Numbered from the stretch's first letter, positions 1-64,000 are shown. The stretch: 64,000 nt of DNA from an uncultured delta proteobacterium (GCA_963699755.1 CAVOVB010000001.1:64001-128000), one strand, 5' to 3'. Notes: a model not told the origin generated them from the sequence alone. A program made the numbers and translations.

Positions 1-1
1 T

Positions 2-1243
2 GTACGGACCCACATCCATCACCGGGCTCGCGTGGTCACCCGGCGGCATCTCCCGATGAATCGCTCCGGGCAAGCGCGTGCTCTCGCTCGGCACGAGGCC
101 GTCGTTGGGCAGGTCCAAGACCCCGTCCATGTACAGGTTCGTCATGTCGGCGAGCCCTAGAGTCGCCACCGCATCACCGAGAGCGCTCGAGGTTTTCTCA
201 CGCACGACCCGGATGGCGGCGCTCGTAGACGCGGCAAGCACACGCGGGATGTCGCGGGGCGTGTCGCTGTAGTTGCGCACGACAATCCGACTGATTTCGG
301 ACACCATGCCTGCGTTGAAGATGCCGCTTGCGAACGCTGCGGCAAAACCGGTCACCGTGCCATTGGCTTGGTAGGTCGAGTACGCCGAGATGACGGGGAT
401 GCTGGCGGTCAGGGCCGCGATCCGCTCCGCGTTCGCTTGCATGTAGGGCGCGCGCGTCTCGGTTTCCAAATCGCGCGCTGATTGTCCGTTCCCGCCAAGA
501 ACCTCGAGCAAGAAGTCGTTGGCGACGGCAAACCTCGGGTCGGCTGCCGGCGAGCCGTGAAAGGGAGCCTGGAGGGCAACCCAGCCGATGACGGTTTCTC
601 CCCAGAGCTCCGGCGCAGCGATGAGCGCATGGAGTGTGTCGAGGCCGCCCTTGCTGTGCGAGACGATGATGACCTTCTCGTTCGTCGTGCGCAGAACCTT
701 CAAAATCGCGGCGGCGTTGTGCTCGACGCTTTCAGAGGTATCAAAGGCCTCCGAGACGAGCGAGACATTTCGATAGTCGACCCCGCGGGCCTCGAAGTCG
801 CGCATCTGTGTGTAGAAAGAGATGAAGCCGCCGGGCTGTATTGGAAGGTCGACCCGGGGAAGGGCGTCCGCAATCGCGTCTCCAATCGGAAGGTCGATGC
901 TCTGGTCGAAGGGCAAGTCGATGTGCACGTTGAGTGCGCGCGCGGAGCTTTGGAGCGCGTCGTTGATTTCATCCTCGAGGTTGAGGCTCAGCTCTTCGTA
1001 GAGCTCGGAGAGGAAGCCGCCGATGAACAGCACTTGTTGCCCCTCTCCCAAGATGAGCGGTGCCATGGCCCCGGTGGCGCTGAGGCCGCCCATGCCGCCG
1101 GTGCCGCCCTGCCCCGCTTCGCCGCCGCTGCCTGTGGCGCCATGAGCGCAACCGACCGAGGAACGACTGCATGCGCCCATGCCCACGGTTCCGAGAATCA
1201 AAGCGAGCAAGGGCGGGAAGAGATATCGGGGTGGAGCCGCCAT
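2..1243 (-). CDS. Lipoprotein alpha/beta hydrolase (lipase-like), 3' end beyond window
   Basis: Manual translation from ATG at 1243 (MAAPPRYLF...MGAC, Gly-rich linker). Motifs IIVSHSKGG, QAPFHGSP, NDGLVP, GDH. Absent from ORF track because there is no stop in the window. Confidence 0.8.
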   Translation of the reverse strand, partial: MAAPPRYLFPPLLALILGTVGMGACSRSSVGCAHGATGSGGEAGQGGTGGMGGLSATGAMAPLILGEGQQVLFIGGFLSELYEELSLNLEDEINDALQSSARALNVHIDLPFDQSIDLPIGDAIADALPRVDLPIQPGGFISFYTQMRDFEARGVDYRNVSLVSEAFDTSESVEHNAAAILKVLRTTNEKVIIVSHSKGGLDTLHALIAAPELWGETVIGWVALQAPFHGSPAADPRFAVANDFLLEVLGGNGQSARDLETETRAPYMQANAERIAALTASIPVISAYSTYQANGTVTGFAAAFASGIFNAGMVSEISRIVVRNYSDTPRDIPRVLAASTSAAIRVVREKTSSALGDAVATLGLADMTNLYMDGVLDLPNDGLVPSESTRLPGAIHREMPPGDHASPVMDVGPY

Positions 1244-1373
1244 TCTCGTTTTCCAGGCAAGCGCGACGCGCACGGGTCCTATGCGAGCGGTCTTCTGTGG
1301 GGCGGAGCCTATGCGGGCGCCCTATTGGTTTCAAGACGAGCCAGCGAATCCTCTGCAGGGGCCGGCAACAAGC

Positions 1374-3218
1374 CTAGAGGCGATTGAGGTATCGAATTGC
1401 TTCGGCTGCGTCGGTACGGAGGCACGCGTTGGTGTTGACCTTGCGCTTGATGATGCCGCCCTCTGTGCGGATGCGCTTTCGGGCCTTGCGCAATGCTGGA
1501 ATTGCCTTCTTGTTTCCAAGGGCGCGAAGGTTTGCCACGGCCTCTTTGCGTGCGAAGCAGTCTTCACCCTGCTCGAGGTCGAGCATATACGAGCCAAAGC
1601 GGTCGACCTGGTCGCCGAGGCCGACCTCGTCGGCGACGCTCATCGCCTTGTGTCGGCGACGCGCCACCTTGGATGAGGAAGCGAGGTCGATGAGCTGGTC
1701 GGCAGCCGTCGCGTCGTCCGCCACCGAGACGAGCATCCCCAGGAGCTCGATTGCGTCGTCGACGACGCCTGGTGCATTCTTGTCGAGGATGAGCGCGACA
1801 TTGGTGCGCATGAGCTTGTCGTTGGCGAGCTTGGGTTCGAGCCTGACCGCTTTGTCGTAGGCGGCAAGCGCGAGAACGCTGTGCTGGGAGGCGGCCTGGG
1901 CATGGCCGAGCACCATTTGCGCATAGGGCTCCTCGCGAACTTCCTGCCCATGATCCATGAGGTACTTCACCGCTTCGTTCGGCCGACCTTGCGCAAGCAT
2001 GTCGGCTGCCGCTTTGGCCTCCGGGCCGTATGCCGTGGGCCCAATCGGCAGGAGCGCGCCCTTTGGAAGATAGTTTGGACCCTTGCTGCCAAACGCGAAG
2101 GCGCTCATGGAAATCGCAGCGATGACGAGAAGCGCGGCGCCAACGATCCGTTTGGCGGGCCTCTTGTGCTTCTTCTTGCCGTCGGTTCGGGCGCCTGGAG
2201 ACCTGAGCTTGCCGCGGACGCCTTCGGCAACCAGCGCCGGAATCGCGCGAAGCCCAGACTGGCTGTTGCCCTCTGCGAGCATGATTGCGTCGATGCGTTT
2301 AATGTACTCGGCCGCGCTGCCGATGCGGTCGTCCGCCTTCTTCGCGAGTCCGTGGCGAATCAAGGCTTCGACGGCGTCTGGGATCTCGAGGTCGGGCGCG
2401 GCCTCGATGAATCGCGGAACCTCCGCTGAGACGTGCATGCGCAGGAGGCTGCCAACGTCATCGGCGTCAAAGGGCGGCACGCCGGTGAGCATCTCGTACA
2501 TCATGACCGACAGCGAGTAGAGGTCTGCGCGCCCGTCGATCGCCTCCGCATAGGCCTGTTCGGGCGCGATGTACGTGGGCGTGCCGATGGTGACGCCGTG
2601 CTGGGTGAGCTTGGCGTCGGCGCCTAGCGGGCTGGTATCGTCGTCTTTGTTCGCGCCGTCGTCGTGAAGCTTGGCGATGCCGAAATCGAGGATCTTGGCA
2701 AAGTCCGGATCGCCGTCCTGCTCGACTAGAATTACGTTCTCGGGCTTGACGTCGCGATGAATGATTCCTGCACCGTGTGCGTACTCGAGCGCGCTCAGAA
2801 CGTGACGCCCGATGTGCAGCACGCGCTTCCACTCGAGCCGCTCCTCGCGCACGAGCAAGTCGAAGAGCAACACGCCGTCGAGCAACTCGAGGACCATGTA
2901 GAAGGTGCCGTCGGCAAATCTCCCGAAATCCGAGACATTGACACAATTCGGGTGGTCGACGCGCCCGATGGCGAATGCCTCCCGCTCAAAGCGCTTGGCG
3001 ACCTCGTCGATCTCGCCGACCTCGGGGTGCAGCAGCTTGAGCGCCAGGGGACGTTGAATCGACACGTGCTCGGCGAGGTAGACGCAGCCCATCCCGCCGG
3101 AGCCGAGGATCCCGGTAATGCGGTAGCGAGAATCCAGGACATCGCCGATCCGCGGTATCTGAGAATCCGAGGCAGGCGGAAGCGTGGACGCCCGCTCTCC
3201 CCCTTTTGAAGTACGCAC
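1374..3218 (-). CDS. Eukaryotic-like Ser/Thr protein kinase with TM segment and C-terminal TPR/HEAT-like region
   Basis: GSGGMG, ALK, HRDVKPEN, DFG, GTPTYIAPE, DLYSL motifs; TM IVGAALLVIAAISMSAFAF. Start codon uncertain. Confidence 0.93.
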   Translation of the reverse strand: MRTSKGGERASTLPPASDSQIPRIGDVLDSRYRITGILGSGGMGCVYLAEHVSIQRPLALKLLHPEVGEIDEVAKRFEREAFAIGRVDHPNCVNVSDFGRFADGTFYMVLELLDGVLLFDLLVREERLEWKRVLHIGRHVLSALEYAHGAGIIHRDVKPENVILVEQDGDPDFAKILDFGIAKLHDDGANKDDDTSPLGADAKLTQHGVTIGTPTYIAPEQAYAEAIDGRADLYSLSVMMYEMLTGVPPFDADDVGSLLRMHVSAEVPRFIEAAPDLEIPDAVEALIRHGLAKKADDRIGSAAEYIKRIDAIMLAEGNSQSGLRAIPALVAEGVRGKLRSPGARTDGKKKHKRPAKRIVGAALLVIAAISMSAFAFGSKGPNYLPKGALLPIGPTAYGPEAKAAADMLAQGRPNEAVKYLMDHGQEVREEPYAQMVLGHAQAASQHSVLALAAYDKAVRLEPKLANDKLMRTNVALILDKNAPGVVDDAIELLGMLVSVADDATAADQLIDLASSSKVARRRHKAMSVADEVGLGDQVDRFGSYMLDLEQGEDCFARKEAVANLRALGNKKAIPALRKARKRIRTEGGIIKRKVNTNACLRTDAAEAIRYLNRL

Positions 3219-3349
3219 CGCTACAGTATTGCCAAAAAATCAGGGTATTGCCTGCATCACTGTGCCCAAAGCCAATCGGCGCGCAAGGATGCGGAAAGAC
3301 TCGGATCCGCCTGGTTGCTCGGATCGCAACATGCGAGATAGGTCACAAG

Positions 3350-3985
3350 ATGAAGCGCTGCACGATGAGAGCCCCTTCCGCACAAGCGGTGCTGCTATGG
3401 GCGCTGCTCACGACCGGCTCGGCGTCCGAAGCGCAAAGCCCGAGGCTTGTGGATGCCCGCTATGTGGCACCGGCCGATCAGGCGCTCGTGGTCTTCTTGC
3501 GCCCGCGGCGGAGACAAGCGAGCCAGGCGACGATCCGCATCGTCAACCAGGCTGGCGCCTGCATTGCCCTGCTGGAGAATGCCTGGCAGATGGCCGCGCC
3601 GATCTGGCCGGGCAAGCAGATGCTCATGGTCGTCACCGGTACCGCGCCCCCGACCGTCCAACTCATGGAGGTCAAGCTCAGCGCAGGCAAAACCTACGTG
3701 GTCAAGCTGCGTACACGCGTGAACGCGAAGAGCCCGGTCGAAATCGACATCCTCCGTCGAGCCGACCAGGCGCTCGAGGCATTCCCTCCTGCTGTCCGTG
3801 AGCTCGCGCCGGCAAAGCCCGACTTGCGGAAATGCACCGAATGGGTTTCGTGGAAGGGCGGAAAGATCGAGTCACGAGCAGCGCAGGCCAAGGCCAAGTG
3901 GGACCAGGCGAGCGACGAGCAGCGAGAGGCGTATACCTTGCATCGCAACGACGGTTGGACGGCGGCCGAAGTGCGGGGACCCTAG
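3350..3985 (+). CDS. Exported hypothetical protein (DUF2846-like beta domain)
   Basis: Signal peptide; ALVVFLRP...LSAGKTYVV pattern. Confidence 0.6.
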   Translation: MKRCTMRAPSAQAVLLWALLTTGSASEAQSPRLVDARYVAPADQALVVFLRPRRRQASQATIRIVNQAGACIALLENAWQMAAPIWPGKQMLMVVTGTAPPTVQLMEVKLSAGKTYVVKLRTRVNAKSPVEIDILRRADQALEAFPPAVRELAPAKPDLRKCTEWVSWKGGKIESRAAQAKAKWDQASDEQREAYTLHRNDGWTAAEVRGP

Positions 3986-4196
3986 CCTCAAGCCTCTAAT
4001 ATCATGGTTGAATTCGTCACAACCGGCCCTTCGAGCAGTGTCTAACCCTTGCAGCACCCGAGGGGACTAGGCTATGGAGTCGGCGCGTTGGTCACTCACG
4101 ATCGACTCAATCGGGGATAGGGCAAGCGGGGTCAGGGTGCCGGCACGATGACGATGTCGTCCGACTGGCCCGGGACTTCACGAGAGTGACGCGAAA

Positions 4197-4850
4197 ATGG
4201 AGGAACCTGTGAAATCGAAGCAAATGATTGTGGCCTTGTTGGCCGCGCTCGTGGTCGTAAGCGGAATGCTCGGCTGCAAGAAGGATGACACCGCCGTCAA
4301 GGCGCTCCAGGAGCTGACGAACCAGCAGCTCGAAGCCGCGAAGGCGACGAACGAAGAGCTCACCAAGCTCGCCGAAGAGATTGAGATCTGCCAGGCGGAC
4401 GTCGCCAAGACCAAGGGCGAGGCCGCAATCATCAAGACCAAGGACGTCACTGTGGAGACCCCGGAGCTGGTTGGCGAGGCGAGCGTCGAGTCGCTCGAGG
4501 CACTCAAGGCGGCGCTCGCGGAGACGACGAAGAAGCAAGCCACTGCGCTGAGCGAGCTCAAGGCCGCGCAGGAAGCCTGTGCATCTGATTTGACCGCAGC
4601 CAAGGAAGCAGCCGAAGCGGCTGCAGCGGAAGCCGCGGAAGCAGCCGAAGCAGCCGAAGCGGAAGCCGAGGCTGCCGCAGCGGACGCCAAAGCGGCTGAG
4701 GAAGCTGCGAAGAAGAAGGCCGCCGCAGCCCGCGCGAAAAAGAAAGCCGCAGAGGCAAAGGCCAAAGCAGAGGCACCGCCGAAGTCAAAAGCCGTAGAGA
4801 AAGCACAAGAACAGGGCAAAGCGACCAAGGGCGTCGGCAGCCGCTACTGA
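4197..4850 (+). CDS. Lipoprotein with coiled-coil and Ala/Glu/Lys-rich tail
   Basis: Lipobox MLGC; EAAEAA and AKKKAA low-complexity region; strong GC3 codon bias. Confidence 0.8.
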   Translation: MEEPVKSKQMIVALLAALVVVSGMLGCKKDDTAVKALQELTNQQLEAAKATNEELTKLAEEIEICQADVAKTKGEAAIIKTKDVTVETPELVGEASVESLEALKAALAETTKKQATALSELKAAQEACASDLTAAKEAAEAAAAEAAEAAEAAEAEAEAAAADAKAAEEAAKKKAAAARAKKKAAEAKAKAEAPPKSKAVEKAQEQGKATKGVGSRY

Positions 4851-4879
4851 TTCGGATAGATTGAAAGAGGGAGAGACTG

Positions 4880-5449
4880 ATGAAAAGAATATTCTTGCTC
4901 ACTGCAATTGCTGCGACGCTCATATCGGCCTGTGATTCCACCGACACCACTGGTCCGACCAACTGGACAAGCGACGATCTTGCGATCGTGGGCACAGATG
5001 AATGCGGTTTCTTCACCCCGGGTGAGGAGCTGCGTGCCGTGATCACCGTCGTTGGGAGCACGGTCACGATGGTGGTGCAGTCCGTCGCCAATCCGGAGGC
5101 CGAGTTCGAGCTGACGACCGACAGCTACGATCCAATGGACAACGAGGTCCTCGTCACTGGTCTCTCGGTGAATACCGACTTCGATCCCTGCGTGGTCCAG
5201 CTCGACGACGCGATGCGCCTGACGCTCGCGGATCCCGACCTGAGCCTCGAGGAGCAGGACTCACTCGCGGTCGTCTGGAACCACGCCGAAGAAGACATCA
5301 GCAGCGCCTACGACAACGCGTGCTCTCTCGATGAGAACGGCGATCCTCTCGTAGATGAGAATGATGATCCGATCATTCTCTGGCTCAACGAGCTTCCGTG
5401 CTCGGGTCAAGCGAACCTCACGCTGACGTTGGAACAAGCCGGACAATAA
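4880..5449 (+). CDS. Acidic lipoprotein, hypothetical
   Basis: RBS GAGGGAG; lipobox ISAC. Confidence 0.8.
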   Translation: MKRIFLLTAIAATLISACDSTDTTGPTNWTSDDLAIVGTDECGFFTPGEELRAVITVVGSTVTMVVQSVANPEAEFELTTDSYDPMDNEVLVTGLSVNTDFDPCVVQLDDAMRLTLADPDLSLEEQDSLAVVWNHAEEDISSAYDNACSLDENGDPLVDENDDPIILWLNELPCSGQANLTLTLEQAGQ

Positions 5450-5461
5450 GCGTCGGCACGA

Positions 5462-6238
5462 CTAGCGCTGAAGCCGCCATTGCCCCGCGGCGGGCCCAAA
5501 GCCCGTCGCGAGGCGGCCCAGCGACTCGACCGACACCCAGGCCGTCCCTTCGATTTTATAGGGGATGGTGAACTCTGGAACCTGGCCCTTCTTGATTCGC
5601 TCGAGCTCGCCTTTGCCGAGCTGCCGAATCAGGCCGACCATTTGGACGGGGTCGAGCCCCAGGCGGACCACCATTTTCATTTGGTCGTTGGGCGGCACCG
5701 TGCGGACCCGTAAGTCGCTGAGCTTGCGTTCGCCGAGCGCGGTCGAGAGCAGGAACCCCGTGGCCGCGTTGGCGAAGTCGCGGATGTCCCGAATCTCGGG
5801 CTCGTCCGACCGGCACGCGTTTGCGTCCTGTCTGCAGTTGTTGGGGTCCTCGCAGAAGGTCAGGCATACGGCGCCTAGGTTTTGCACGTCTTGCGCCTCG
5901 GGGAAGGCGGTGAACGCGAAGAGCGTCTGCACCAGAGGCAGGGGCACCTTGCTCGCGTTTGCGAGCGCCAGCTCCACGTCGAAGGCGAAGTGGATGTCCG
6001 AGGGCTTGGGCACCGGCCCGAACGGCCGACAGATCAGCGGGCCGAGGTACTGCGCGCAGTAATAGCTCGCCAGGTCGCGACTGGAGGGCATCTCGGCCAT
6101 GCGGACCGATGCAATGCTCACTTTCGGGGGCTTTACGTTGGGAATTTTCGAGCCCGTGCCCGAAAGGCCGAGCGCGGCGCAACTCAAGAGGGGCAGCAGG
6201 AGCAGCCCGAGGAGAACGCGTGCTCTGGTTTGCTTCAT
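5462..6238 (-). CDS. Lipoprotein, LEA_2/WHy-like fold
   Basis: MKQTRARVLLGLLLLPLLSC; PPKVSIASV, FDVELALAN, IPYKIEG pattern; ATGA overlap with upstream AraC gene. Confidence 0.6.
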   Translation of the reverse strand: MKQTRARVLLGLLLLPLLSCAALGLSGTGSKIPNVKPPKVSIASVRMAEMPSSRDLASYYCAQYLGPLICRPFGPVPKPSDIHFAFDVELALANASKVPLPLVQTLFAFTAFPEAQDVQNLGAVCLTFCEDPNNCRQDANACRSDEPEIRDIRDFANAATGFLLSTALGERKLSDLRVRTVPPNDQMKMVVRLGLDPVQMVGLIRQLGKGELERIKKGQVPEFTIPYKIEGTAWVSVESLGRLATGFGPAAGQWRLQR

Positions 6239-7263
6239 GGTGCGTCCGACAGGTTCCAGCGCTTCATAGCACGTCGGAAGCTGCGGACATTCGTGTACCC
6301 GGCATGACGCATGATTTCGTCCGCTGGCTGGTTGCGCTCCACGCAGCCGACGAGAATCGACTTGCGGGTGGCGTCCATCAAGGCACGGAAACTCGTGTCG
6401 TCGTCTTGGAGGCGTCGCTGCAAGGTTCGCGGCGTCATGTGAAGCGCCGCCGCCACCGCCTCGATGTTCGATTGGCCTCGAGGGAGCAGTTGCTTCATGC
6501 GGTCGCGAACGGTGTCGATGAACGTATGCGAATCGAGGGAAGCGTGCAGCCCTGCGGCGACGCCGCGAAGCTGGCCGTGGAGGGCCTGATTTCCATGCGC
6601 GAGCGGCAGGGCCCAGGCCCGATCGTCGACGAGAATCGCCGTCTTTTGTTGACCGAACAAGACGGAGCATCCAAACGCACGCGTGTACTTCTGGATGTTG
6701 CCGCGATATGCGTGCTCGAAGTGAACCTCGCGCGCCGTGAAGCTCCCGGCGGTCGCAAAGCGCAACACCTTCATCACGATGACGGCGAGGAACTCGAGCT
6801 CGTGCACAGTCACGGGAAGCTCGTGCTCGACCTTGTTCAGCTGGAGCAGATGGTGTTCGGGGTGCTCGCCGAGTGTGAGCACGCGACCGTGCGACAACAA
6901 TTCTTGGTAACGCAGGCTCGCCTCGAGGCCCTCGCCGACGGTTTCAGCGCTGGTCAGCAGCAAAATGACCAAATGGTCCGCGCGCGCCTGCCAGAGCTCG
7001 GCGGCGCTGAGCCCGAGATGCCGGTCGCCGGTCTTTGCGAGCGCCGCCCGCCAGAACCTGCCCAGCGCATCACGCGGCGGGCGGCCCGAGGTATCCGTGA
7101 AAATGGCGAGATCGGCCCCGATCTCCTCGCAGAGCGCCTCGACATCGAGGCCCAGCGCCTCGAACGCGTTCACCACGCCACGAGCCCAGGCACCGGAGAC
7201 CCTGAGGCCGGAATGGATGTTGGCTTTTCCTGGTGAATCGATCACGGGTTGCCATCGATCCAC
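6235..7263 (-). CDS. AraC-family transcriptional regulator (Arabinose_bd_2-type N-terminal domain)
   Basis: VAAALHMTPRTLQRRLQ and AGYTNVRSFRRAMKRW helix-turn-helix motifs; start uncertain. Confidence 0.9.
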   Translation of the reverse strand: MDRWQPVIDSPGKANIHSGLRVSGAWARGVVNAFEALGLDVEALCEEIGADLAIFTDTSGRPPRDALGRFWRAALAKTGDRHLGLSAAELWQARADHLVILLLTSAETVGEGLEASLRYQELLSHGRVLTLGEHPEHHLLQLNKVEHELPVTVHELEFLAVIVMKVLRFATAGSFTAREVHFEHAYRGNIQKYTRAFGCSVLFGQQKTAILVDDRAWALPLAHGNQALHGQLRGVAAGLHASLDSHTFIDTVRDRMKQLLPRGQSNIEAVAAALHMTPRTLQRRLQDDDTSFRALMDATRKSILVGCVERNQPADEIMRHAGYTNVRSFRRAMKRWNLSDAP

Positions 7264-7309
7264 AAGGGCTGCCGAATTACAAGCCCGAGGGGTGAAGTAT
7301 TACAAATCA

Positions 7310-7346
7310 TGGCGCGATCGGTACCTGCTTTTGTCGCCGCCGATAC
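7310..7346. promoter_or_regulatory. Possible AraC-type operator (two 15-bp direct half-sites, 22-bp period)
   Basis: TGGCGCGATCGGTAC (7310-7324) and TGTCGCCGCCGATAC (7332-7346) just upstream of the AraC gene. Confidence 0.3.
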
Positions 7347-7522
7347 GCAAACCACGGTTAGCGTCCAACTTGTCATTCGGTGCGAGGCGGGCACCAGCGG
7401 CACGGAACGCGGGGCAATGGATGAGCCCACCATCCCATCCAGAGTCAGGCGAAACCGCGTTCCCGGAAGCTGGTGCCCGTCTTGGCCTCCCCACGATGGC
7501 AGAGCCCGTTGATAGAAGCCGG

Positions 7523-8152
7523 TTAGCGCTCGAGCGCGCTAGCCGGTTTCGCTTTGTCCCTCGAGAGGCCGTGAAACTGCGTCCGTTCGATCCAGTCGAG
7601 GGCCTCTATCTCGAGGGTTTGCGGCGGGGCATCGGGATCGAAGCGGTAGGCGAAGTAGCCGACGTGCGTCTGCTCTCCCGCTTCGAAGCGTGGGTGGATG
7701 CTCCTCACCTGCGTGCCGTCTTGGGTGACGCCGACGACATCGACCTCGACCCAGGTTCCGGGGCTCAGCTCTTCTTCGTTCGGCTGAAGAAGCTCGATGC
7801 CCACGATCTCGTCTTTGCAGACCGCTTCAAAGGCGAGGACGATGGGCTCGTCCTCGTCATCCCCGCCGAGCTCGAGCCGCTGGGGTCCAGGCGAGAGCTC
7901 TAGCTCGATCAAGCGATCCGTTGGCTCTTTCTCCCCTCCGGGGCCTCGATGAGAAACGAGGACGTGCTGCCGGCCTGCGAGGATTCGTTGATCCGACAGG
8001 ACCTCGACCAGATAGCCGTCCGGCTCGCTGAGCAAGACGGCAAATGAATCCCGTTCGACGAGCTCGACGCCCGATTCCAGAGAATCCTCGCAGGCCGAGA
8101 CAGCCAGCAACGCAAGGCCGGCTCCAAGAAGAAACAAAGCACCTCTAAGCAT
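7523..8152 (-). CDS. Hypothetical lipoprotein
   Basis: Lipobox VSAC; RBS AAAGG; upstream sigma54 motif. Confidence 0.7.
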   Translation of the reverse strand: MLRGALFLLGAGLALLAVSACEDSLESGVELVERDSFAVLLSEPDGYLVEVLSDQRILAGRQHVLVSHRGPGGEKEPTDRLIELELSPGPQRLELGGDDEDEPIVLAFEAVCKDEIVGIELLQPNEEELSPGTWVEVDVVGVTQDGTQVRSIHPRFEAGEQTHVGYFAYRFDPDAPPQTLEIEALDWIERTQFHGLSRDKAKPASALER

Positions 8153-8188
8153 GGCAACACCTTTCGAAGCCCGGACGAGCTCAAACGG

Positions 8189-8204
8189 TGCAACGCTCGT
8201 GCCA
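8189..8204 (-). promoter_or_regulatory. sigma54 (-24/-12) promoter
   Basis: Minus strand TGGCACGAGCGTTGCA = consensus TGGCAC-N5-TTGCA, about 35 bp upstream of ATG 8152. Confidence 0.65.
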
Positions 8205-8297
8205 ATGCTCGGTCCCTACAATATACTCCGCGTGACGATTTCGACGCGCTGCGTCTGTCGCAGGAACACCACGCAATCGTGAAGCTCAGTCACAACG

Positions 8298-8723
8298 GTG
8301 AATATGGAAAACGAGAACCCCAGCATCCTCTCTCACCTTTCGATCGGAACCAACGACTTGGCTCGGTCCATCGCGTTCTATGACGCGGTTCTACCCGCGC
8401 TAGGGTGCAAGAAGCTCTTCGAGTTGCTCGAGTTCGGCGCCGTCGCCTACGGAAAGCAGTTTCCGGAATTCTGGGTGCAGAAGCCGATCGATGGTCAGGC
8501 CGCGACGGTGGGCAATGGAACGCACTTCTGTTTTATCGCAGAGAGCAAAGAAGCCGTGCACGCCTTTCACGAAGCCGCCTTGGCGGCCGGCGCGACCGAC
8601 GATGGGCCGCCCGGGCCGCGGCCCCAATACAGCCCCGGCTACTACGGCGCCTTCGCCCGCGACCCCGATGGACACAAGATCGAAGCCGCCTACATCGATG
8701 CCTCGCTTGGCGAGCACGGATGA
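8298..8723 (+). CDS. VOC/glyoxalase family protein
   Basis: SHLSIGTNDL, HFCF, GPPGPRPQY, YYGAFARDPDGHKIE. Confidence 0.9.
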   Translation: MNMENENPSILSHLSIGTNDLARSIAFYDAVLPALGCKKLFELLEFGAVAYGKQFPEFWVQKPIDGQAATVGNGTHFCFIAESKEAVHAFHEAALAAGATDDGPPGPRPQYSPGYYGAFARDPDGHKIEAAYIDASLGEHG

Positions 8724-11233
8724 GCGCACTCGATCGGTACCTCGATGACCTCGGCGAGAACGTCGACGGCGACACGCTCCTGACGCGCTTCTTGGAGTAT
8801 TCAAGCGACCAGGGTTTCGAGCTTTACCCGGCGCAAGAAGAAGCGGTGATGGAGCTGTTCGTCGGGAACAACGTGATTCTCAACACGCCGACGGGGTCCG
8901 GGAAGTCACTGGTGGCGCTGGCCGCGCACTTCCGCTCGGTCGCGCTCGGGGAGCGCTCGTTCTACACGGCGCCGATCAAGGCGCTCGTGAGCGAGAAGTT
9001 CTTCGACCTCTGCAGGGTGCTCGGGCCAGAGCGCGTTGGCATGATGACCGGCGACGCGACGGTCAATCGTGATGCGCCCGTCATCTGTTGCACTGCGGAG
9101 ATTCTCGCGAACATGGCCTTGAGAGAAGGCGAGCGAGCGGCCGTCGACAGCGTCGTAATGGACGAGTTTCACTTTTACGCCGACCGGGACCGCGGCGTCG
9201 CCTGGCAGATCCCGCTCCTCGCCCTCCCCCAGGCGCGCTTCCTTCTCATGAGCGCAACACTCGGCGAGACCCGGCAGTTCGAGGAAGCGATGACGGAGCT
9301 GACCGGCGTCACCACCACCCTGGTGAAGAGCAACGAGCGACCGGTGCCGCTCGACTTCAGCTACAGCGAAGAGACCTTGCAGAACGCGGTGGTCGACCTG
9401 CTCGAGGCCGGCAAGGGACCAATTTACGTGGTGCACTTCGCGCAGCGCGCCGCGACGGAGCAAGCCCAGAGCTTCATGAGCATCGACTTCCTCTCAAAGG
9501 ACGAGAAGCGCGCACTCAAAGAGGACCTCAGCGGAACGCGCTTCGACACACCGTTCGGCAAGGAGCTCAAAAAATTCCTCCACCACGGGGTCGGCGTGCA
9601 TCACGCCGGCATGCTTCCGCGCTACCGGCGTCTGGTCGAACGGCTCGCCCAAGAAGGGAAGCTCCACGTCATTTGCGGGACCGATACCCTCGGAGTCGGA
9701 GTAAACGTCCCGATTCGAACGGTCCTCTTCACCAAGCTCTGCAAGTACGACGGCGAGAAGACCAAAGTGCTGAGCGTCCGCGACTTCAAGCAAATCGCAG
9801 GGCGTGCCGGCCGCCGAGGCTTCGACACGCTCGGAAGCGTCGTCGCGCAGGCACCCGAGCACGTGATTGAAAACAAGAAGCTACGGGCCAAGGCGGGCGG
9901 CGACCCGAAAAAGGAGCGCAAGCTCAAGATGCGGCAAGCGCCGGAGCGTGGCTACGCGCACTGGGACGCAGAGACCTTCACGCGGCTCCAAGAATCGCCC
10001 CCCGAGCCGCTCCGGTCTCGCTTTCGGGTGAGCAACGCGATGATCCTCAACCTCTTCGAGCGGGAAGACAACGGCTGCCTTGCGCTTCGCCAGCTCATTC
10101 GCAAGAGCCACGAAGGGCTGAAATCCAAGTATAAGCACGGGCGTCATGCCATTGCCTTGATTCGCTCTCTCCGCGACGCCGGCGTCATCGAGCTGAACGG
10201 AGAAGGGCCGCGCGTTCACGAAGACTTCCAGTCCGACTTTTCTCTCAACCAAGCGCTCTCGCTTTACGTCGTCGAAGCGGTCGACGTGCTCGACAAGGAC
10301 GACCCAGACTACCCGCTCGACGTCCTGACCCTGGTGGAAGCCACGCTCGAAGACCCCTTGGCGGTTCTTTACCGGCAGACCGACACCCTCAAAGGGCGCG
10401 CGGTCGCCGCGATGAAAGCCGAAGGGATGGAGTATGACGAGCGCATGGCCGAGCTCGAGAAGATCGAATACCCCAAACCCAAAGCCGATCTGCTCCAGGC
10501 GACCTACGAGGTCTTCGCCGAGCATCATCCCTGGGTCGGGGGCGACGTGCTCCGGCCGAAGTCCGTTGCGCGCGACATGTACGAGCTTGGCATGAGCTTC
10601 GTGGAGTACGTCAAAGAGTACGGGCTTCAACGCTCCGAAGGCGTCTTGCTTCGCTACCTGACCGACGCCTACAAGGGCTTCGTCCAGACCGTCCCCGAAT
10701 CGGCCAAGACCGACGCGCTCTACGACGTCTCCGACTGGCTCGGCCTCACCGTCCGCTCGGTCGATGCAAGCCTTCTCGACGAGTGGGAGCAGCTCCAGGC
10801 CCCCGACGACGAGGTGCTCATGCCGGTCGCTCGGGACGAGGAACAAGCCGTCGACATCACCAAGGACGAGCGCGGGTTTACCACGATGGTGCGAAACGCC
10901 GCCTGGCAAATCGTCCGCTTCCTGGCGTTCAAGCAGTACGAACGGGCCGCCGAGGCCCTGTCCGAAGCTTCGGCGTCCAACGACTGGACCGCCGAGCGCT
11001 TTGCCGAAGCGCTAGCGCCGTATTGGACGGAATATGACGCCATCCAGATCGGCCCCGACGCGCGGAGCAGCGCCCAAATCCAGCTGGAACGTCGCGAATC
11101 CGAGTGGCTGCTCACCCAGATCCTCCTCGACCCGGACGAGCATCGGAGCTGGCACATGCAGTTCCGCATCGACCTCGGAGCCAGTCGAGAAGCGGGCGCG
11201 CCGGTGCTCACGATGCTCAGCCTCGGCGGCTAG
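8720..11233 (+). CDS. Ski2/HelY-like DEAD/DEAH helicase (DUF3516 C-terminus)
   Basis: TPTGSGKS, PIKAL, DEFH, SAT, HHAG, QIAGRAGRRG; ATG 8720 overlaps the VOC stop (ATGA). Confidence 0.92.
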   Translation: MSALDRYLDDLGENVDGDTLLTRFLEYSSDQGFELYPAQEEAVMELFVGNNVILNTPTGSGKSLVALAAHFRSVALGERSFYTAPIKALVSEKFFDLCRVLGPERVGMMTGDATVNRDAPVICCTAEILANMALREGERAAVDSVVMDEFHFYADRDRGVAWQIPLLALPQARFLLMSATLGETRQFEEAMTELTGVTTTLVKSNERPVPLDFSYSEETLQNAVVDLLEAGKGPIYVVHFAQRAATEQAQSFMSIDFLSKDEKRALKEDLSGTRFDTPFGKELKKFLHHGVGVHHAGMLPRYRRLVERLAQEGKLHVICGTDTLGVGVNVPIRTVLFTKLCKYDGEKTKVLSVRDFKQIAGRAGRRGFDTLGSVVAQAPEHVIENKKLRAKAGGDPKKERKLKMRQAPERGYAHWDAETFTRLQESPPEPLRSRFRVSNAMILNLFEREDNGCLALRQLIRKSHEGLKSKYKHGRHAIALIRSLRDAGVIELNGEGPRVHEDFQSDFSLNQALSLYVVEAVDVLDKDDPDYPLDVLTLVEATLEDPLAVLYRQTDTLKGRAVAAMKAEGMEYDERMAELEKIEYPKPKADLLQATYEVFAEHHPWVGGDVLRPKSVARDMYELGMSFVEYVKEYGLQRSEGVLLRYLTDAYKGFVQTVPESAKTDALYDVSDWLGLTVRSVDASLLDEWEQLQAPDDEVLMPVARDEEQAVDITKDERGFTTMVRNAAWQIVRFLAFKQYERAAEALSEASASNDWTAERFAEALAPYWTEYDAIQIGPDARSSAQIQLERRESEWLLTQILLDPDEHRSWHMQFRIDLGASREAGAPVLTMLSLGG

Positions 11234-12579
11234 GCAGCGCCGTCTTCCTTGGCTTCGAGCAAGTCGACCGGCGAGCCCTCCGGCAGGTCGAGCATCGCCG
11301 TGGCCGCCTCGCCCGGAAGCTCTTCGACGTTGCGGAGCTTTTTCTCCATCGCCCGGGTGCGTCGGCCGGTCTCGTCGATGGTCCGGCCGGCGCTATCGAG
11401 CTGTCGCTTCACCTTGTCGAGCACGTCCCCGAACTTCCCAAACTCGTGCTTGACCGCGCCGAGCACCTTCCAGACCTCGCTCGAGCGCTGCTCGATGGCA
11501 AGCGTCCGAAACCCGATACGAAGGCTGTTGAGCACGGCCGCCAAGGTCGTCGGCCCCGCTACCACGATGCGATGCTCGCGCTGCAAGCGCTCGACCAGGC
11601 CCGGGTGGCGAAGCACCTCGGAGTAGAGGCCTTCGGTCGGTAGAAACAGAATCGCAAAGTCGGTCGTCAACGGTGGGTTCAGGTACTTCCCGCCCACGTC
11701 CTTTGCCGAATCTTGAACCGAGCGGACGAGCGCATTGTGCGCCTGCTGTACGGCCACGGCGTCGCCGTCTTCGCTCGCCTCGACCAGCCGCAAGTAATCT
11801 TCCTGCGGAAACTTCGAGTCGATGGGAAGCCAGACACACTGGGCGGGGTCCTCGCTCGGCCCCGGCAGCCGAATTGCAAACTCGACGATGTCGCGTGAGT
11901 CCGGCCGCGTCTTCACGTTTCGGTCGAACTGCTCGGGAGTGAGAATCTGATCGAGCAGCGCACCGAGCTGCACCTCGCCCCAGGTTCCACGTGTCTTGAC
12001 GTTGGTGAGGACCTTCTTGAGGTCGCCGACCCCGCTCGCGAGGCTTCGCATCTCGCCGAGCCCCTTCTGCACCGCCTCGAGCCGATCCCCGACCAGCTTG
12101 AACGACTCGCCCAGGCGTTTCTCGAGCGTGCTCTGGAGCTTCTCGTCGACCACCTCGCGCATCTGCTCGAGCTTGCGTTCGTTGCTGCTCCGAAGCTCCT
12201 GAAGCCGACCGTCGACCGTCTCCTGCAAGTGCTTGAGGCCGGACTGGTTGGAGTCGGTCAGCCCCTTGAGCTGCAAGGTGAACGCCTCGAATTTCTTGGT
12301 TTGCGAATCGCCGATCTGGGAAATCGTCTTGACCAGGGTCTCGGTGCTGGCCTGATGCGTCCCGGAAACCTCGCGCCGAAGCTCGCTCGCCGCGGCCGAC
12401 GACTCCTCACGCGAAGCCCGAAGCTCGGCCCGAAGCAGGCGAGCGGTCTCGGCGCGGTCCTCGGCCTCGGCCTGCGCAATCGCCGCCGAATCGCCGGCCC
12501 TCCTCTTGAGGAGCACGAGCGTGACGACGAGATTGATGACCAGCAAGATCACCACAGCCACCAAGAGCGGATCTACCAT
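11230..12579 (-). CDS. rmuC: DNA recombination protein RmuC
   Basis: N-terminal TM plus coiled coil; KTRGTWGE, IDSKFP, TDFAILFLPTEGLY, GPTTL. Confidence 0.93.
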   Translation of the reverse strand: MVDPLLVAVVILLVINLVVTLVLLKRRAGDSAAIAQAEAEDRAETARLLRAELRASREESSAAASELRREVSGTHQASTETLVKTISQIGDSQTKKFEAFTLQLKGLTDSNQSGLKHLQETVDGRLQELRSSNERKLEQMREVVDEKLQSTLEKRLGESFKLVGDRLEAVQKGLGEMRSLASGVGDLKKVLTNVKTRGTWGEVQLGALLDQILTPEQFDRNVKTRPDSRDIVEFAIRLPGPSEDPAQCVWLPIDSKFPQEDYLRLVEASEDGDAVAVQQAHNALVRSVQDSAKDVGGKYLNPPLTTDFAILFLPTEGLYSEVLRHPGLVERLQREHRIVVAGPTTLAAVLNSLRIGFRTLAIEQRSSEVWKVLGAVKHEFGKFGDVLDKVKRQLDSAGRTIDETGRRTRAMEKKLRNVEELPGEAATAMLDLPEGSPVDLLEAKEDGAA

Positions 12580-12664
12580 CCAAGAATCCCCCGAACAACG
12601 AGCCAGGGCCGAGCCTAGCACCATCGGCACGAGCTGAGCAGCGCTGATTGGGGCAAGCGCGAAC

Positions 12665-13582
12665 ATGCTACGCTCCCCGCTGCCTATGCCAAATGGGGGT
12701 CAGCCGAACGAGGAGCTCAAAGCACTCCTACCTGCATCGATCGCGGTCCGGTTCGAAGAGATGTTCCCGAACGTCCGCAATGGCCGCATCAGAAGGCGCG
12801 ACCGCAAGCGCGCCCAGATGTTACGAAAAGCCGAGCCGGTGCTGCAACGCGTGATGAACCCCATGGAGGTCGTGCGCTTCGTCACCAACGGCGTCCGGCA
12901 ACTGAGCTGGTGGCTCCTCACTGCGGGCTCGATGAACCCCTTCGCCAACCGCACGACCCTGGTGCTCACCGACCGGCGCATCCTCTTGATCCACACCGAC
13001 GCGAAGCAGCGCCCGCGCATGTTCGCCAACCAGCTCCCCCTCGATCGCATTCGCGCCACCGCGGGCCGCAACAGCTACATCTTCATTCGCACCGGACGCG
13101 AGCAGCTCATGTTCCACGGCGTGAAGCGATCAGAAGCCCGGCAGCTCAAGGGCCTGCTCGAATCGACCGCCACCAAGAAGGGTGGCTGGCAAAACCTCTG
13201 CCCCCGTTGCTTCACCGCAACCGACGATGCGCCGACAACTTGCGCGAACTGCGGCGAGGTATTCAAGAGCCCCAAGAAGGCCGCGCTCCGTTCACTGTTC
13301 TTGCCCGGCCTGGGTGACTTCTACCTCGGCTACCGCATCTACGGGCTGCTCGAAATCATGGGCGTCACCCTCCTCTGGGCGCTCTTCTTGAGCACGCTCA
13401 TCCCTTCGATCATGCGCAGAGGTTTCGACGGTCTGGTCGTTGCTGCGCCGATCTTCGCCCTCCTCGCACTTGTCCACATCGGCGACGCCGTTCTCACCCG
13501 CGCCAAAGCCCGAACCGGTCTTCACTCCAAAGACGGGGCGCTCCCGACCGGGGATCTTGGCAGCCTGGGTCCCGATTCGTGA
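12665..13582 (+). CDS. Membrane protein: PH-like domain + zinc ribbon + TM2-like helices
   Basis: LVLTDRRILL; CPRC...CANC; SLFLPGLGDFYLG followed by TMs. Confidence 0.7.
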   Translation: MLRSPLPMPNGGQPNEELKALLPASIAVRFEEMFPNVRNGRIRRRDRKRAQMLRKAEPVLQRVMNPMEVVRFVTNGVRQLSWWLLTAGSMNPFANRTTLVLTDRRILLIHTDAKQRPRMFANQLPLDRIRATAGRNSYIFIRTGREQLMFHGVKRSEARQLKGLLESTATKKGGWQNLCPRCFTATDDAPTTCANCGEVFKSPKKAALRSLFLPGLGDFYLGYRIYGLLEIMGVTLLWALFLSTLIPSIMRRGFDGLVVAAPIFALLALVHIGDAVLTRAKARTGLHSKDGALPTGDLGSLGPDS

Positions 13583-13677
13583 CCATGGCTTTGCAAGCGA
13601 AGATACGTAGCTTTTCCCGGTTGCATTCCCGGGCGCTCCGGTTGTAAGGATGCGACTTGCATTAATGGAGGCAGTCC

Positions 13678-14712
13678 ATGCAGGAAGAAGAGCTCGATCC
13701 AACCCACATCATGCAAGTCGGCATGGGCTTTTTCGGCTCTCGAACCCTCCTCACAGCGGTCGAGCTCGGCCTATTCACCGAGCTCGGCACTGGCAAGATG
13801 ACGGGCGCGCAGATCGCCAAGCGTCTGGGCCTGCACCCACGCGCGATTCCAGACTTTCCGGACGCCCTGGTTGCACTCGGACTTCTGCGCCGAGACGGCG
13901 ACGGGCCTGACGCGCTCTACGGAAACACGGTCGAGACGGCGGTCTTCCTCGACAAGGAGGGACCGAACTACATCGGCGGCATTCTCGAGATGTCCAGCAG
14001 CCGCCTCTATGGCTTTTGGAACCACCTCACCGAAGCACTCAAGACAGGCCAACCACAAAACGAAGTCAAAGAATCAGGCGAACCGATGTTCGCCAAGCTC
14101 TACGCCGCGCCCGAGCGACTCGAGCAGTTCATGAACGCCATGGCGGGCGTGTCGGCGGGTAACTTCAAGGCGCTCGCAAAGAAGTTCGACTTCTCGAATT
14201 ACAAGACCCTTTGCGACGTGGGCGGTGCAACTGGCCAGCTTTCTTGCATGGTCGCGGCAGAAAACCCACACATGCACTGCGTCAGCGCGGATCTCCCGGA
14301 GGTCGAGCCCATTGCCAAGAGACGCATCGAAGAGGCCGGCCTGCCGCATCGGGTCTCCACCGCGGCCATCGACTTCTTCAAGGATCCCCTTCCCAAAGCC
14401 GACGTCATCACCATGGGCATGATCCTCCACGACTGGAACCTCGAAAAGAAGAAGCACCTCATCAAGCTGGCATACGACGCCTTACCGCCTGGCGGCGCGT
14501 TCATCGTCGTCGAAGCGCTGATCGACGACGCCCGACGAGAAAACTCTTTCGGCCTCTTGATGTCGCTCAACATGCTCATCGAGTTCGGCGACGCCTTCGA
14601 CTACTCGGGCGCCGATTTCAAAGAATGGTGTCGCGAAGCGGGCTTCGACCGCTTTGAAATCATCCCGCTTGCCGGCCCATCGTCTGCTGCCGTGGCATAC
14701 AAGCCCGAGTAG
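13678..14712 (+). CDS. SAM-dependent O-methyltransferase (Methyltransf_2 with dimerisation domain)
   Basis: AVELGLF, DVGGATG, IDFF, ILHDW; RBS GGAGG. Confidence 0.92.
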   Translation: MQEEELDPTHIMQVGMGFFGSRTLLTAVELGLFTELGTGKMTGAQIAKRLGLHPRAIPDFPDALVALGLLRRDGDGPDALYGNTVETAVFLDKEGPNYIGGILEMSSSRLYGFWNHLTEALKTGQPQNEVKESGEPMFAKLYAAPERLEQFMNAMAGVSAGNFKALAKKFDFSNYKTLCDVGGATGQLSCMVAAENPHMHCVSADLPEVEPIAKRRIEEAGLPHRVSTAAIDFFKDPLPKADVITMGMILHDWNLEKKKHLIKLAYDALPPGGAFIVVEALIDDARRENSFGLLMSLNMLIEFGDAFDYSGADFKEWCREAGFDRFEIIPLAGPSSAAVAYKPE

Positions 14713-14714
14713 CG

Positions 14715-14930
14715 ATGCTGGACCCGGCGTATCTGGTGGCCTCCCTCCTCGTCAGCAGCGTGGGTTTCGTCATGTTCGTGTATGGCAAGAAGCAGCACCG
14801 GCCGGTCCAGTTGGGCGCGGGCCTGCTCCTCTTGCTCCTTCCCTTCCTTCTACGCGACGGCGTCTGGTTGGGCCTGGCTGGCGCTGTCGTCACCACGATG
14901 GTCTGGGGTGCGGTCAAGGCCGGGCTTTAG
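14715..14930 (+). CDS. Small membrane protein
   Basis: Three hydrophobic segments, YGKKQ; 2 bp after the methyltransferase stop. Confidence 0.7.
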   Translation: MLDPAYLVASLLVSSVGFVMFVYGKKQHRPVQLGAGLLLLLLPFLLRDGVWLGLAGAVVTTMVWGAVKAGL

Positions 14931-14971
14931 GAGCCTTGTGCATTGGGGTTCGCCGGTCTATTGAAACGCCG

Positions 14972-15478
14972 ATGATCTTTGGTAGCAAGGAGAAGTCGAA
15001 AAAGGAGACCGCGCAGGCGCGCGACCGTCTCGCCCGGATCGTCGAGCAGTTCCTGGCGGATGCCGACGACGCGACGCGACGCATCGTCACCGCGGTCGCT
15101 GGCTTGCTCGCCAAAGTCGCTTACGCCGATGGGCACTATTCGACCCAGGAAGAAGAGGCGATCCAGAAGGAGCTCAGCCGTGTGCACGGCCTCAGCCCAG
15201 CCGGCGTCGACGCGATCTGTGGCCTCTTGGCTGACCAGATCAGCCACGTTGCCCTTCTCGGCGACCACGACTGGACCCGCGACCTACGAGAGCTCGCCGA
15301 TCGAGAGCTCCGCCTCGAAGTCCTCGAAGTCCTCATCGAGATGGCCGTCGCCGACCAGGTGCTCAAGCACGACGAACAAGCCCAACTCCGCCGCATCGCC
15401 AAGGCACTAAGTCTCACTCAAGACGACTACAACGCGCTCCAGGCAAAGCACCGCGACAAGCTATCGACGCTCGGCTAG
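14972..15478 (+). CDS. TerB-family protein
   Basis: AYADG...EE and AVAD...DE repeated metal-binding motifs. Confidence 0.85.
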   Translation: MIFGSKEKSKKETAQARDRLARIVEQFLADADDATRRIVTAVAGLLAKVAYADGHYSTQEEEAIQKELSRVHGLSPAGVDAICGLLADQISHVALLGDHDWTRDLRELADRELRLEVLEVLIEMAVADQVLKHDEQAQLRRIAKALSLTQDDYNALQAKHRDKLSTLG

Positions 15479-15493
15479 CGGAGCCACACGCCC

Positions 15494-15883
15494 TTAGCGC
15501 ATCTGTCCGAGCATCTGCTTCATCAAGCCATGAAGCAGATTCACCGCCTTGAGCGGACGAATCATCACTTTGAAGTCGTCGATCTTCCCTTCGTCGTTCC
15601 AGTGCACCATGTCGACGCCGTTGATGACGATGCCGTTGATCTCCGCAGTAAACTCGAGCACGGCATCGGACTCGCCGATGACTTCCCGGACGTATTCGAA
15701 GTTGCTGCTGCCAAGCACCATGATCGCCGCGCTCAGGTAGAGCTTGGTCAGCGCCTTGCCCTGTTGCGGCGTGTGCACCACGGGTGAGTGAAAGACGGCG
15801 TCATCTGCCAGAATCTCGTCCAGCCCAGCCACATCTCTCTCCCGAATCAGCTGGTGCCAAGATTCGATCGCAGGTTTGCCCAT
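15494..15883 (-). CDS. SnoaL-like/NTF2 family protein
   Basis: LADDAVFHSPV, NGVD, VMIRPL. Confidence 0.9.
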   Translation of the reverse strand: MGKPAIESWHQLIRERDVAGLDEILADDAVFHSPVVHTPQQGKALTKLYLSAAIMVLGSSNFEYVREVIGESDAVLEFTAEINGIVINGVDMVHWNDEGKIDDFKVMIRPLKAVNLLHGLMKQMLGQMR

Positions 15884-15904
15884 GCGGCCAACTCTACCTC
15901 ATTT

Positions 15905-17305
15905 TCACATCGTCGCCCCGATCAGATCGTCGAGCGCCGGGCGCAGCGCCTCGCTAATGCAGTGCGGGTCCGGGATCGCCGCGGCGTCCGCGATCACCGC
16001 AAAGGCAATGTCGCCACAGTAGCTCCAGCCCGTGATGTTCAAGCCAATCCCTTCGACCGCGGGGCCGACCGAATAGATCGTGCGCAGGCGCGCTCCCGCT
16101 ACATAGAGCGGGCGATCGGGGCCGCGGACGTTCGAAACGATCAGGTTTGCCGCGGGCGGCAAGACATCGGACAGGCCTGAGTGCGAGAAGGTCTCGAGCG
16201 CCCAGCGGTAGGCGACTGCGGGAGCCGCCTCCGACCAGTCGAGCAAGGTCTCGATTCCGAGCTGACGCTGGATCTCCTTGGACTGTGCGGTCACCACGTT
16301 GATCTTGTGTAAGCGTTCGAGCGGGTCGCGCACGTCGTTGCACAGCGACGTAAACAGATTTGCCACGCGATTTCCAGCCTCGCGCGGCGCACCACCCGGC
16401 GTTGCGACGGCCATCGGCACACTCGCGATCAGGGGCTTTGCAAGCGTCTCTCCGCGAGCCGCGAAGAACCGGTCCAGCGCGCCAGCCACGACGGCCAAGA
16501 CCAGATCGTTGAGCGTCACGCCAGCCGCCTTCTTGACGGCCTTGAGCTCGGCAAGCGGCAAGGAGGCCGTCGCGAAGGAGCGCTCCGGCGACAGCGTGCG
16601 ATTGAACACCGTCCGAGGCGTCACGAAGGGATAGGGAACATCGATGACGCGGTGCTTGAGGTTCCGGAGCACCGCGAGGCTACCGCTGACGGTCCTTTTC
16701 ACGAGTGGGCCAATCGCAACGAGCTGCTCGCGCTGATCGCGGATGGCATCGACCAAGAGCTTGCGTCGAGACGGTATCGGGTCTGTGACAAAGGGCGGGT
16801 TCGGCGCGTCGAGGTCGTTCTCATCAGGCTTGGGGGTCATCACCTTCGCCAGCATGTTGGCCGAGGCGACTCCGTCAGCGAGAGCGTGGTGAATCTTGGT
16901 GACCAAAACGATCCCGCCGTCGGCCAGCCCTTCGAGCAGCCACGTTTCCCAGAGCGGCCGGTCGCGGGGAAGCTGAACGCTTGCGATCTCGGCGATGGCC
17001 TCGTCCATCTCACGCTGCCTGCCGGGCGACGCGATCTTCGAGCGGTAGAGATGACGGCTGATGTTGAAGTGCGGGTCTCTCACCCAGATCGGATGATGCA
17101 GCCCGCCCGGCACCTCGACAGGCCGCCATCGAAGGCGCGGCACCAAGTGGAGCTTGCTCTCCATCGAAATGCGCACGAGGTCGAACACGTCCGCATAGCG
17201 AATCTGCGCGGGGAGGTCGACGACCGCGACCTTGAGCGTGTGCATGTGCACGCTGGGCGTCTCCATATAGAGAAACGAAGCGTCTTGACCTGAAAAACGC
17301 TCCAT
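15905..17305 (-). CDS. Wax ester synthase/diacylglycerol acyltransferase (WS/DGAT)
   Basis: DASFLYMET, RPLWE, KIHHALADG catalytic motif, SNVRGP. Confidence 0.95.
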   Translation of the reverse strand: MERFSGQDASFLYMETPSVHMHTLKVAVVDLPAQIRYADVFDLVRISMESKLHLVPRLRWRPVEVPGGLHHPIWVRDPHFNISRHLYRSKIASPGRQREMDEAIAEIASVQLPRDRPLWETWLLEGLADGGIVLVTKIHHALADGVASANMLAKVMTPKPDENDLDAPNPPFVTDPIPSRRKLLVDAIRDQREQLVAIGPLVKRTVSGSLAVLRNLKHRVIDVPYPFVTPRTVFNRTLSPERSFATASLPLAELKAVKKAAGVTLNDLVLAVVAGALDRFFAARGETLAKPLIASVPMAVATPGGAPREAGNRVANLFTSLCNDVRDPLERLHKINVVTAQSKEIQRQLGIETLLDWSEAAPAVAYRWALETFSHSGLSDVLPPAANLIVSNVRGPDRPLYVAGARLRTIYSVGPAVEGIGLNITGWSYCGDIAFAVIADAAAIPDPHCISEALRPALDDLIGATM

Positions 17306-17312
17306 CTGCGCC

Positions 17313-18527
17313 TCAGTGATCGAGGACGGCGAAGCCCGCCTCGTGAAGCCGATGGTCGACGAAAGGCCCAACCTCGGACGACCAGAAGAAGCTCACGTGC
17401 CCACCGGCGAACCAGCGGATCCCGGGCTGCCCCCAATGCTCCCAGAGGCGTTCGGCCTGCTCGGGGGTCGACACCTTGTCGTCGCTCCCAGCGAAGATAA
17501 AGCGATTCTCGAGCCGGGTGTGCGGCGAGACGGAGAGCGGCGAAACGAGCTCGAACAGCTCCCGTGTGTGCACGCCGAGCACCCCGTTGTCCTCCGCTTC
17601 CTGGCGTTGGTCGACCGGCGCATGGTGCACGAACAAATCCGGAATGTCGCAGACGGGAATGCCTGCAATCACGATGTCGGCGTTTTCGAGACCGGAGAGC
17701 AAGGCCGAAACGTAAGAGCCGATCGACAGGCCATAGAGGCCGATCTTCGTCGCACCCTGAGAGCGTGCCCATTGAATCAAGCGGCGCGTGTCCCACACGG
17801 CCTGCGACACACCGTGAAATGCATCGAGTAGATCAAACGAGAGAAGCGAGGCCACTGGCAGTGCGGCAGGCTTGCGCGGGCCGTGCAGCGGGAGCACCGG
17901 CATCAAGAGGTTGAGCCCGAGCTCGTGGTGTAGCTTCTCGGCACGGAAGCCCGCGAAATCCGCGTAGGGGCCGCCCGTCCCGAGGCCGTGGAGACAGATC
18001 AGCCAAGGCCGCTCCGGGCCGCTGTGGCGAGCCACCCAGGCGTGGGCCACGTGATTGCGGTCGTAGTTGTTCCAGCGCTTGGCCGACGGGTCGTCGGGAG
18101 TCGCTCTGTAGCCGCTCTCAAACGAAAGCCACTCGAATCGCATCGAAGGGTGCCAGGCCGGCTCGAGCGAAATCGCAGCGAGGGGCGGCGGCGGCGCATG
18201 AAAGGCGCTTGGCGCCGCGGGGCGGCCTTTGCGATAGAGCCGATGGGCAGCGGCGATCTCTTCGCCGACTCGGGCGAGGTCGCCTGCCCCTGGGTAGCGA
18301 TGCGGTCGGCTCATGCCCGCCAGGAACAGTCGATCGATCGAGCGCCCCGTGAAGCGGGCGACCCCAGTGTAGGCATTTCTGCGCGAGAGCCGGATGCCTG
18401 CGCCCGCCTCCCGCCTCCCGCCGTGGACAGGCTTACGCTTGTGGGGATGCGGCAATTCGGGTGAAGCCGCCGCGCGCCACGGAAACAACCGGTGAACCAG
18501 ACTCGACCAGAGGCGTGCAGGACCCAT
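17313..18527 (-). CDS. Alpha/beta hydrolase (Rv2627c/ABHD18-like)
   Basis: CLHG, LPLHGPR, GLSIG nucleophile elbow, DDKV, GGH; start uncertain. Confidence 0.82.
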   Translation of the reverse strand: MGPARLWSSLVHRLFPWRAAASPELPHPHKRKPVHGGRREAGAGIRLSRRNAYTGVARFTGRSIDRLFLAGMSRPHRYPGAGDLARVGEEIAAAHRLYRKGRPAAPSAFHAPPPPLAAISLEPAWHPSMRFEWLSFESGYRATPDDPSAKRWNNYDRNHVAHAWVARHSGPERPWLICLHGLGTGGPYADFAGFRAEKLHHELGLNLLMPVLPLHGPRKPAALPVASLLSFDLLDAFHGVSQAVWDTRRLIQWARSQGATKIGLYGLSIGSYVSALLSGLENADIVIAGIPVCDIPDLFVHHAPVDQRQEAEDNGVLGVHTRELFELVSPLSVSPHTRLENRFIFAGSDDKVSTPEQAERLWEHWGQPGIRWFAGGHVSFFWSSEVGPFVDHRLHEAGFAVLDH

Positions 18528-18579
18528 CCATTTCTCCAGTCGATCGAAAATAGAACATGTACTACTTTCGAGCAAGCCG

Positions 18580-19515
18580 ATGCCCGATGAACCAAACAAG
18601 CTGGAGCAGAAGCTGCCACGGCCTGTAGTGAAAGCGCTCCAGCGTTTCATGGAGCGCGGCTTGTTGAACAAGTGGGCGGAAGCGACCGAAGCGCAACTGA
18701 GAGAACCCGCGCAGCAATTCGATCCCGAGTTCATGCGCAAGCTCGTTCCGAGAATGGAAACCTTCACGAGCTACTTCGGCGCGGAAGTCCGCGGAATGGA
18801 TCGCGTGCCGACGAGCCCTGTGCTGCTGATCGGAAACCACTCGGGCGGCATCATGACACCGGACACGAGCGCCCTGTACGCAGCCTGGTATCGCACGCGC
18901 GGTTTCGAAGACCCTCTAATGGGCCTCGCGTTCGACGCCATCTACGCCGTCCCAGGTTGGCGCGAGCTGATGCGCAAGATCGGCCAGATGCCCGCGAACA
19001 TGGACAACGCGGCGGCCGCCCTGGGAGACGGCTGCTCGGTGCTGCTCTATCCCGGCGGCGCCTACGAAGTCTTCCGGCCCTGGAAAGACCGCAACCGCAT
19101 CACGTTCAAGGGCCGCAAAGGCTTCATCCGGCTGGCACTCCAAGCCGGCGTCCCCGTGGTTCCTGTGGTCGGTCATGGCGGCCACGAAACGACCATCGTC
19201 CTGACGCGCGGCGAGCGCTTGGCCAAGCTTTTGGGCCTCGACAAGGTGCGCATGGACGGCGCGCCTTTGCTTCTTCAGCTGCCCTGGGGGATTTCGAGCC
19301 CGGCCACCCCGGGCGTGCCGCTCCCAGCGAAGATCACCGTGCAGGTCTGCGAGCCACTCGACTGGAGCCGCTTCGGTCCCGAAAGTGCCGACGACCCGGA
19401 TGTGCTCGAGCGCTGTTACGACGAAGTCACTTCCATCATGCAGGTCACCCTCGACCAGCTCGCCATCGAGAACCCGCGACCGCTCCTCAGCCGCTTCGTT
19501 CGGCGCAAAGGCTAG
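18580..19515 (+). CDS. Lysophospholipid/DGAT2-like acyltransferase
   Basis: GNHSGG...D, YPGG, RKGFIRLAL..GVPVVPV. Confidence 0.92.
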   Translation: MPDEPNKLEQKLPRPVVKALQRFMERGLLNKWAEATEAQLREPAQQFDPEFMRKLVPRMETFTSYFGAEVRGMDRVPTSPVLLIGNHSGGIMTPDTSALYAAWYRTRGFEDPLMGLAFDAIYAVPGWRELMRKIGQMPANMDNAAAALGDGCSVLLYPGGAYEVFRPWKDRNRITFKGRKGFIRLALQAGVPVVPVVGHGGHETTIVLTRGERLAKLLGLDKVRMDGAPLLLQLPWGISSPATPGVPLPAKITVQVCEPLDWSRFGPESADDPDVLERCYDEVTSIMQVTLDQLAIENPRPLLSRFVRRKG

Positions 19516-19528
19516 AAGCACGAACGCG

Positions 19529-20893
19529 ATGTTCCCCGGCGTACCGACGATTTCCTGGGCCTTCTTGGCCGTCAGTCTGCTGGGCGCCTCCTTCACCGCG
19601 AACGCCTTTGTCCCGGTGCGCCGCGTGCCCGCGCTCTTCATGCCGAGCTTCTTTGGTTCCTGGTTGACGGCCGAGCTCGCGATTCATCATGTTTTTTGGC
19701 AATCGATCGCATCGCTAGTCTTCGTGGAGCTCGGCGCGCTTGCCGCCTGGCCGGGCTGGGCGGGGCTGGTCGTCACCCTCGGCTCATGGCTCGGTCTCTT
19801 GATCCTCTTCGCAGATGGCCATCGGGCACGGAAGACCTTCGATCGGGCTCTACGAGGCCTAACGGCGGTACGCGACACCAAGCCGGTCCCACGCCGAAAC
19901 GTCGTCTTGCCATTCTCCAAGAAGCGCCGAGGAATCCGAGTGACCCGCGATATCCCCTACCGGCGCGTCGCCGGCACAGTCTTGAAGCTCGACGTCGTGG
20001 CCCCCGCTGTGGCCCACGCCGTGGCCCCCGCCGAACCTGGGACGGATCCGGCCCCCGCCGAACCTGGGACGAATGGGGCCGGGACGAATCCGGCCAGGGG
20101 GGCGAAACGGCCGGCGATCATGCAAATTCACGGCGGCTCCTGGGTGATGGGTGACAAGCGCGAGCAAGGCTGGCCGCTCTTGTCGCACCTCGCAGCCAAT
20201 GGCTGGGTCTGCTTCAACCTCAACTACCGCCTGAGCCCGGGCGCCACCTTCCCCGACCATCTGATCGATCTCAAGGCAGGCCTGGCCTGGATTCGCGAGC
20301 ACGCCGAAGAGTGGGGCATCGACCCCGACTTCGTCGCTGTGACGGGCGGCTCCGCGGGCGGGCACCTCGCGGCCCTGATGGGTCTCACCGCGAACGATCC
20401 AGAATACCAGCCCGGCTTCGAGCAGGCCGACACCAGCGTGCAAGCCGCAGTACCGATCTATGGCGTCTACGACTTCACGAGCCGCCTCGGCACCAACCGG
20501 CTCCCATTTTGGTACCGACGGCTCGAACGCCAGATCATGAAAGCGTTCCGAGACGAAGAGCCGGGAAAGTTCCGTCGCGCCTCTCCCATCGAGCGCATCC
20601 ACCCAGACGCCCCCCCCTTCTTCGTGATTCACGGCGACCGCGACACCCTTGCGCCGGTCGAAGAGGCCCGCTATTTCGCCGCCAAGCTCGGCAAGGTCTC
20701 GAAATCTAGGGTCTTCTATGCCGAGCTTGGCGGCGCACAGCACGCGTTCGACCTCTTCTGCTCACCGAGAACATCACACATGCTCGTCGCGGTCTTGAAG
20801 TTCCTGGACGCCACACGTTCGAGTGCGCGCGCCGAGGCCGCGAAGCCACTACTCGATGACAGAGTCACTCACCTGGGGGTCGCCGTTCGCTAG
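19529..20893 (+). CDS. Membrane-anchored HSL-family esterase (mycobacterial LipM/LipO/LipQ-like) with repeat insertion
   Basis: N-terminal TMs; HGGSW, NYRLSP, GGSAGG, HGDRD, QHAFD. Confidence 0.9.
   Translation: MFPGVPTISWAFLAVSLLGASFTANAFVPVRRVPALFMPSFFGSWLTAELAIHHVFWQSIASLVFVELGALAAWPGWAGLVVTLGSWLGLLILFADGHRARKTFDRALRGLTAVRDTKPVPRRNVVLPFSKKRRGIRVTRDIPYRRVAGTVLKLDVVAPAVAHAVAPAEPGTDPAPAEPGTNGAGTNPARGAKRPAIMQIHGGSWVMGDKREQGWPLLSHLAANGWVCFNLNYRLSPGATFPDHLIDLKAGLAWIREHAEEWGIDPDFVAVTGGSAGGHLAALMGLTANDPEYQPGFEQADTSVQAAVPIYGVYDFTSRLGTNRLPFWYRRLERQIMKAFRDEEPGKFRRASPIERIHPDAPPFFVIHGDRDTLAPVEEARYFAAKLGKVSKSRVFYAELGGAQHAFDLFCSPRTSHMLVAVLKFLDATRSSARAEAAKPLLDDRVTHLGVAVR
19997..20098 (+). repeat. In-frame repeat insertion: 3x12-bp tandem followed by REP-like AACCTGGGACG units
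   Basis: GTGGCCCCCGCT / GTGGCCCACGCC / GTGGCCCCCGCC (19997-20032); GGCCCCCGCCGAACCTGGGACG at 20023-20044 and 20050-20071. Confidence 0.85.
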
Positions 20894-21934
20894 GACGAAG
20901 ATGCCCGGGAAGCCCTGGGTTTCGAAGCCAGCGCTCGGGTTGTTCCGCAGGACCGAATCCTCGATCACCAAGCTGCCGCTCCGGTCATTGCTCACGAAAA
21001 AGATCGCCCCGCCGCCTTCATTGGCTGTGTTGTTTTCGATGAGCGTTCCACACACCCTGAGCGTGAAGGTGTTGCCATCGTTGTAAATGGCGCCCCCGCT
21101 TCCGCCGCCGGGCGTGCCCTGACGCTGTGGGTTGGCGCCATTGCCGATTGCCTCGTTGTGCGTGAATGCACTGTTGATGACGCTGTACGAAACGCCAATC
21201 GAGCTGAGCGCCCCGCCGTTCGAGCAGACGTTCCCCAGTCCTTCCCCGCCGAACGTGCTATTCACGACGTACACCGGTTGGTCTTGATACTGATCGAAGA
21301 CCCGAATTGCGCCGCCACCCACGTCAGGCCCCAGATCGTGGCAGACGTTATTGAAGAAGCGCGTATTGACGGCCTTGAAACGGCCGCCACGAACGAAGAT
21401 CGCCCCGCCGCCCTCCTCTTCGGCCTTAGCGTTGCCATCGACGAAGCTCAGGTTCTGCACCGTCAGTCGCGGGTGGTCCTGGTCGTCACAATGCGGCGTG
21501 GTCCACACCTGCCGCTCGTCACAGGTGTTCTGATAGAGGATCCGCACGCGGCCGCCACCGCTCAAGGTCACCTTGCCACCCCCGTCGATCACGACGTCGG
21601 GCTTCTGGTCATTGAACACCTTGGCCGTTCGGTCGAGCGTGATGGTGACCGGGTCCGGCCCGCAGTCGAAGGTGATGATCCCCCCCTGCGCGACCGCATC
21701 GACGAACGCGCCCGAGGTGCAACTCGCCGGCGTCCCGTCGCCCACTACCGTATCGGGATCGGAAATGTCCTCTAGCTGCGCCTCGGTAGGCACCGTACAG
21801 GTTCCGTCGCCGTTGCCCGCGGGCGGCCCATCGTTTGGATCTGTTTGCGGATCCGCCGGTTGTGCTGGGCCACAAGCGAAGCCCATGAGCGCAAGCGCAG
21901 TCATCCCCCAGGCCAGAAGCAGTGATCGGAACAT
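20849..21934 (-). CDS. Lipoprotein with right-handed beta-helix (pectin lyase-like/PMP-type GGAI repeats)
   Basis: Lipobox GFAC; repeated GGAI/GGAL and F.NN motifs; 45-bp convergent overlap with the esterase. Confidence 0.82.
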   Translation of the reverse strand: MFRSLLLAWGMTALALMGFACGPAQPADPQTDPNDGPPAGNGDGTCTVPTEAQLEDISDPDTVVGDGTPASCTSGAFVDAVAQGGIITFDCGPDPVTITLDRTAKVFNDQKPDVVIDGGGKVTLSGGGRVRILYQNTCDERQVWTTPHCDDQDHPRLTVQNLSFVDGNAKAEEEGGGAIFVRGGRFKAVNTRFFNNVCHDLGPDVGGGAIRVFDQYQDQPVYVVNSTFGGEGLGNVCSNGGALSSIGVSYSVINSAFTHNEAIGNGANPQRQGTPGGGSGGAIYNDGNTFTLRVCGTLIENNTANEGGGAIFFVSNDRSGSLVIEDSVLRNNPSAGFETQGFPGIFVLANGDPQVSDSVIE

Positions 21935-22164
21935 CCTGGAATTCCCCCTCCCCTACAAGATAGCCAACTGGAGCAGACGACGGGTAGTGGTTCATGCCGG
22001 CCGCGACCAAGCGCAGTCCTTGCGCTCACGGGTGTGCTCGCGAAAAAACTGCATGAATCGGCCCGGTGCAGGCCCCAGGTTTCCCTTGCCAGTCGAGACT
22101 GTCTCTCTCGGACGAGGGTTGGTACGTGCATTGCACTTCAGGCTTCCGACCGGGAGGTGCGGAG

Positions 22165-22743
22165 ATGCTGTCGTATAAATTCGGAGTTTGGCGCTTGGGT
22201 GCGCTCACCATCATGGCGTTGGTCGCGAGTAGTTGTAGCGGGGAGGGCGACGGGCCCACGTCCGGCGCAGGAGCATTGCAAAGTTCCTGCGTGATCAACC
22301 AGCTCAATCTCGTGCGCGACATTCCCGATGGAGACGCATGCGACAACTTCGGCTACAGCGATTGCTTTGGTTTTGGCAGCGAATGCATCAACTACTGCGC
22401 CTTTGACTTCTGCCAGCCAGCGGAGTGCAAATCGCAGGAAGACTGCGATGCCGCTTTCGGCCCGCTTCCGATCGGAAATGTCTGGCTCTGCCACGAGTAT
22501 GTCGTCAGCAGGAAGGAGTACGGTGCCTGGTGCGAGTCTGTCGAGGCCTGCACCGAAGGAACGGTCAACTGTCCGTGCCTCCCGGGCGATCTTTGCGGCT
22601 CAGACCCCTGGGGCGAGGGCAACATGAGCTGCGTCGCTGGATTGTGCGAATCACAGTGTCCATCGAGCTGCATCGTCGGCTCAGTCTGCTGCGGCGGTTC
22701 ATTGTGCGCCGGCAACTGCATCGGCACCCCCTGCTGCTCCTGA
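22165..22743 (+). CDS. Cys-rich lipoprotein
   Basis: Lipobox ASSC; more than 20 Cys; CTEGTVNCPC. Confidence 0.7.
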   Translation: MLSYKFGVWRLGALTIMALVASSCSGEGDGPTSGAGALQSSCVINQLNLVRDIPDGDACDNFGYSDCFGFGSECINYCAFDFCQPAECKSQEDCDAAFGPLPIGNVWLCHEYVVSRKEYGAWCESVEACTEGTVNCPCLPGDLCGSDPWGEGNMSCVAGLCESQCPSSCIVGSVCCGGSLCAGNCIGTPCCS

Positions 22744-22839
22744 CCGTGCAATCTGCCCAGATGGCGAGTCAGGGCAACGCTTCCGAAAAGCTCGGGTATA
22801 TGTCGCCTCCGTCACTCAAGACATCTGCATCGCACACGC

Positions 22840-23742
22840 CTACGGCGCGTCCCTCAACTGTCCTCGCATGAGGCCGCTCGAAACCTGTTGGGACGTGAAG
22901 CTTATGTAAAGCGGGCTCGCGGTGTCGGTCAGCGCGGCGGCTTCATCTGGAGTGATGAACACCGAAACGGTGAGCGAGCTTTCTTCGAGGAAAGGCGCCC
23001 CAAACGACCGAACCACCTCGATCGGTTCGCCAAAGAGCGTCAAGACCACGTCCCCGTTTTCCGACGCGTCACCCCTGCGAATCTGCCCATCCCGAACCTC
23101 GTCGGTTTCGGATAGATTGTCGACCGTCACGGTGTAGCTCAGCACGTTCCCAACTAGCTGCATCTCGACGGTTCCGGTTTCCGTCCGCTGGTCGAGCGGA
23201 AATGGTGGGTCGACTACCAGTTCAGGGGACAGCAAGACCGTTGCCTCAAACTCCGGGGTCGGTTCAGTCGCGGGCTCGGAAATGATAGGAAGCGTCTCGT
23301 CGTCCTCCTGCAACGCCAATCGCGCTTCGGCATCGACGCCACACCATTCGAAGAAGTCCTCCCGCAAGAAAGCCTCGATCTGCGGCTCTTCGCCAGCGAA
23401 CTGGAGGAACATGGTAGCAAAGAAGCAAGACCCTAGCTTCAAGACGCCCCCCTGAAGCGATCCATCGTCCGTGGTTAGCGCAAAGCCAGCTATTCGACCT
23501 TCCGATCCGAACTCGCCAACAAACAGCGTTGCGGACTGGCCGAACCGCGGGTCTTCCTCGGGGAACAGACCGGCATCAGGCCCGAACTCAAACGTCTTGT
23601 ATTTCAAATCAGCAGGGGTAGTTTCTGCGAACCCAACGACTCCAAGCTCACCAGCTTCTTCTGGAGCGCAGCCAAAAACGGAACGCGCGACGAGCAACGA
23701 GAGCACGCCAATTCCACACCAAGTCGCAACGGGTTTGTTCAT
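22840..23742 (-). CDS. Lipoprotein with C-terminal CHRD-like domain
   Basis: VFGC; LSYTVTVDNL...G..SENGDVV...LYI....GLMRGQL. Confidence 0.7.
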   Translation of the reverse strand: MNKPVATWCGIGVLSLLVARSVFGCAPEEAGELGVVGFAETTPADLKYKTFEFGPDAGLFPEEDPRFGQSATLFVGEFGSEGRIAGFALTTDDGSLQGGVLKLGSCFFATMFLQFAGEEPQIEAFLREDFFEWCGVDAEARLALQEDDETLPIISEPATEPTPEFEATVLLSPELVVDPPFPLDQRTETGTVEMQLVGNVLSYTVTVDNLSETDEVRDGQIRRGDASENGDVVLTLFGEPIEVVRSFGAPFLEESSLTVSVFITPDEAAALTDTASPLYISFTSQQVSSGLMRGQLRDAP

Positions 23743-23756
23743 GGCGAGAGACCCGA

Positions 23757-23772
23757 TGCAAACCACATGCCT
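23757..23772 (-). promoter_or_regulatory. sigma54-like promoter
   Basis: Minus strand AGGCATGTGGTTTGCA (GG-N10-GC) 15 bp upstream of ATG 23742. Confidence 0.45.
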
Positions 23773-23945
23773 TGGCGAAAGAGCCGGTTTCGCGGCAATT
23801 TCGAGCTTCCTGCGGCGCAGTCGCTGCGTTTGTGGAATGCCCGACGCAAAACCTGCACGCCTCGCTTGGCCTCCTGGCTGCGGCTGGCAGCCCGGCCCTG
23901 GATCTGCCAATACCCGCCCTCACGCGAAGGCGTGGGGGTTCAGGC

Positions 23946-25760
23946 GTGCAGAATAAGATTCGAAATGTGGCGATTATCGCCCACGTCGACCACGGGAAGA
24001 CGACGCTGGTCGACGCGATGTTGCATCAGACCGGCGTCTTTCGGGCAAACGAGGCCGTTCGTGAGCGCGTGATGGACTCGAACGACCTCGAGCGCGAGCG
24101 CGGCATCACCATTTTGGCCAAGCACGCGTCGGTTCGTTGGAAAGACTACAAGATCAATCTGATCGACACGCCGGGCCACGCGGACTTCGGTGGCGAGGTC
24201 GAGCGCACGCTCAGGATGGCCGATGGGGCACTTCTTTTGGTCGACGCGGCCGAAGGCGCCCTCCCCCAGACGCGCTTCGTGTTGTCGAAGTGCATCGAGC
24301 TCGACCTTCCCGTCGTGACGGTCGTCAACAAGATCGACCGAAGCGATGCCCGCCCCGACGAGGCCCTGCACGAAGTCTTCGATCTGTTCTGCGACCTCGG
24401 CGCCACTGACGAGCAGGCCGATTTCGCGCATATTTACGCGATCGGCAAAGATGGGATCGCAAAACGCGAGCTCGAAGACGAATCGAGCGACCTCACGCCG
24501 CTCTTTGAAACGCTCATCGAAAGGCTCCCGGCACCCGAGGGCGACCCGGACGCGCCTCTTCAGCTTCTGGTTCACAACACGATCCACGACGAGTACGTCG
24601 GCCGCATCGCCATCGGCCGCATCCGAAACGGCACCATCAAGCCGCAAGAGACGCTGGCGATCATCGGCAAGGACGGTGTGGTCGAACGGAAGGTTGGCGC
24701 GCTCTGGGGCTTCGAGAGCCTCGACCGCGTCCGCATCGCCGAAGCGTCCGCCGGCGACATCGTGGCGATCTCCGGTATCGAAGACGTGCACATCGGGGAC
24801 ACGATCGCTGCGGCGAGTCACCCGAACCCGCTGGAGCGGATCAGCGTCGAGCAGCCGACCATCAAGATCCGTTTCATGGTCAACACCTCGCCCTTCGCCG
24901 GACTCGTGGGCGATTACGTCACCTCCCGACAGGTCCGCGAGCGGCTTCTCAGAGAAGCGCAGCGAAACATCGCCATGCGCGTCGAGGAGGGCGATGAGCC
25001 CGACTCATTCATGGTTTATGGCCGCGGCGAGCTGATGCTCGCGATCTTGGCAGAAACGATGCGGCGGGAAGGCTACGAGTTCGCCCTCGGTATGCCCGAG
25101 GTCGTGGTTCGCGAGATCGACGGCCAGAAGTGCGAGCCCGTCGAAACTGTCGTCGTCGACGTCCCCCAGCACCATGTCGGTACGGTGACCCAACTCCTTG
25201 GCGACCGGCGCGGCGTGATGGGCAAGATGAGCCCCCTCGGTACGAACCGCTCCCGCATCGAGTACCGCGTTCCATCACGAGGCCTCATCGGCTTCCGTTC
25301 CTTGTTCATGACCGAGACGCGCGGCGAGGGGCTTCTCAACACGATGTTTGAGGGATGGGACCCTTACGCCGGCCCTCTGCTTCGCCGCAAGAACGGCGCG
25401 ATCGTCTCCGACCGGAAAGGCGTTACCACGCCCTACGCCCTCTTCAACCTGCAGCCGCGGGGCAAGCTCTTCGTCGGCACCGGGACGAAGGTCTACGAGG
25501 GCATGATCGTCGGCGAGCACAACCGTCCGAGCGACCTCGACGTGAACTGCACCCGCGAGAAGAAGCTCACCAACATTAGGGCCGCCGGGAAGGATGAAAA
25601 CGTCGTCCTGACCCCGCACAAAGAGCTCACCATCGAAAACGCCCTCGACTGGATCGATCAGGACGAGCTGGTCGAGGTCACCCCGGATGCCGTCCGCGTC
25701 CGCAAGGCGATCCTGCAGTGCAACCTGCGCCCGAAGCGCGAAGCCACCAAAAAGGGCTAG
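23946..25760 (+). CDS. typA: Translational GTPase TypA/BipA
   Basis: IRNVAIIAHVDHGKTT, RGITILAK, DTPGHADFGGEVER, NKID, GRGEL, EVTP; GTG start. Confidence 0.97.
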   Translation: MQNKIRNVAIIAHVDHGKTTLVDAMLHQTGVFRANEAVRERVMDSNDLERERGITILAKHASVRWKDYKINLIDTPGHADFGGEVERTLRMADGALLLVDAAEGALPQTRFVLSKCIELDLPVVTVVNKIDRSDARPDEALHEVFDLFCDLGATDEQADFAHIYAIGKDGIAKRELEDESSDLTPLFETLIERLPAPEGDPDAPLQLLVHNTIHDEYVGRIAIGRIRNGTIKPQETLAIIGKDGVVERKVGALWGFESLDRVRIAEASAGDIVAISGIEDVHIGDTIAAASHPNPLERISVEQPTIKIRFMVNTSPFAGLVGDYVTSRQVRERLLREAQRNIAMRVEEGDEPDSFMVYGRGELMLAILAETMRREGYEFALGMPEVVVREIDGQKCEPVETVVVDVPQHHVGTVTQLLGDRRGVMGKMSPLGTNRSRIEYRVPSRGLIGFRSLFMTETRGEGLLNTMFEGWDPYAGPLLRRKNGAIVSDRKGVTTPYALFNLQPRGKLFVGTGTKVYEGMIVGEHNRPSDLDVNCTREKKLTNIRAAGKDENVVLTPHKELTIENALDWIDQDELVEVTPDAVRVRKAILQCNLRPKREATKKG

Positions 25761-26662
25761 CGCTTCGATTCCCGGACAGCCTTGGGGAGCGCGCCGGTCA
25801 TGCTCAACACGGCGCGCATGCATCGATGTGCGACGTCGATCGGCTCCAGATGCATCATCGGACAGCCGCCAGGGATCACCGTTGCGCCGTAGCCTTCGCA
25901 AAGCGCAGCCGCTTCGGAGGAGAACGAACCTGGGTCGATCGATCGGTGAAACCAGACGCGCCGAATCCCAGCGGCTCTGCACTGCTGAGCGATGTCGATG
26001 GCTTGGTCGGGATGGGTGGCGATCAGCACCGCATCTGCAGGCTGGGGAAGATCGGCAAGTGAGCCGTAACAGCGTTCCCCTTCGACCGATTCGGCATTGG
26101 GGTTGAGCGCGTAGACTTCTCGTCCGCTGTCCTTGAGCTTCTTGAAGATGATATTCGCTGGCGCGTTTCCGGCGCGAGACACACCGGCGACCGCAAATCG
26201 CTTCTCCGCCAGGAACGCCGCCGCGGCCTCTGAGAGTGACGACGCTCCTTCCGGAATCGACGCTTTGGCCGCCGCACGCGCCGATCGATGATAGCTGTAC
26301 AGGAACAGAGCCACCAAGAGGGCCTGAAAGCCCCAGCTAGGAATCATGAAGGGGAGAGAAACCAGCTCGGCAGAAACGGCGTAGACGCCTGCCCACGCCA
26401 GGCCCGCGATCACGAAGACCGTGATCAGCAGGACCCCGCGGCGCTCGAGCGGCCTCCGGTCTGCCCACAAGAGGAGCGCCGTCCAGCCGAGCATCAGCGC
26501 CGCTCCGAACCGCATCGCATAGCGGTAGTCGGGCGTTGGCTCAAAGCCTGCGTCACCGTAGGCGGCACGCCCCAGCTCGGGAAAAAACATCAGGACGGCG
26601 ACAATACCGTCGGCGACCGCCCCGACCCGGTATGAAATTCTCAGCCAGCGGATCTCAGGCAT
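25757..26662 (-). CDS. Membrane domain fused to CoA-binding (YccU/CoA_binding_2) domain
   Basis: Four TMs, then FAVAGVSR, VYALNP, GIRRVWF, PGGCPMM. Confidence 0.82.
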   Translation of the reverse strand: MPEIRWLRISYRVGAVADGIVAVLMFFPELGRAAYGDAGFEPTPDYRYAMRFGAALMLGWTALLLWADRRPLERRGVLLITVFVIAGLAWAGVYAVSAELVSLPFMIPSWGFQALLVALFLYSYHRSARAAAKASIPEGASSLSEAAAAFLAEKRFAVAGVSRAGNAPANIIFKKLKDSGREVYALNPNAESVEGERCYGSLADLPQPADAVLIATHPDQAIDIAQQCRAAGIRRVWFHRSIDPGSFSSEAAALCEGYGATVIPGGCPMMHLEPIDVAHRCMRAVLSMTGALPKAVRESKR

Positions 26663-27015
26663 GGCTCCTTGATTGACGAGGGACCTCAGTCGCACGGCCC
26701 GGGACGGGCCCCAGCATCATGAGGAGCTTTGGCGCCTGGCCCTGCACAGCAAGAGATCCGCCGCAGACCCTCGAACGCAGAACAGAACCGACCTGCCTCA
26801 GCTCAACCAACACACCACCCCTTTGCCGGCGACTGACATCCATCGCTCCGCGGAGCATGCAACCGCCGTGCCACCCAGCCCCCGAACCCCCCGATCCGCC
26901 CTCTGATTCACCAACCCAGGTTCAAGCGCGCGAAGATTCTTCGTTTGGTGGCTATGGGCCGCAAACGTTGCGCAAATTGCCGGCTGGGCTGCCTGGAGGT
27001 CATGATGGTCGGGCA

Positions 27016-27603
27016 GTGGCGCGATCAGGAGACAGGGGTGGCAAAGGCGGAGGTAGAAATGGCCACGCCAGCGGGCGCTCGAAGGCAGATCGGGAAGCCC
27101 TCGAACGAGCCTTGTCCGATGTGAAGCCCTTGAACCCTGGTTCGAAGAAGAGGGTGACGCCTGCTCTGGCAAGCGGCTCCGCGTCGTTGCCCTGGTCTTC
27201 GGGGTCGGCAATGCAACCGGCCCCGCCGCTGATTCTCGAACGCGAAGCCAACGGCATCGTCCTCGGCAAGCGTCGCGCGACTCACTCGAGCATCCTCGAA
27301 GCTCTCGAACACCCGAAGCTCGAGGTTCAAGCACAATGCGATCTGCACGGGCAAACCGCACGCGAAGCCGAGCGCGAAGTGCTCCGCTTCGTTCGGGAAT
27401 GCCAACGGAAGGGTCAGCGTTGGGTCCTGATCATCGTCGGCAAGGGTCTCCACAGCCCTGGCGGACAGGCCACGCTCAAGTCCAGTGTGGCCGACGCCCT
27501 CAGTAAACGAGCCCCTTCCCGCTTCGTCCTCGCCTTCCGAACGGCCCCACGCCACCTTGGCGGCACCGGCGCCTTGGTCGCCCGCCTAGTCGACCGACTC
27601 TAA
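27016..27603 (+). CDS. Smr/MutS2-domain protein (SmrA-like)
   Basis: DVKPL, CDLHG, IIVGKG, GGTGAL; GTG 27016 chosen, start uncertain. Confidence 0.88.
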   Translation: MARSGDRGGKGGGRNGHASGRSKADREALERALSDVKPLNPGSKKRVTPALASGSASLPWSSGSAMQPAPPLILEREANGIVLGKRRATHSSILEALEHPKLEVQAQCDLHGQTAREAEREVLRFVRECQRKGQRWVLIIVGKGLHSPGGQATLKSSVADALSKRAPSRFVLAFRTAPRHLGGTGALVARLVDRL

Positions 27604-27625
27604 CCAAAGCGGAGCCCAAGCTCTT

Positions 27626-27644
27626 TCCCACGTTCGAATTCGAA
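27626..27644 (-). repeat. REP-like motif copy upstream of RAYT
   Basis: Minus strand TTCGAATTCG-AACGTGGGA; inverted relative to AACGTGGGA at 28855-28863. Confidence 0.5.
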
Positions 27645-27676
27645 GGACAGCGCGGATTGGCGACCGATACCCGGGT

Positions 27677-28564
27677 ATGACTCTACCACGACGCGTCCTT
27701 CCTGATAGAACCTATCTCGTCACCCGCCGCTGCATCGGCCGCCGCTTCTTGCTGCGCCCCGACGGCGCCCTCAACAACCTGTTTGTTTATTGCCTAGGCA
27801 GAGCCGCAAAGAAATACGGCGTGCAGCTCCATGCCCTGAGCGTCATGAGCAATCACTACCACCTGGTACTGACCGACGTCGAGGGGGTGCTCCCCGACTT
27901 CATGGCTTGGCTCAACCGACAGCTAGCGAAGTGCATCAAGCGTCTTCGGGACTGGGATGAAGTAGTCTGGGAGCCAAACGTGCCGTACAGCGCCGTCGAG
28001 CTTAGCGGCCCGACCGAAGTGCTCGACAAAGTCGCGTACGTGCTCCTCAATCCGGTCAGCGCAGGCCTGGTGCACTCGCCCGAGCGATGGCCTGGGGCGT
28101 TGAGCACCCTTGGAACGCTCCGCGCGGGCGTCATGAGCGCTAAACATCCGCGCCTCTGGTTCAAGAACAGCGCACCTAGCAAGGTGAAGCTTGCACTCAC
28201 CGCGCCGCCGTGCTTTTCGGATCGAATCGCCTACCTCGAAGCGCTCAAGGCGCTTCTGACAACCCGCGTGTCGATGCTGCGTTCCGAGCTTCGCCATCAC
28301 GGTCACGGCTTTCTTGGACGCACCCGTGTCCAGAAGACACTCGTCACAGACCGACCGCAGACGAGGAGTCCGCGCTTCGGACTCAACCCTACTTTTTCGG
28401 CGCTCACTCGCGCAGCGTGGCTTGCCGCAGCCCAACAGCTCCGCGCATTCCGTCTCGCCTATCGAGAAGCCTACCGAGCGTGGCGAAGCGGCGTGCGTGA
28501 TGTCGCCTTCCCCGCCGGCACTTGGTGGGTCGTACGCTGCGCCGGTGCGGCAACGGCGACCTAG
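27677..28564 (+). mobile_element. REP-associated tyrosine transposase (RAYT, Y1 HUH; IS200/IS605 TnpA superfamily), no TnpB adjacent
   Basis: YLVTRRC, VMSNHYHLV (HUH), YVLLNPVSAGLV...WP. Confidence 0.9.
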
Positions 28565-28788
28565 CGAGCACCGCGGGGCAGCTTCGAAAGGCTCGACTGG
28601 GGTTGTCCAGGACCCGAACGGCTGCGAGCGCCCCGAAACGCAGATGCTCGCAAGACCCATGCCTTGGCCCCCTTCCGTGGGTGACGCAGACTAGAAGAAG
28701 CCTAGTCTGTCCATCACACCTCTCTCCCAAGAAGGCGGTGGGGAGATCCTCTGCTACCCGTCAACTACAAGTCAATGCAGAACGGTTG

Positions 28789-28857
28789 CTTAACTATTCT
28801 TAACTATTCTTAACTATTCCTAAACTGTTCTTAAACCATTCTTAACCATTCTTAAAC
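28789..28857 (+). repeat. AT-rich 10-11 bp tandem array (about 6.5 copies)
   Basis: CTTAACTATT x3, CCTAAACTGTT, CTTAAACCATT, CTTAACCATT, CTTAAAC. Confidence 0.95.
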
Positions 28858-28987
28858 GTGGGACGGTTACCTAGACTTCAACATGGGGCAGTTCCCTCGG
28901 GATGGTTGCTGGTTGCTTGCCCTGGAGTGGGAAGTCGTCCCTGGGAAGTCGTCCCAGGAAGTCGTCCCTGGGAAGTCGTCCCAGGTT
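28855..28987. repeat. REPIN/BIME-like unit: inverted pair of REP-like motifs with internal hairpin repeats
   Basis: AACGTGGGACG (+, 28855-28865) and AACCTGGGACG (-, 28977-28987); GGAAGTCGTCCC x4 (28930-28982); hairpins CCTGGGA-AGTCG-TCCCAGG at 28940-28958 and 28967-28985. Confidence 0.75.
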
Positions 28988-29017
28988 GAGAATGCGGAGA
29001 ATGCGGAGGAGAATGTG
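28988..29017 (+). repeat. 9-bp tandem repeat abutting the right REP-like motif
   Basis: GAGAATGCG GAGAATGCG gag GAGAATGTG. Confidence 0.85.
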
Positions 29018-29056
29018 GCCTGGCCAGCTGCCTCGTCGACGCCTCATGAACCAATT

Positions 29057-29455
29057 CTATCGCCGCTCTGCATTCGCCGCGCTGACCTGCTCGTTGAGCG
29101 TCCAGTAGTCGTAAAGGATGCCGAGGCCAGCGAGCCCCACGGTGAGGAAGTAGATCAGGCCGGTCAGGTACTTGCCCATGTAAATTCGGTGGATTCCGAA
29201 GATGCCGACAAAGGTGAGCAGGATCCACGCCACGTTGTGGTCGACCGGGCCCGATTCATATCGAAGCTCCGCCGAACGATCGAGCGAGGGCATCAAGAAC
29301 AAGTCGACGAGCCAACCGATGCCCAGCAGCCCCAACGTCAAGAACCAAATCGTCCCGCTCACCGGGCGCCCATAGTAAAAACGGTGTGCCCCCATGAACC
29401 CAAAGATCCATAGCAAATAGCCGATGCCGAGATTGTGCGTATCACCCTGCGCCAT
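29057..29455 (-). CDS. TM2-domain (NINE) membrane protein, two TM2 units
   Basis: GFMGAHRFYYG and GIFGIHRIYMG. Confidence 0.92.
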   Translation of the reverse strand: MAQGDTHNLGIGYLLWIFGFMGAHRFYYGRPVSGTIWFLTLGLLGIGWLVDLFLMPSLDRSAELRYESGPVDHNVAWILLTFVGIFGIHRIYMGKYLTGLIYFLTVGLAGLGILYDYWTLNEQVSAANAERR

Positions 29456-29593
29456 GACGGGATCTCTACGATCCGCCCAGCCATGGGCAAGTGCTTCTGG
29501 GCACGCACAATGCCTCGATCGCCCTCCGACGGCGATGGGTCCCGCTCCGCCGCTCCACCGGCCCCCGGACCCGGCCCGGGCACGAGCACCTGC

Positions 29594-29755
29594 CTAGCCC
29601 TTGCTGATCTTGCCTTCTTTGTGCGGCTGGTGGCTGCGGCACTTCGGGCAGAACTTCTTGATGTGGAACTTCTCCGGCATGTTCCGCTTGTTCTTGTCCG
29701 TCGTATAGTTGTCTTTGCCGCAGGTTTCGCAGCTGAGCTTGATGAGGTCGCGCAT
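29594..29755 (-). CDS. rpmG: 50S ribosomal protein L33 (Zn-binding C+ form), 53 aa
   Basis: Manual translation MRDLIKLSCETCGKDNYTTDKNKRNMPEKFHIKKFCPKCRSHQPHKEGKISKG; too short for the ORF track. Confidence 0.96.
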   Translation of the reverse strand: MRDLIKLSCETCGKDNYTTDKNKRNMPEKFHIKKFCPKCRSHQPHKEGKISKG

Positions 29756-29789
29756 GGGAATTGCTTGCCTTCTTGGCGGGAAGGGGCGG

Positions 29790-29817
29790 AGTGTAGCGGG
29801 GCCCGCCGCCCCGTCAA
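29790..29817 (-). promoter_or_regulatory. sigma70-type promoter of rpmG
   Basis: Minus strand TTGACG-16bp-TACACT followed by a GC-rich discriminator. Confidence 0.6.
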
Positions 29818-29868
29818 ATCCGCGCTCGAATCCCTAGATCCTTCCCCTGGATCCAGTGTAAACCCCCA

Positions 29869-31812
29869 ATGATGTTCGAACCCAAGCGCAACAACGGCAC
29901 CCCGGCTCAATACATCGCCCGGCGCAGCGAGACCGTAGGAGAGATGTTCCTGAAGCGCGTCGAGCGCGACGGCGAGCGCCCGGCCTTCCATTTCAAAGAC
30001 GGCGGGGATTGGCAGCCGGTCGGCTGGAACAGCTTCTCGGACCGGGCCGGGGCGATCGCCTCGTACCTCATAGGGCTCGGTCTGGAGATTCAGGAGAAGG
30101 TCTGCATGGTGGGCAGCACAGGCCCCGAGTGGTGTTACTGCGACGTCGGAGGTCTGCTCGCCGGCGCCGTGACGCTCGGCGCCTACCCCACTCTCACACC
30201 GAAGCAACTCGCATACATCCTCGGCCACAGCGACGCGAAGGTCGCCTTCGTCGAAGGCATCGAAGAGATCAACAAAATCCTCGCGCGCCGCGACGAGCTC
30301 ACCAAGCTCGAAGAGGTCATCGTCTGGAATAGCACCGGCGCCGAGTCGCTCATGGAAGCACACGACTGGCTCGTACCCTTCGAGCGCGTCCTTCAAACGC
30401 CGGTCGACCGCGCCGCCATCGAGGCACGCGTCGCTGCGGTAGACCCGACGAGCACCGCGATCATCGTCTACACCAGCGGCACCACCGGCCCACCCAAAGG
30501 CGCGATGATCTCCCACCAAAACATCATGACGATCATGAAAGACCAGGATGAAGCCTTCGCGATCAACGAGGACGACGTCGGCCTGAGCTTTCTCCCAATG
30601 GCCCACGTGGCCGAGCGGGTCCTCGCGTTCTACGGCCGCATCAACACCGGCATGGGCACCTATTTCGCGTCGAGCATTGCCAAGGTCCTCGAAGAAGTCG
30701 CCGAGGTGAAGCCGACGATCTTCGGCAGCGTTCCGCGCATCTTCGAAAAGGCCTACGCGAAGATCATGAGCACAGTCGAGCGAGCCCCCGCGACGCGGCA
30801 GCGCATCTTCCGCTGGGCGGAGCGGGTCGGCCGCGAGGCGGTGCAGCACTGGCAGGCGAGCAAACCCATCCCGTTTGGCTTGAAGCTCAGGTACGGCATC
30901 GCCGACCGACTCGTCTTTTCCAAGCTCCGAGCGGTCTTCGGCGGGCGCGTGCGCTACTTCATCACCGGGGCCGCACCGATCGCCCCCGAAATCCTCGAGT
31001 TCTTCTGGGCAGCTGGCTTTCCGATCTACGAGATGTACGGAATGACCGAGTCGACCGTGATCACCCACGCCAACGTCCCCGGCAACGTCAAGCTCGGCTC
31101 GGTCGGTCGCGCGCTGAGCATCGTGGAGGACCGCATCGCAGACGACGGCGAGATTCTGGTCCGCGGCAAAATCGTGTTTCAGGGCTACTATAAGAACCCC
31201 GAAGCCACGGCGGAAACGATCATCGACGGTTGGCTCTATACCGGCGACGTCGGCAAGAAGGACGAAGACGGCTACCTCTATATCCTCGATCGCAAGAAGC
31301 ACATTATCATCACGGCCGGCGGCAAGAACCTCACCCCTTCCAACATCGAAAACGAAATCAAAGCGTCCGACCCCTTCATCAGCCAAGCCCATGCGCACGG
31401 TGACAAGCGGAAGTATCTGGTCGCTTTGATCACGATCGGCGCTGCGGAAGCCGTGGAGTGGGCGCGAGAACAGGGCTCCATCGATGATGCGACCGCCGAC
31501 GAACACATCAGGGACTTGACGGAGAACCCGCTTGGGCGCTCCGAGGCGCTCCAGACCTTGCTCGCAGAGGTCGCACGACAGCCCGAGGTGCAGAAGCGGA
31601 TCGTCGCTTCGGTGAGAAGGGCGAACGAAAGCCTTTCACGGGTCGAGACCATCAAGAAGGTCTACGTCCTCGACCGCGAGTTCAGCGTCGAAGAAGACGA
31701 GCTCACCCCCACGCTCAAGCTCAAGCGCAAGAACGTCGAGGCGAAGTTCCAAGAAACCTTCGATCGGCTTTACGAAGACGAGGCGTTTGGCTTGCCCGTC
31801 GTGCCGGCCTAA
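29869..31812 (+). CDS. Long-chain fatty acid-CoA ligase (FadD15/FAA1-like)
   Basis: YTSGTTGPPKG, LPMAHVAE, YGMTE, TGDVG, RKKHIIITAGGKN, ELTPTLKLKR. Confidence 0.95.
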   Translation: MMFEPKRNNGTPAQYIARRSETVGEMFLKRVERDGERPAFHFKDGGDWQPVGWNSFSDRAGAIASYLIGLGLEIQEKVCMVGSTGPEWCYCDVGGLLAGAVTLGAYPTLTPKQLAYILGHSDAKVAFVEGIEEINKILARRDELTKLEEVIVWNSTGAESLMEAHDWLVPFERVLQTPVDRAAIEARVAAVDPTSTAIIVYTSGTTGPPKGAMISHQNIMTIMKDQDEAFAINEDDVGLSFLPMAHVAERVLAFYGRINTGMGTYFASSIAKVLEEVAEVKPTIFGSVPRIFEKAYAKIMSTVERAPATRQRIFRWAERVGREAVQHWQASKPIPFGLKLRYGIADRLVFSKLRAVFGGRVRYFITGAAPIAPEILEFFWAAGFPIYEMYGMTESTVITHANVPGNVKLGSVGRALSIVEDRIADDGEILVRGKIVFQGYYKNPEATAETIIDGWLYTGDVGKKDEDGYLYILDRKKHIIITAGGKNLTPSNIENEIKASDPFISQAHAHGDKRKYLVALITIGAAEAVEWAREQGSIDDATADEHIRDLTENPLGRSEALQTLLAEVARQPEVQKRIVASVRRANESLSRVETIKKVYVLDREFSVEEDELTPTLKLKRKNVEAKFQETFDRLYEDEAFGLPVVPA

Positions 31813-31823
31813 GCTTGGCCTTC

Positions 31824-32516
31824 ATGCGTCTCGCCCTGACCTGCCTTCTCGTGCTGCTCTTCGCGTCCCCCGCCCTCGCGTTCGAAGGTGTGCTCGAAGC
31901 AAGCCTATCGAGCGAGCAAGGCGTCGCTGCCCGGGTTCGCGCTCGCTACTCGAAAACCGGCGACGTCCGCATGGACATCCAGTCGACGGACGAGAACGGC
32001 AAGCCCGTCGAGGCGACGACCCTCATGCCCTCCAAAGGCGAGCGCTACTATTCGATCGCGCACGACCAGAAAGTCATCGTCGAGATTCCGTACTCGACCC
32101 TCGCCAAGACGAGCCAGCAGGTGACCGGCTCCGGCGACAACGCCAACCTCGTGATGAAGAAGCTCGGCAAGGAGATCGTCAGCGGCATCGAGACCCGTCA
32201 CATCCGCGTCATCGACAAAGACAATGATGCCGTCATCGACCTCTGGCTCACACAGAAGTACCCGGCTGATCTCTGGACGCGGGCGTTTCGAGGTCGGAAT
32301 CTCGGGCTGGAGCTGTCTGACGACGAACGCAGCAAGGCAATGAAAAGATACGGGATCAAGCCTGGTTTCTCGATGAAGATGCGCGTTGCGCAGGCCGGCG
32401 GCGTGCCTGTGGTCTTTCTGGTGAAAAAGGTCGAACGCATCCCGATTCCGCCCGAGGTCTTCGCGCTCCCCAAAGGCTATTCCCGCGTTCAAGGCCCAGC
32501 CGAAGCGCAACCTTGA
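31824..32516 (+). CDS. Exported DUF4412-like protein
   Basis: Signal peptide ending ALA-FEG; KKLGKEIVSG, IDLWLT, VFALPKGY. Confidence 0.72.
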   Translation: MRLALTCLLVLLFASPALAFEGVLEASLSSEQGVAARVRARYSKTGDVRMDIQSTDENGKPVEATTLMPSKGERYYSIAHDQKVIVEIPYSTLAKTSQQVTGSGDNANLVMKKLGKEIVSGIETRHIRVIDKDNDAVIDLWLTQKYPADLWTRAFRGRNLGLELSDDERSKAMKRYGIKPGFSMKMRVAQAGGVPVVFLVKKVERIPIPPEVFALPKGYSRVQGPAEAQP

Positions 32517-32585
32517 CGCTTCGGCGCGACCTTGCGATATAGACCGCGATCATACGGCGGTGCAGGGGCGCCGGAAGGAGATTCT

Positions 32586-33599
32586 ATGACCAAGCAAATG
32601 CTGTTGCGCGCGTTGATTCTGGGGTCCGCGCTGATCGTTCTAAACGGATGCAAGTCCGACACGGCCAAGGACGCCGAGGGGGGCCCTGTTCTCGTGCTCG
32701 ACGCCGGCGCAGAGCCGCGCGAGACGCTTCGCTACAAGATTGCGCCCGGGACGACCACCACCGCGACCATGGACTTCGGCCTTGCCTCGATGGCCAGCTC
32801 CCGGCGTGGCGCGGCCCTTTCGGTGACCCCCGGCGTCCGGCTGTTTATCGTTTCGGGCCCTTCCATGGAGGGAAAGCGGGGTAGCACGCGGTTCGACGTT
32901 CGGATCGTCAAGGCCGAAGCCATCATCCCGGATGGGCTCGACCCGGTGGTCGCGCAAGATCTCAACAAGAGCGCCTCGGTGCTGAACAACGTCGGCGGCT
33001 GGGTCGAGGTCGATGACCGCGGCATCATCCAGAGAACCGAGCTCAACGAAGCCGCCAAGCGCTCGGACGTTCCGGTTCGGCTGCTGGTGATGATCATCAA
33101 CGCGCGCACCTCGCTCGCTCGCGTGCTGCTTCCGGCAGAGCCAGTGGGCGCCGGTGCCCGCTGGGAGGCACGCAAGGACCTCGTTCTGTACGGCTTCAAC
33201 GTGAGCCAGGTCGACACGTATACCCTCGAACAAAAGGTCGGCGACGAGCTCAAGCTCAACGTTCAGATCGCGCAAACCGCGCAGCCTCAGACAATCACCT
33301 TCGAAGAGGAAGGCGTCGAGCTCACCGTCGAGTCGTTCAAGATGAACGCCACCGGCCAGGTCATCGCGAACCTCAACGCGCTCGAAGCCAACGCCTCCGC
33401 GAGCGGCGAGTCCACTGGCATGTTGAACGTGAAGACCGTCGATGACTCCGAAGACATCGAGATCGATCGCGCATTCCAAGTTCGGATGACCGTGAGCTAC
33501 GATGTCGCCACGGCCGCGGCAGACGAGGCCGTAGAAAAGGCCCAGAGCACCAGAAAGGCCGCGGAGAAAGCCGGCAAGAAGCTAGAGACTCAAGAATAG
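32586..33599 (+). CDS. Hypothetical lipoprotein (DUF6263-like)
   Basis: RBS AAGGAG; lipobox LNGC; LDAGAEPRETLRY, LPAEPVGAGARW. Confidence 0.72.
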   Translation: MTKQMLLRALILGSALIVLNGCKSDTAKDAEGGPVLVLDAGAEPRETLRYKIAPGTTTTATMDFGLASMASSRRGAALSVTPGVRLFIVSGPSMEGKRGSTRFDVRIVKAEAIIPDGLDPVVAQDLNKSASVLNNVGGWVEVDDRGIIQRTELNEAAKRSDVPVRLLVMIINARTSLARVLLPAEPVGAGARWEARKDLVLYGFNVSQVDTYTLEQKVGDELKLNVQIAQTAQPQTITFEEEGVELTVESFKMNATGQVIANLNALEANASASGESTGMLNVKTVDDSEDIEIDRAFQVRMTVSYDVATAAADEAVEKAQSTRKAAEKAGKKLETQE

Positions 33600-35794
33600 A
33601 GCGTCCCAGGCCAGAGCGTAGCCACGACGGCACGTTGAGCCCGCTCCCGCTTCCAGTACTCGGATTCGGGGTCGAGCTCGACGCTGCCGTCGATGAGCTT
33701 CTGGAGCGTGGCTTCGACGTCGCTGGCAAAGCCTGCGTCCTGGACGACGACGTTGGCCTCGCTCTCCCAAAAGCTCGCCGTCGCATCGAGGTTGGCCGAG
33801 CCGATGCTGGTGGCCAGCCCATCGACCGAGACGAGCTTGGCGTGGACGTAGGGTCGAATCCGGCCCCCGCGCGCCACGATCATGGGTGACGGCGGTGGAA
33901 CGAACTCGTAGATCTCGACGCCGGCCTGAAGCAAGGGCTCGAGCTTCGCCTTCACCATGTATTCGAACAGCGTGCGGTGAAGGGGCGCCGGAAAGAACGT
34001 CCCATCGTCGCGTCGAGCGGCGGCGTTTCCCGTGAGGAGCTTGACGCTCACGTCTTTGGCCAAGAGCCGATAAATGGCGCGCTCGAGGGCCGGGACGATC
34101 GGGTAATCGTTGACGATGTAGACGTGGTCCTCTGCGACGTCGAACATCGCCTCGTACATCGCAAGGCCATTGGTTTCCGCAAGACCGCGGTGCACGACCA
34201 GCCTTCCCGAAGAGGACCCAGTCGGCTCGAGCTCGGGCATCGTTGCCTCGTCACTCTGAATTGGCGCGCCGCCATGCCGGTGCCAGGTCCCCATGAAGGT
34301 CTCTTGAACCAGGCGCACCAGAGGCCCGGTCACTTCCACATGCGCATCGAGCCAGGGAATGCGTTCGTGACGCGTGTTGTCGTGCACCGGAACCTCGCCG
34401 AAGCCGGTGTAGTACGCGTCGCTCGCATTCCGCCCGGACACGAACGCCCTCCGGCCGTCGAGGATGACCAGCTTGCGGTGGTCTCTCTTCTTGAGTCGCG
34501 AGACGTCGACTTGCTTTCGCGACTCGATCGGGTTCACCGCGAGCACCTCGATGTTCTCCTCTTCCTTCAGCGAGAGGATCAAGGGATTGAGGCGTCCGAA
34601 GACCTCCTCGTCTGAGTAGAGCGCATCGACCATGAACCGAACCTTGACGCCGGCACGCGCACGCTGAATGAGGCGAACGATCAGGTGCTCGGTGAAGACG
34701 CTCGGCTGAACCATGTAGAACTGGATGTGAATCGTCGCGGAGGCTTCATCGAACGCCGCTAGTAGGCGACGCCTGGCCTCGGCGTTGTCGAGCTCGGCAT
34801 GAAACGAGTTGCCCGGAATCAGTCTCGATTGGGTGGTCTGGTCGAGTCGCCAGTCGAGCGGATTGCTGTTCGCCCTGTCGTGCAGCAACTGGGCCGCCTG
34901 CTCCATCTCGGCGGAAAACGAGCCGGCAAGTGCCCGGCTCACAGCCTTCGCTGGCGTTAGCACGCTGACCTGCGACGGACGATCTTCTTCGGGACCCTCG
35001 TCTCGTTCGGTCAGGATCGTAGTCACCGGAACTCCCTTCGCGCGGAGACGGCAGATTGCGGTCGATGCAAACATGTCGACGAAATCGACGCCCAGGCTCC
35101 TCAGCTCCTCCTCCTCAGCCGAGTACACGAGGATCGCACCTGGCGGCAGCCGCTGGGCGCGAAGCGCGTCGCGAATCAGCGGGTCGCGGTTCTTCTCGTG
35201 GATGTCGAAATAGACGAGCTCGAAACCCTCGTCGATCAGCGCGCGGAGCGCTTTGACGGGCGAAGCCGCCGGGACGGGCTGCTCCGGTCGAGGAGGAAGC
35301 AACAGCGCCGCATCCACGAGCACGACCGGCCTGCCGCTAGCAACCTGCAGCAAACGATGTCCAAAGAGATCGGTCACGACCTGACCCTTGTCATTGCAGA
35401 TCGCGACGCTCACGCGGTGAAGGCCCGGCCCGGGTGCATCGATCACCGCGCGTACCTCTGCGCTGCTGCCGATGGACATCTCAGCGGCCACCGCGTCATC
35501 CACGTAGAACCTAGCGACCGTCCCGAGCTTGGCGGAAACACCCAGGCTCGCCGAGAGCTCGACCGATTCCCCCGGGCTCGTGAGCTGGTCGCGCTGCACC
35601 CCGCCGAGAATGCGCCGAAGCCCTGGGTTCCGACCCCAGCGCTCCATCGTGGTGCCGAGCGAACGGGCCGCTGCGTCTAGGATGGAGGGCGACTCCTCGC
35701 TGGTCGCAAAGCGCTTGTCGACCTCCCCGGCAATCGTCGCGGCGATTCGTCGGATTCGCTCGCCCAGGTCCTCGCTCGTCTCTTCTTCGCTCAC
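33590..35794 (-). CDS. Phospholipase D/cardiolipin synthase-family protein with long N-terminal extension
   Basis: Two HKD motifs: HRKLVILD and HAKLVSVD..GSANLD; GTG start inferred. Confidence 0.88.
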   Translation of the reverse strand: MSEEETSEDLGERIRRIAATIAGEVDKRFATSEESPSILDAAARSLGTTMERWGRNPGLRRILGGVQRDQLTSPGESVELSASLGVSAKLGTVARFYVDDAVAAEMSIGSSAEVRAVIDAPGPGLHRVSVAICNDKGQVVTDLFGHRLLQVASGRPVVLVDAALLLPPRPEQPVPAASPVKALRALIDEGFELVYFDIHEKNRDPLIRDALRAQRLPPGAILVYSAEEEELRSLGVDFVDMFASTAICRLRAKGVPVTTILTERDEGPEEDRPSQVSVLTPAKAVSRALAGSFSAEMEQAAQLLHDRANSNPLDWRLDQTTQSRLIPGNSFHAELDNAEARRRLLAAFDEASATIHIQFYMVQPSVFTEHLIVRLIQRARAGVKVRFMVDALYSDEEVFGRLNPLILSLKEEENIEVLAVNPIESRKQVDVSRLKKRDHRKLVILDGRRAFVSGRNASDAYYTGFGEVPVHDNTRHERIPWLDAHVEVTGPLVRLVQETFMGTWHRHGGAPIQSDEATMPELEPTGSSSGRLVVHRGLAETNGLAMYEAMFDVAEDHVYIVNDYPIVPALERAIYRLLAKDVSVKLLTGNAAARRDDGTFFPAPLHRTLFEYMVKAKLEPLLQAGVEIYEFVPPPSPMIVARGGRIRPYVHAKLVSVDGLATSIGSANLDATASFWESEANVVVQDAGFASDVEATLQKLIDGSVELDPESEYWKRERAQRAVVATLWPGTLYS

Positions 35795-35813
35795 AGCGGC
35801 CAGTATAGGCCGC

Positions 35814-36338
35814 TCAGGCCTCGTCGTCGGCGAGGACCGCGAGGTAGGGCAGATTCCTGAACTTCTGGGCGTAGTCGAGGCCGTATCCGACGATGAACGC
35901 ATCATCCACGGTGAAGCCGAGGTAGTCGATCTGCACCGGCATGCGGGTGCGCGCGGGCTTGTGAAGCAGGGACGCGACCTTCACGGACGCCGGCTGACGC
36001 GTCGCCAAGTTCTGGCGGAGATAGGCCACGGTGAGCCCGGTATCGACGATATCCTCGACCAGGATCACGTGCTTGCCTTCGATCGACCGGCTCAAGTCCG
36101 TCGTGATCTGCACCACACCGCTGCTCGTGTGCTGGTCGCCGTAGCTACGGACCCCGAGGAAGTCAATGGCCACATCGAGATCGATCTGACGCACCAAGTC
36201 TGCGGCGAACACGTAGCTGCCCTTGAGAACCGGGACGACGACCAGGTCCTTTCCGAGATAGTCTTCGGTGATGGCGCGGCCTAGGTCCGCGACCCGCCGA
36301 CCAATCGTCTCCGCGTCGATCAGTAGCTTCAGCGACAT
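35814..36338 (-). CDS. hpt: Hypoxanthine phosphoribosyltransferase
   Basis: [33 protein letters not shown]. Confidence 0.96.
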
Positions 36339-36348
36339 GAAAGCCAAT

Positions 36349-38217
36349 TCAGTTCGCAGAGAATACGATCGGGAACTTCGCGGGTCCGCCTTCGGAGGAC
36401 CTCGGGAACCGCCAGCGCCGGACCGAGGCTTCAACGCACTCGGCGAGACCACCCGGGCCATTGCCGTCCGCGCTCACGTCCTTCACGCGTCCAGACGCTG
36501 CTACGATCACGGACACGTCCAAGCGAACGGACTCCGGTGACTGCTGCCCCCGAATCGCTCGCTCGTAGCAACGCTGCAAGCGCGGCTTGTTCGTCGTCAC
36601 GGTTGCTCGGACCCCGTCGCCATCGAGCGGTTTGTTGCCGGCCTGGTTGCTGACCACCTTCTTCACCGCGATCTCTGCGGGGGCAGCATCGGAGCTCGAT
36701 TCGAACTCGTCGAGAATCTTCTGCTCCTCGGCGCTCAAGGAGCCTTTGTCCGATGCTTCTTGGACAGTTTCGGAGCGTGCGGTCGGGCGTGTTTTCGCGG
36801 TTGGCCGAGGTGCCGGTGCCATCGTCGGCCCGTCATTCGCCGGGTTGGGTGGCTCGAACACCAGCTTGGCTTCTGTGCTCTCCCTAGGAGCCGCCGTAGC
36901 CGGCGTAGCGCGGGCTGGCACGCGCTTGCCCGACTCGCTCTCTGTCACCTTCGCAGCGTCGCTGTCCGACCCGGTCGATGGCTCCGTTCCTGCTGGCGCC
37001 GTCGCGGCTGGATCGGTTCCTACGGCCGTCGCGGGTTCGGAAGATACAGCCGTCGCTGGCCCCCGCAGCGCGCCGGACGCCGCTCTTTTGCGAGTCGCCT
37101 CGCCCCTTCGCGCAGAATCGACCCGCGTCGAAACGCCAGCGCCCAGCCACTCATCCAGCACCGAATCGCCGAAACGCTCGTACATCAGAAACGCCACGAC
37201 GCCCGTGAGGAAGATCACGGCAAAGATCAGCGCCAACACCCCTAGCGAAAGACCACGGCGCGGCTCGGCATTTGCCGCGGCAGCTGCAGGAGGCGCCGAC
37301 GGCACCGAGACCCCTTCCCCCAGCGCGGCCGGAAGTCCGGAAAACGACCCCAGCGGGGGCGATGACCCGAACACTGAGGGAGGCCCGATCGGCGCAGGAG
37401 GTTGCGACATGTCCCGAAGCGGCCAGGGCGGCTCTCCTTCGGGCGCCAGCGAATCAGCCAGTGCAGCGAACTCGCCGGGCGCTCCCGACGCCGAGGCGCG
37501 GTATGCGGGACCAGCGACGACGGTCAGCTGAGACGACTCGGAAATCGAAGTGCGTGAGTCGACGAAAGGCGGCATCGACGAAAACGACGTCCGCTGCGGA
37601 GGACCCGAGTATCGACGTTCGTGTAGCAAAGCCATCAGCTCTGGGACGGTCGCCAGTGGACGCCATTCATCGAAACCCTCTCGCCACACCAGCGAGTACT
37701 CACTGACGGCGCCCGCATCGATCTTGTGGCCCATCTCCTCGAGTCGGACAGGGCCGACCGGGACGTCGTTGATCGATACGTGCCACGCGGGCGCCTCGCC
37801 AGCGATGGCAAGTCGAGGACCGGCAGGCGCCATTGGAAGCGCTGGTGCCAAGCCTGGATGTTGACCCACGAACGCGCTGCTCGCGGCCGCTGGAATCGAC
37901 GAGAGCCTGCGTGACACAGCAGATGGACGACGTGGTGGAACGGATGGCGGCCTGCGCCGAACAGGCGAAGAGGGACGGCGCGAGCGCGCCGTGGGCGCCT
38001 CTTGGGCAAATCGAGCCGTGGCCTCGGTCGGTCGTCGTCTGACCGTTTCGGCATGATAGGCCGACCCCGCAGGAACGGTCCTTTCCGCATCGGGTGCATG
38101 GCCGTCGATCAGGATCTTGTGATTGCACTTGCGACAGGGAAACCGAACGACACGACCCCGAACCTTCTCGTCGGCGATCTTGTACTTGGCATGGCAGCTA
38201 TCGCACTCGAATCTCAT
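36349..38217 (-). CDS. GltJ/AgmX-like protein (zinc ribbon, GYF_2, TM, TonB_C/AgmX-like C-terminus)
   Basis: CDSC...CRKC; WHVSI...VGPV...[20 protein letters not shown]...[12 protein letters not shown]. Confidence 0.82.
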
Positions 38218-38324
38218 CGCTCTCGTCATCTGTACGCCGACCCACTGACTTGCGCCCATTCCAGAGTGGCATCGACAAGATGCTAGCGCGAATCAACGCT
38301 GCATTCCAGTTGTAACGCAAAATT

Positions 38325-38807
38325 TCACATTCCAGAAAGGACGAAATAGCGGCCCTGAAGCTCGTCATAGAGAAGGACCAGCCGGTTTTCCCCGATGCGA
38401 CGCGACCAGCGCTGATCCTCCTCATCGTAGGCGATTCGGAAGCTCGCGCTGTAGCGGTAGGCGATCAGCACGCGGTCCATTTCCCGAGTGATTGTACGGT
38501 ACTTGATCTCGTAGCGGACGTCGGTGACCCGCTCCCGCCAGCGGCTTAGCTTCTGCTGGAGCGCCCGATAGTCCAGGTCGTCGTCGCCCGAGGGGGTGCC
38601 ATTGTCGTCCAGGTACTGCTGATGCGCCATGGCCAAGAGAGCCCCCACATCTCGTGATTCGACCGCATGTCGGTAGTTCTCCATGAACGTGATGACCGAC
38701 CGATTCTCTGGGGTGTCCTTCACGGTGGTGTTCGGGATGTTCTTCTGGCAGCCCGCAGCCGCCGCGAGCGCCGCACAAAGCGCTACGGCGGTTAGGGTTC
38801 TACGCAT
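38325..38807 (-). CDS. Lipoprotein, NTF2-like (DUF4440-like)
   Basis: Lipobox AAGC; YRHAVESRD...YLDDNGTP. Confidence 0.72.
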   Translation of the reverse strand: MRRTLTAVALCAALAAAAGCQKNIPNTTVKDTPENRSVITFMENYRHAVESRDVGALLAMAHQQYLDDNGTPSGDDDLDYRALQQKLSRWRERVTDVRYEIKYRTITREMDRVLIAYRYSASFRIAYDEEDQRWSRRIGENRLVLLYDELQGRYFVLSGM

Positions 38808-38867
38808 ACAGCACATCACAGCTCTAACGCTCCTCTTTGCCACGTCATTCCCACTATCCATCAGCGG

Positions 38868-40226
38868 CTATTGAATCCCATAATCTTTGATTTTGTAAAG
38901 AAGAGCCCGGTGGCTGATCTCGAGCAGCTTGGAGGCCGCCGTCCGGTTGCCGCCGGTCTTCTCGAGAGCCCTGCGAATGAGGGTCTCCTCCATGAATCGA
39001 GCGGTTCTCTTGATCGAGAGCTCCCCGGTGGCAAGGCTCGCCGCAACCGGATCGGCGGGCTCGCGCATCCGCTCGGGCAGATCGGCCACCGTGATCATGT
39101 CCCCGTCCGCCAGAACGACCGCACGCTCGATGGTGTTCTCCAGCTCGCGGACGTTGCCGGGCCAGGGGTAGTCCAGCAGAAGCTTGCGAGTGCGCTGATC
39201 CAAGTCTCGGATCTTGGTGCCGAGTCGGCGATTGTTGCGTTCGATGAAATGCTCCACCAGCAACATGATGTCGTCACGTCGATCGCGAAGCGGCGGGACG
39301 TTGATCTGCAACACGTTGAGTCGATAATAGAGGTCTTCGCGGAAGCGTTTCTGTTCCACTTCGCGACGGAGGTTACGCACGGTTGCAGCGATCACGCGCA
39401 CATCGACATTTTGGTCGCGGGTCGCGCCGAGTGGTCGCATGGCGCCTTCCTGTAAGACGCGCAGCAACTTCACCTGCAACGACAGTGGAAGCTCGCCGAT
39501 TTCGTCGAGGAAGAGCGTGCCCTGGTCAGCCTCCGCAAAGAGGCCCTTCTTGTCGGCGTGCGCATCCGTGAACGCACCCCTTTTGTGGCCAAAAAGCTCG
39601 CTCTCGAGGAGCGTCTCCGGAATGGCGCCGCAGTTGAGGGGGATGAAGGGTTTGTCCTTGCGCGAGCTGCCTTCGTGAAGCGCCCGCGCGACGAGCTCCT
39701 TGCCCGTCCCGCTTTCTCCTTGAATCAACACCGTCGTCTTGTGCTCGGCTACTTTGTCGATCGTAGAGAAGACTTTCTTGATGGCGTCGCTCTTGCCGAG
39801 GATCCCGTGAACGGTCTGCTCCTTGCGCATCGCCTCCTTGAGAGCACGGTTCTCGCGGCGTAGTGATTCGCGCTCTTCGGCTTTGGTGAGCGCGAGTAGA
39901 ACTTCGTCTTGCTTGAAGGGCTTCGAGATATAGTCGTACGCGCCGGCCTTCATCGCTTCGATCGCGAGGTCGACCGAGCCGTAGGCGCTCATCAAGATCA
40001 CGGTGGCCAGCGACGAGCGCGCCTTGAGCTCGGCGCAGAGCTCTATCCCGGTCATCCCGCTCATCCTGACATCCGCGAGCACGAAGTCCGGATCGAAGCG
40101 CTCGAGCTGCTCCAAGCCGGTCTCGGCGCTTTCGGCCGTCTCGACCTGGTAGTCGTGCTTCTTGAGCAGCGTGCGGAGCACGAGCCTGATGTTTTCTTCG
40201 TCGTCGACGACTAGAACGCGGCGCAT
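38868..40226 (-). CDS. NtrC-family sigma54-dependent response regulator (REC-AAA+-HTH Fis)
   Basis: VVDDE, DVRM, KPF; GESGTGKE, GAFTDA, FLDEIG, WPGNVREL; C-terminal HTH. Confidence 0.96.
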   Translation of the reverse strand: MRRVLVVDDEENIRLVLRTLLKKHDYQVETAESAETGLEQLERFDPDFVLADVRMSGMTGIELCAELKARSSLATVILMSAYGSVDLAIEAMKAGAYDYISKPFKQDEVLLALTKAEERESLRRENRALKEAMRKEQTVHGILGKSDAIKKVFSTIDKVAEHKTTVLIQGESGTGKELVARALHEGSSRKDKPFIPLNCGAIPETLLESELFGHKRGAFTDAHADKKGLFAEADQGTLFLDEIGELPLSLQVKLLRVLQEGAMRPLGATRDQNVDVRVIAATVRNLRREVEQKRFREDLYYRLNVLQINVPPLRDRRDDIMLLVEHFIERNNRRLGTKIRDLDQRTRKLLLDYPWPGNVRELENTIERAVVLADGDMITVADLPERMREPADPVAASLATGELSIKRTARFMEETLIRRALEKTGGNRTAASKLLEISHRALLYKIKDYGIQ

Positions 40227-40251
40227 GGATTCAACTCGATACTTTCTGCAT

Positions 40252-40267
40252 AGCAGAATGTTGGCCA
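40252..40267 (-). promoter_or_regulatory. sigma54-like promoter upstream of the regulator gene
   Basis: Minus strand TGGCCAACATTCTGCT (GG-N10-GC), about 25 bp upstream of ATG 40226. Confidence 0.4.
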
Positions 40268-40384
40268 TAGAAAAAATTTCATAATTCTCGACGGATAAGG
40301 CGAGGTCTGCTGTAAAGTTCTCGCTTGATTGGCCTCAATGCGCTCGAGTGGGTATGATTTCCCTGTCGGGTAGGGGGACAAGAC

Positions 40385-42241
40385 ATGAAGATCCGCTTTG
40401 CTTTTTTACTTGTGATCGTGGGGCTCATCGCCACCGTCAGCAGCTGTACGAAGCGGCCGCTGGACGCGCTCAATCCATGCACGATCAACGGCGTCGTCCA
40501 GAACGTGCCGGTCAACCCACAGCGCGCCTTGGACTTGCTGATCCTGATCGACGACTCGCCTTCGATGCGTGAAGAGCAGGCCAAGCTCGCCGAGCAGGTC
40601 CCCGCTCTCGTGAACATTTTGCTCACCGGTGGTGTCGGCACGGATGCGGTAGATGACTTTCCTCCCGTAGCAAACCTCCACGTCGGCGTGATCACACCAG
40701 ACCTAGGCTACTCGACCGAGCCGCCGACGAACTACACGGTGGGAGTGAACTTCAATCCGACGGGCGCGTGCACGAGCACTGGCAAGGCGGGTTTCATGCA
40801 GGTGACGGGCCTGGCTGGCACGCCGCAGGAATGTTCCGCTCAGACGCCGCCCCTCGATACGCCCTACCTCAACTATCCCGAGCCCCCATTCACCCAAGCT
40901 GACTTCATCAGCGATGTCACCTGCGTGACCGGACAGGCGGACGGCTGCGGCTTTGAACAGCAGCTCGAGGCCATCCTCGCCTCCGACCGCAACACTGGGA
41001 ATAGCGGATTCAATCGTGACGACGCCTTGCTCGCAATCATCATGATCACCGACGAGGATGACTGCTCGACGAGCGACCCGCGCGTCTTCGACGTCGACCC
41101 CCGAAGCCCCGATCTCAATCCCTATCAGGGGCCCTTCGCGGACCCACCCACCGACTCGCTGGTGCAATTCAACCTGCGGTGCTGGCGGCACAGCGAAGCC
41201 TTGCAGAAGATTCAGCGCTACGTGGACGGCATCGCCAACCTCAAAGCCGACCCCAGCCAGGTCGTCTTTGCCGCGATCACAGGCATTCCCGAGGACAGCG
41301 TGCTCGACCGCGCAAACTTCAACAGCGATGAAGAGCGGTACAACGCGATCCTGGCCCATCCGGGCATGGTGGAAGAGCCGAATCCGACTGAAGACGAAGA
41401 ACAGGACCAGGCCCTCACCCCGGCGTGCATCGCAGGAGACGGTTCGGGCGCTGCGGCTCCGGGTGTCCGCATCGTGGAGACGATGAGGGGCCTTGCCGAC
41501 AGCAACTCCGGCGTGGGCACGGTCGTCGAGTCGATTTGTGCCGACGACTACGCGCCTGCGCTCAACGCGATTGTCGACCGCATCGCCGCAGCGCTGCGCC
41601 AGCTTTGTCTACCGCGACCGCTCAACCGCGACTCGAAGGGCCTCGTCGGATGCGAGGTCCGCGAAGTTCAGCCCGCCGGCGTCGAGTGCGACGATGCACG
41701 TGGCCGCGTCTTGATCGGAACGGAGGATGTCGGCCCCACCGGAGAATCCGATGTCCGGAACGTGTGTCGCATCACGCAGCTACCGACCAGAAAGGACGAC
41801 GTCGATCCGCCTGAAGGACTCGGTTGGTTCTACGACGACTTCACCGACGAGACGGCAGGCGCCTGCTCGTTCAATCCCTTGCCACAGCGCGTCAGTTTCA
41901 CCGAAGGAGCAGATCCGGTTTCGGGCGCGCGCGTTCGCTTCGAATGCCTGCAAACCGCACCGCCTCAAGACGTCGACATCGGCTGGCCCTGCGACATCGA
42001 CACCGACTGCAATCCAGACCCTGCGAACTGCCTCGAGGGCGAAGCCTTGACCGCATGCGAGACACGCATCCTCAAGGAGCGCTACGACCGGGACAACCTC
42101 GAGCTCGTCTGCGATACCGACACGAACACCTGCCAGCTGACCTGCGAGAGCAACGTCCAGTGCCCAGGTGGCTTCGCCTGCTACGACGAAAGCGAAGACG
42201 GCAGCAGCTACTGCGTCAACCCGACCTGCACCCTCAACTAG
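40385..42241 (+). CDS. Cys-rich vWA-domain lipoprotein (myxobacterial, CglB-like family)
   Basis: Lipobox VSSC; MIDAS DDSPSM; GCGFEQQLE; ITDEDDCS; ESIC; Cys-rich tail. Confidence 0.82.
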   Translation: MKIRFAFLLVIVGLIATVSSCTKRPLDALNPCTINGVVQNVPVNPQRALDLLILIDDSPSMREEQAKLAEQVPALVNILLTGGVGTDAVDDFPPVANLHVGVITPDLGYSTEPPTNYTVGVNFNPTGACTSTGKAGFMQVTGLAGTPQECSAQTPPLDTPYLNYPEPPFTQADFISDVTCVTGQADGCGFEQQLEAILASDRNTGNSGFNRDDALLAIIMITDEDDCSTSDPRVFDVDPRSPDLNPYQGPFADPPTDSLVQFNLRCWRHSEALQKIQRYVDGIANLKADPSQVVFAAITGIPEDSVLDRANFNSDEERYNAILAHPGMVEEPNPTEDEEQDQALTPACIAGDGSGAAAPGVRIVETMRGLADSNSGVGTVVESICADDYAPALNAIVDRIAAALRQLCLPRPLNRDSKGLVGCEVREVQPAGVECDDARGRVLIGTEDVGPTGESDVRNVCRITQLPTRKDDVDPPEGLGWFYDDFTDETAGACSFNPLPQRVSFTEGADPVSGARVRFECLQTAPPQDVDIGWPCDIDTDCNPDPANCLEGEALTACETRILKERYDRDNLELVCDTDTNTCQLTCESNVQCPGGFACYDESEDGSSYCVNPTCTLN

Positions 42242-42340
42242 CGAGCGAGAGGATAATGCTCGGAGCGTTGGCTTCGATACCCAGAGCCGCCCTGAGCGGG
42301 TGAGCGGGGCACAATTCCGTGTCATTGTAGTGGCTGCCCG

Positions 42341-42994
42341 ATGCCCACCCCTCCCCCATTCGACGCTCGGCAGGCGCTGAGGTTCGTCACGCATGCGCTC
42401 GGAGGCCGAGTCGCGATCCCTTTGAGCGCGATCCGCAGTCGCCTCGGTCCGATGTTCGAGAAGGTCTCTCTGAGGATCGAAGCCGTGAGCCCGGGTTTAC
42501 GTCTCGAAGGCGAGGCTCACGCGCTGGGTGCGCCGATTCGCTTCGCGGCCCGCATCGACGCGGAGGGCGTGCGGGTCGAGGGCGAGCAACGAACGGTGCG
42601 AATCCGGCTGAGCGAGCTCGCGCTCTCGACGCCCGACGACGCGCCGGGTCCGCTCGCGGAAGCGATTCGCACCGGGATGATCGACACGAAGCATCCGGCG
42701 ACCCTGATCGGGAACATGGTTTCGCTCCCGGACATGGTGGTCGCGGCGGAGGGTCAGGACTTGGTGATCGACTTGATGAAGGCTCCCGCCATCGAGCGCG
42801 ATGAGATTCTGAAAGCGGCTCTCGCGGCGGCGACGAGCTACCTCGGCGTGACTGGGATTCGCGCTTCGGACGATGCCATCGAGCTCCAACTCGGGCTCTT
42901 GCCGGGCGGCGTGAAGGAGGCGGCGCTGAGCACGGCGCGCGCGGCGCTGATGCCGGCGGTGCATTTCCTCTGGCCCGAAGGAACGAAACGATGA
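42341..42994 (+). CDS. Hypothetical protein, first gene of operon
   Basis: Coding-like bias; stop overlaps the next ATG (ATGA). Confidence 0.7.
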   Translation: MPTPPPFDARQALRFVTHALGGRVAIPLSAIRSRLGPMFEKVSLRIEAVSPGLRLEGEAHALGAPIRFAARIDAEGVRVEGEQRTVRIRLSELALSTPDDAPGPLAEAIRTGMIDTKHPATLIGNMVSLPDMVVAAEGQDLVIDLMKAPAIERDEILKAALAAATSYLGVTGIRASDDAIELQLGLLPGGVKEAALSTARAALMPAVHFLWPEGTKR

Positions 42995-44205
42995 GCGGGC
43001 TCGGCAACTTCAATCCCTTGAGCCGGGCGTCGTTCGCCTCGCGCGAGCAGGAGTTCCACGAAATCGCGATTCGCGGGGTCGACGGCTACGACAATTTCGG
43101 CGACCCGAGCTACCTCGAAGGCCTTCGTCGGCTCCTGTACTCGTACGACCACGAGGCACGCCTTCACACGACCGGGAAGATGACCGCCGTCTACCAGACC
43201 GTCGGCTTGCTCGCCGCCCGCCTGCGCACCGAGCGCTGGTTCGAGATGCGACCCAACTCGGCCAAGATCGCGATCGAACGGCCGATCATCATCACCGGCA
43301 TGGTGCGCACCGGAAGCACGGCCCTTCACTACTTGATGGGCGCCAACCCGGACATGCAGTGCCTGCAATACTGGCTCGCGCTCCATCCGCAGCCTCGCCC
43401 TCCCCGCGCCTACTGGGAAGCGGCGACCGATTTTCAGCACGCCCGCATCGAGCTCGACATGATGTACCAGGCCGGCAAGAGCATGCTCGAGTCGATCCAC
43501 TTCATGATGCCCGACGGCCCCGATGAGTCGGGGCGCGTCCTCGGACAGAATTTCAGCGACGATCGCTTCGAGGTCGTCTCGACGGTGCCGACCTATTCGG
43601 ACTGGTACATGAACACCGTGCACCGGGAGACCTATCAACGGCACAAGCGGATCATGCAGCTCATCGGGTCGTACGAGCCGGACAAGCGCTGGCTCCTCAA
43701 GTACCCGGTGCACATGCGCAACCTCGACGCGCTCCTCGACGCCTACCCGGATGCCTGCATCATCTGGACCCACCGCGACCCTGCCGATGTCTTGCCCTCG
43801 TACGTAAGCCTCTGCGCGCACTTTCGGTCGCTCTTCGAGAAGGACGTCGATCGGCCGCGCATCGCGCTCGAGCAGAAAGAAGCCTGGGCGCGGGCGGTCG
43901 ATCACGGCATGCGGCTTCGCAAAGGTCGCGAGCATCAGTTCCACGACATTTTTTTCGACGACTTCATGGCCGACCCGATCGGCGAGGTCGCCAAGGCGTA
44001 CGCGCGCTTCGACCAGCCTTTTTCAGAGCGAGCCAAAACGGCGCTCAGAGCCTGGCGCGAGGCCCACAGGCCGGGTCAGTTTGGGACCCACAACTACACC
44101 CGCGACGACTTCGGACAGTCGCCTGCACAGGTCCATGAGCGCTACGCGGCGTACATCGAGCAGTTCCCGCGGGTCCTCGAAAAGCCAAGCAGGAGCGCGG
44201 CATGA
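42991..44205 (+). CDS. Sulfotransferase (Sulfotransfer_3; mycobacterial Rv3529c-like)
   Basis: PAPS motifs IIITGMVRTGSTALH, WLLKYP.H, WTHRDP...S. Confidence 0.9.
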   Translation: MSGLGNFNPLSRASFASREQEFHEIAIRGVDGYDNFGDPSYLEGLRRLLYSYDHEARLHTTGKMTAVYQTVGLLAARLRTERWFEMRPNSAKIAIERPIIITGMVRTGSTALHYLMGANPDMQCLQYWLALHPQPRPPRAYWEAATDFQHARIELDMMYQAGKSMLESIHFMMPDGPDESGRVLGQNFSDDRFEVVSTVPTYSDWYMNTVHRETYQRHKRIMQLIGSYEPDKRWLLKYPVHMRNLDALLDAYPDACIIWTHRDPADVLPSYVSLCAHFRSLFEKDVDRPRIALEQKEAWARAVDHGMRLRKGREHQFHDIFFDDFMADPIGEVAKAYARFDQPFSERAKTALRAWREAHRPGQFGTHNYTRDDFGQSPAQVHERYAAYIEQFPRVLEKPSRSAA

Positions 44206-45506
44206 TCCACCGAAGCGACGAAGAGCGTGCGCTGATCGCCGATGCCGAACGGCTCTTCCCCACCCAGACGCGCTGCCTGACCTTCGACCCCGAGCTGAAC
44301 TTCTGCGCTGGGAAGGCCGAGGGCAGCCACATCTGGGATCTGAGCGGCAACGAGTACATCGACTACTTGCTCGGCTCCGGACCGCACCTTCTGGGGCACG
44401 CGCACCCGGCGGTGCTCGAAGCACTTCGCACCGTCCCTGAAGGCGGCACCTCGCACCTCATCATCAACGAGCACGCGGTGAAGCTCGGAAAGAAGATCAT
44501 CGAGCACGTGCCCTGCGCCCAGATGCTGAGCCTGCACAGCAGCGGCAGCGAAGCGACGTTCTTTGCGATGCGCCTGGCGCGCGTCTACCGCAAGCGCGAC
44601 AAAATTTTGAAGTTCGAAGGCGCGTACCACGGGATGAACGACTACGCGATGATGAGCAATCAGTGGACGATGGGCTCGCCGCCTTATCCGAAGGCGGTCC
44701 CCAACACCCATGGGATTCCGCGCGTGCTTCACGATCAAGTGCTCATCGCGCCATACAACGACCTCGAGACGACCGCGGCGATCATTTCGAAGCACCGCGA
44801 CGAGCTTGCCGGAGTGATCATCGAGCCGATTCAGCGGACCTTGGTGCCGAGGCCCGGCTTCCTGCAAGGCGTCCGCGAGGTCACCGCCAACTTCGACATC
44901 CCGCTGATATTCGACGAGGTCGTCACCGGCTTTCGCTCCGGTCTAGGGGGCGCGCAGGCAGAGTACGGCGTCACGCCCGACCTCTGCGCGCTTGGAAAAG
45001 CGATCAGCGGTGGCCTGCCACTCGGCGTCCTGTGCGGGCGGGAAGACATCATGGCCATCGCAAACCCGAAGCGACGCTTACAGATGCTGCCCTACTCGAT
45101 GCAGACCGGGACCTTTTCGTCGAACCCCGTCTGCGCAAGCGTTGCCTTGGCGCTGATCGAAGAGCTCGAGAAGCCCGGCGTCTACGAGCGGATTGAAGAG
45201 GTGGGGACCCGGCTTCAGGCGGGCCTTCGGGACGCGATCGCGCACGCGGGAATCGAAGCCTGCGTCACGGGCGTGCCGAGCGTTTTCGAAATCTGGTTCA
45301 CCGGGGACGAACCCTATGACCACAAGTCATCTAGGGCGTCCGACTTCTACAAGAGCGTTCGCTTCTCCGATCTCTTGCTCGAGCAGGGAGTGCTCAAGGC
45401 AGCCGAGAAGTTTTTCGTCTCGGCCGTTCACAGCGACGAAGACATCGAGCGGAGCATCGAGGCGTTCCACGTCGGGCTCGAGCAGCTCGCCAAGGAGGTC
45501 GCATGA
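44202..45506 (+). CDS. Class-III PLP aminotransferase (GSA-aminomutase-like)
   Basis: SGSEA, FEGAYHG, IFDEVVTGFR, LGKAISGGLP, GTFSSNP. Confidence 0.92.
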   Translation: MIHRSDEERALIADAERLFPTQTRCLTFDPELNFCAGKAEGSHIWDLSGNEYIDYLLGSGPHLLGHAHPAVLEALRTVPEGGTSHLIINEHAVKLGKKIIEHVPCAQMLSLHSSGSEATFFAMRLARVYRKRDKILKFEGAYHGMNDYAMMSNQWTMGSPPYPKAVPNTHGIPRVLHDQVLIAPYNDLETTAAIISKHRDELAGVIIEPIQRTLVPRPGFLQGVREVTANFDIPLIFDEVVTGFRSGLGGAQAEYGVTPDLCALGKAISGGLPLGVLCGREDIMAIANPKRRLQMLPYSMQTGTFSSNPVCASVALALIEELEKPGVYERIEEVGTRLQAGLRDAIAHAGIEACVTGVPSVFEIWFTGDEPYDHKSSRASDFYKSVRFSDLLLEQGVLKAAEKFFVSAVHSDEDIERSIEAFHVGLEQLAKEVA

Positions 45507-46537
45507 AGCGGGTTGTGGTGACGGGCGCCTGCGGAAACATCGGTGCGAACGTCGTCGATCTCCTAGTGGAGCGCGGGTATGCGGTGCGGGCGGTCGACCT
45601 CGACACACAGTCGGGCCGCAAGACCGCGGAGCGCTGGGGCGACCGCGTCGACATGGAGTTCGGCAACATCTGCAGCGAATCCCTGGTGAGAGAAACGGTC
45701 CGCGATGTGCACCACGTGATCCACTTGGCCGCCATGGTCCCGCCGAACACCGACGTCGACCAGGCGGCGGGCTACGCAGTGAACGTGGTCGCGACCCGCT
45801 CGATCATCGCGGCCTGCGAAGCGCAGCCGAGCCCGCCTCGCCTCACCTTCACCTCGACCGCGGCGGTCTGGGGCCGCAACGACGAAGCCGACAGACCCCG
45901 CCGCGCCGACGAGGAGATCTCTCCAAGCGACAATTACTCGCGCCAGAAGGCCGAGTGCGAAGCCATGCTCCGCACCTCGTCGCTCGACTTCGTCATCTTT
46001 CGCATCGCGATGACGCCACCGGTAGAACCGGGCGCGCTGTCACCGTTCGTCTTCGACATGCACCCGGACATGCGGGTCGAGTTCACCCACCCGAAGGACC
46101 AGGCTCTCGGTATCGTGAATTCCCTCGTCATCGACGAGATCTCAGGCCGGACGCTTTGCCTCGGCGGCGGCGCGCGCAATCGCTATCGGTACCGCGAGTT
46201 CATGAACATGGCGTTCGGCGCAATGGGCTTCCCAGCGCTCCCGCGGTCGGCGTTCGGCGACGCGCTCTTTTTGACAGACTGGGTGGACTCCGAGGAGTCT
46301 CAGGCGATTCTCGATTATCAGCGGCGCGGCGCCTCGCAGTACTTCGAGGAGGTCAGCTCAAAGCTCGGGCTAGCCCTTCCCGTCGTGAAACGGATCGGCC
46401 CTGCCCTCGTACCGGTGATCCTCGCGCACTCACGGCACCAGGCACTCGTCGAAGGCAAAAAGCCGCGTGTGCCAGACGCCTACCGCGCGATCACGACCTT
46501 TCGCCGCGCCCTCAAAGCCGCAAAGAGCTACCTCTAA
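45503..46537 (+). CDS. Extended SDR / NAD-dependent epimerase-dehydratase (3beta-HSD-like)
   Basis: TGACGNIG, HLAA, YSRQK. Confidence 0.88.
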   Translation: MKRVVVTGACGNIGANVVDLLVERGYAVRAVDLDTQSGRKTAERWGDRVDMEFGNICSESLVRETVRDVHHVIHLAAMVPPNTDVDQAAGYAVNVVATRSIIAACEAQPSPPRLTFTSTAAVWGRNDEADRPRRADEEISPSDNYSRQKAECEAMLRTSSLDFVIFRIAMTPPVEPGALSPFVFDMHPDMRVEFTHPKDQALGIVNSLVIDEISGRTLCLGGGARNRYRYREFMNMAFGAMGFPALPRSAFGDALFLTDWVDSEESQAILDYQRRGASQYFEEVSSKLGLALPVVKRIGPALVPVILAHSRHQALVEGKKPRVPDAYRAITTFRRALKAAKSYL

Positions 46538-46547
46538 GGAGACGACG

Positions 46548-47156
46548 ATGGAAACGAGCAACCGCGTCCTGGACGGCCTGCTGACAGAGCTCTCCCTCCC
46601 CCACGTCGAAGAGCAGATCCCCCGCGATGTCTTCTACCAACTCGGACTCAAGTTCCCGCAGCAGTACGCGATCGCCTGCCGTGACGTCGCCAGCTGCGTA
46701 AGGCGCGCAGAAGCACTGGGGGCGGGCCCGTTCTTGCACGTGACGATCCCAGCACCCCATTGGGTCGAACGCGGCGAGCTCATCAAGGGCTGCAAGCTCG
46801 AGGTTGCGCTCGGCTACGCCGGAGATCGGCAAGTTGAGTTCCTCGGTCCGGGCAAAGGAACCCAGCACTACGCCCGAGAGCTCGTGGACACCGACATCGT
46901 CTTCCACCACGTCGGCATCTACCAACGCGGCATGGACGGGCTCGCGCGCTCGATCGAACACGCCGGTTACCCCGAGGTCGTCAAAGGGGGCCTATCCTTC
47001 GGCAAGGCCCTGTGCTTCGACTTCCGCTACTTCGACTCCCGCGCCGACTATGGCATCTACCTAGAAGTCCAAGACTTCAGCTACCTCGGCCGCGAGCTGA
47101 GCATCGAACCCTTTCTCCGCGCCTACGCCAAACTGAAGGCCACACTGCCACTCTAG
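46548..47156 (+). CDS. VOC-family protein (Glyoxalase_4-like)
   Basis: RBS AAGGAG; QYAIACRD, QVEFL, FHHVG, YFDSR..YLE. Confidence 0.75.
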   Translation: METSNRVLDGLLTELSLPHVEEQIPRDVFYQLGLKFPQQYAIACRDVASCVRRAEALGAGPFLHVTIPAPHWVERGELIKGCKLEVALGYAGDRQVEFLGPGKGTQHYARELVDTDIVFHHVGIYQRGMDGLARSIEHAGYPEVVKGGLSFGKALCFDFRYFDSRADYGIYLEVQDFSYLGRELSIEPFLRAYAKLKATLPL

Positions 47157-47210
47157 ATCCGCGCTCGTTCCAACCCCTTACGCCGCACACCCCCAGATCG
47201 ACGGAGAAAC

Positions 47211-47636
47211 ATGGTCACCTACGAAACCGAAATCATCATCGATGCGCCGCCCGCAACGGTCTGGAACCATCTCATCGACCTCGACCGGCACGCCGAATGG
47301 ACTCAGCACTTCAAGCTGCGTGGCGAGCCCATCGTCGGGGCCCCCGGACGCATCGAGTTCTCCCTCTTTGGGATGTCCGCGGGCGCCGATGTCGCCTTCC
47401 AGACGGTCGATGCGCCCCGTGAGCTTCGCTGGCACGGCGGGCCCAAAGGCCTCGCTTACGGGAGCCACTTCTGCATTCTCGAAGCGCTCGATGGCGGGAC
47501 CCGAACCCGCTTCCGTCACGGCGAATCGTTTTCAGGCCTTTTGGCACCCATGGTCGTCCTCTTCCTCAAGGCCGACCTTGGCCCCTCGTACAAGCGATTC
47601 AACGAGGATCTTCGACGCCGCGTGCTCGGCCAATAG
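47211..47636 (+). CDS. SRPBCC/START-family protein
   Basis: IIIDAPPATVW, ELRWHG, TRFRHGESFSG. Confidence 0.88.
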   Translation: MVTYETEIIIDAPPATVWNHLIDLDRHAEWTQHFKLRGEPIVGAPGRIEFSLFGMSAGADVAFQTVDAPRELRWHGGPKGLAYGSHFCILEALDGGTRTRFRHGESFSGLLAPMVVLFLKADLGPSYKRFNEDLRRRVLGQ

Positions 47637-47673
47637 CGACCGGCAAGCTCATTGCAGCGCCTTTCAACTCCCC

Positions 47674-48627
47674 ATGACTTTCAGCATCCGCAAGCTCTTC
47701 GTCCGCACGAGATATGCCGAGCCCGTCAACTTGGCTGGCAAGGCGATGATCGTCACGGGAACCGGCCGGGGCTCGCTGGGCTTCGCAACGGCGCGCACGC
47801 TCGCCGCATGGGGAGCCTCGGTGGTGGTGACGACGCGTTCGCACACCGACGCGATCGTCGAGGCGCTACGGGCCCAGCTCCCCGACGGCGAGGCTCGCGC
47901 GCGCATCATGGGGCATGCACTCGACCTGTCCCGTCGCGATTCGGTCGAAGAATTCGCGCGCTGGCTCACGGAGACCGGCGGGGACCAGCTGGACGTGTTG
48001 ATCAACAATGCAGGCGTTCACTTGGATCTCCTGTCCAAGTGGAAGGAGCCTCGGCTCACCAGCGATGGTTTCGAAACCCACTGGCGCATCAACTATCTCG
48101 GCACCGCGCACCTCACGCGTCGACTGCTGCCGTTGCTAGAAAAGGCCGGCCAACAAACCGGTGACGCCCGCATCGTCACAGTCGGCTCGCGTCTCTACAA
48201 GAAGGGATCGAACGAGGACATGCTCGAGGCGACGCGCGCCTACAACTCGTGGAACGCCTACGGCAACTCCAAGCTTGCGCTGATGCATATGACATCGGAG
48301 ATCCAACGTCGCTACGCCGATCGTTCGCAGCTACAGGCGTACTGCCTGCATCCGGGCGCAGTGTTCACCCGCGTTGCGGACAAGGGCCTCGAAGAAACCG
48401 GGCTCATCCAGACCGTACGGAGCGCAATGGCCCCCGTCGAGGCATTCTTTCTGAAGACACCAGACGAGGGAGCGCAGACCCAGATCCACTGCGCCACCCA
48501 TCCAGGCCTCGCGGGAGGCATCTACTTCACCGACTGCCAGCCGAGGGAGCCTGGCCAGGATGCCTGCGACGCCGAGGTCGCCGGCCGCCTTTGGGACGCG
48601 ACGCAGGAGTGGATCCGGGGAGGCTAG
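47674..48627 (+). CDS. SDR oxidoreductase (retinol dehydrogenase/WWOX-like)
   Basis: TGTGRGSLG, LINNAG, YGNSK, LHPGAV, GAQT. Confidence 0.9.
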   Translation: MTFSIRKLFVRTRYAEPVNLAGKAMIVTGTGRGSLGFATARTLAAWGASVVVTTRSHTDAIVEALRAQLPDGEARARIMGHALDLSRRDSVEEFARWLTETGGDQLDVLINNAGVHLDLLSKWKEPRLTSDGFETHWRINYLGTAHLTRRLLPLLEKAGQQTGDARIVTVGSRLYKKGSNEDMLEATRAYNSWNAYGNSKLALMHMTSEIQRRYADRSQLQAYCLHPGAVFTRVADKGLEETGLIQTVRSAMAPVEAFFLKTPDEGAQTQIHCATHPGLAGGIYFTDCQPREPGQDACDAEVAGRLWDATQEWIRGG

Positions 48628-48723
48628 CGCTGACGCCGACACTGGCAGTGGCGGCCGCCGACGGCGGCGACGAATCCGGCCGCCGAACCGCACCTAAGCA
48701 CCCGAAGCCCTTCGCCCAGCCCC

Positions 48724-48739
48724 TGGCACGCTCCGTGCT
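48724..48739 (+). promoter_or_regulatory. sigma54-like promoter of comM-recA, apparently leaderless
   Basis: TGGCACGCTCCGTGCT (GG-N10-GC); predicted +1 falls within about 2 nt of ATG 48752; no RBS seen. Confidence 0.5.
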
Positions 48740-48751
48740 CTGGGTGCTTCC

Positions 48752-50254
48752 ATGCTCGCCACCGCGCATGCCGCCTGCCTCATCGGAATCGAAGCCAACC
48801 CCGTTCAAGTGGAAGTGCGTCTCGGCGAGGGTCTCCCCGGTTTCGACATCGTCGGTCTTCCCGAGCGTGGCGTTCGGGAGAGTCGCATCCGGGTGCGAGC
48901 CGCCCTGTCGTCGATCGGTTTCGCGTTTCCGCCGCGCCATCTTGTTTTGAATTTGGCGCCCGGGGACGTTCCCAAGACCGGCGCTGGCTTGGACCTCGCG
49001 ATCGCCGCCGCGGTCTTGGCCGCTTGTGAAGGTGTCTCCACCGAGCTGCTCTCGAGCACGCTCTTGATCGGGGAGCTCTCGCTTTCCGGGGAGCTGCGTC
49101 CCGTTCGTGGCGTTCTCGCCTTGCTTCGAAGCGCGCGCCAAGCAGGGCTTGAGAACGCGATCATCCCGGAGGGCAACCGTCACGAAGCGATGTTGGTCGA
49201 AGGGGTGTCGGTCCTGAGCGCGCCCCATGTCGGTGCCGTGGTCCGCTGGTTGAGCGGAGAGGCGCCGCTTCCCGACGTCACGGGAGAGGGGGCGGCCCCG
49301 GAGTCCGTTCTCGATGCCGAACCGGAGCGTGATCTCAGCGCGATTCGAGGGCAGGAGGCCGCCCGTCGCGCGCTCGAAATCGCCGCGGCAGGCGGCCACC
49401 ACATGCTCCTGATCGGAAGCCCCGGCGCAGGGAAGACGATGCTCGCCCGAGCCCTGCCTTCGATCCTTCCACCACCCACGTCCGAAGAGGCACTCGAAAT
49501 CGCCACCATCGCGAGCTCGGCGGGTCTTCGTTCGCCCCGTATTCTGACCGGGCGGCAGCGCCCTTTCCGCGCACCGCATCACACGGCAAGTGCGGCAGCC
49601 ATCGTGGGCGGTGGCGAACCGATCCGCGCCGGGGAGCTGACTCTGGCTCACCGTGGCGTGCTGTTCCTCGACGAGCTCCCAGAGTTTCGCCGAGACGCCA
49701 TCGAGACCCTGCGAACGACGATGGAAGAAGGCGAGGTCGTGATCTCCAGAGCGCGGCAACGCGTGCGTCTCCCCGCCGAGCCGATGGTCGTCGCCGCCAT
49801 GAACCCCTGCCCTTGCGGCTACCACGGCGACCCGACGCGATTCTGCCGATGCGGTGAGCTTCAGATCGCACGCTACCGCGGCCGAGTGTCGGGCCCACTC
49901 CTCGATCGCTTCGATCTCCAAGTCGCCGTTCCGCGAGTCAGTGCCCGCATGATGCGAAAGGCAACCCGCGGTGAGGAATCAAGAGCCGTACAGCGAAGGG
50001 TCGAGGAGGCCCGGGCACGCCTGGCTTCGTCTGGCACAGGCGCGAGCCTCGAGTCCCTCACGCGAAACGTCACCCAAGAGGCCCTCACCTTGCTCGAGCT
50101 CGGCGTCGAACGCTTGAAGATGAGCGCCCGGGCCTATCTCAAGGCCCTCCGCGTGGCGCACACGATCGCCTCGCTCGACGCGGCGCTCGAGGTTCTCCCC
50201 GCGCACACCGCCGAGGCATTGCAGTACCGAGTCTTGGATCGCGAGCCGGACTGA
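48752..50254 (+). CDS. comM: ComM/YifB Mg-chelatase-like AAA+ ATPase
   Basis: IVGLPE...[50 protein letters not shown]. Confidence 0.95.
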
Positions 50255-50306
50255 GGCTCGACCGATCGCGAGAAGCAACCCCCCGAAAAAAAAGGAGCAA
50301 GAGCAG

Positions 50307-51305
<999 letters not shown>

Positions 51306-51343
51306 CGGTTTGTGAACCGGTCGCTTCCTGTTACAAGACGGGC

Positions 51344-52297
51344 GTGCGCTTTCTGGTTACAGGGGCAACCGGGTTCATTGGCGGCGCCGTCGTGCAGGAC
51401 CTGCACGCGTCCGGCCATGAAGTCGTGGCATACGTCCGAGAAGGTAGTGACTCGCGCCCGCTGCAGAACGTCGAGCGGATCGTCGGAGACCTCAGTGACC
51501 CGAACCGCTTGGCGATTGCCGCGGCGAATTGCGACGCGATGGTCCACGCCGCCGGCATCACCGATCCGGCAGCCGACCCCGAGACACTTGGTTGGGTCCA
51601 CATCGCCGGCACCGAGAACGCGATCAATGCCGCGAGGAAAGCCGGTTGCCAACGCTTCATTCACGTCTCTTGCGCCGATGTCACCCTCTATGACGGGCCG
51701 CGCTCGTTTTGGAACGAGGACGCCGCTCCTTCTCGACCCTACGGGGAGCTCGCACGCAGCAAGCTCCATGCCGAGGAGCTCGCGCGGGTCTCGGGCCGAC
51801 GCGGATTCCGAACCTCCATCATTCGGCCCGCTCTGGTGTGGGGCCCAGGCGACAGGACAAACCTGCCCGGCTGGGAGCGTGAAGCCGAGCGGGGAGGCAT
51901 CGGAATCGTGGGCCGCGGCAAAAAATTGCTCGCGACCACGTACATCGGAAACCTCGCGCACGCAGTGCGGCGATCCGTCGAGACGAAAATCACGACCGGC
52001 AACGTATACTATGTCGTCGACGCCGAGCTCCATGTCGCCCGCGACTTCTTCACCGAGCTCAGCGCGGCCCTCGGATGGAACCCGCCGAGGAATGCAGGCC
52101 CATACCACTGGGCCTTCTTCGCCTCGCGGGCGGGGCTCTCGTCGCTGCATCCGACGCAGGTGATTCGGCGAGGACAGACGAGCGCGTTCGAGATGAACAG
52201 AGCCAAACACGATCTCGGCTACGAGCCAGTCGTCACCCGCGAGCAAGGTTTGGCCGCGCTCGCTGCCTGGTATCGCGAAACGCGGGGTGGCCCATGA
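51344..52297 (+). CDS. NAD-dependent epimerase/dehydratase (3beta-HSD-like); Tyr of the YxxxK motif appears replaced
   Basis: TGATGFIG, HAAG, LARSK, RPALVWGPGD. Confidence 0.85.
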   Translation: MRFLVTGATGFIGGAVVQDLHASGHEVVAYVREGSDSRPLQNVERIVGDLSDPNRLAIAAANCDAMVHAAGITDPAADPETLGWVHIAGTENAINAARKAGCQRFIHVSCADVTLYDGPRSFWNEDAAPSRPYGELARSKLHAEELARVSGRRGFRTSIIRPALVWGPGDRTNLPGWEREAERGGIGIVGRGKKLLATTYIGNLAHAVRRSVETKITTGNVYYVVDAELHVARDFFTELSAALGWNPPRNAGPYHWAFFASRAGLSSLHPTQVIRRGQTSAFEMNRAKHDLGYEPVVTREQGLAALAAWYRETRGGP

Positions 52298-52779
52298 ACG
52301 ACGAAAACCTCGATGCGCAATGGATGCGGGCAGCGATCGCAGAGGCGCGCCTGGCCGAGGCCAAGAGTGAAGTGCCCGTAGGCGCGGTCATCGTTCACGA
52401 AGGCCAAATCATCGGCCGCGGCCACAACGCACGCGAGTCCTCACAGGACCCTACCGCCCATGCCGAGATGATCGCGATTCGCCAAGCGGCTGAGCGACTC
52501 GGGAGCTGGCGCCTGATCGACACGGCCCTCTATGTCACCCTCGAACCCTGTCCCATGTGCGCCGGCGCGCTCGTGAATGCGCGTGTGCCGAGAGTCGTCT
52601 GGGGCTGCGACGATCCCAAAGCCGGCGCTACCAAGACGCTCTACAACATCGGCAGCGACGCTCGCTTGAACCATCGTTTCGAATGCGTTCCAGGGGTTCT
52701 CGAAGAGGCTTGCAGCGCGCTTCTCACCCAGTTTTTCGCGGCAATTCGGGCCAAGGACGAGCCCCGGAACGGCCGTTGA
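52294..52779 (+). CDS. tadA: tRNA adenosine(34) deaminase
   Basis: EVPVGAV, PTAHAE, LYVTLEPCPMCAGA, DPKAGA. Confidence 0.96.
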   Translation: MNDENLDAQWMRAAIAEARLAEAKSEVPVGAVIVHEGQIIGRGHNARESSQDPTAHAEMIAIRQAAERLGSWRLIDTALYVTLEPCPMCAGALVNARVPRVVWGCDDPKAGATKTLYNIGSDARLNHRFECVPGVLEEACSALLTQFFAAIRAKDEPRNGR

Positions 52780-52803
52780 CACCCCAAAGCGTTTTGCTAG
52801 CTT
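52776..52803 (+). promoter_or_regulatory. sigma70 stable-RNA promoter
   Basis: TTGACA-16bp-TAGCTT with extended TG and GC-rich discriminator before the tRNA. Confidence 0.7.
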
Positions 52804-52810
52804 CCGCCGC

Positions 52811-52898
52811 GGAGAGCTGTCCGAGTGGTCGAAGGTGCTTGATTCGAAATCAAGTGTACCGAAAGGTACCAAGGGTTCGAATCCCTTGCTCTCCGCCA
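52811..52898 (+). tRNA. tRNA-Ser(CGA)
   Basis: Cloverleaf; anticodon arm CTTGA-TTCGAAA-TCAAG; long variable arm; encoded CCA. Confidence 0.96.
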
Positions 52899-52983
52899 GG
52901 TTCTTTGACCTACAAGTTGACGACCGCCGAAGCTTCTGCCCCAAACGCAGAGGCCGAAGCGAACAGGAAGGCGGACTCCGCCG

Positions 52984-53068
52984 GGAGAGGTGACCGAGTG
53001 GTCGAAGGTGCACGACTGGAAATCGTGTGTGCCGAAAGGTACCGGGGGTTCGAATCCCTTCCTCTCCG
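52984..53068 (+). tRNA. tRNA-Ser(GGA)
   Basis: CACGA-CTGGAAA-TCGTG; long variable arm; followed by CCG rather than CCA. Confidence 0.95.
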
Positions 53069-53104
53069 CCGATCGGCGCTCCCGCCCTGGGGGCTCCGCG
53101 ATAT

Positions 53105-53184
<80 letters not shown>

Positions 53185-53232
53185 TTTTTTACGCTATCTT
53201 TGTGCATGGCGGGCAAGAGGTCTTACTCAGCG

Positions 53233-54021
53233 ATGGAGCGAATCATGCGTCATTCGATCGCCTTCTCCTTGCTCGTCGCGCTCGCCCAGCCAGTCAGCGC
53301 GCTCGGGCAAGCGTCGACCGCAGAACCCAAGGACGAGCCTGCGTCGATCGTCGTCATCGACTCCCCGCCACCAGCTATTCCGGCACAGGTTCCGTCGACC
53401 GGCGTCGTTCTCGCGCGGCCGGGCCGGGTCGTGCTTTCCGGAACGCCTGTCCCGACTCACTTCCGGTCGCCCGCCGACGGCGTCTCGTTCCATCTTCAGA
53501 CCGGCGGAAGCTACTCCTCGATCAGCGGCCTCAGCTTCGGCATGGGGTACGGCTGGGGCGGGCCGGGCTGGGGTTGGGGCGGCTACGGCGTCGGTTACGG
53601 CGTTGCCCCTTACTACGGCGAGGTCGTCACCAGGGCCTATCAGCCGATCTGCGAAACGCCCTGCGATGCGACCTTGCTATCGGGTCGCCACCGCTTTGCG
53701 CTCTCGCTCGACGGAGGTAGGCCCGTCGACGTCGCGCAACCCATCGACTTGAGCGTCGAGTCGGTCGTCGAAGGCCGCTACGTCGACAAGAGCCGCATGC
53801 GACGAGCCGGCTGGATCTCCTTCGTCGCCGGCTCCATCGCCGGGATGGCCTTCATGTTCGCCTCGATCGATTACCGATCCGACCCGTATTATGGCGACCA
53901 AATCCGCTACGGCGGCATGTTCTACACAGGCGTCGGCCTCTTGGTCAGCTCGATCATCACCGGCTCGGTCCTCGCCTCCCAAAATGACGAAGCAAGCGTC
54001 ACCGTGTTTCCAGTCCAGTAG
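53233..54021 (+). CDS. Exported/membrane hypothetical protein (Gly/Tyr-rich, ICETPC PEGA-like segment)
   Basis: Signal peptide and two C-terminal TMs. Confidence 0.7.
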   Translation: MERIMRHSIAFSLLVALAQPVSALGQASTAEPKDEPASIVVIDSPPPAIPAQVPSTGVVLARPGRVVLSGTPVPTHFRSPADGVSFHLQTGGSYSSISGLSFGMGYGWGGPGWGWGGYGVGYGVAPYYGEVVTRAYQPICETPCDATLLSGRHRFALSLDGGRPVDVAQPIDLSVESVVEGRYVDKSRMRRAGWISFVAGSIAGMAFMFASIDYRSDPYYGDQIRYGGMFYTGVGLLVSSIITGSVLASQNDEASVTVFPVQ

Positions 54022-54056
54022 AGCGTGAAGCCACGTGGCTACGAAGTCGCTCTGCG

Positions 54057-54133
54057 TGGCGGACTCAAGAGGACTCGAACCTCTAACCCCCGGCTCCGTA
54101 GGCCGGTGCTCTATCCAATTGAGCTATGAGTCC
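54057..54133 (-). tRNA. tRNA-Arg(ACG)
   Basis: Minus strand GGACTCATAGCTCAATTGGATAGAGC-A-CCGGC-CTACGGA-GCCGG...TGAGTCCGCCA. Confidence 0.96.
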
Positions 54134-54144
54134 CCGGGATGCGC

Positions 54145-54172
54145 ACGGTAGCGGCCCCGTCTGGAGCGTCAA
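54145..54172 (-). promoter_or_regulatory. sigma70-type promoter for tRNA-Arg
   Basis: Minus strand TTGACG-16bp-TACCGT. Confidence 0.5.
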
Positions 54173-54213
54173 GCGCCCCGGCTGGCGGGGCCCATGGCGG
54201 AAGCCCCTACCGG

Positions 54214-54303
54214 CGGAGAGGAAGGGATTCGAACCCCCGGTACGGCTCTACACCGTACGGTCGCTTAGCAAGCGACTGCCTTCGACCACTCGGCCACCTC
54301 TCC
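54214..54303 (-). tRNA. tRNA-Ser(GCT)
   Basis: Minus strand GTCGC-TTGCTAA-GCGAC; long variable arm; followed by CCG. Confidence 0.95.
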
Positions 54304-54355
54304 AAGAAGCAAAGATTTCAACATGCGCCGCCGCCTGTGCGGCGCGCGGGCGGCC

Positions 54356-54384
54356 TTTGTAGCCGCCCCCCAAAGGAGTGTCAA
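54356..54384 (-). promoter_or_regulatory. sigma70-type promoter for tRNA-Ser(GCT)
   Basis: Minus strand TTGACA-17bp-TACAAA followed by a GC-rich discriminator. Confidence 0.65.
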
Positions 54385-54427
54385 AGCCCCCTCGGACCCT
54401 GGTCGGAGCCGTGCTACAAGATCGGAG

Positions 54428-54997
54428 ATGCGTTTGTTCTTCGTGCTCTTGATCGGTCTTGCGAGCTTCGCCCAAACCAGCGAGGCCAGAGCCTGCTCTT
54501 GCATGAAAATCAGCCCTTCGGAAGCCCTCAGCTCGGCCTATGCGGTCTTCACGGGGCAGGTCACGAAGATCGAGCCGAACACAGCCACTGGGTTTGGAGG
54601 GATCGAAATCACGCTCCGTGTAAAGAAGCTCTGGAAAGGCACGCTCGACGAGCAGGTCGAGGTGCATACCGCGGGAAACAGCGCGGCCTGCGGGTACGGA
54701 TTCGCGAAAGGCGAGACCTACCTGGTCTATGCTGAGCGTGATGAAGCCGACCCCATGCGAGTCAGCCTCTGCAGCCGGACCTCGCTCGTTGCCAACGCAC
54801 AAGAGGACCTCGACTTCCTCGGTAAACCCTCGCAACGGTTCGACGATGCGACCGGGCGCCGCAAGAGCACGCACGGCGAAGCCAACATGAAAGACAACTG
54901 CAGCGCATCCCCCGGTCCCGCAGGCCGCACTGGCCTTGGGTGGGTCGTGCTCTTGCTCGCCACGAGCGCAACCCTCGCGCGACGACGCATCGCTTGA
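54428..54997 (+). CDS. TIMP/NTR-like exported protein with MYXO-CTERM-like tail
   Basis: Signal ...ARA|CSC; AVFTGQV, WKG, ACGYGFAKGETYLVYA, LCSRT; tail NCSAS...GLGWVVLLLA...RRR. Confidence 0.8.
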   Translation: MRLFFVLLIGLASFAQTSEARACSCMKISPSEALSSAYAVFTGQVTKIEPNTATGFGGIEITLRVKKLWKGTLDEQVEVHTAGNSAACGYGFAKGETYLVYAERDEADPMRVSLCSRTSLVANAQEDLDFLGKPSQRFDDATGRRKSTHGEANMKDNCSASPGPAGRTGLGWVVLLLATSATLARRRIA

Positions 54998-55018
54998 CTC
55001 GCCCCTGAAGGACTCGGT

Positions 55019-56131
55019 TTGCACTGGATCATCCACGCATTTGTGCCGCTCGCGTTCGGGGCGTTGCTCGTGTGCCTGCTCGGCTGCAGCACGACCCCAG
55101 CGAAGCCGTCGCTGATGGCGAACATGGCGCAAGAAGACGTGACCGTCGCGCAGCTGCGAGCCCTGGACTACGAGTACGCGGCCCGCTTTGGTCAGCTCGT
55201 ATCGAGCGCGGCCCTCGATATCGTCGAAGCGAGCGATCAGCTCGAGGTCTTCGATTACGCGTACCAGTGGCAGATGTGGGCTGCTTCACAGGCGCGTGCC
55301 GCCGCATTCGACCGGGACCCTTTCGCCGGGATGCTGGAGCTCTGGGCGCTCGCGGGGCAGCAGCGCGACCACTTCACCGAAGGTGGGGGTAAGGACGCGT
55401 TCGGCGGGCAGCAGGCAATCGCCATCGGCACCACCGAGCGGCTGGAGCGGGATATCCGGGAAGTCGCCGCGGCTGTGATGGCACCCGAAGCGTTCGAAGC
55501 CCTGAGCACGAAAGTCGATGCGTGGGTCGAGGAGCATCCGATCGAGGGCCGGCTTTTCGTGCGGCCCACGGCGAGCGCAGACCTGGCAGCATTGATTCCA
55601 GCCGAGAAGCAAGGCGGCCTCAAAGCCGTCGGCAGCATCGAGGATACATTTCGCGACCTGAACGATCGACTGGCGATTCTCGCCGCACAGCTGCCCGTGG
55701 AGATGCGCTGGCAAGTTGAGTATCTGACGAATTCGTTGTTCGAGGAACGTCTCGAGGCGCCCGTGGACGAGCTGGTCGTCACCATGAACAAGATCAACGG
55801 CTTCCTGGACCGGTTCGAGGGGACGATTGATGGACAGGTGTCGACACTTCTCGATGCCGTGCAGAGCGAACGTCTCGCGGTGTTCGAGGCCGTCGCCGAG
55901 GAGCGGGCCACGGTGCTGGCGGCCATCGAGCAGGAGCGCATCGCGGTGATGAACGAGCTCGACTCCCAGCTGATCTCCGCCACCGCCGGGCTCAACGACG
56001 TCGGAAAGGGTCTGATCGACCACTTCTTCGTTCGCCTGATCGAGGTTCTCGCGGTGATGGGCGTCGTCACGATTCTCACGGTCCTGCTGGTGCTGGTCGT
56101 CCTTCGAAAACGTCGCACCGGCGACGATTGA
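55019..56131 (+). CDS. Alpha-helical lipoprotein with C-terminal TM, unknown function
   Basis: Lipobox LLGC; coiled coil; C-terminal TM followed by RKRR. Confidence 0.72.
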   Translation: MHWIIHAFVPLAFGALLVCLLGCSTTPAKPSLMANMAQEDVTVAQLRALDYEYAARFGQLVSSAALDIVEASDQLEVFDYAYQWQMWAASQARAAAFDRDPFAGMLELWALAGQQRDHFTEGGGKDAFGGQQAIAIGTTERLERDIREVAAAVMAPEAFEALSTKVDAWVEEHPIEGRLFVRPTASADLAALIPAEKQGGLKAVGSIEDTFRDLNDRLAILAAQLPVEMRWQVEYLTNSLFEERLEAPVDELVVTMNKINGFLDRFEGTIDGQVSTLLDAVQSERLAVFEAVAEERATVLAAIEQERIAVMNELDSQLISATAGLNDVGKGLIDHFFVRLIEVLAVMGVVTILTVLLVLVVLRKRRTGDD

Positions 56132-56162
56132 CCCTGCGCCACGAAACGAATATGTCCGTCCT

Positions 56163-57008
56163 ATGGATCTGGTTTCGTTTCGAGAGACGGCTGAGCGGTA
56201 CTCGGTCATTTTTCTCGACGCCTATGGCGTTCTGAAGAGCTCGAGCGGGCTCATCGATGGCGCCCTGGAGGTGGTCGCTTCCTTGATCGACGTAGGCAAA
56301 GAGGTCTTCGTCGTCACCAACGATTCGTCCCGGTCGCCAGAGTCGATGGCCGAACGGTACACGCAGCAAGCCGGACGCGAGCTCTTGCCGTCCGATCGCT
56401 ACATCTCCTCGGGGTTGCTCGCAGCCGAGTACCTCGAGAACCAAATTCCCTACGGCAAGGTCGCCTATCTTGGGAAGCCCGACTCCGCGCACTACATCGA
56501 AATCGCCGGCAAGATCCCGGTTCCCATTTCGGACTGCAGCCCGAAAGACAACATCGTGGCGATCGTAATCCTCGATGACGAGGGTTTCGACTGGTTCCGC
56601 GACGTGAACGCGACGCTCAATCTGATCCGTCGCACAAACGTGCCAGTCATCGTCGCAAACGCTGACATCACCTACCCCACCAGGGGTAACGACATCGCGA
56701 TCGCAGTCGGCAGCCTCGGCCAGCTTCTCTCGAACATCACCGAAAAGACTTTCGTCCGCTTTGGCAAACCGGACTCGATGATGTTCGCGTACTCCCTAGC
56801 TCGAGCCCGCGCACAGCTCCCGAACGTCACCAAGCGCGATGTCCTCTTCGTAGGTGACACGCTGCGAACGGACATCATTGGGGCTAACACCTACGGCTTC
56901 GATACCACCCTGGTCCTCTCAGGCAACACCTTGCCAGAAACGGCCGACCTGATGATCAAGAGCTCGGGCATCATCCCGACGTACATTAGCGCGTCGATCG
57001 CAACCTAG
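56163..57008 (+). CDS. HAD-IIA hydrolase (NagD-like sugar phosphatase)
   Basis: FLDAYGVL, VTND, GKP, VGDTLRTDIIGA, LVLSG. Confidence 0.92.
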   Translation: MDLVSFRETAERYSVIFLDAYGVLKSSSGLIDGALEVVASLIDVGKEVFVVTNDSSRSPESMAERYTQQAGRELLPSDRYISSGLLAAEYLENQIPYGKVAYLGKPDSAHYIEIAGKIPVPISDCSPKDNIVAIVILDDEGFDWFRDVNATLNLIRRTNVPVIVANADITYPTRGNDIAIAVGSLGQLLSNITEKTFVRFGKPDSMMFAYSLARARAQLPNVTKRDVLFVGDTLRTDIIGANTYGFDTTLVLSGNTLPETADLMIKSSGIIPTYISASIAT

Positions 57009-57021
57009 TCCCGGGGCGCGG

Positions 57022-58065
57022 CTACAGAATCTCGAGAAGGGGCTCGAAGTCTGCGAGCTCCAGCTGGGGCAGGTAGTCGTGCACCGCCTCCTGCTGCAAT
57101 CGGTAGCAAATGTCGGGCTGGAAAAAGTGCTCGCCGACCCGGAGGACGTAGTTCAGGATGAAGAAGCGGTACGCCTCTTTGAGGAAGAGGAGCTCCTCTT
57201 TCGTGAGTCGGTGAACCTCATGGTAGGCGCGTAGGAATTTCATGAAGCGCTCGTCGAAGAACGGGTCGACCGTGTAGCTGAACGCGGTCTGGTCGCCCTC
57301 GGCGCGAACGACGCGGGCGCAGAAATAGAAATCGAGCATCCTGGGCTCGATCCGGAACCAGTCATAGTCCCAGCGCGAAAAGAACTTGAAGCCGTCCCCG
57401 TCCATGCCGACGGAGAAGTTCCCCAGGTTCCAGTCGATCAGGACGGGGATCTTCGTCCACTCGTGGTAGCCGAGGTCATCCGCGTTGCCTAGAAAAGCGT
57501 CGCAGTGGGCGCGGACGTAGCTGATCGACGAGTCCGAGAAACCCCGCTCGCGGCGCCACTCCGAGCTGCCAATCGCGTCGTGCAGACTCGCCACGTCCGC
57601 ACCGAGCGACTGCCAGGTCGGTCTCACCCGATCCGAAATCTCGAAGCATGCTCGATGGAAGAGCCCCATCTCTTGGCCCAACGACTCGATCTGCCCGTCG
57701 GTCAGCACCTTTGGAAGGAAGTCGTAGAAAGGCTGCTGAGCGTAGAACACCACCCACTCGTCCTCCTCGCGGTAGGTGAAGACCTCGCCGTTCTTGAGAA
57801 GCACCGGCGCCAGAAACGATGCGTAGCGCGTTCCGCGAAGCCGATGAATCCACTCGTGGATTCGGTAGTGGTCCTGTCGAAAGTGAACGTACGAGCCGTA
57901 GCTCGACCGCTTCGCCACCACGGCGTGCCCGTCTTCGAGCTCGAGCAGGTACACCGAGTTGGTCGAGACTTTGGCGCTGATCTCCCGTACCTCGACCACT
58001 TCCCGGTGATCCCCGTAGGCATCCCAGGCGGCGATCACGATGGGTGGGACAGCGGGCTCAGTCAC
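57022..58065 (-). CDS. Protein-kinase-like (APH/choline kinase fold) putative small-molecule kinase
   Basis: STNSVY, VVAK, MGLFH, IDWNLGNF (Brenner-like), WDYDW. Confidence 0.65.
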   Translation of the reverse strand: MTEPAVPPIVIAAWDAYGDHREVVEVREISAKVSTNSVYLLELEDGHAVVAKRSSYGSYVHFRQDHYRIHEWIHRLRGTRYASFLAPVLLKNGEVFTYREEDEWVVFYAQQPFYDFLPKVLTDGQIESLGQEMGLFHRACFEISDRVRPTWQSLGADVASLHDAIGSSEWRRERGFSDSSISYVRAHCDAFLGNADDLGYHEWTKIPVLIDWNLGNFSVGMDGDGFKFFSRWDYDWFRIEPRMLDFYFCARVVRAEGDQTAFSYTVDPFFDERFMKFLRAYHEVHRLTKEELLFLKEAYRFFILNYVLRVGEHFFQPDICYRLQQEAVHDYLPQLELADFEPLLEIL

Positions 58066-58082
58066 GCTCGAGTGGGCGCTTC

Positions 58083-58994
58083 TTACGCCTGCGCGGCGTA
58101 GAGGTCCATGATGTCGTGCAAGAGCTTGACGGCATCGGCCTCGGACCGCTGGAAGGCGTTGCGCCCCACGATCGAGCCGTAGCCACCGCCCTTCGCAATT
58201 TGCGAGATCTCCTCGAGTACCGCGTCGGTGCCCTTGGCTGCGCCACCCGAGAAGATGACGATGCGCTTGCCGTTGAACGCGGCCTGCACGACGTGCTTGA
58301 TGCGGTCGGCCAGGGTGTCGATGGGGATGTTCTCGTAGCTCTTCCTGGCTGCGTCCTGAAAGATCACCTTGCTTGGGGGCTTGACCTTGACGACATGCGC
58401 GCCGAGCTGGCAGGCGATCTGTGCCGCGTAGGCCGCAACATCGATGGCCGTCTCCGCCTCTTTTGGCATGTTGCCACGTGGGTAGGACCAGACGATGCTC
58501 GGCAGACCGACGGCGCGCGCCTGGCGGATGAGGTCGCGAAGGTCTTGGTACATCTGATTGCGAAGGCCGCTGCCAGGATAGATCGTGAACCCGATCGCCG
58601 AGCAGCCGAGCCGAACCGCGTCATCGACGGCAGAGGTCAGCGCGGAGCAGGGCGTGTCCGGTCCACCGAGCGAATCGCTGTTGTTCACCTTCAGGATGAG
58701 CGGAAGCTCACCGGCATAGCGATGCGCGATCGACTCGATGAAGCCTAGGGGCGCCGCGTAGCCGTTACAACCTGCCTCGACTGCGAGCCTGGGATGATAG
58801 GCAGGGTCGTAGCCGGGAGGGTTCGGCGCAAAAGATCGGGCCGGCCCATGCTCGAAGCCCTGGTCGACCGGCAAGATCACGAGCTTGCCCGTTCCAGCGA
58901 GGCGCCCCGTGTTCATCAGTCGCCTGAGGTTTCCAATGATGCCGGGATTTTCACCTGCGTAGTTCGCGAGGATTTTTTCGACTCGTTCACTCAT
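58083..58994 (-). CDS. fbaB: Class I fructose-bisphosphate aldolase (DhnA/FbaB)
   Basis: ILPVDQGFEHGP, GFTIYPGS, WSYPRG, VKVKPP, FSGG, GRNAFQR. Confidence 0.94.
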   Translation of the reverse strand: MSERVEKILANYAGENPGIIGNLRRLMNTGRLAGTGKLVILPVDQGFEHGPARSFAPNPPGYDPAYHPRLAVEAGCNGYAAPLGFIESIAHRYAGELPLILKVNNSDSLGGPDTPCSALTSAVDDAVRLGCSAIGFTIYPGSGLRNQMYQDLRDLIRQARAVGLPSIVWSYPRGNMPKEAETAIDVAAYAAQIACQLGAHVVKVKPPSKVIFQDAARKSYENIPIDTLADRIKHVVQAAFNGKRIVIFSGGAAKGTDAVLEEISQIAKGGGYGSIVGRNAFQRSEADAVKLLHDIMDLYAAQA

Positions 58995-59105
58995 GCCCTA
59001 GCCTCCGTTTCTGGCGAAGGACCTTAGCTCAGAGACGGAGATCGGCCATCCAAATCGGAGTGACATTCGGGCGCAAGCCTTTTGCCTCGGTCCGCCTATG
59101 AGGGC

Positions 59106-59633
59106 CTATTCCAGAGCCGTGGCTACCCAATTCCCGGAGCAGAGCTCTTGGCCTACGAGAATGGAACCCTCACCGGATGCGGTAAGGCCGTCGAAGGTGC
59201 CGCTGATATCGAAATAGCCGCGCGGATCTCTCAGCCGAAAGGCGCCATCCACGACGGGGATATCCGGCGCATACGAAAGGAAGCCATCGCATTGTGCGAA
59301 CGCGATCTCGAGCGAAAACGCCTGACAATCCTTAGCGGACTCCACAGCCTTGGTCAGCGCGGTCCCGTCCGCGTTGAGGTGGAAGCAGATCTCCCAGGGC
59401 GCGCCGGGGCCGGTGTCGCCGGAACCCGTCCAGAGCCCTTCGACCGAAGCTTCGCTGCCGCCCGAGCCACCCATGCCAGCAGCGCCACCGACGCCGCCTG
59501 CGCCTGCCTCACCAGCCACACCGCCGGTCCCGGCAGCCGCGTCACCGCCGCCGTCCGTCGAGCCGCCGCATCCAGCGGCGGGAACGAAGACCAGGGCCCA
59601 CACGCCCAGCCCAATTCCGATGAATTTCTTCAA
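59106..59633 (-). CDS. Hypothetical lipoprotein with Gly/Ala-rich linker
   Basis: TTG start after GGGG; AAGC lipobox; GGxGG linker; VEGLWTG. Confidence 0.65.
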   Translation of the reverse strand: MKKFIGIGLGVWALVFVPAAGCGGSTDGGGDAAAGTGGVAGEAGAGGVGGAAGMGGSGGSEASVEGLWTGSGDTGPGAPWEICFHLNADGTALTKAVESAKDCQAFSLEIAFAQCDGFLSYAPDIPVVDGAFRLRDPRGYFDISGTFDGLTASGEGSILVGQELCSGNWVATALE

Positions 59634-59755
59634 TGCGCCCCCATGAATCGCTTCCTTCCCACAGTCTAGCGTACGCACCAAGCGCGCCAACTCGGGCACG
59701 ACACGGTGGATCTAGCTCGCGAACAGGCCACTCGAGCCCGCCCGAGAGACAGGGA

Positions 59756-61552
59756 CTATGCGTAGAAAGCGGCGATCTCCGAGGCGTACTTCTCGTTCAC
59801 GACGTTGCGCTTCACCTTGAGGGTCGGCGTCAGCTCGCCCCCATCCACGCTGAATACGGTCGGGAGAACCTGGATCTTCTTGATCGTCTGGTAGCGGGCG
59901 ACCTTGGAGTTGCAGAGCTCCTGCACCTCCTTTTCGATGTAGCGCTTCACGTCTGCGTTCCGGGCCGCGGTTTCGACGTCGCTCAGGCCGGAAATCTGAG
60001 AGGCCACCTCGAGCTCCGGCAGGGCCTCGGGGTCGAGGACGATCAAGGCCGACAGATAGGGTTGCCGATCGCCCACCACCACGGCCTGCCCAACACCGGG
60101 GATCGCCTGCAGGTAACCCTCCATCTCGGCGGGCGCGACGTTCTTGCCGCCGGCCGTGATGATGAGGTCCTTCTTGCGTCCTGTGATCGAAATGTAGCCC
60201 TTCTCATCGATCGCACCTAGGTCGCCGGTGTGCATCCAGCCCTCGTCGTCGTAGAGCTGGGCGGTCTTGTCGGGGAGGCGATGGTAGCCCTTCACCATGT
60301 TGACGCCCTTGAGCATGATCTCGCCGTCCTCGGCGATCTTGGCTTCGACGCCGGGAAGCGGCTTGCCGATCGTCCCGAACCGGAGCTTTCCGTACGGCTG
60401 CACGGAGGCAAAGGCCGTGGTCTCGGTCATCCCATAGCCTTCGTGAATCGGCAGGCCGATCGAAGCGAAGAACTCGAGCGTCGAAACCGAAATCGGCGCG
60501 GCGCCACTGACCGCAACCTGCAGTCGATCCAAGCCGAGCGCTTCCTTGATCTTGGAAATGACGAGCTTGTTGGCGAGACTGCGGGAAATGCTCGTCACCG
60601 GACGACCCGTCGCGGCCTCCTGCTTGAAGGCCTCGAGCTCCGTCTTTCGCGCCCAGCTTGCAAGCTTGGTTTTGATGCCGGTGGCCTCGGCGAGCTTGCC
60701 GCGAAGCGCGGCCTCGAACTTCTCCCAAACGCGGGGAACGGCGAGGAAGAACGTCGGGTGCACTTCGACGAGGTAGTCTTTGATCTGCGTGAGGTCGCTG
60801 CAGTAGAACGTTTCAGACTTCAGCGTGAGCCCCGCGAAGTTGGTCATCCCCTGTTCCGCGGCATGGCAGAGTGGCAGATAACTGACCGCGCGCGTCTCGG
60901 TCTCGAGAAGCGTCGGAAATACCTCGGCCACAGCATTGGCGATCAGCTCGATCCCCCGATGGGTGAGCATCGCCCCCTTGGGCAGCCCAGTCGTGCCCGA
61001 CGTGTAGATCAACAGCGCGACGTCGTCCGTCTCGACCGCGTCGAGCCGCGCGTCTAGCTCCGCGTCGCTGATCGAATCGCCCTTCGCCATCAGCCCAGCG
61101 AGGGTGATCACCCGAGGGTCGCGCGAGCCGAGGTCATCCATCGTGACGATGTGCTCGATCGGACTTTCCCCTTTGGCGATCGAGAAGAACTTGTTGAGCT
61201 GAATCTCATCGTCACAGATGACGATTCTCGACTGCGCATTGTTGATGATGTAGGCCATCTGCTCCGGCAGAAGCGTCGTATAGAGGGGCGCCGGAATTCC
61301 CTGAGCGGCGTTGATCCCGTGCTGGCAGATCACCCAGTCGCGCCGATTGGCCCCGACGATCGCCACGCATTCCTCAGGCTGAAGCCCTAGCGCCATGAGC
61401 CCCTTCCCCACCCGCCGAACGCTGTTCCAGTACTCGGCCCAGGTCGAGGTCGCCCAGCCCCCATTCGAGTCCCGATCGTGAATGGCGGGATCGTTCGGGT
61501 GCGCGTCGGCCCAACCTTCGATCCGCGAAAGCATCGTTCCTTGCAACGTCAT
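59756..61552 (-). CDS. Long-chain fatty acid-CoA ligase (second paralog)
   Basis: YTSGTTGLPKG, YLPLCHAAE, GYGMTE, TGDLG, GRKKDLIITAGGKN; RBS AGGAGG. Confidence 0.95.
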   Translation of the reverse strand: MTLQGTMLSRIEGWADAHPNDPAIHDRDSNGGWATSTWAEYWNSVRRVGKGLMALGLQPEECVAIVGANRRDWVICQHGINAAQGIPAPLYTTLLPEQMAYIINNAQSRIVICDDEIQLNKFFSIAKGESPIEHIVTMDDLGSRDPRVITLAGLMAKGDSISDAELDARLDAVETDDVALLIYTSGTTGLPKGAMLTHRGIELIANAVAEVFPTLLETETRAVSYLPLCHAAEQGMTNFAGLTLKSETFYCSDLTQIKDYLVEVHPTFFLAVPRVWEKFEAALRGKLAEATGIKTKLASWARKTELEAFKQEAATGRPVTSISRSLANKLVISKIKEALGLDRLQVAVSGAAPISVSTLEFFASIGLPIHEGYGMTETTAFASVQPYGKLRFGTIGKPLPGVEAKIAEDGEIMLKGVNMVKGYHRLPDKTAQLYDDEGWMHTGDLGAIDEKGYISITGRKKDLIITAGGKNVAPAEMEGYLQAIPGVGQAVVVGDRQPYLSALIVLDPEALPELEVASQISGLSDVETAARNADVKRYIEKEVQELCNSKVARYQTIKKIQVLPTVFSVDGGELTPTLKVKRNVVNEKYASEIAAFYA

Positions 61553-61616
61553 GGTCCCTCCCTGAAGAGGTGGCTACGCTACTCGATCCGGAGCGGGGAT
61601 CCTAGTCGCGACCGCT

Positions 61617-61664
61617 GACACGGGCACTGGCGCTGGCGCGGGCACTGAGGCTGGCACTGGCACC
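61617..61664 (+). repeat. Degenerate 6-bp tandem repeat (GGCACT-like x8)
   Basis: GACACG GGCACT GGCGCT GGCGCG GGCACT GAGGCT GGCACT GGCACC. Confidence 0.7.
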
Positions 61665-61694
61665 GTCTGCAGCCCGCAGCGCCACAGCCCAAAA

Positions 61695-61718
61695 TGGCGG
61701 AGGAGGAGGGATTCGAAC
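61695..61718 (-). mobile_element. att site: isolated 3' end of a tRNA-Ser-like gene
   Basis: Minus strand GTTCGAATCCCTCCTCCTCCGCCA (T-loop, acceptor strand, G73, CCA) with no upstream cloverleaf; phage-like genes follow. Confidence 0.82.
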
Positions 61719-61950
61719 ACTCCGCGAATTGACCCTCTAAACGAGATCACCGGGTTTTTAGTCAGGGCACCGCATGAGCGGGGCCGCAAAAACCCCAACG
61801 AAAGCCGAGAGCGCGCCGAGGGCGTGACACCGGCCGTGACACTTCCGGCGCACCGCATTGGTGCGGGCGCCTACCCCAATTGCAAAGAGCCGGCCTCCAT
61901 CACAAGGCCGACTCCCTTTTGCGTGCCCCAAGCACGCTCATGGATCACAG

Positions 61951-62286
61951 ATGTCCAGACCATACAGACAAACCGCCAATTCGTCCAGACGACAGCTCAC
62001 GCTCCTACGCGATGACGGCATCGAACATCGCGTGCTCAAGCGGGCCTGCGACGAAATCAGAGACCGCCCGACCACGGCGCCGCTTTGGATTTTCCGGGTC
62101 GCCCAACACCAGCGGGCCGGGCGGCTGCCGTATCGCAAAGCCTGGGACCGGCTCTATGAGGCCGGGCTACGGGCTGGGATGAGTGAACAGCGGATCACCC
62201 GGCACCTGTATTCTGGCTTCGCGCTGGCGAACGCCTTCAAGAGCGAGCCGCCCGAGCTCCGCGCGCTGGCAGGGGGGCTGCAATGA
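61951..62286 (+). CDS. Small helical protein resembling a primase C-terminal (PriCT-like) domain
   Basis: FRVAQ..RAGRL....WDRLYEAGLRAGMSEQRITRHLYSGF; stop overlaps the next ATG; start uncertain. Confidence 0.55.
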   Translation: MSRPYRQTANSSRRQLTLLRDDGIEHRVLKRACDEIRDRPTTAPLWIFRVAQHQRAGRLPYRKAWDRLYEAGLRAGMSEQRITRHLYSGFALANAFKSEPPELRALAGGLQ

Positions 62287-62468
62287 CCCGCGCCGACGAA
62301 ATGATCGCCTGCGCGCTCGAGTCGCTGGTCGACGACGGGATCTTCGTTCGAACCGGCGACCTGAACGACCACGGCGATCCCATCTACAAGCTGGCTCCCG
62401 GGCTCGAACGCCTAAGCGCCGGCGAGCTCGAGGCGCTGGCTGACTGCATCGGAGAGTGGAAGGCGTGA
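62283..62468 (+). CDS. Small hypothetical protein (wHTH-like fragment)
   Basis: ALESLVDDGIF.RTG......PIYKL; ATGA and GTGA overlaps on both sides. Confidence 0.6.
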   Translation: MTRADEMIACALESLVDDGIFVRTGDLNDHGDPIYKLAPGLERLSAGELEALADCIGEWKA

Positions 62469-63436
62469 TCTCCATCGTCCGCAACCGATTCGTGAAGGGC
62501 TGGCCCCGTCACGATGACGGAGAACCCGTCTACGTGCGTGAGCTTGGCGAGGCGCTGCCCCGTCCGTATCGCACCGATGCTCACTTCATGGCCTACGCCT
62601 CGCCCAACGCTCGCAGGCTGACGCGCGAAGCCCTCGAGCAAGGCGTCACGGCGCCGATGTCTGCGATCGTTTTCGATGTCGATTGCGCTGACGTTCACGG
62701 GACCAGCGAGCCCGCACCGCAGAGCTGGCGGGATGCGTTGCTCAAGAAGATCGCGCGACTCTCCGAGGTTCACCCTGCCCCGTACACCTACGGAACCCGC
62801 GGCGGTGCCCGCATCCTGTACCGGCTGCCCGAACCGTTCGAGATCAAGTCCCACGATGATGCGCGCCAATGGTCGCAGCTCTACGCGGTGGCGCTGGCCT
62901 ACCTCGCGCGACGGTTCGGCATCGGCGCTGACCCTGCGTGCCACGACTGGCAGCGGTTGTTTCGACTCCCATTCGCAACGCGCGAGCCGGATGGGAAGCC
63001 GGAAGCCTGGCCGACCCTGGGCGACCCGCACAACATCGGGACGCTGAGGATTCACGCGATGGTCGACGACGTGAAGGCCGCGCGGGCGAGCTCGAAGGCG
63101 TTCTCGAGGAGCCGGATTTCGGACGTCACCCTTTGCGCCTCGAGCGGCGAGGGTTTGCTGTACCACCTACTCCGCGCGCGCGGCGATATTCTCCGCGAGC
63201 ATACGCAGCCGGGCGCCTACGTCGTCCGATGCCCAAGGGAGTCCGAGCATTCAACCGGGCGCACCGGAGATGGATCGACTCTGCTTTACCTGCCCGCGGT
63301 GGGTGAACAGGTCGGCGCCATCCATTGCCTTCACGCGCATTGCTCGAACCTGAGCGTGCGTGATTGGGTGCGGTGCTTTGAGGACCGCGAAGTACAAACG
63401 GCCCGACGCGCGGCCGGGATTGAGAGGGCTGCGTGA
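62465..63436 (+). CDS. Archaeo-eukaryotic primase (Prim-Pol/RepB'-like) with C-terminal Zn finger
   Basis: IVFDVD, YGTRGGARILY, ADPAC.DWQRLFRLP; RCPRESEH...HCLHAHC; GTG start. Confidence 0.75.
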   Translation: MISIVRNRFVKGWPRHDDGEPVYVRELGEALPRPYRTDAHFMAYASPNARRLTREALEQGVTAPMSAIVFDVDCADVHGTSEPAPQSWRDALLKKIARLSEVHPAPYTYGTRGGARILYRLPEPFEIKSHDDARQWSQLYAVALAYLARRFGIGADPACHDWQRLFRLPFATREPDGKPEAWPTLGDPHNIGTLRIHAMVDDVKAARASSKAFSRSRISDVTLCASSGEGLLYHLLRARGDILREHTQPGAYVVRCPRESEHSTGRTGDGSTLLYLPAVGEQVGAIHCLHAHCSNLSVRDWVRCFEDREVQTARRAAGIERAA

Positions 63437-64000
63437 GCTTTGTCACCATGCCGGAAGAGCCGGCCAACGGAACGCCCGCTAACGTCCGTCCGATCAAGTC
63501 CTGGAAGAAACGCCTCACGAAGGGACCGAAGGGCGGGATCAAGAGCACAGTTTCAAACGCGGTGCTGATCTTGTCCCACGATCGCGAATGGGGCGGCGTG
63601 CTGGGCTACGATGAGCGCGGCGAGGAGCCGATTCTACTTTCGAGGCCGCCGTTTCTCGATTGCCCCGACAGCATCCTACGGACACCGCGTTCGCTCACTG
63701 ATGCCGATGACGTTCGAACGACGCAATGGCTCGAGGAGCGGTATGGGATGTCGCAACCGCTAACCCAGGCTCACGCTGCATTGAACGCGGTCGCGCGCAC
63801 ATCGCCGTTCGACCGCGTGCGGGATTACCTCGACGGGCTCACCTGGGACCGAGAGAACCGCCTAGACGACTGGACCACCGAGTACCTTGGGACGCCTCGA
63901 ACCGCCTACACGAAGGCCGTAGGGCGGCGTTGGATGATCTCCGCGGTGGCCCGTACCTATGAGCCGGGATGCAAAGCAGATCATGTGATCGTGCTGGAAG
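63433..64000 (+). CDS. VapE/VirE-family P-loop ATPase (putative helicase), partial
   Basis: Manual translation: ...VRDYLDGLTWDRENRLDDW..YLG...AVGRRWMISAVARTYEPGCKADHVIVLE; truncated just before the expected Walker A; not in ORF track. Confidence 0.9.
   Translation, partial: MSFVTMPEEPANGTPANVRPIKSWKKRLTKGPKGGIKSTVSNAVLILSHDREWGGVLGYDERGEEPILLSRPPFLDCPDSILRTPRSLTDADDVRTTQWLEERYGMSQPLTQAHAALNAVARTSPFDRVRDYLDGLTWDRENRLDDWTTEYLGTPRTAYTKAVGRRWMISAVARTYEPGCKADHVIVLE

Follow-up and report, generated by a model that had tools for sequence, protein, structure and literature searches.

The window, by which we mean the whole 64-kb stretch of DNA that was analysed, contains a gene for a tyrosine transposase that is framed by inverted copies of a short motif and by tandem repeats, with a gene for an Smr-domain protein and a convergent gene for a TM2-domain protein as its neighbours. 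The parts of this element (27621..29018), and a cluster of further copies of its terminal inverted repeat (TIR) elsewhere in the window, are the following.

27621..27646, minus strand: left TIR, whose core CCCACGTT (27627-34) lies exactly 50 nt 5' of the ATG
27635-46: inner palindrome TTCGAATTCGAA of the left TIR, 12 nt, (TTCGAA)2
27677..28564, plus strand: HUH/Y1 tyrosine transposase gene of RAYT/TIRYT type, 295 aa (profile matches, alignment and AF2 fold)
28565..28788, plus strand: 3' spacer within the element, with a weak consensus over 48 aligned loci
28789..28855, plus strand: array of the 10-11-nt unit CTTAACTATT, 6.5 copies (TRF)
28850..28869, plus strand: right TIR, with the core AACGTGGG at 28855-62
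28875..28895, plus strand: degenerate second copy of the right TIR, AACATGGGGC at 28880-89
28928..28985, minus strand: array of the 13-14-nt unit TGGGAAGTCGTCCC, 4 copies (TRF)
28971..28994, minus strand: extra TIR copy in the opposite orientation, with its core at 28979-87
28988..29018, minus strand: array of the 9-nt unit GAGAATGCG (as read on the plus strand), about 2.3-3 copies (TRF)
19996..20095, plus strand: orphan cluster of TIR copies, an in-frame 84-nt insertion within an esterase-like ORF (19385..20893)
19996-20033: array of CGTGGCCCCCGC, 3.2 copies (TRF)
20023-20074: array of a 27-nt unit, 1.9 copies (TRF)
20066-20095: array of a 15-nt unit, 2 copies (TRF)

The 295-aa protein carries NHYH at residues 59-62, corresponding to the HUH metal-binding motif that lies on a beta strand in the Y1 superfamily, and YVLLNP at residues 121-126. 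In an alignment of 25 family members with 35-84% identity to the window protein, H60, H62, Y121, N125 and P126 are invariant, while the middle residue of the HUH motif varies (Y, H, S or A). The protein therefore combines a single invariant catalytic tyrosine, Y121, with the invariant N125 and P126 of the Y...NP signature of RAYT/TnpAREP proteins (class 2). Both family profiles were matched below their cut-offs (Pfam Y1_Tnp, E 7e-4, 20.1 bits against a cut-off of 23; NCBIfam REP_Tyr_transpos, 49 bits against a cut-off of 80). An AlphaFold2 model of the protein (pLDDT 85, pTM 0.86) predicts a Y1 fold, the best Foldseek match of the model in the PDB being E. coli TnpAREP (4er8_A; E 1e-6, TM 0.73 on target), followed by the TnpA proteins of ISDra2 and IS608 (2xqc, 2vjv and others), with E-values ranging from 1e-6 to 1e-4. 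A profile search of PDB sequences also matched 4er8 (E 0.022), with the block Y..NPV..G.V...WP aligned.

The catalytic domain comprises residues ~1-140 and is followed by a conserved, uncharacterised C-terminal domain (residues ~150-295), which ends in FPxGTWW and in which the block F278-P279-x-G281-T282-W283-W284 is invariant in the 25 members. A Pfam search of residues 151-295 at E-values up to 10 found no family for this domain, Foldseek gave no PDB match covering residues ~150-295, and the protein atlas returned a best score of 0.87 and no informative family. No tnpB adjoins the transposase gene. The enzyme is thus a stand-alone RAYT-like Y1 HUH protein, in agreement with an earlier note on this DNA, which had described a stand-alone Y1 HUH transposase without TnpB: the HxH, tyrosine and NP residues are invariant, the predicted fold is that of TnpAREP, and the neighbouring genes encode Smr and TM2 proteins. 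Small shares of the 64-kb stretch were present in the RNA runs X13 and X16, an observation that says nothing on expression of the gene. The 3' spacer was poorly conserved and yielded no conserved element in the alignment of 48 loci, and an Rfam scan of 27400-29200 returned nothing but a snoRNA match at chance level (E 0.76).

A terminal inverted repeat and the mobile unit it bounds

The motif AAC[CG]TGGGA is present as AACGTGGGA at 27626-34 (minus strand) and 28855-63 (plus strand), and as AACCTGGGA at 28979-87 (minus strand), 20034-42 and 20061-69 (both plus strand). These positions and the degenerate copy at 28880-89 had been listed before, and all were recovered here together with a sixth match absent from that list (18950-58, minus strand), which lies within an ORF and has no repeat nearby. 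Six matches in the 64-kb window compare with 0.68 expected, a number reached by none of 100 shuffles, two of the six being parts of one 27-nt tandem duplication. Genome-wide (5.35 Mb) there was no enrichment: 41 + 27 = 68 copies of the two forms were counted against a Markov expectation of 35 + 19, placing the two forms at the 61st and 41st percentile among 9-mers of equal GC content, that is, at chance level. An extended motif, searched with at most one mismatch, had 11 matches in the genome, seven of them at transposase genes (shuffled controls, 0-11).

The earlier note had interpreted the motif as a non-GTAG REP family spread by the RAYT, with nicking 5' of the motif and subsequent repair duplicating the adjacent 6-12 bp. 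Like the REPs beside RAYTs, the motif does occur on both sides of the gene as inverted copies, and there are a few orphan copies, including one within the esterase gene. However, since its genome-wide count is at chance level, the motif is not a dispersed REP; the extended form is found mainly at transposase genes, and gene-less copies in this genome amount to no more than a handful. We regard this interpretation as improbable. No GTAG-tagged, high-copy dispersed hairpin family, by which a strict RAYT/REPtron is defined, was found for this gene.

AAC[CG]TGGGA is the core of a TIR of ~16 nt that frames this gene family. Read from the inside of the element to the outside, the consensus of the TIR is TTCGAAC-S-TGGGAAGGTT (58 + 50 + 87 distinct copies), with an outer half that reads TGGGAAGG in the consensus and TGGGACGG within this window. 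The recurrent best inverted match between upstream and downstream flanks, in genus relatives and 79 same-clade metagenome loci, was ACCTTCCCA[CG]GTTCGA. Among distinct flanks, 54 of 68 upstream and 46 of 61 downstream ones contain the 8-nt core in the orientation of the element, while the opposite orientation was seen in one upstream and two downstream flanks. In 44 of the 68 upstream flanks the innermost core lies exactly 50 nt ahead of the ATG, and in the 46 downstream flanks with a core the first copy has a median position of +204 past the stop codon. A single core copy was present in 31 of the 68 upstream flanks. The exact core was absent from 14 upstream and 15 downstream flanks; among the relatives without it, at least five loci (L102, L104, L100, L093, L094) carry a CCCAGGG variant at their ends. 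Within this genome, most of the family genes are flanked on either side by motif-like copies in inverted orientation, which are frequently arranged in tandem. Judged from this arrangement, AAC[CG]TGGGA is the predicted cognate flanking site of the RAYT-like enzyme.

A hairpin of the form AACCT-GGGA-AGGTT was considered as the substrate; most copies could form it, and it was dropped on account of the S position of the candidate stem AACCT/AGGTT, which varies while its would-be partner is G in 93% of copies. With no compensating change at the partner position, the usual Y1 hairpin substrate is not evident. A second motif, that of clade 2 (GATCCGACCSASGTTG), had 64 genome matches at up to two mismatches against 6-44 for shuffled versions, a weak excess only; a handful of its copies stand alone between genes.

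The element is an insertion of ~1.4 kb between the Smr and TM2 genes. In ten genomes of the genus these convergent genes are only 4-44 nt apart and the element is absent, while it is present between them in the genomes G000 and G032 and in three metagenome loci (L039, L040, L045). The same spacer holds an unrelated 1-kb insert in the genome G001. Furthermore, two metagenome loci, L102 and L104, are 98.3% identical across 1160 nt from TIR to TIR and have unrelated flanks, the homology starting at the left repeat (-54) and stopping at the right repeat (+213). The TIR-to-TIR unit has thus moved as a block, and the element is mobile. Neither a target duplication nor a CTAG target was seen in the four flanks of this pair, and the same was true when empty and filled Smr-TM2 spacers were compared, although these spacers, being short and variable, do not allow the junctions to be located.

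This genome holds multiple, diverged copies of the family, with 14 tblastn matches to the protein, about eight of them full length, at 33-66% identity; the closest paralogue is 66% identical. Of 18 other genomes of the genus that were searched, 17 contained the family. It is widespread across Myxococcota, with at least 346 loci matched in species genomes, the hosts including the cultured Sorangium and Minicystis as well as Nannocystaceae, Sandaracinaceae and Anaeromyxobacteraceae.

Concentration and turnover of tandem repeats at the element ends

According to the earlier note, the bases directly 5' of the motif form a tandem repeat at four sites, with a unit that differs by site. Three of these repeats are detected by TRF (28789-28855, 28988-29008 and 19996-20033). 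The fourth, (TTCGAA)2 at 27635-46, forms the inner part of the left TIR and is conserved in orthologues, so that it is not a local amplification. The units are also less distinct than described, since the CATTCTTAAC-like unit and the opposite-strand CGCATTCTC both copy the 5' extension of the same motif. The unit of the 28789-28855 array is the inner (5') part of the right TIR, and the array stops at the AAC of the core; the 28988-29018 array lies directly 5' of the 28979-87 core on the minus strand. A strictly 5' arrangement does not hold, as three arrays on the 3' side had been missed (28928-28982, 20023-20074 and 20066-20095). The unit of the 28928-28985 array corresponds, on the minus strand, to TGGGACGACTTCCC, the half of the motif that faces outward (3'). 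Orthologous loci lack the extra TIR copy at 28971..28994.

The orphan cluster in the esterase-like ORF shows the same combination of parts. Five genus orthologues of this ORF lack exactly these 84 nt, which comprise two motif copies, the native 12 nt on the 5' side in three copies, and the 15-nt outer half in two copies. The repeat periods of 12, 27 and 15 nt all keep the reading frame.

Tandem arrays are concentrated at the element across a broad set of loci. In this genome, 8 of the 68 motif matches overlap a TRF array, compared to 0.5% for 60 letter-shuffled control motifs, and of the 621 array clusters, 16 are located no more than 1 kb from one of the 13 places with a transposase gene. In a set of 38 loci drawn from this genome and from relatives, 27 have arrays in their flanks, and arrays account for 9.8% of flank bases versus 1.16% elsewhere in the loci. 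In a second set, taken from species genomes throughout Myxococcota, 54 of 70 loci have them (11.9% versus 3.35%). Finished Sorangium genomes have 6-8 full copies at each end, and the arrays are therefore no artefact of metagenome assembly. Under a strict definition of adjacency, two of the 68 genome matches had an array adjacent on the 5' side and one on the 3' side; these counts are too few to establish a bias, and a boundary analysis over many loci was therefore used instead.

Copy number differs between near-identical strains. L039 and L040, with 62 mismatches in 3296 aligned bases, differ by two whole-site units of 21 and 23 nt, which were added in L040 and show no microhomology; the sole other indel between them is one of 44 nt, ~820 nt past the stop codon. 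Half-site or whole-site unit differences at repeats also separate L082 from L083, L011 from L061, L099 from L101, L068 from L114 and L074 from L116; L039/L040 and the first four of these pairs are five syntenic pairs with whole- or half-site indels at repeats, to which L074/L116 adds one more. The genome G032 has a third arrangement at the orthologous locus. In contigs of run X3, from a 98.9%-identical strain (9 differences in 809 gene bases), every array differs from the window: 11 nt are added at 27611, 27 nt and 9 nt are added at 28976-28987, which gives the 28988-29018 array a 27-nt duplication and one extra unit, and 3 nt are lost at 29005; the 28789-28855 array is shorter by 32 nt and the 28928-28985 array by 41 nt. 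Run X2 has one 10-nt unit fewer in the 28789-28855 array. The comparison with X2 and X3 is supportive rather than decisive, because k-mer contigs can mis-assemble tandem repeats.

This variability bears on a role of the arrays as selected, iteron-like sets of binding sites that regulate the gene or load several enzyme molecules. The fixed position of the inner left copy at -50 from the ATG, a possible operator position, and the 6-8 full sites per array in Sorangium would suit such a role. Copy number and unit length, however, differ between near-identical strains, many upstream flanks have a single copy (31 of 68), and half-sites or copies of flanking sequence only would not bind, so that we consider selection for binding highly improbable as the origin of the arrays.

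A second possibility is that arrays arise by repeated insertion of excised single units or gene-less mini-elements beside resident ends, with the end itself as the preferred target. IS200/IS605 elements insert beside a fixed short sequence. The discrete whole-site units gained by L040 without microhomology, the orphan site in a gene that has none in five orthologues, and the position of extra TIR copies, which are always outside the fixed inner copy, are all compatible with insertion of this kind. Moreover, TIR dimers and clusters are described in the available passages of Di Nocera 2013 (PMC3733652). On the other hand, the far-side ends of the units are variable and have no conserved sequence, and neither half-site units nor units of native flank only, of which the esterase gene has an example in its three 12-nt copies, represent an inserted site. 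Repeated unit insertion is in our view a rather unlikely source of the arrays.

Duplication boundaries and a proposed nick-extend-reseal process

To place the boundaries of duplications, perfect tandem duplications were compiled from the surroundings of 222 cores, which lie in 153 distinct flanks; 75 distinct ones were obtained. Eighteen of the 75 start at +4..+7 of the core, i.e. T|G|G|G (binomial p 8e-7 versus a uniform spread), seven end exactly at the base before AAC, position 0 (p 4e-5), 11 end at 0..+3 (p 1e-3), and about ten whole-site units start at -2..+2 (p 0.07), all p-values overstating independence because the loci are related to one another. None of the 75 ends between +5 and +20. 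Duplication edges thus accumulate at two points, one immediately 5' of AAC and the other at T|GGG. The boundaries scatter across ~4-5 nt. The whole motif is included in many units, and the starts of many whole-site duplications lie at other positions between -34 and +28. Of 73 events, 40 have a junction ambiguity of 0 nt and 16 one of 1 nt, equal to chance expectation, which makes microhomology-driven slippage unlikely for the first duplication.

The earlier note had described the repeats as copies of local sequence 5' of the motif. This holds for one recurrent class of 8-12-nt copies, represented by the seven duplications that end at |AAC, a class that the REP interpretation also predicts; the class with starts inside the motif and an outward course has more members. 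A general 5' bias is not supported: starts at T|GGG running in the 3' direction are commoner (18/75) than ends exactly at |AAC (7/75), and 3'-side and whole-site duplications outnumber 5'-side ones, which is at odds with the REP interpretation. From the proposal of motif-directed repeat generation what stands is that duplication is tied to the motif at many independent loci and differs between strains; the REP family and the restriction to the 5' side do not.

Replication by-products, such as slippage, template switching or unequal exchange at a protein-bound or structure-prone site, could produce duplications with no cutting by the enzyme. Once two copies exist, slippage or unequal exchange would alter their number, and a nested ABBABB pattern in L007 fits this; moreover, a protein footprint would predict the observed absence of repeat-tract ends from the outer half of the site. 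But slippage needs microhomology, which the first duplications do not have, and the T|GGG boundary is inside the conserved site, not at its edge. An origin of the duplications in replication alone thus appears unlikely.

The fixed duplication points within the repeats probably mark enzyme cut sites, as far as the sequences of these scars can indicate. Taken together, we consider it probable that the region ~27621-29018 is a TIRtron with one RAYT-like gene, whose tandem repeats are whole or partial copies made at its sites. In the process that we propose, the element's own enzyme would nick the two strands of its site, |AAC and T|GGG being the points of cleavage. A polymerase would then extend the free 3' end by some 10-40 nt, and the enzyme would reseal the covalently held 5' end onto the extended strand. 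Such an abortive start of rolling-circle replication would leave a tandem copy beginning at the nick, and with two copies present, gain and loss of units would become easy. Nicking and resealing by the enzyme, and the extension between them, are steps that we infer from the positions of the boundaries. The two boundary classes call for nicks on both strands, in different sequence contexts.

More generally, TIRYT enzymes may conceivably act as natural, site-specific writers of tandem repeats, with nicks flanking AACST on both strands and microhomology-free copies of 10-40 nt on either side, an extension that we put forward only tentatively. Orphan sites can land in genes, and such a writing process could thereby lengthen proteins in frame, as in the 84-nt esterase loop insertion. 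If nick-extend-reseal is true, it would be a new way for the enzyme of a mobile element to create hypervariable tandem repeats, occasionally inside genes, and the scars would provide a sequence-only map of cleavage sites for the TIRYT enzyme class. TIRYT and TIRtron were named in 2013, and no biochemical test was found in the literature searched. In the family described here, a conserved 16-nt site and a clear mobile unit come together with natural scars from which two candidate positions of cleavage can be read, narrowing the question of how a tyrosine transposase of the single-strand type handles inverted ends of the double-strand type.

Relation to known transposases and their repeats

IS200/IS605 elements have subterminal hairpins and no inverted ends, a Y...Q motif, multiple near-identical copies and often a tnpB gene. 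The present element shares with IS608 and ISDra2 TnpA the predicted HUH/Y1 fold and, in the one moved pair (L102/L104), the lack of a target-site duplication. In contrast to IS200/IS605, it has Y...NP, neighbours of Smr and TM2 type, and a closest paralogue of 66% identity. REPs are GTAG-tagged hairpins present in hundreds of copies. E. coli TnpAREP (4ER8) is the best structural match of the catalytic domain, and its gene is likewise framed by inverted cognate sites; unlike in the REP/BIME system, no hairpin is supported for the site here, which occurs essentially only at the ends of the gene's own element.

Among TnpAY1 proteins as classified by Quentin et al. 2018 (PMC6006769, available passages), the enzyme resembles class 2 in its Y...NP, its HuH motif of the NH[YF]H type (here NHYH), the W motif WE and a long C-terminal extension. 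It shares with subclasses 2.1 and 2.3 the lack of REP hairpins, and with subclass 2.3 the presence of several diverged copies per genome. Its length of 295 aa compares with medians of 238 (subclass 2.1) and 325 (subclass 2.3) in the same passages (PMC6006769). As described there, subclass 2.1 has a C-terminal HTH (Bac_DnaA_C, HTH_23 or HTH_28), which neither Pfam nor the fold detected here, and subclass 2.3 has a 55-aa insertion between strand 3 and helix C, which is absent from our predicted model (PMC6006769). Subclass 2.3 is reported in these passages (PMC6006769) from Chromatiales and Alteromonadales, whereas the present family occurs in Myxococcota.

In the literature searched, the words TIRYT and TIRtron occurred only in Di Nocera 2013, Quentin 2018 and the Quentin preprint, and, among the best matches, the name RAYT was not found together with myxobacterial names. 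No description of tandem duplication by HUH nicking was present among the best literature matches, and the word "tandem" is absent from the available part of Bertels et al. 2017 (10.1101/119735).

Of the known systems, the element comes closest to the TIRtron/TIRYT of Di Nocera 2013, a type already described. In the available passages of that paper, a TIRtron consists of a RAYT-like Y1 gene with TIRs at fairly fixed distances that are unrelated to GTAG REPs (PMC3733652). TIRYT repeats have few or moderate numbers of extra copies, with some dimers or clusters, and a genome may hold several diverged genes, each with its own repeats; a GGGGWSAS motif is reported for most, but not all, of them (PMC3733652). 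In the scheme of Quentin et al. 2018, TIRYTs mostly correspond to TnpAY1 subclass 2.1 (PMC6006769, available passages).

The present gene differs from these (PMC3733652, available passages) in its TIR consensus, TTCGAAC-S-TGGGAAGGTT, which resembles but does not fit the GGGGWSAS motif, in a C-terminal domain for which no Pfam family was found, and in its host phylum, Myxococcota. Hot-spot duplication with fixed boundaries inside the repeat is a further difference from the TIRtrons described in those passages (PMC3733652). As in these TIRtrons, the gene is framed by inverted repeats that are not REPs, and diverged family members share the genome (PMC3733652, available passages). The inverted copies lie at -50 and ~+200, and homology between moved copies ends there, as expected for TIRs that bracket a TIRtron.

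Repeat copies and insertions in and around the window

At the right end of the element (window 28855-28987), the right repeat faces a second, oppositely oriented copy about 115 nt away, and the outer halves of both point inward. This second copy is absent from the orthologous loci, that is, from metagenome loci L039, L040 and L045 and from G032, a genome of the same genus. In G001, another genome of this genus, the Smr-TM2 spacer in which G000, the genome containing the window, has the element carries an unrelated 1-kb insert (L135, G001:C47), and since both insertions occupy the same spacer, it seems to attract them. Repeat copies also compose an 84-nt in-frame, lineage-specific insertion in an esterase-like ORF with an HGG motif (window 19385-20893), which thereby gained about 28 residues immediately ahead of the HGG block.

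Decaying paralogues and gene-less repeats in G000

Two G000 paralogues of the transposase, L006 (G000:C1:282730-283608) and G000:C3:110298-112967, are decaying copies: one has an in-frame TAG, and the other is split into three stop-containing pieces, which repeat copies still adjoin. With completeness given as 100% and contamination as 9% for this assembly, the paralogue count could include a few genes from another organism in the bin. Clade-2 repeats also occur without a gene:

G000:C5:278557-278649, orphan, twice-repeated sequence resembling both outer halves of a clade-2 repeat in direct junction, CCCAGGTT then GGGAGATC
G000:C1:445376, solo left-end repeat, intergenic
G000:C3:473857, solo left-end repeat, intergenic
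G000:C5:76344, solo left-end repeat, intergenic
G000:C2:322255, solo left-end repeat, intergenic
G000:C1:1562369, solo left-end repeat, intergenic

The orphan has the appearance that an excision joint or a mini-element with zero interior would have. Several of the five solo repeats have small tandem duplications of their own, and one is directly preceded by a tRNA-like 3' end.

Homologues in cultured Sorangium

Six to eight tandem repeat copies flank each side of the homologous gene in the finished genomes of two cultured strains, which are good experimental material:

L210, Sorangium cellulosum So ceGT47
L220, Sorangium sp. So ce1128
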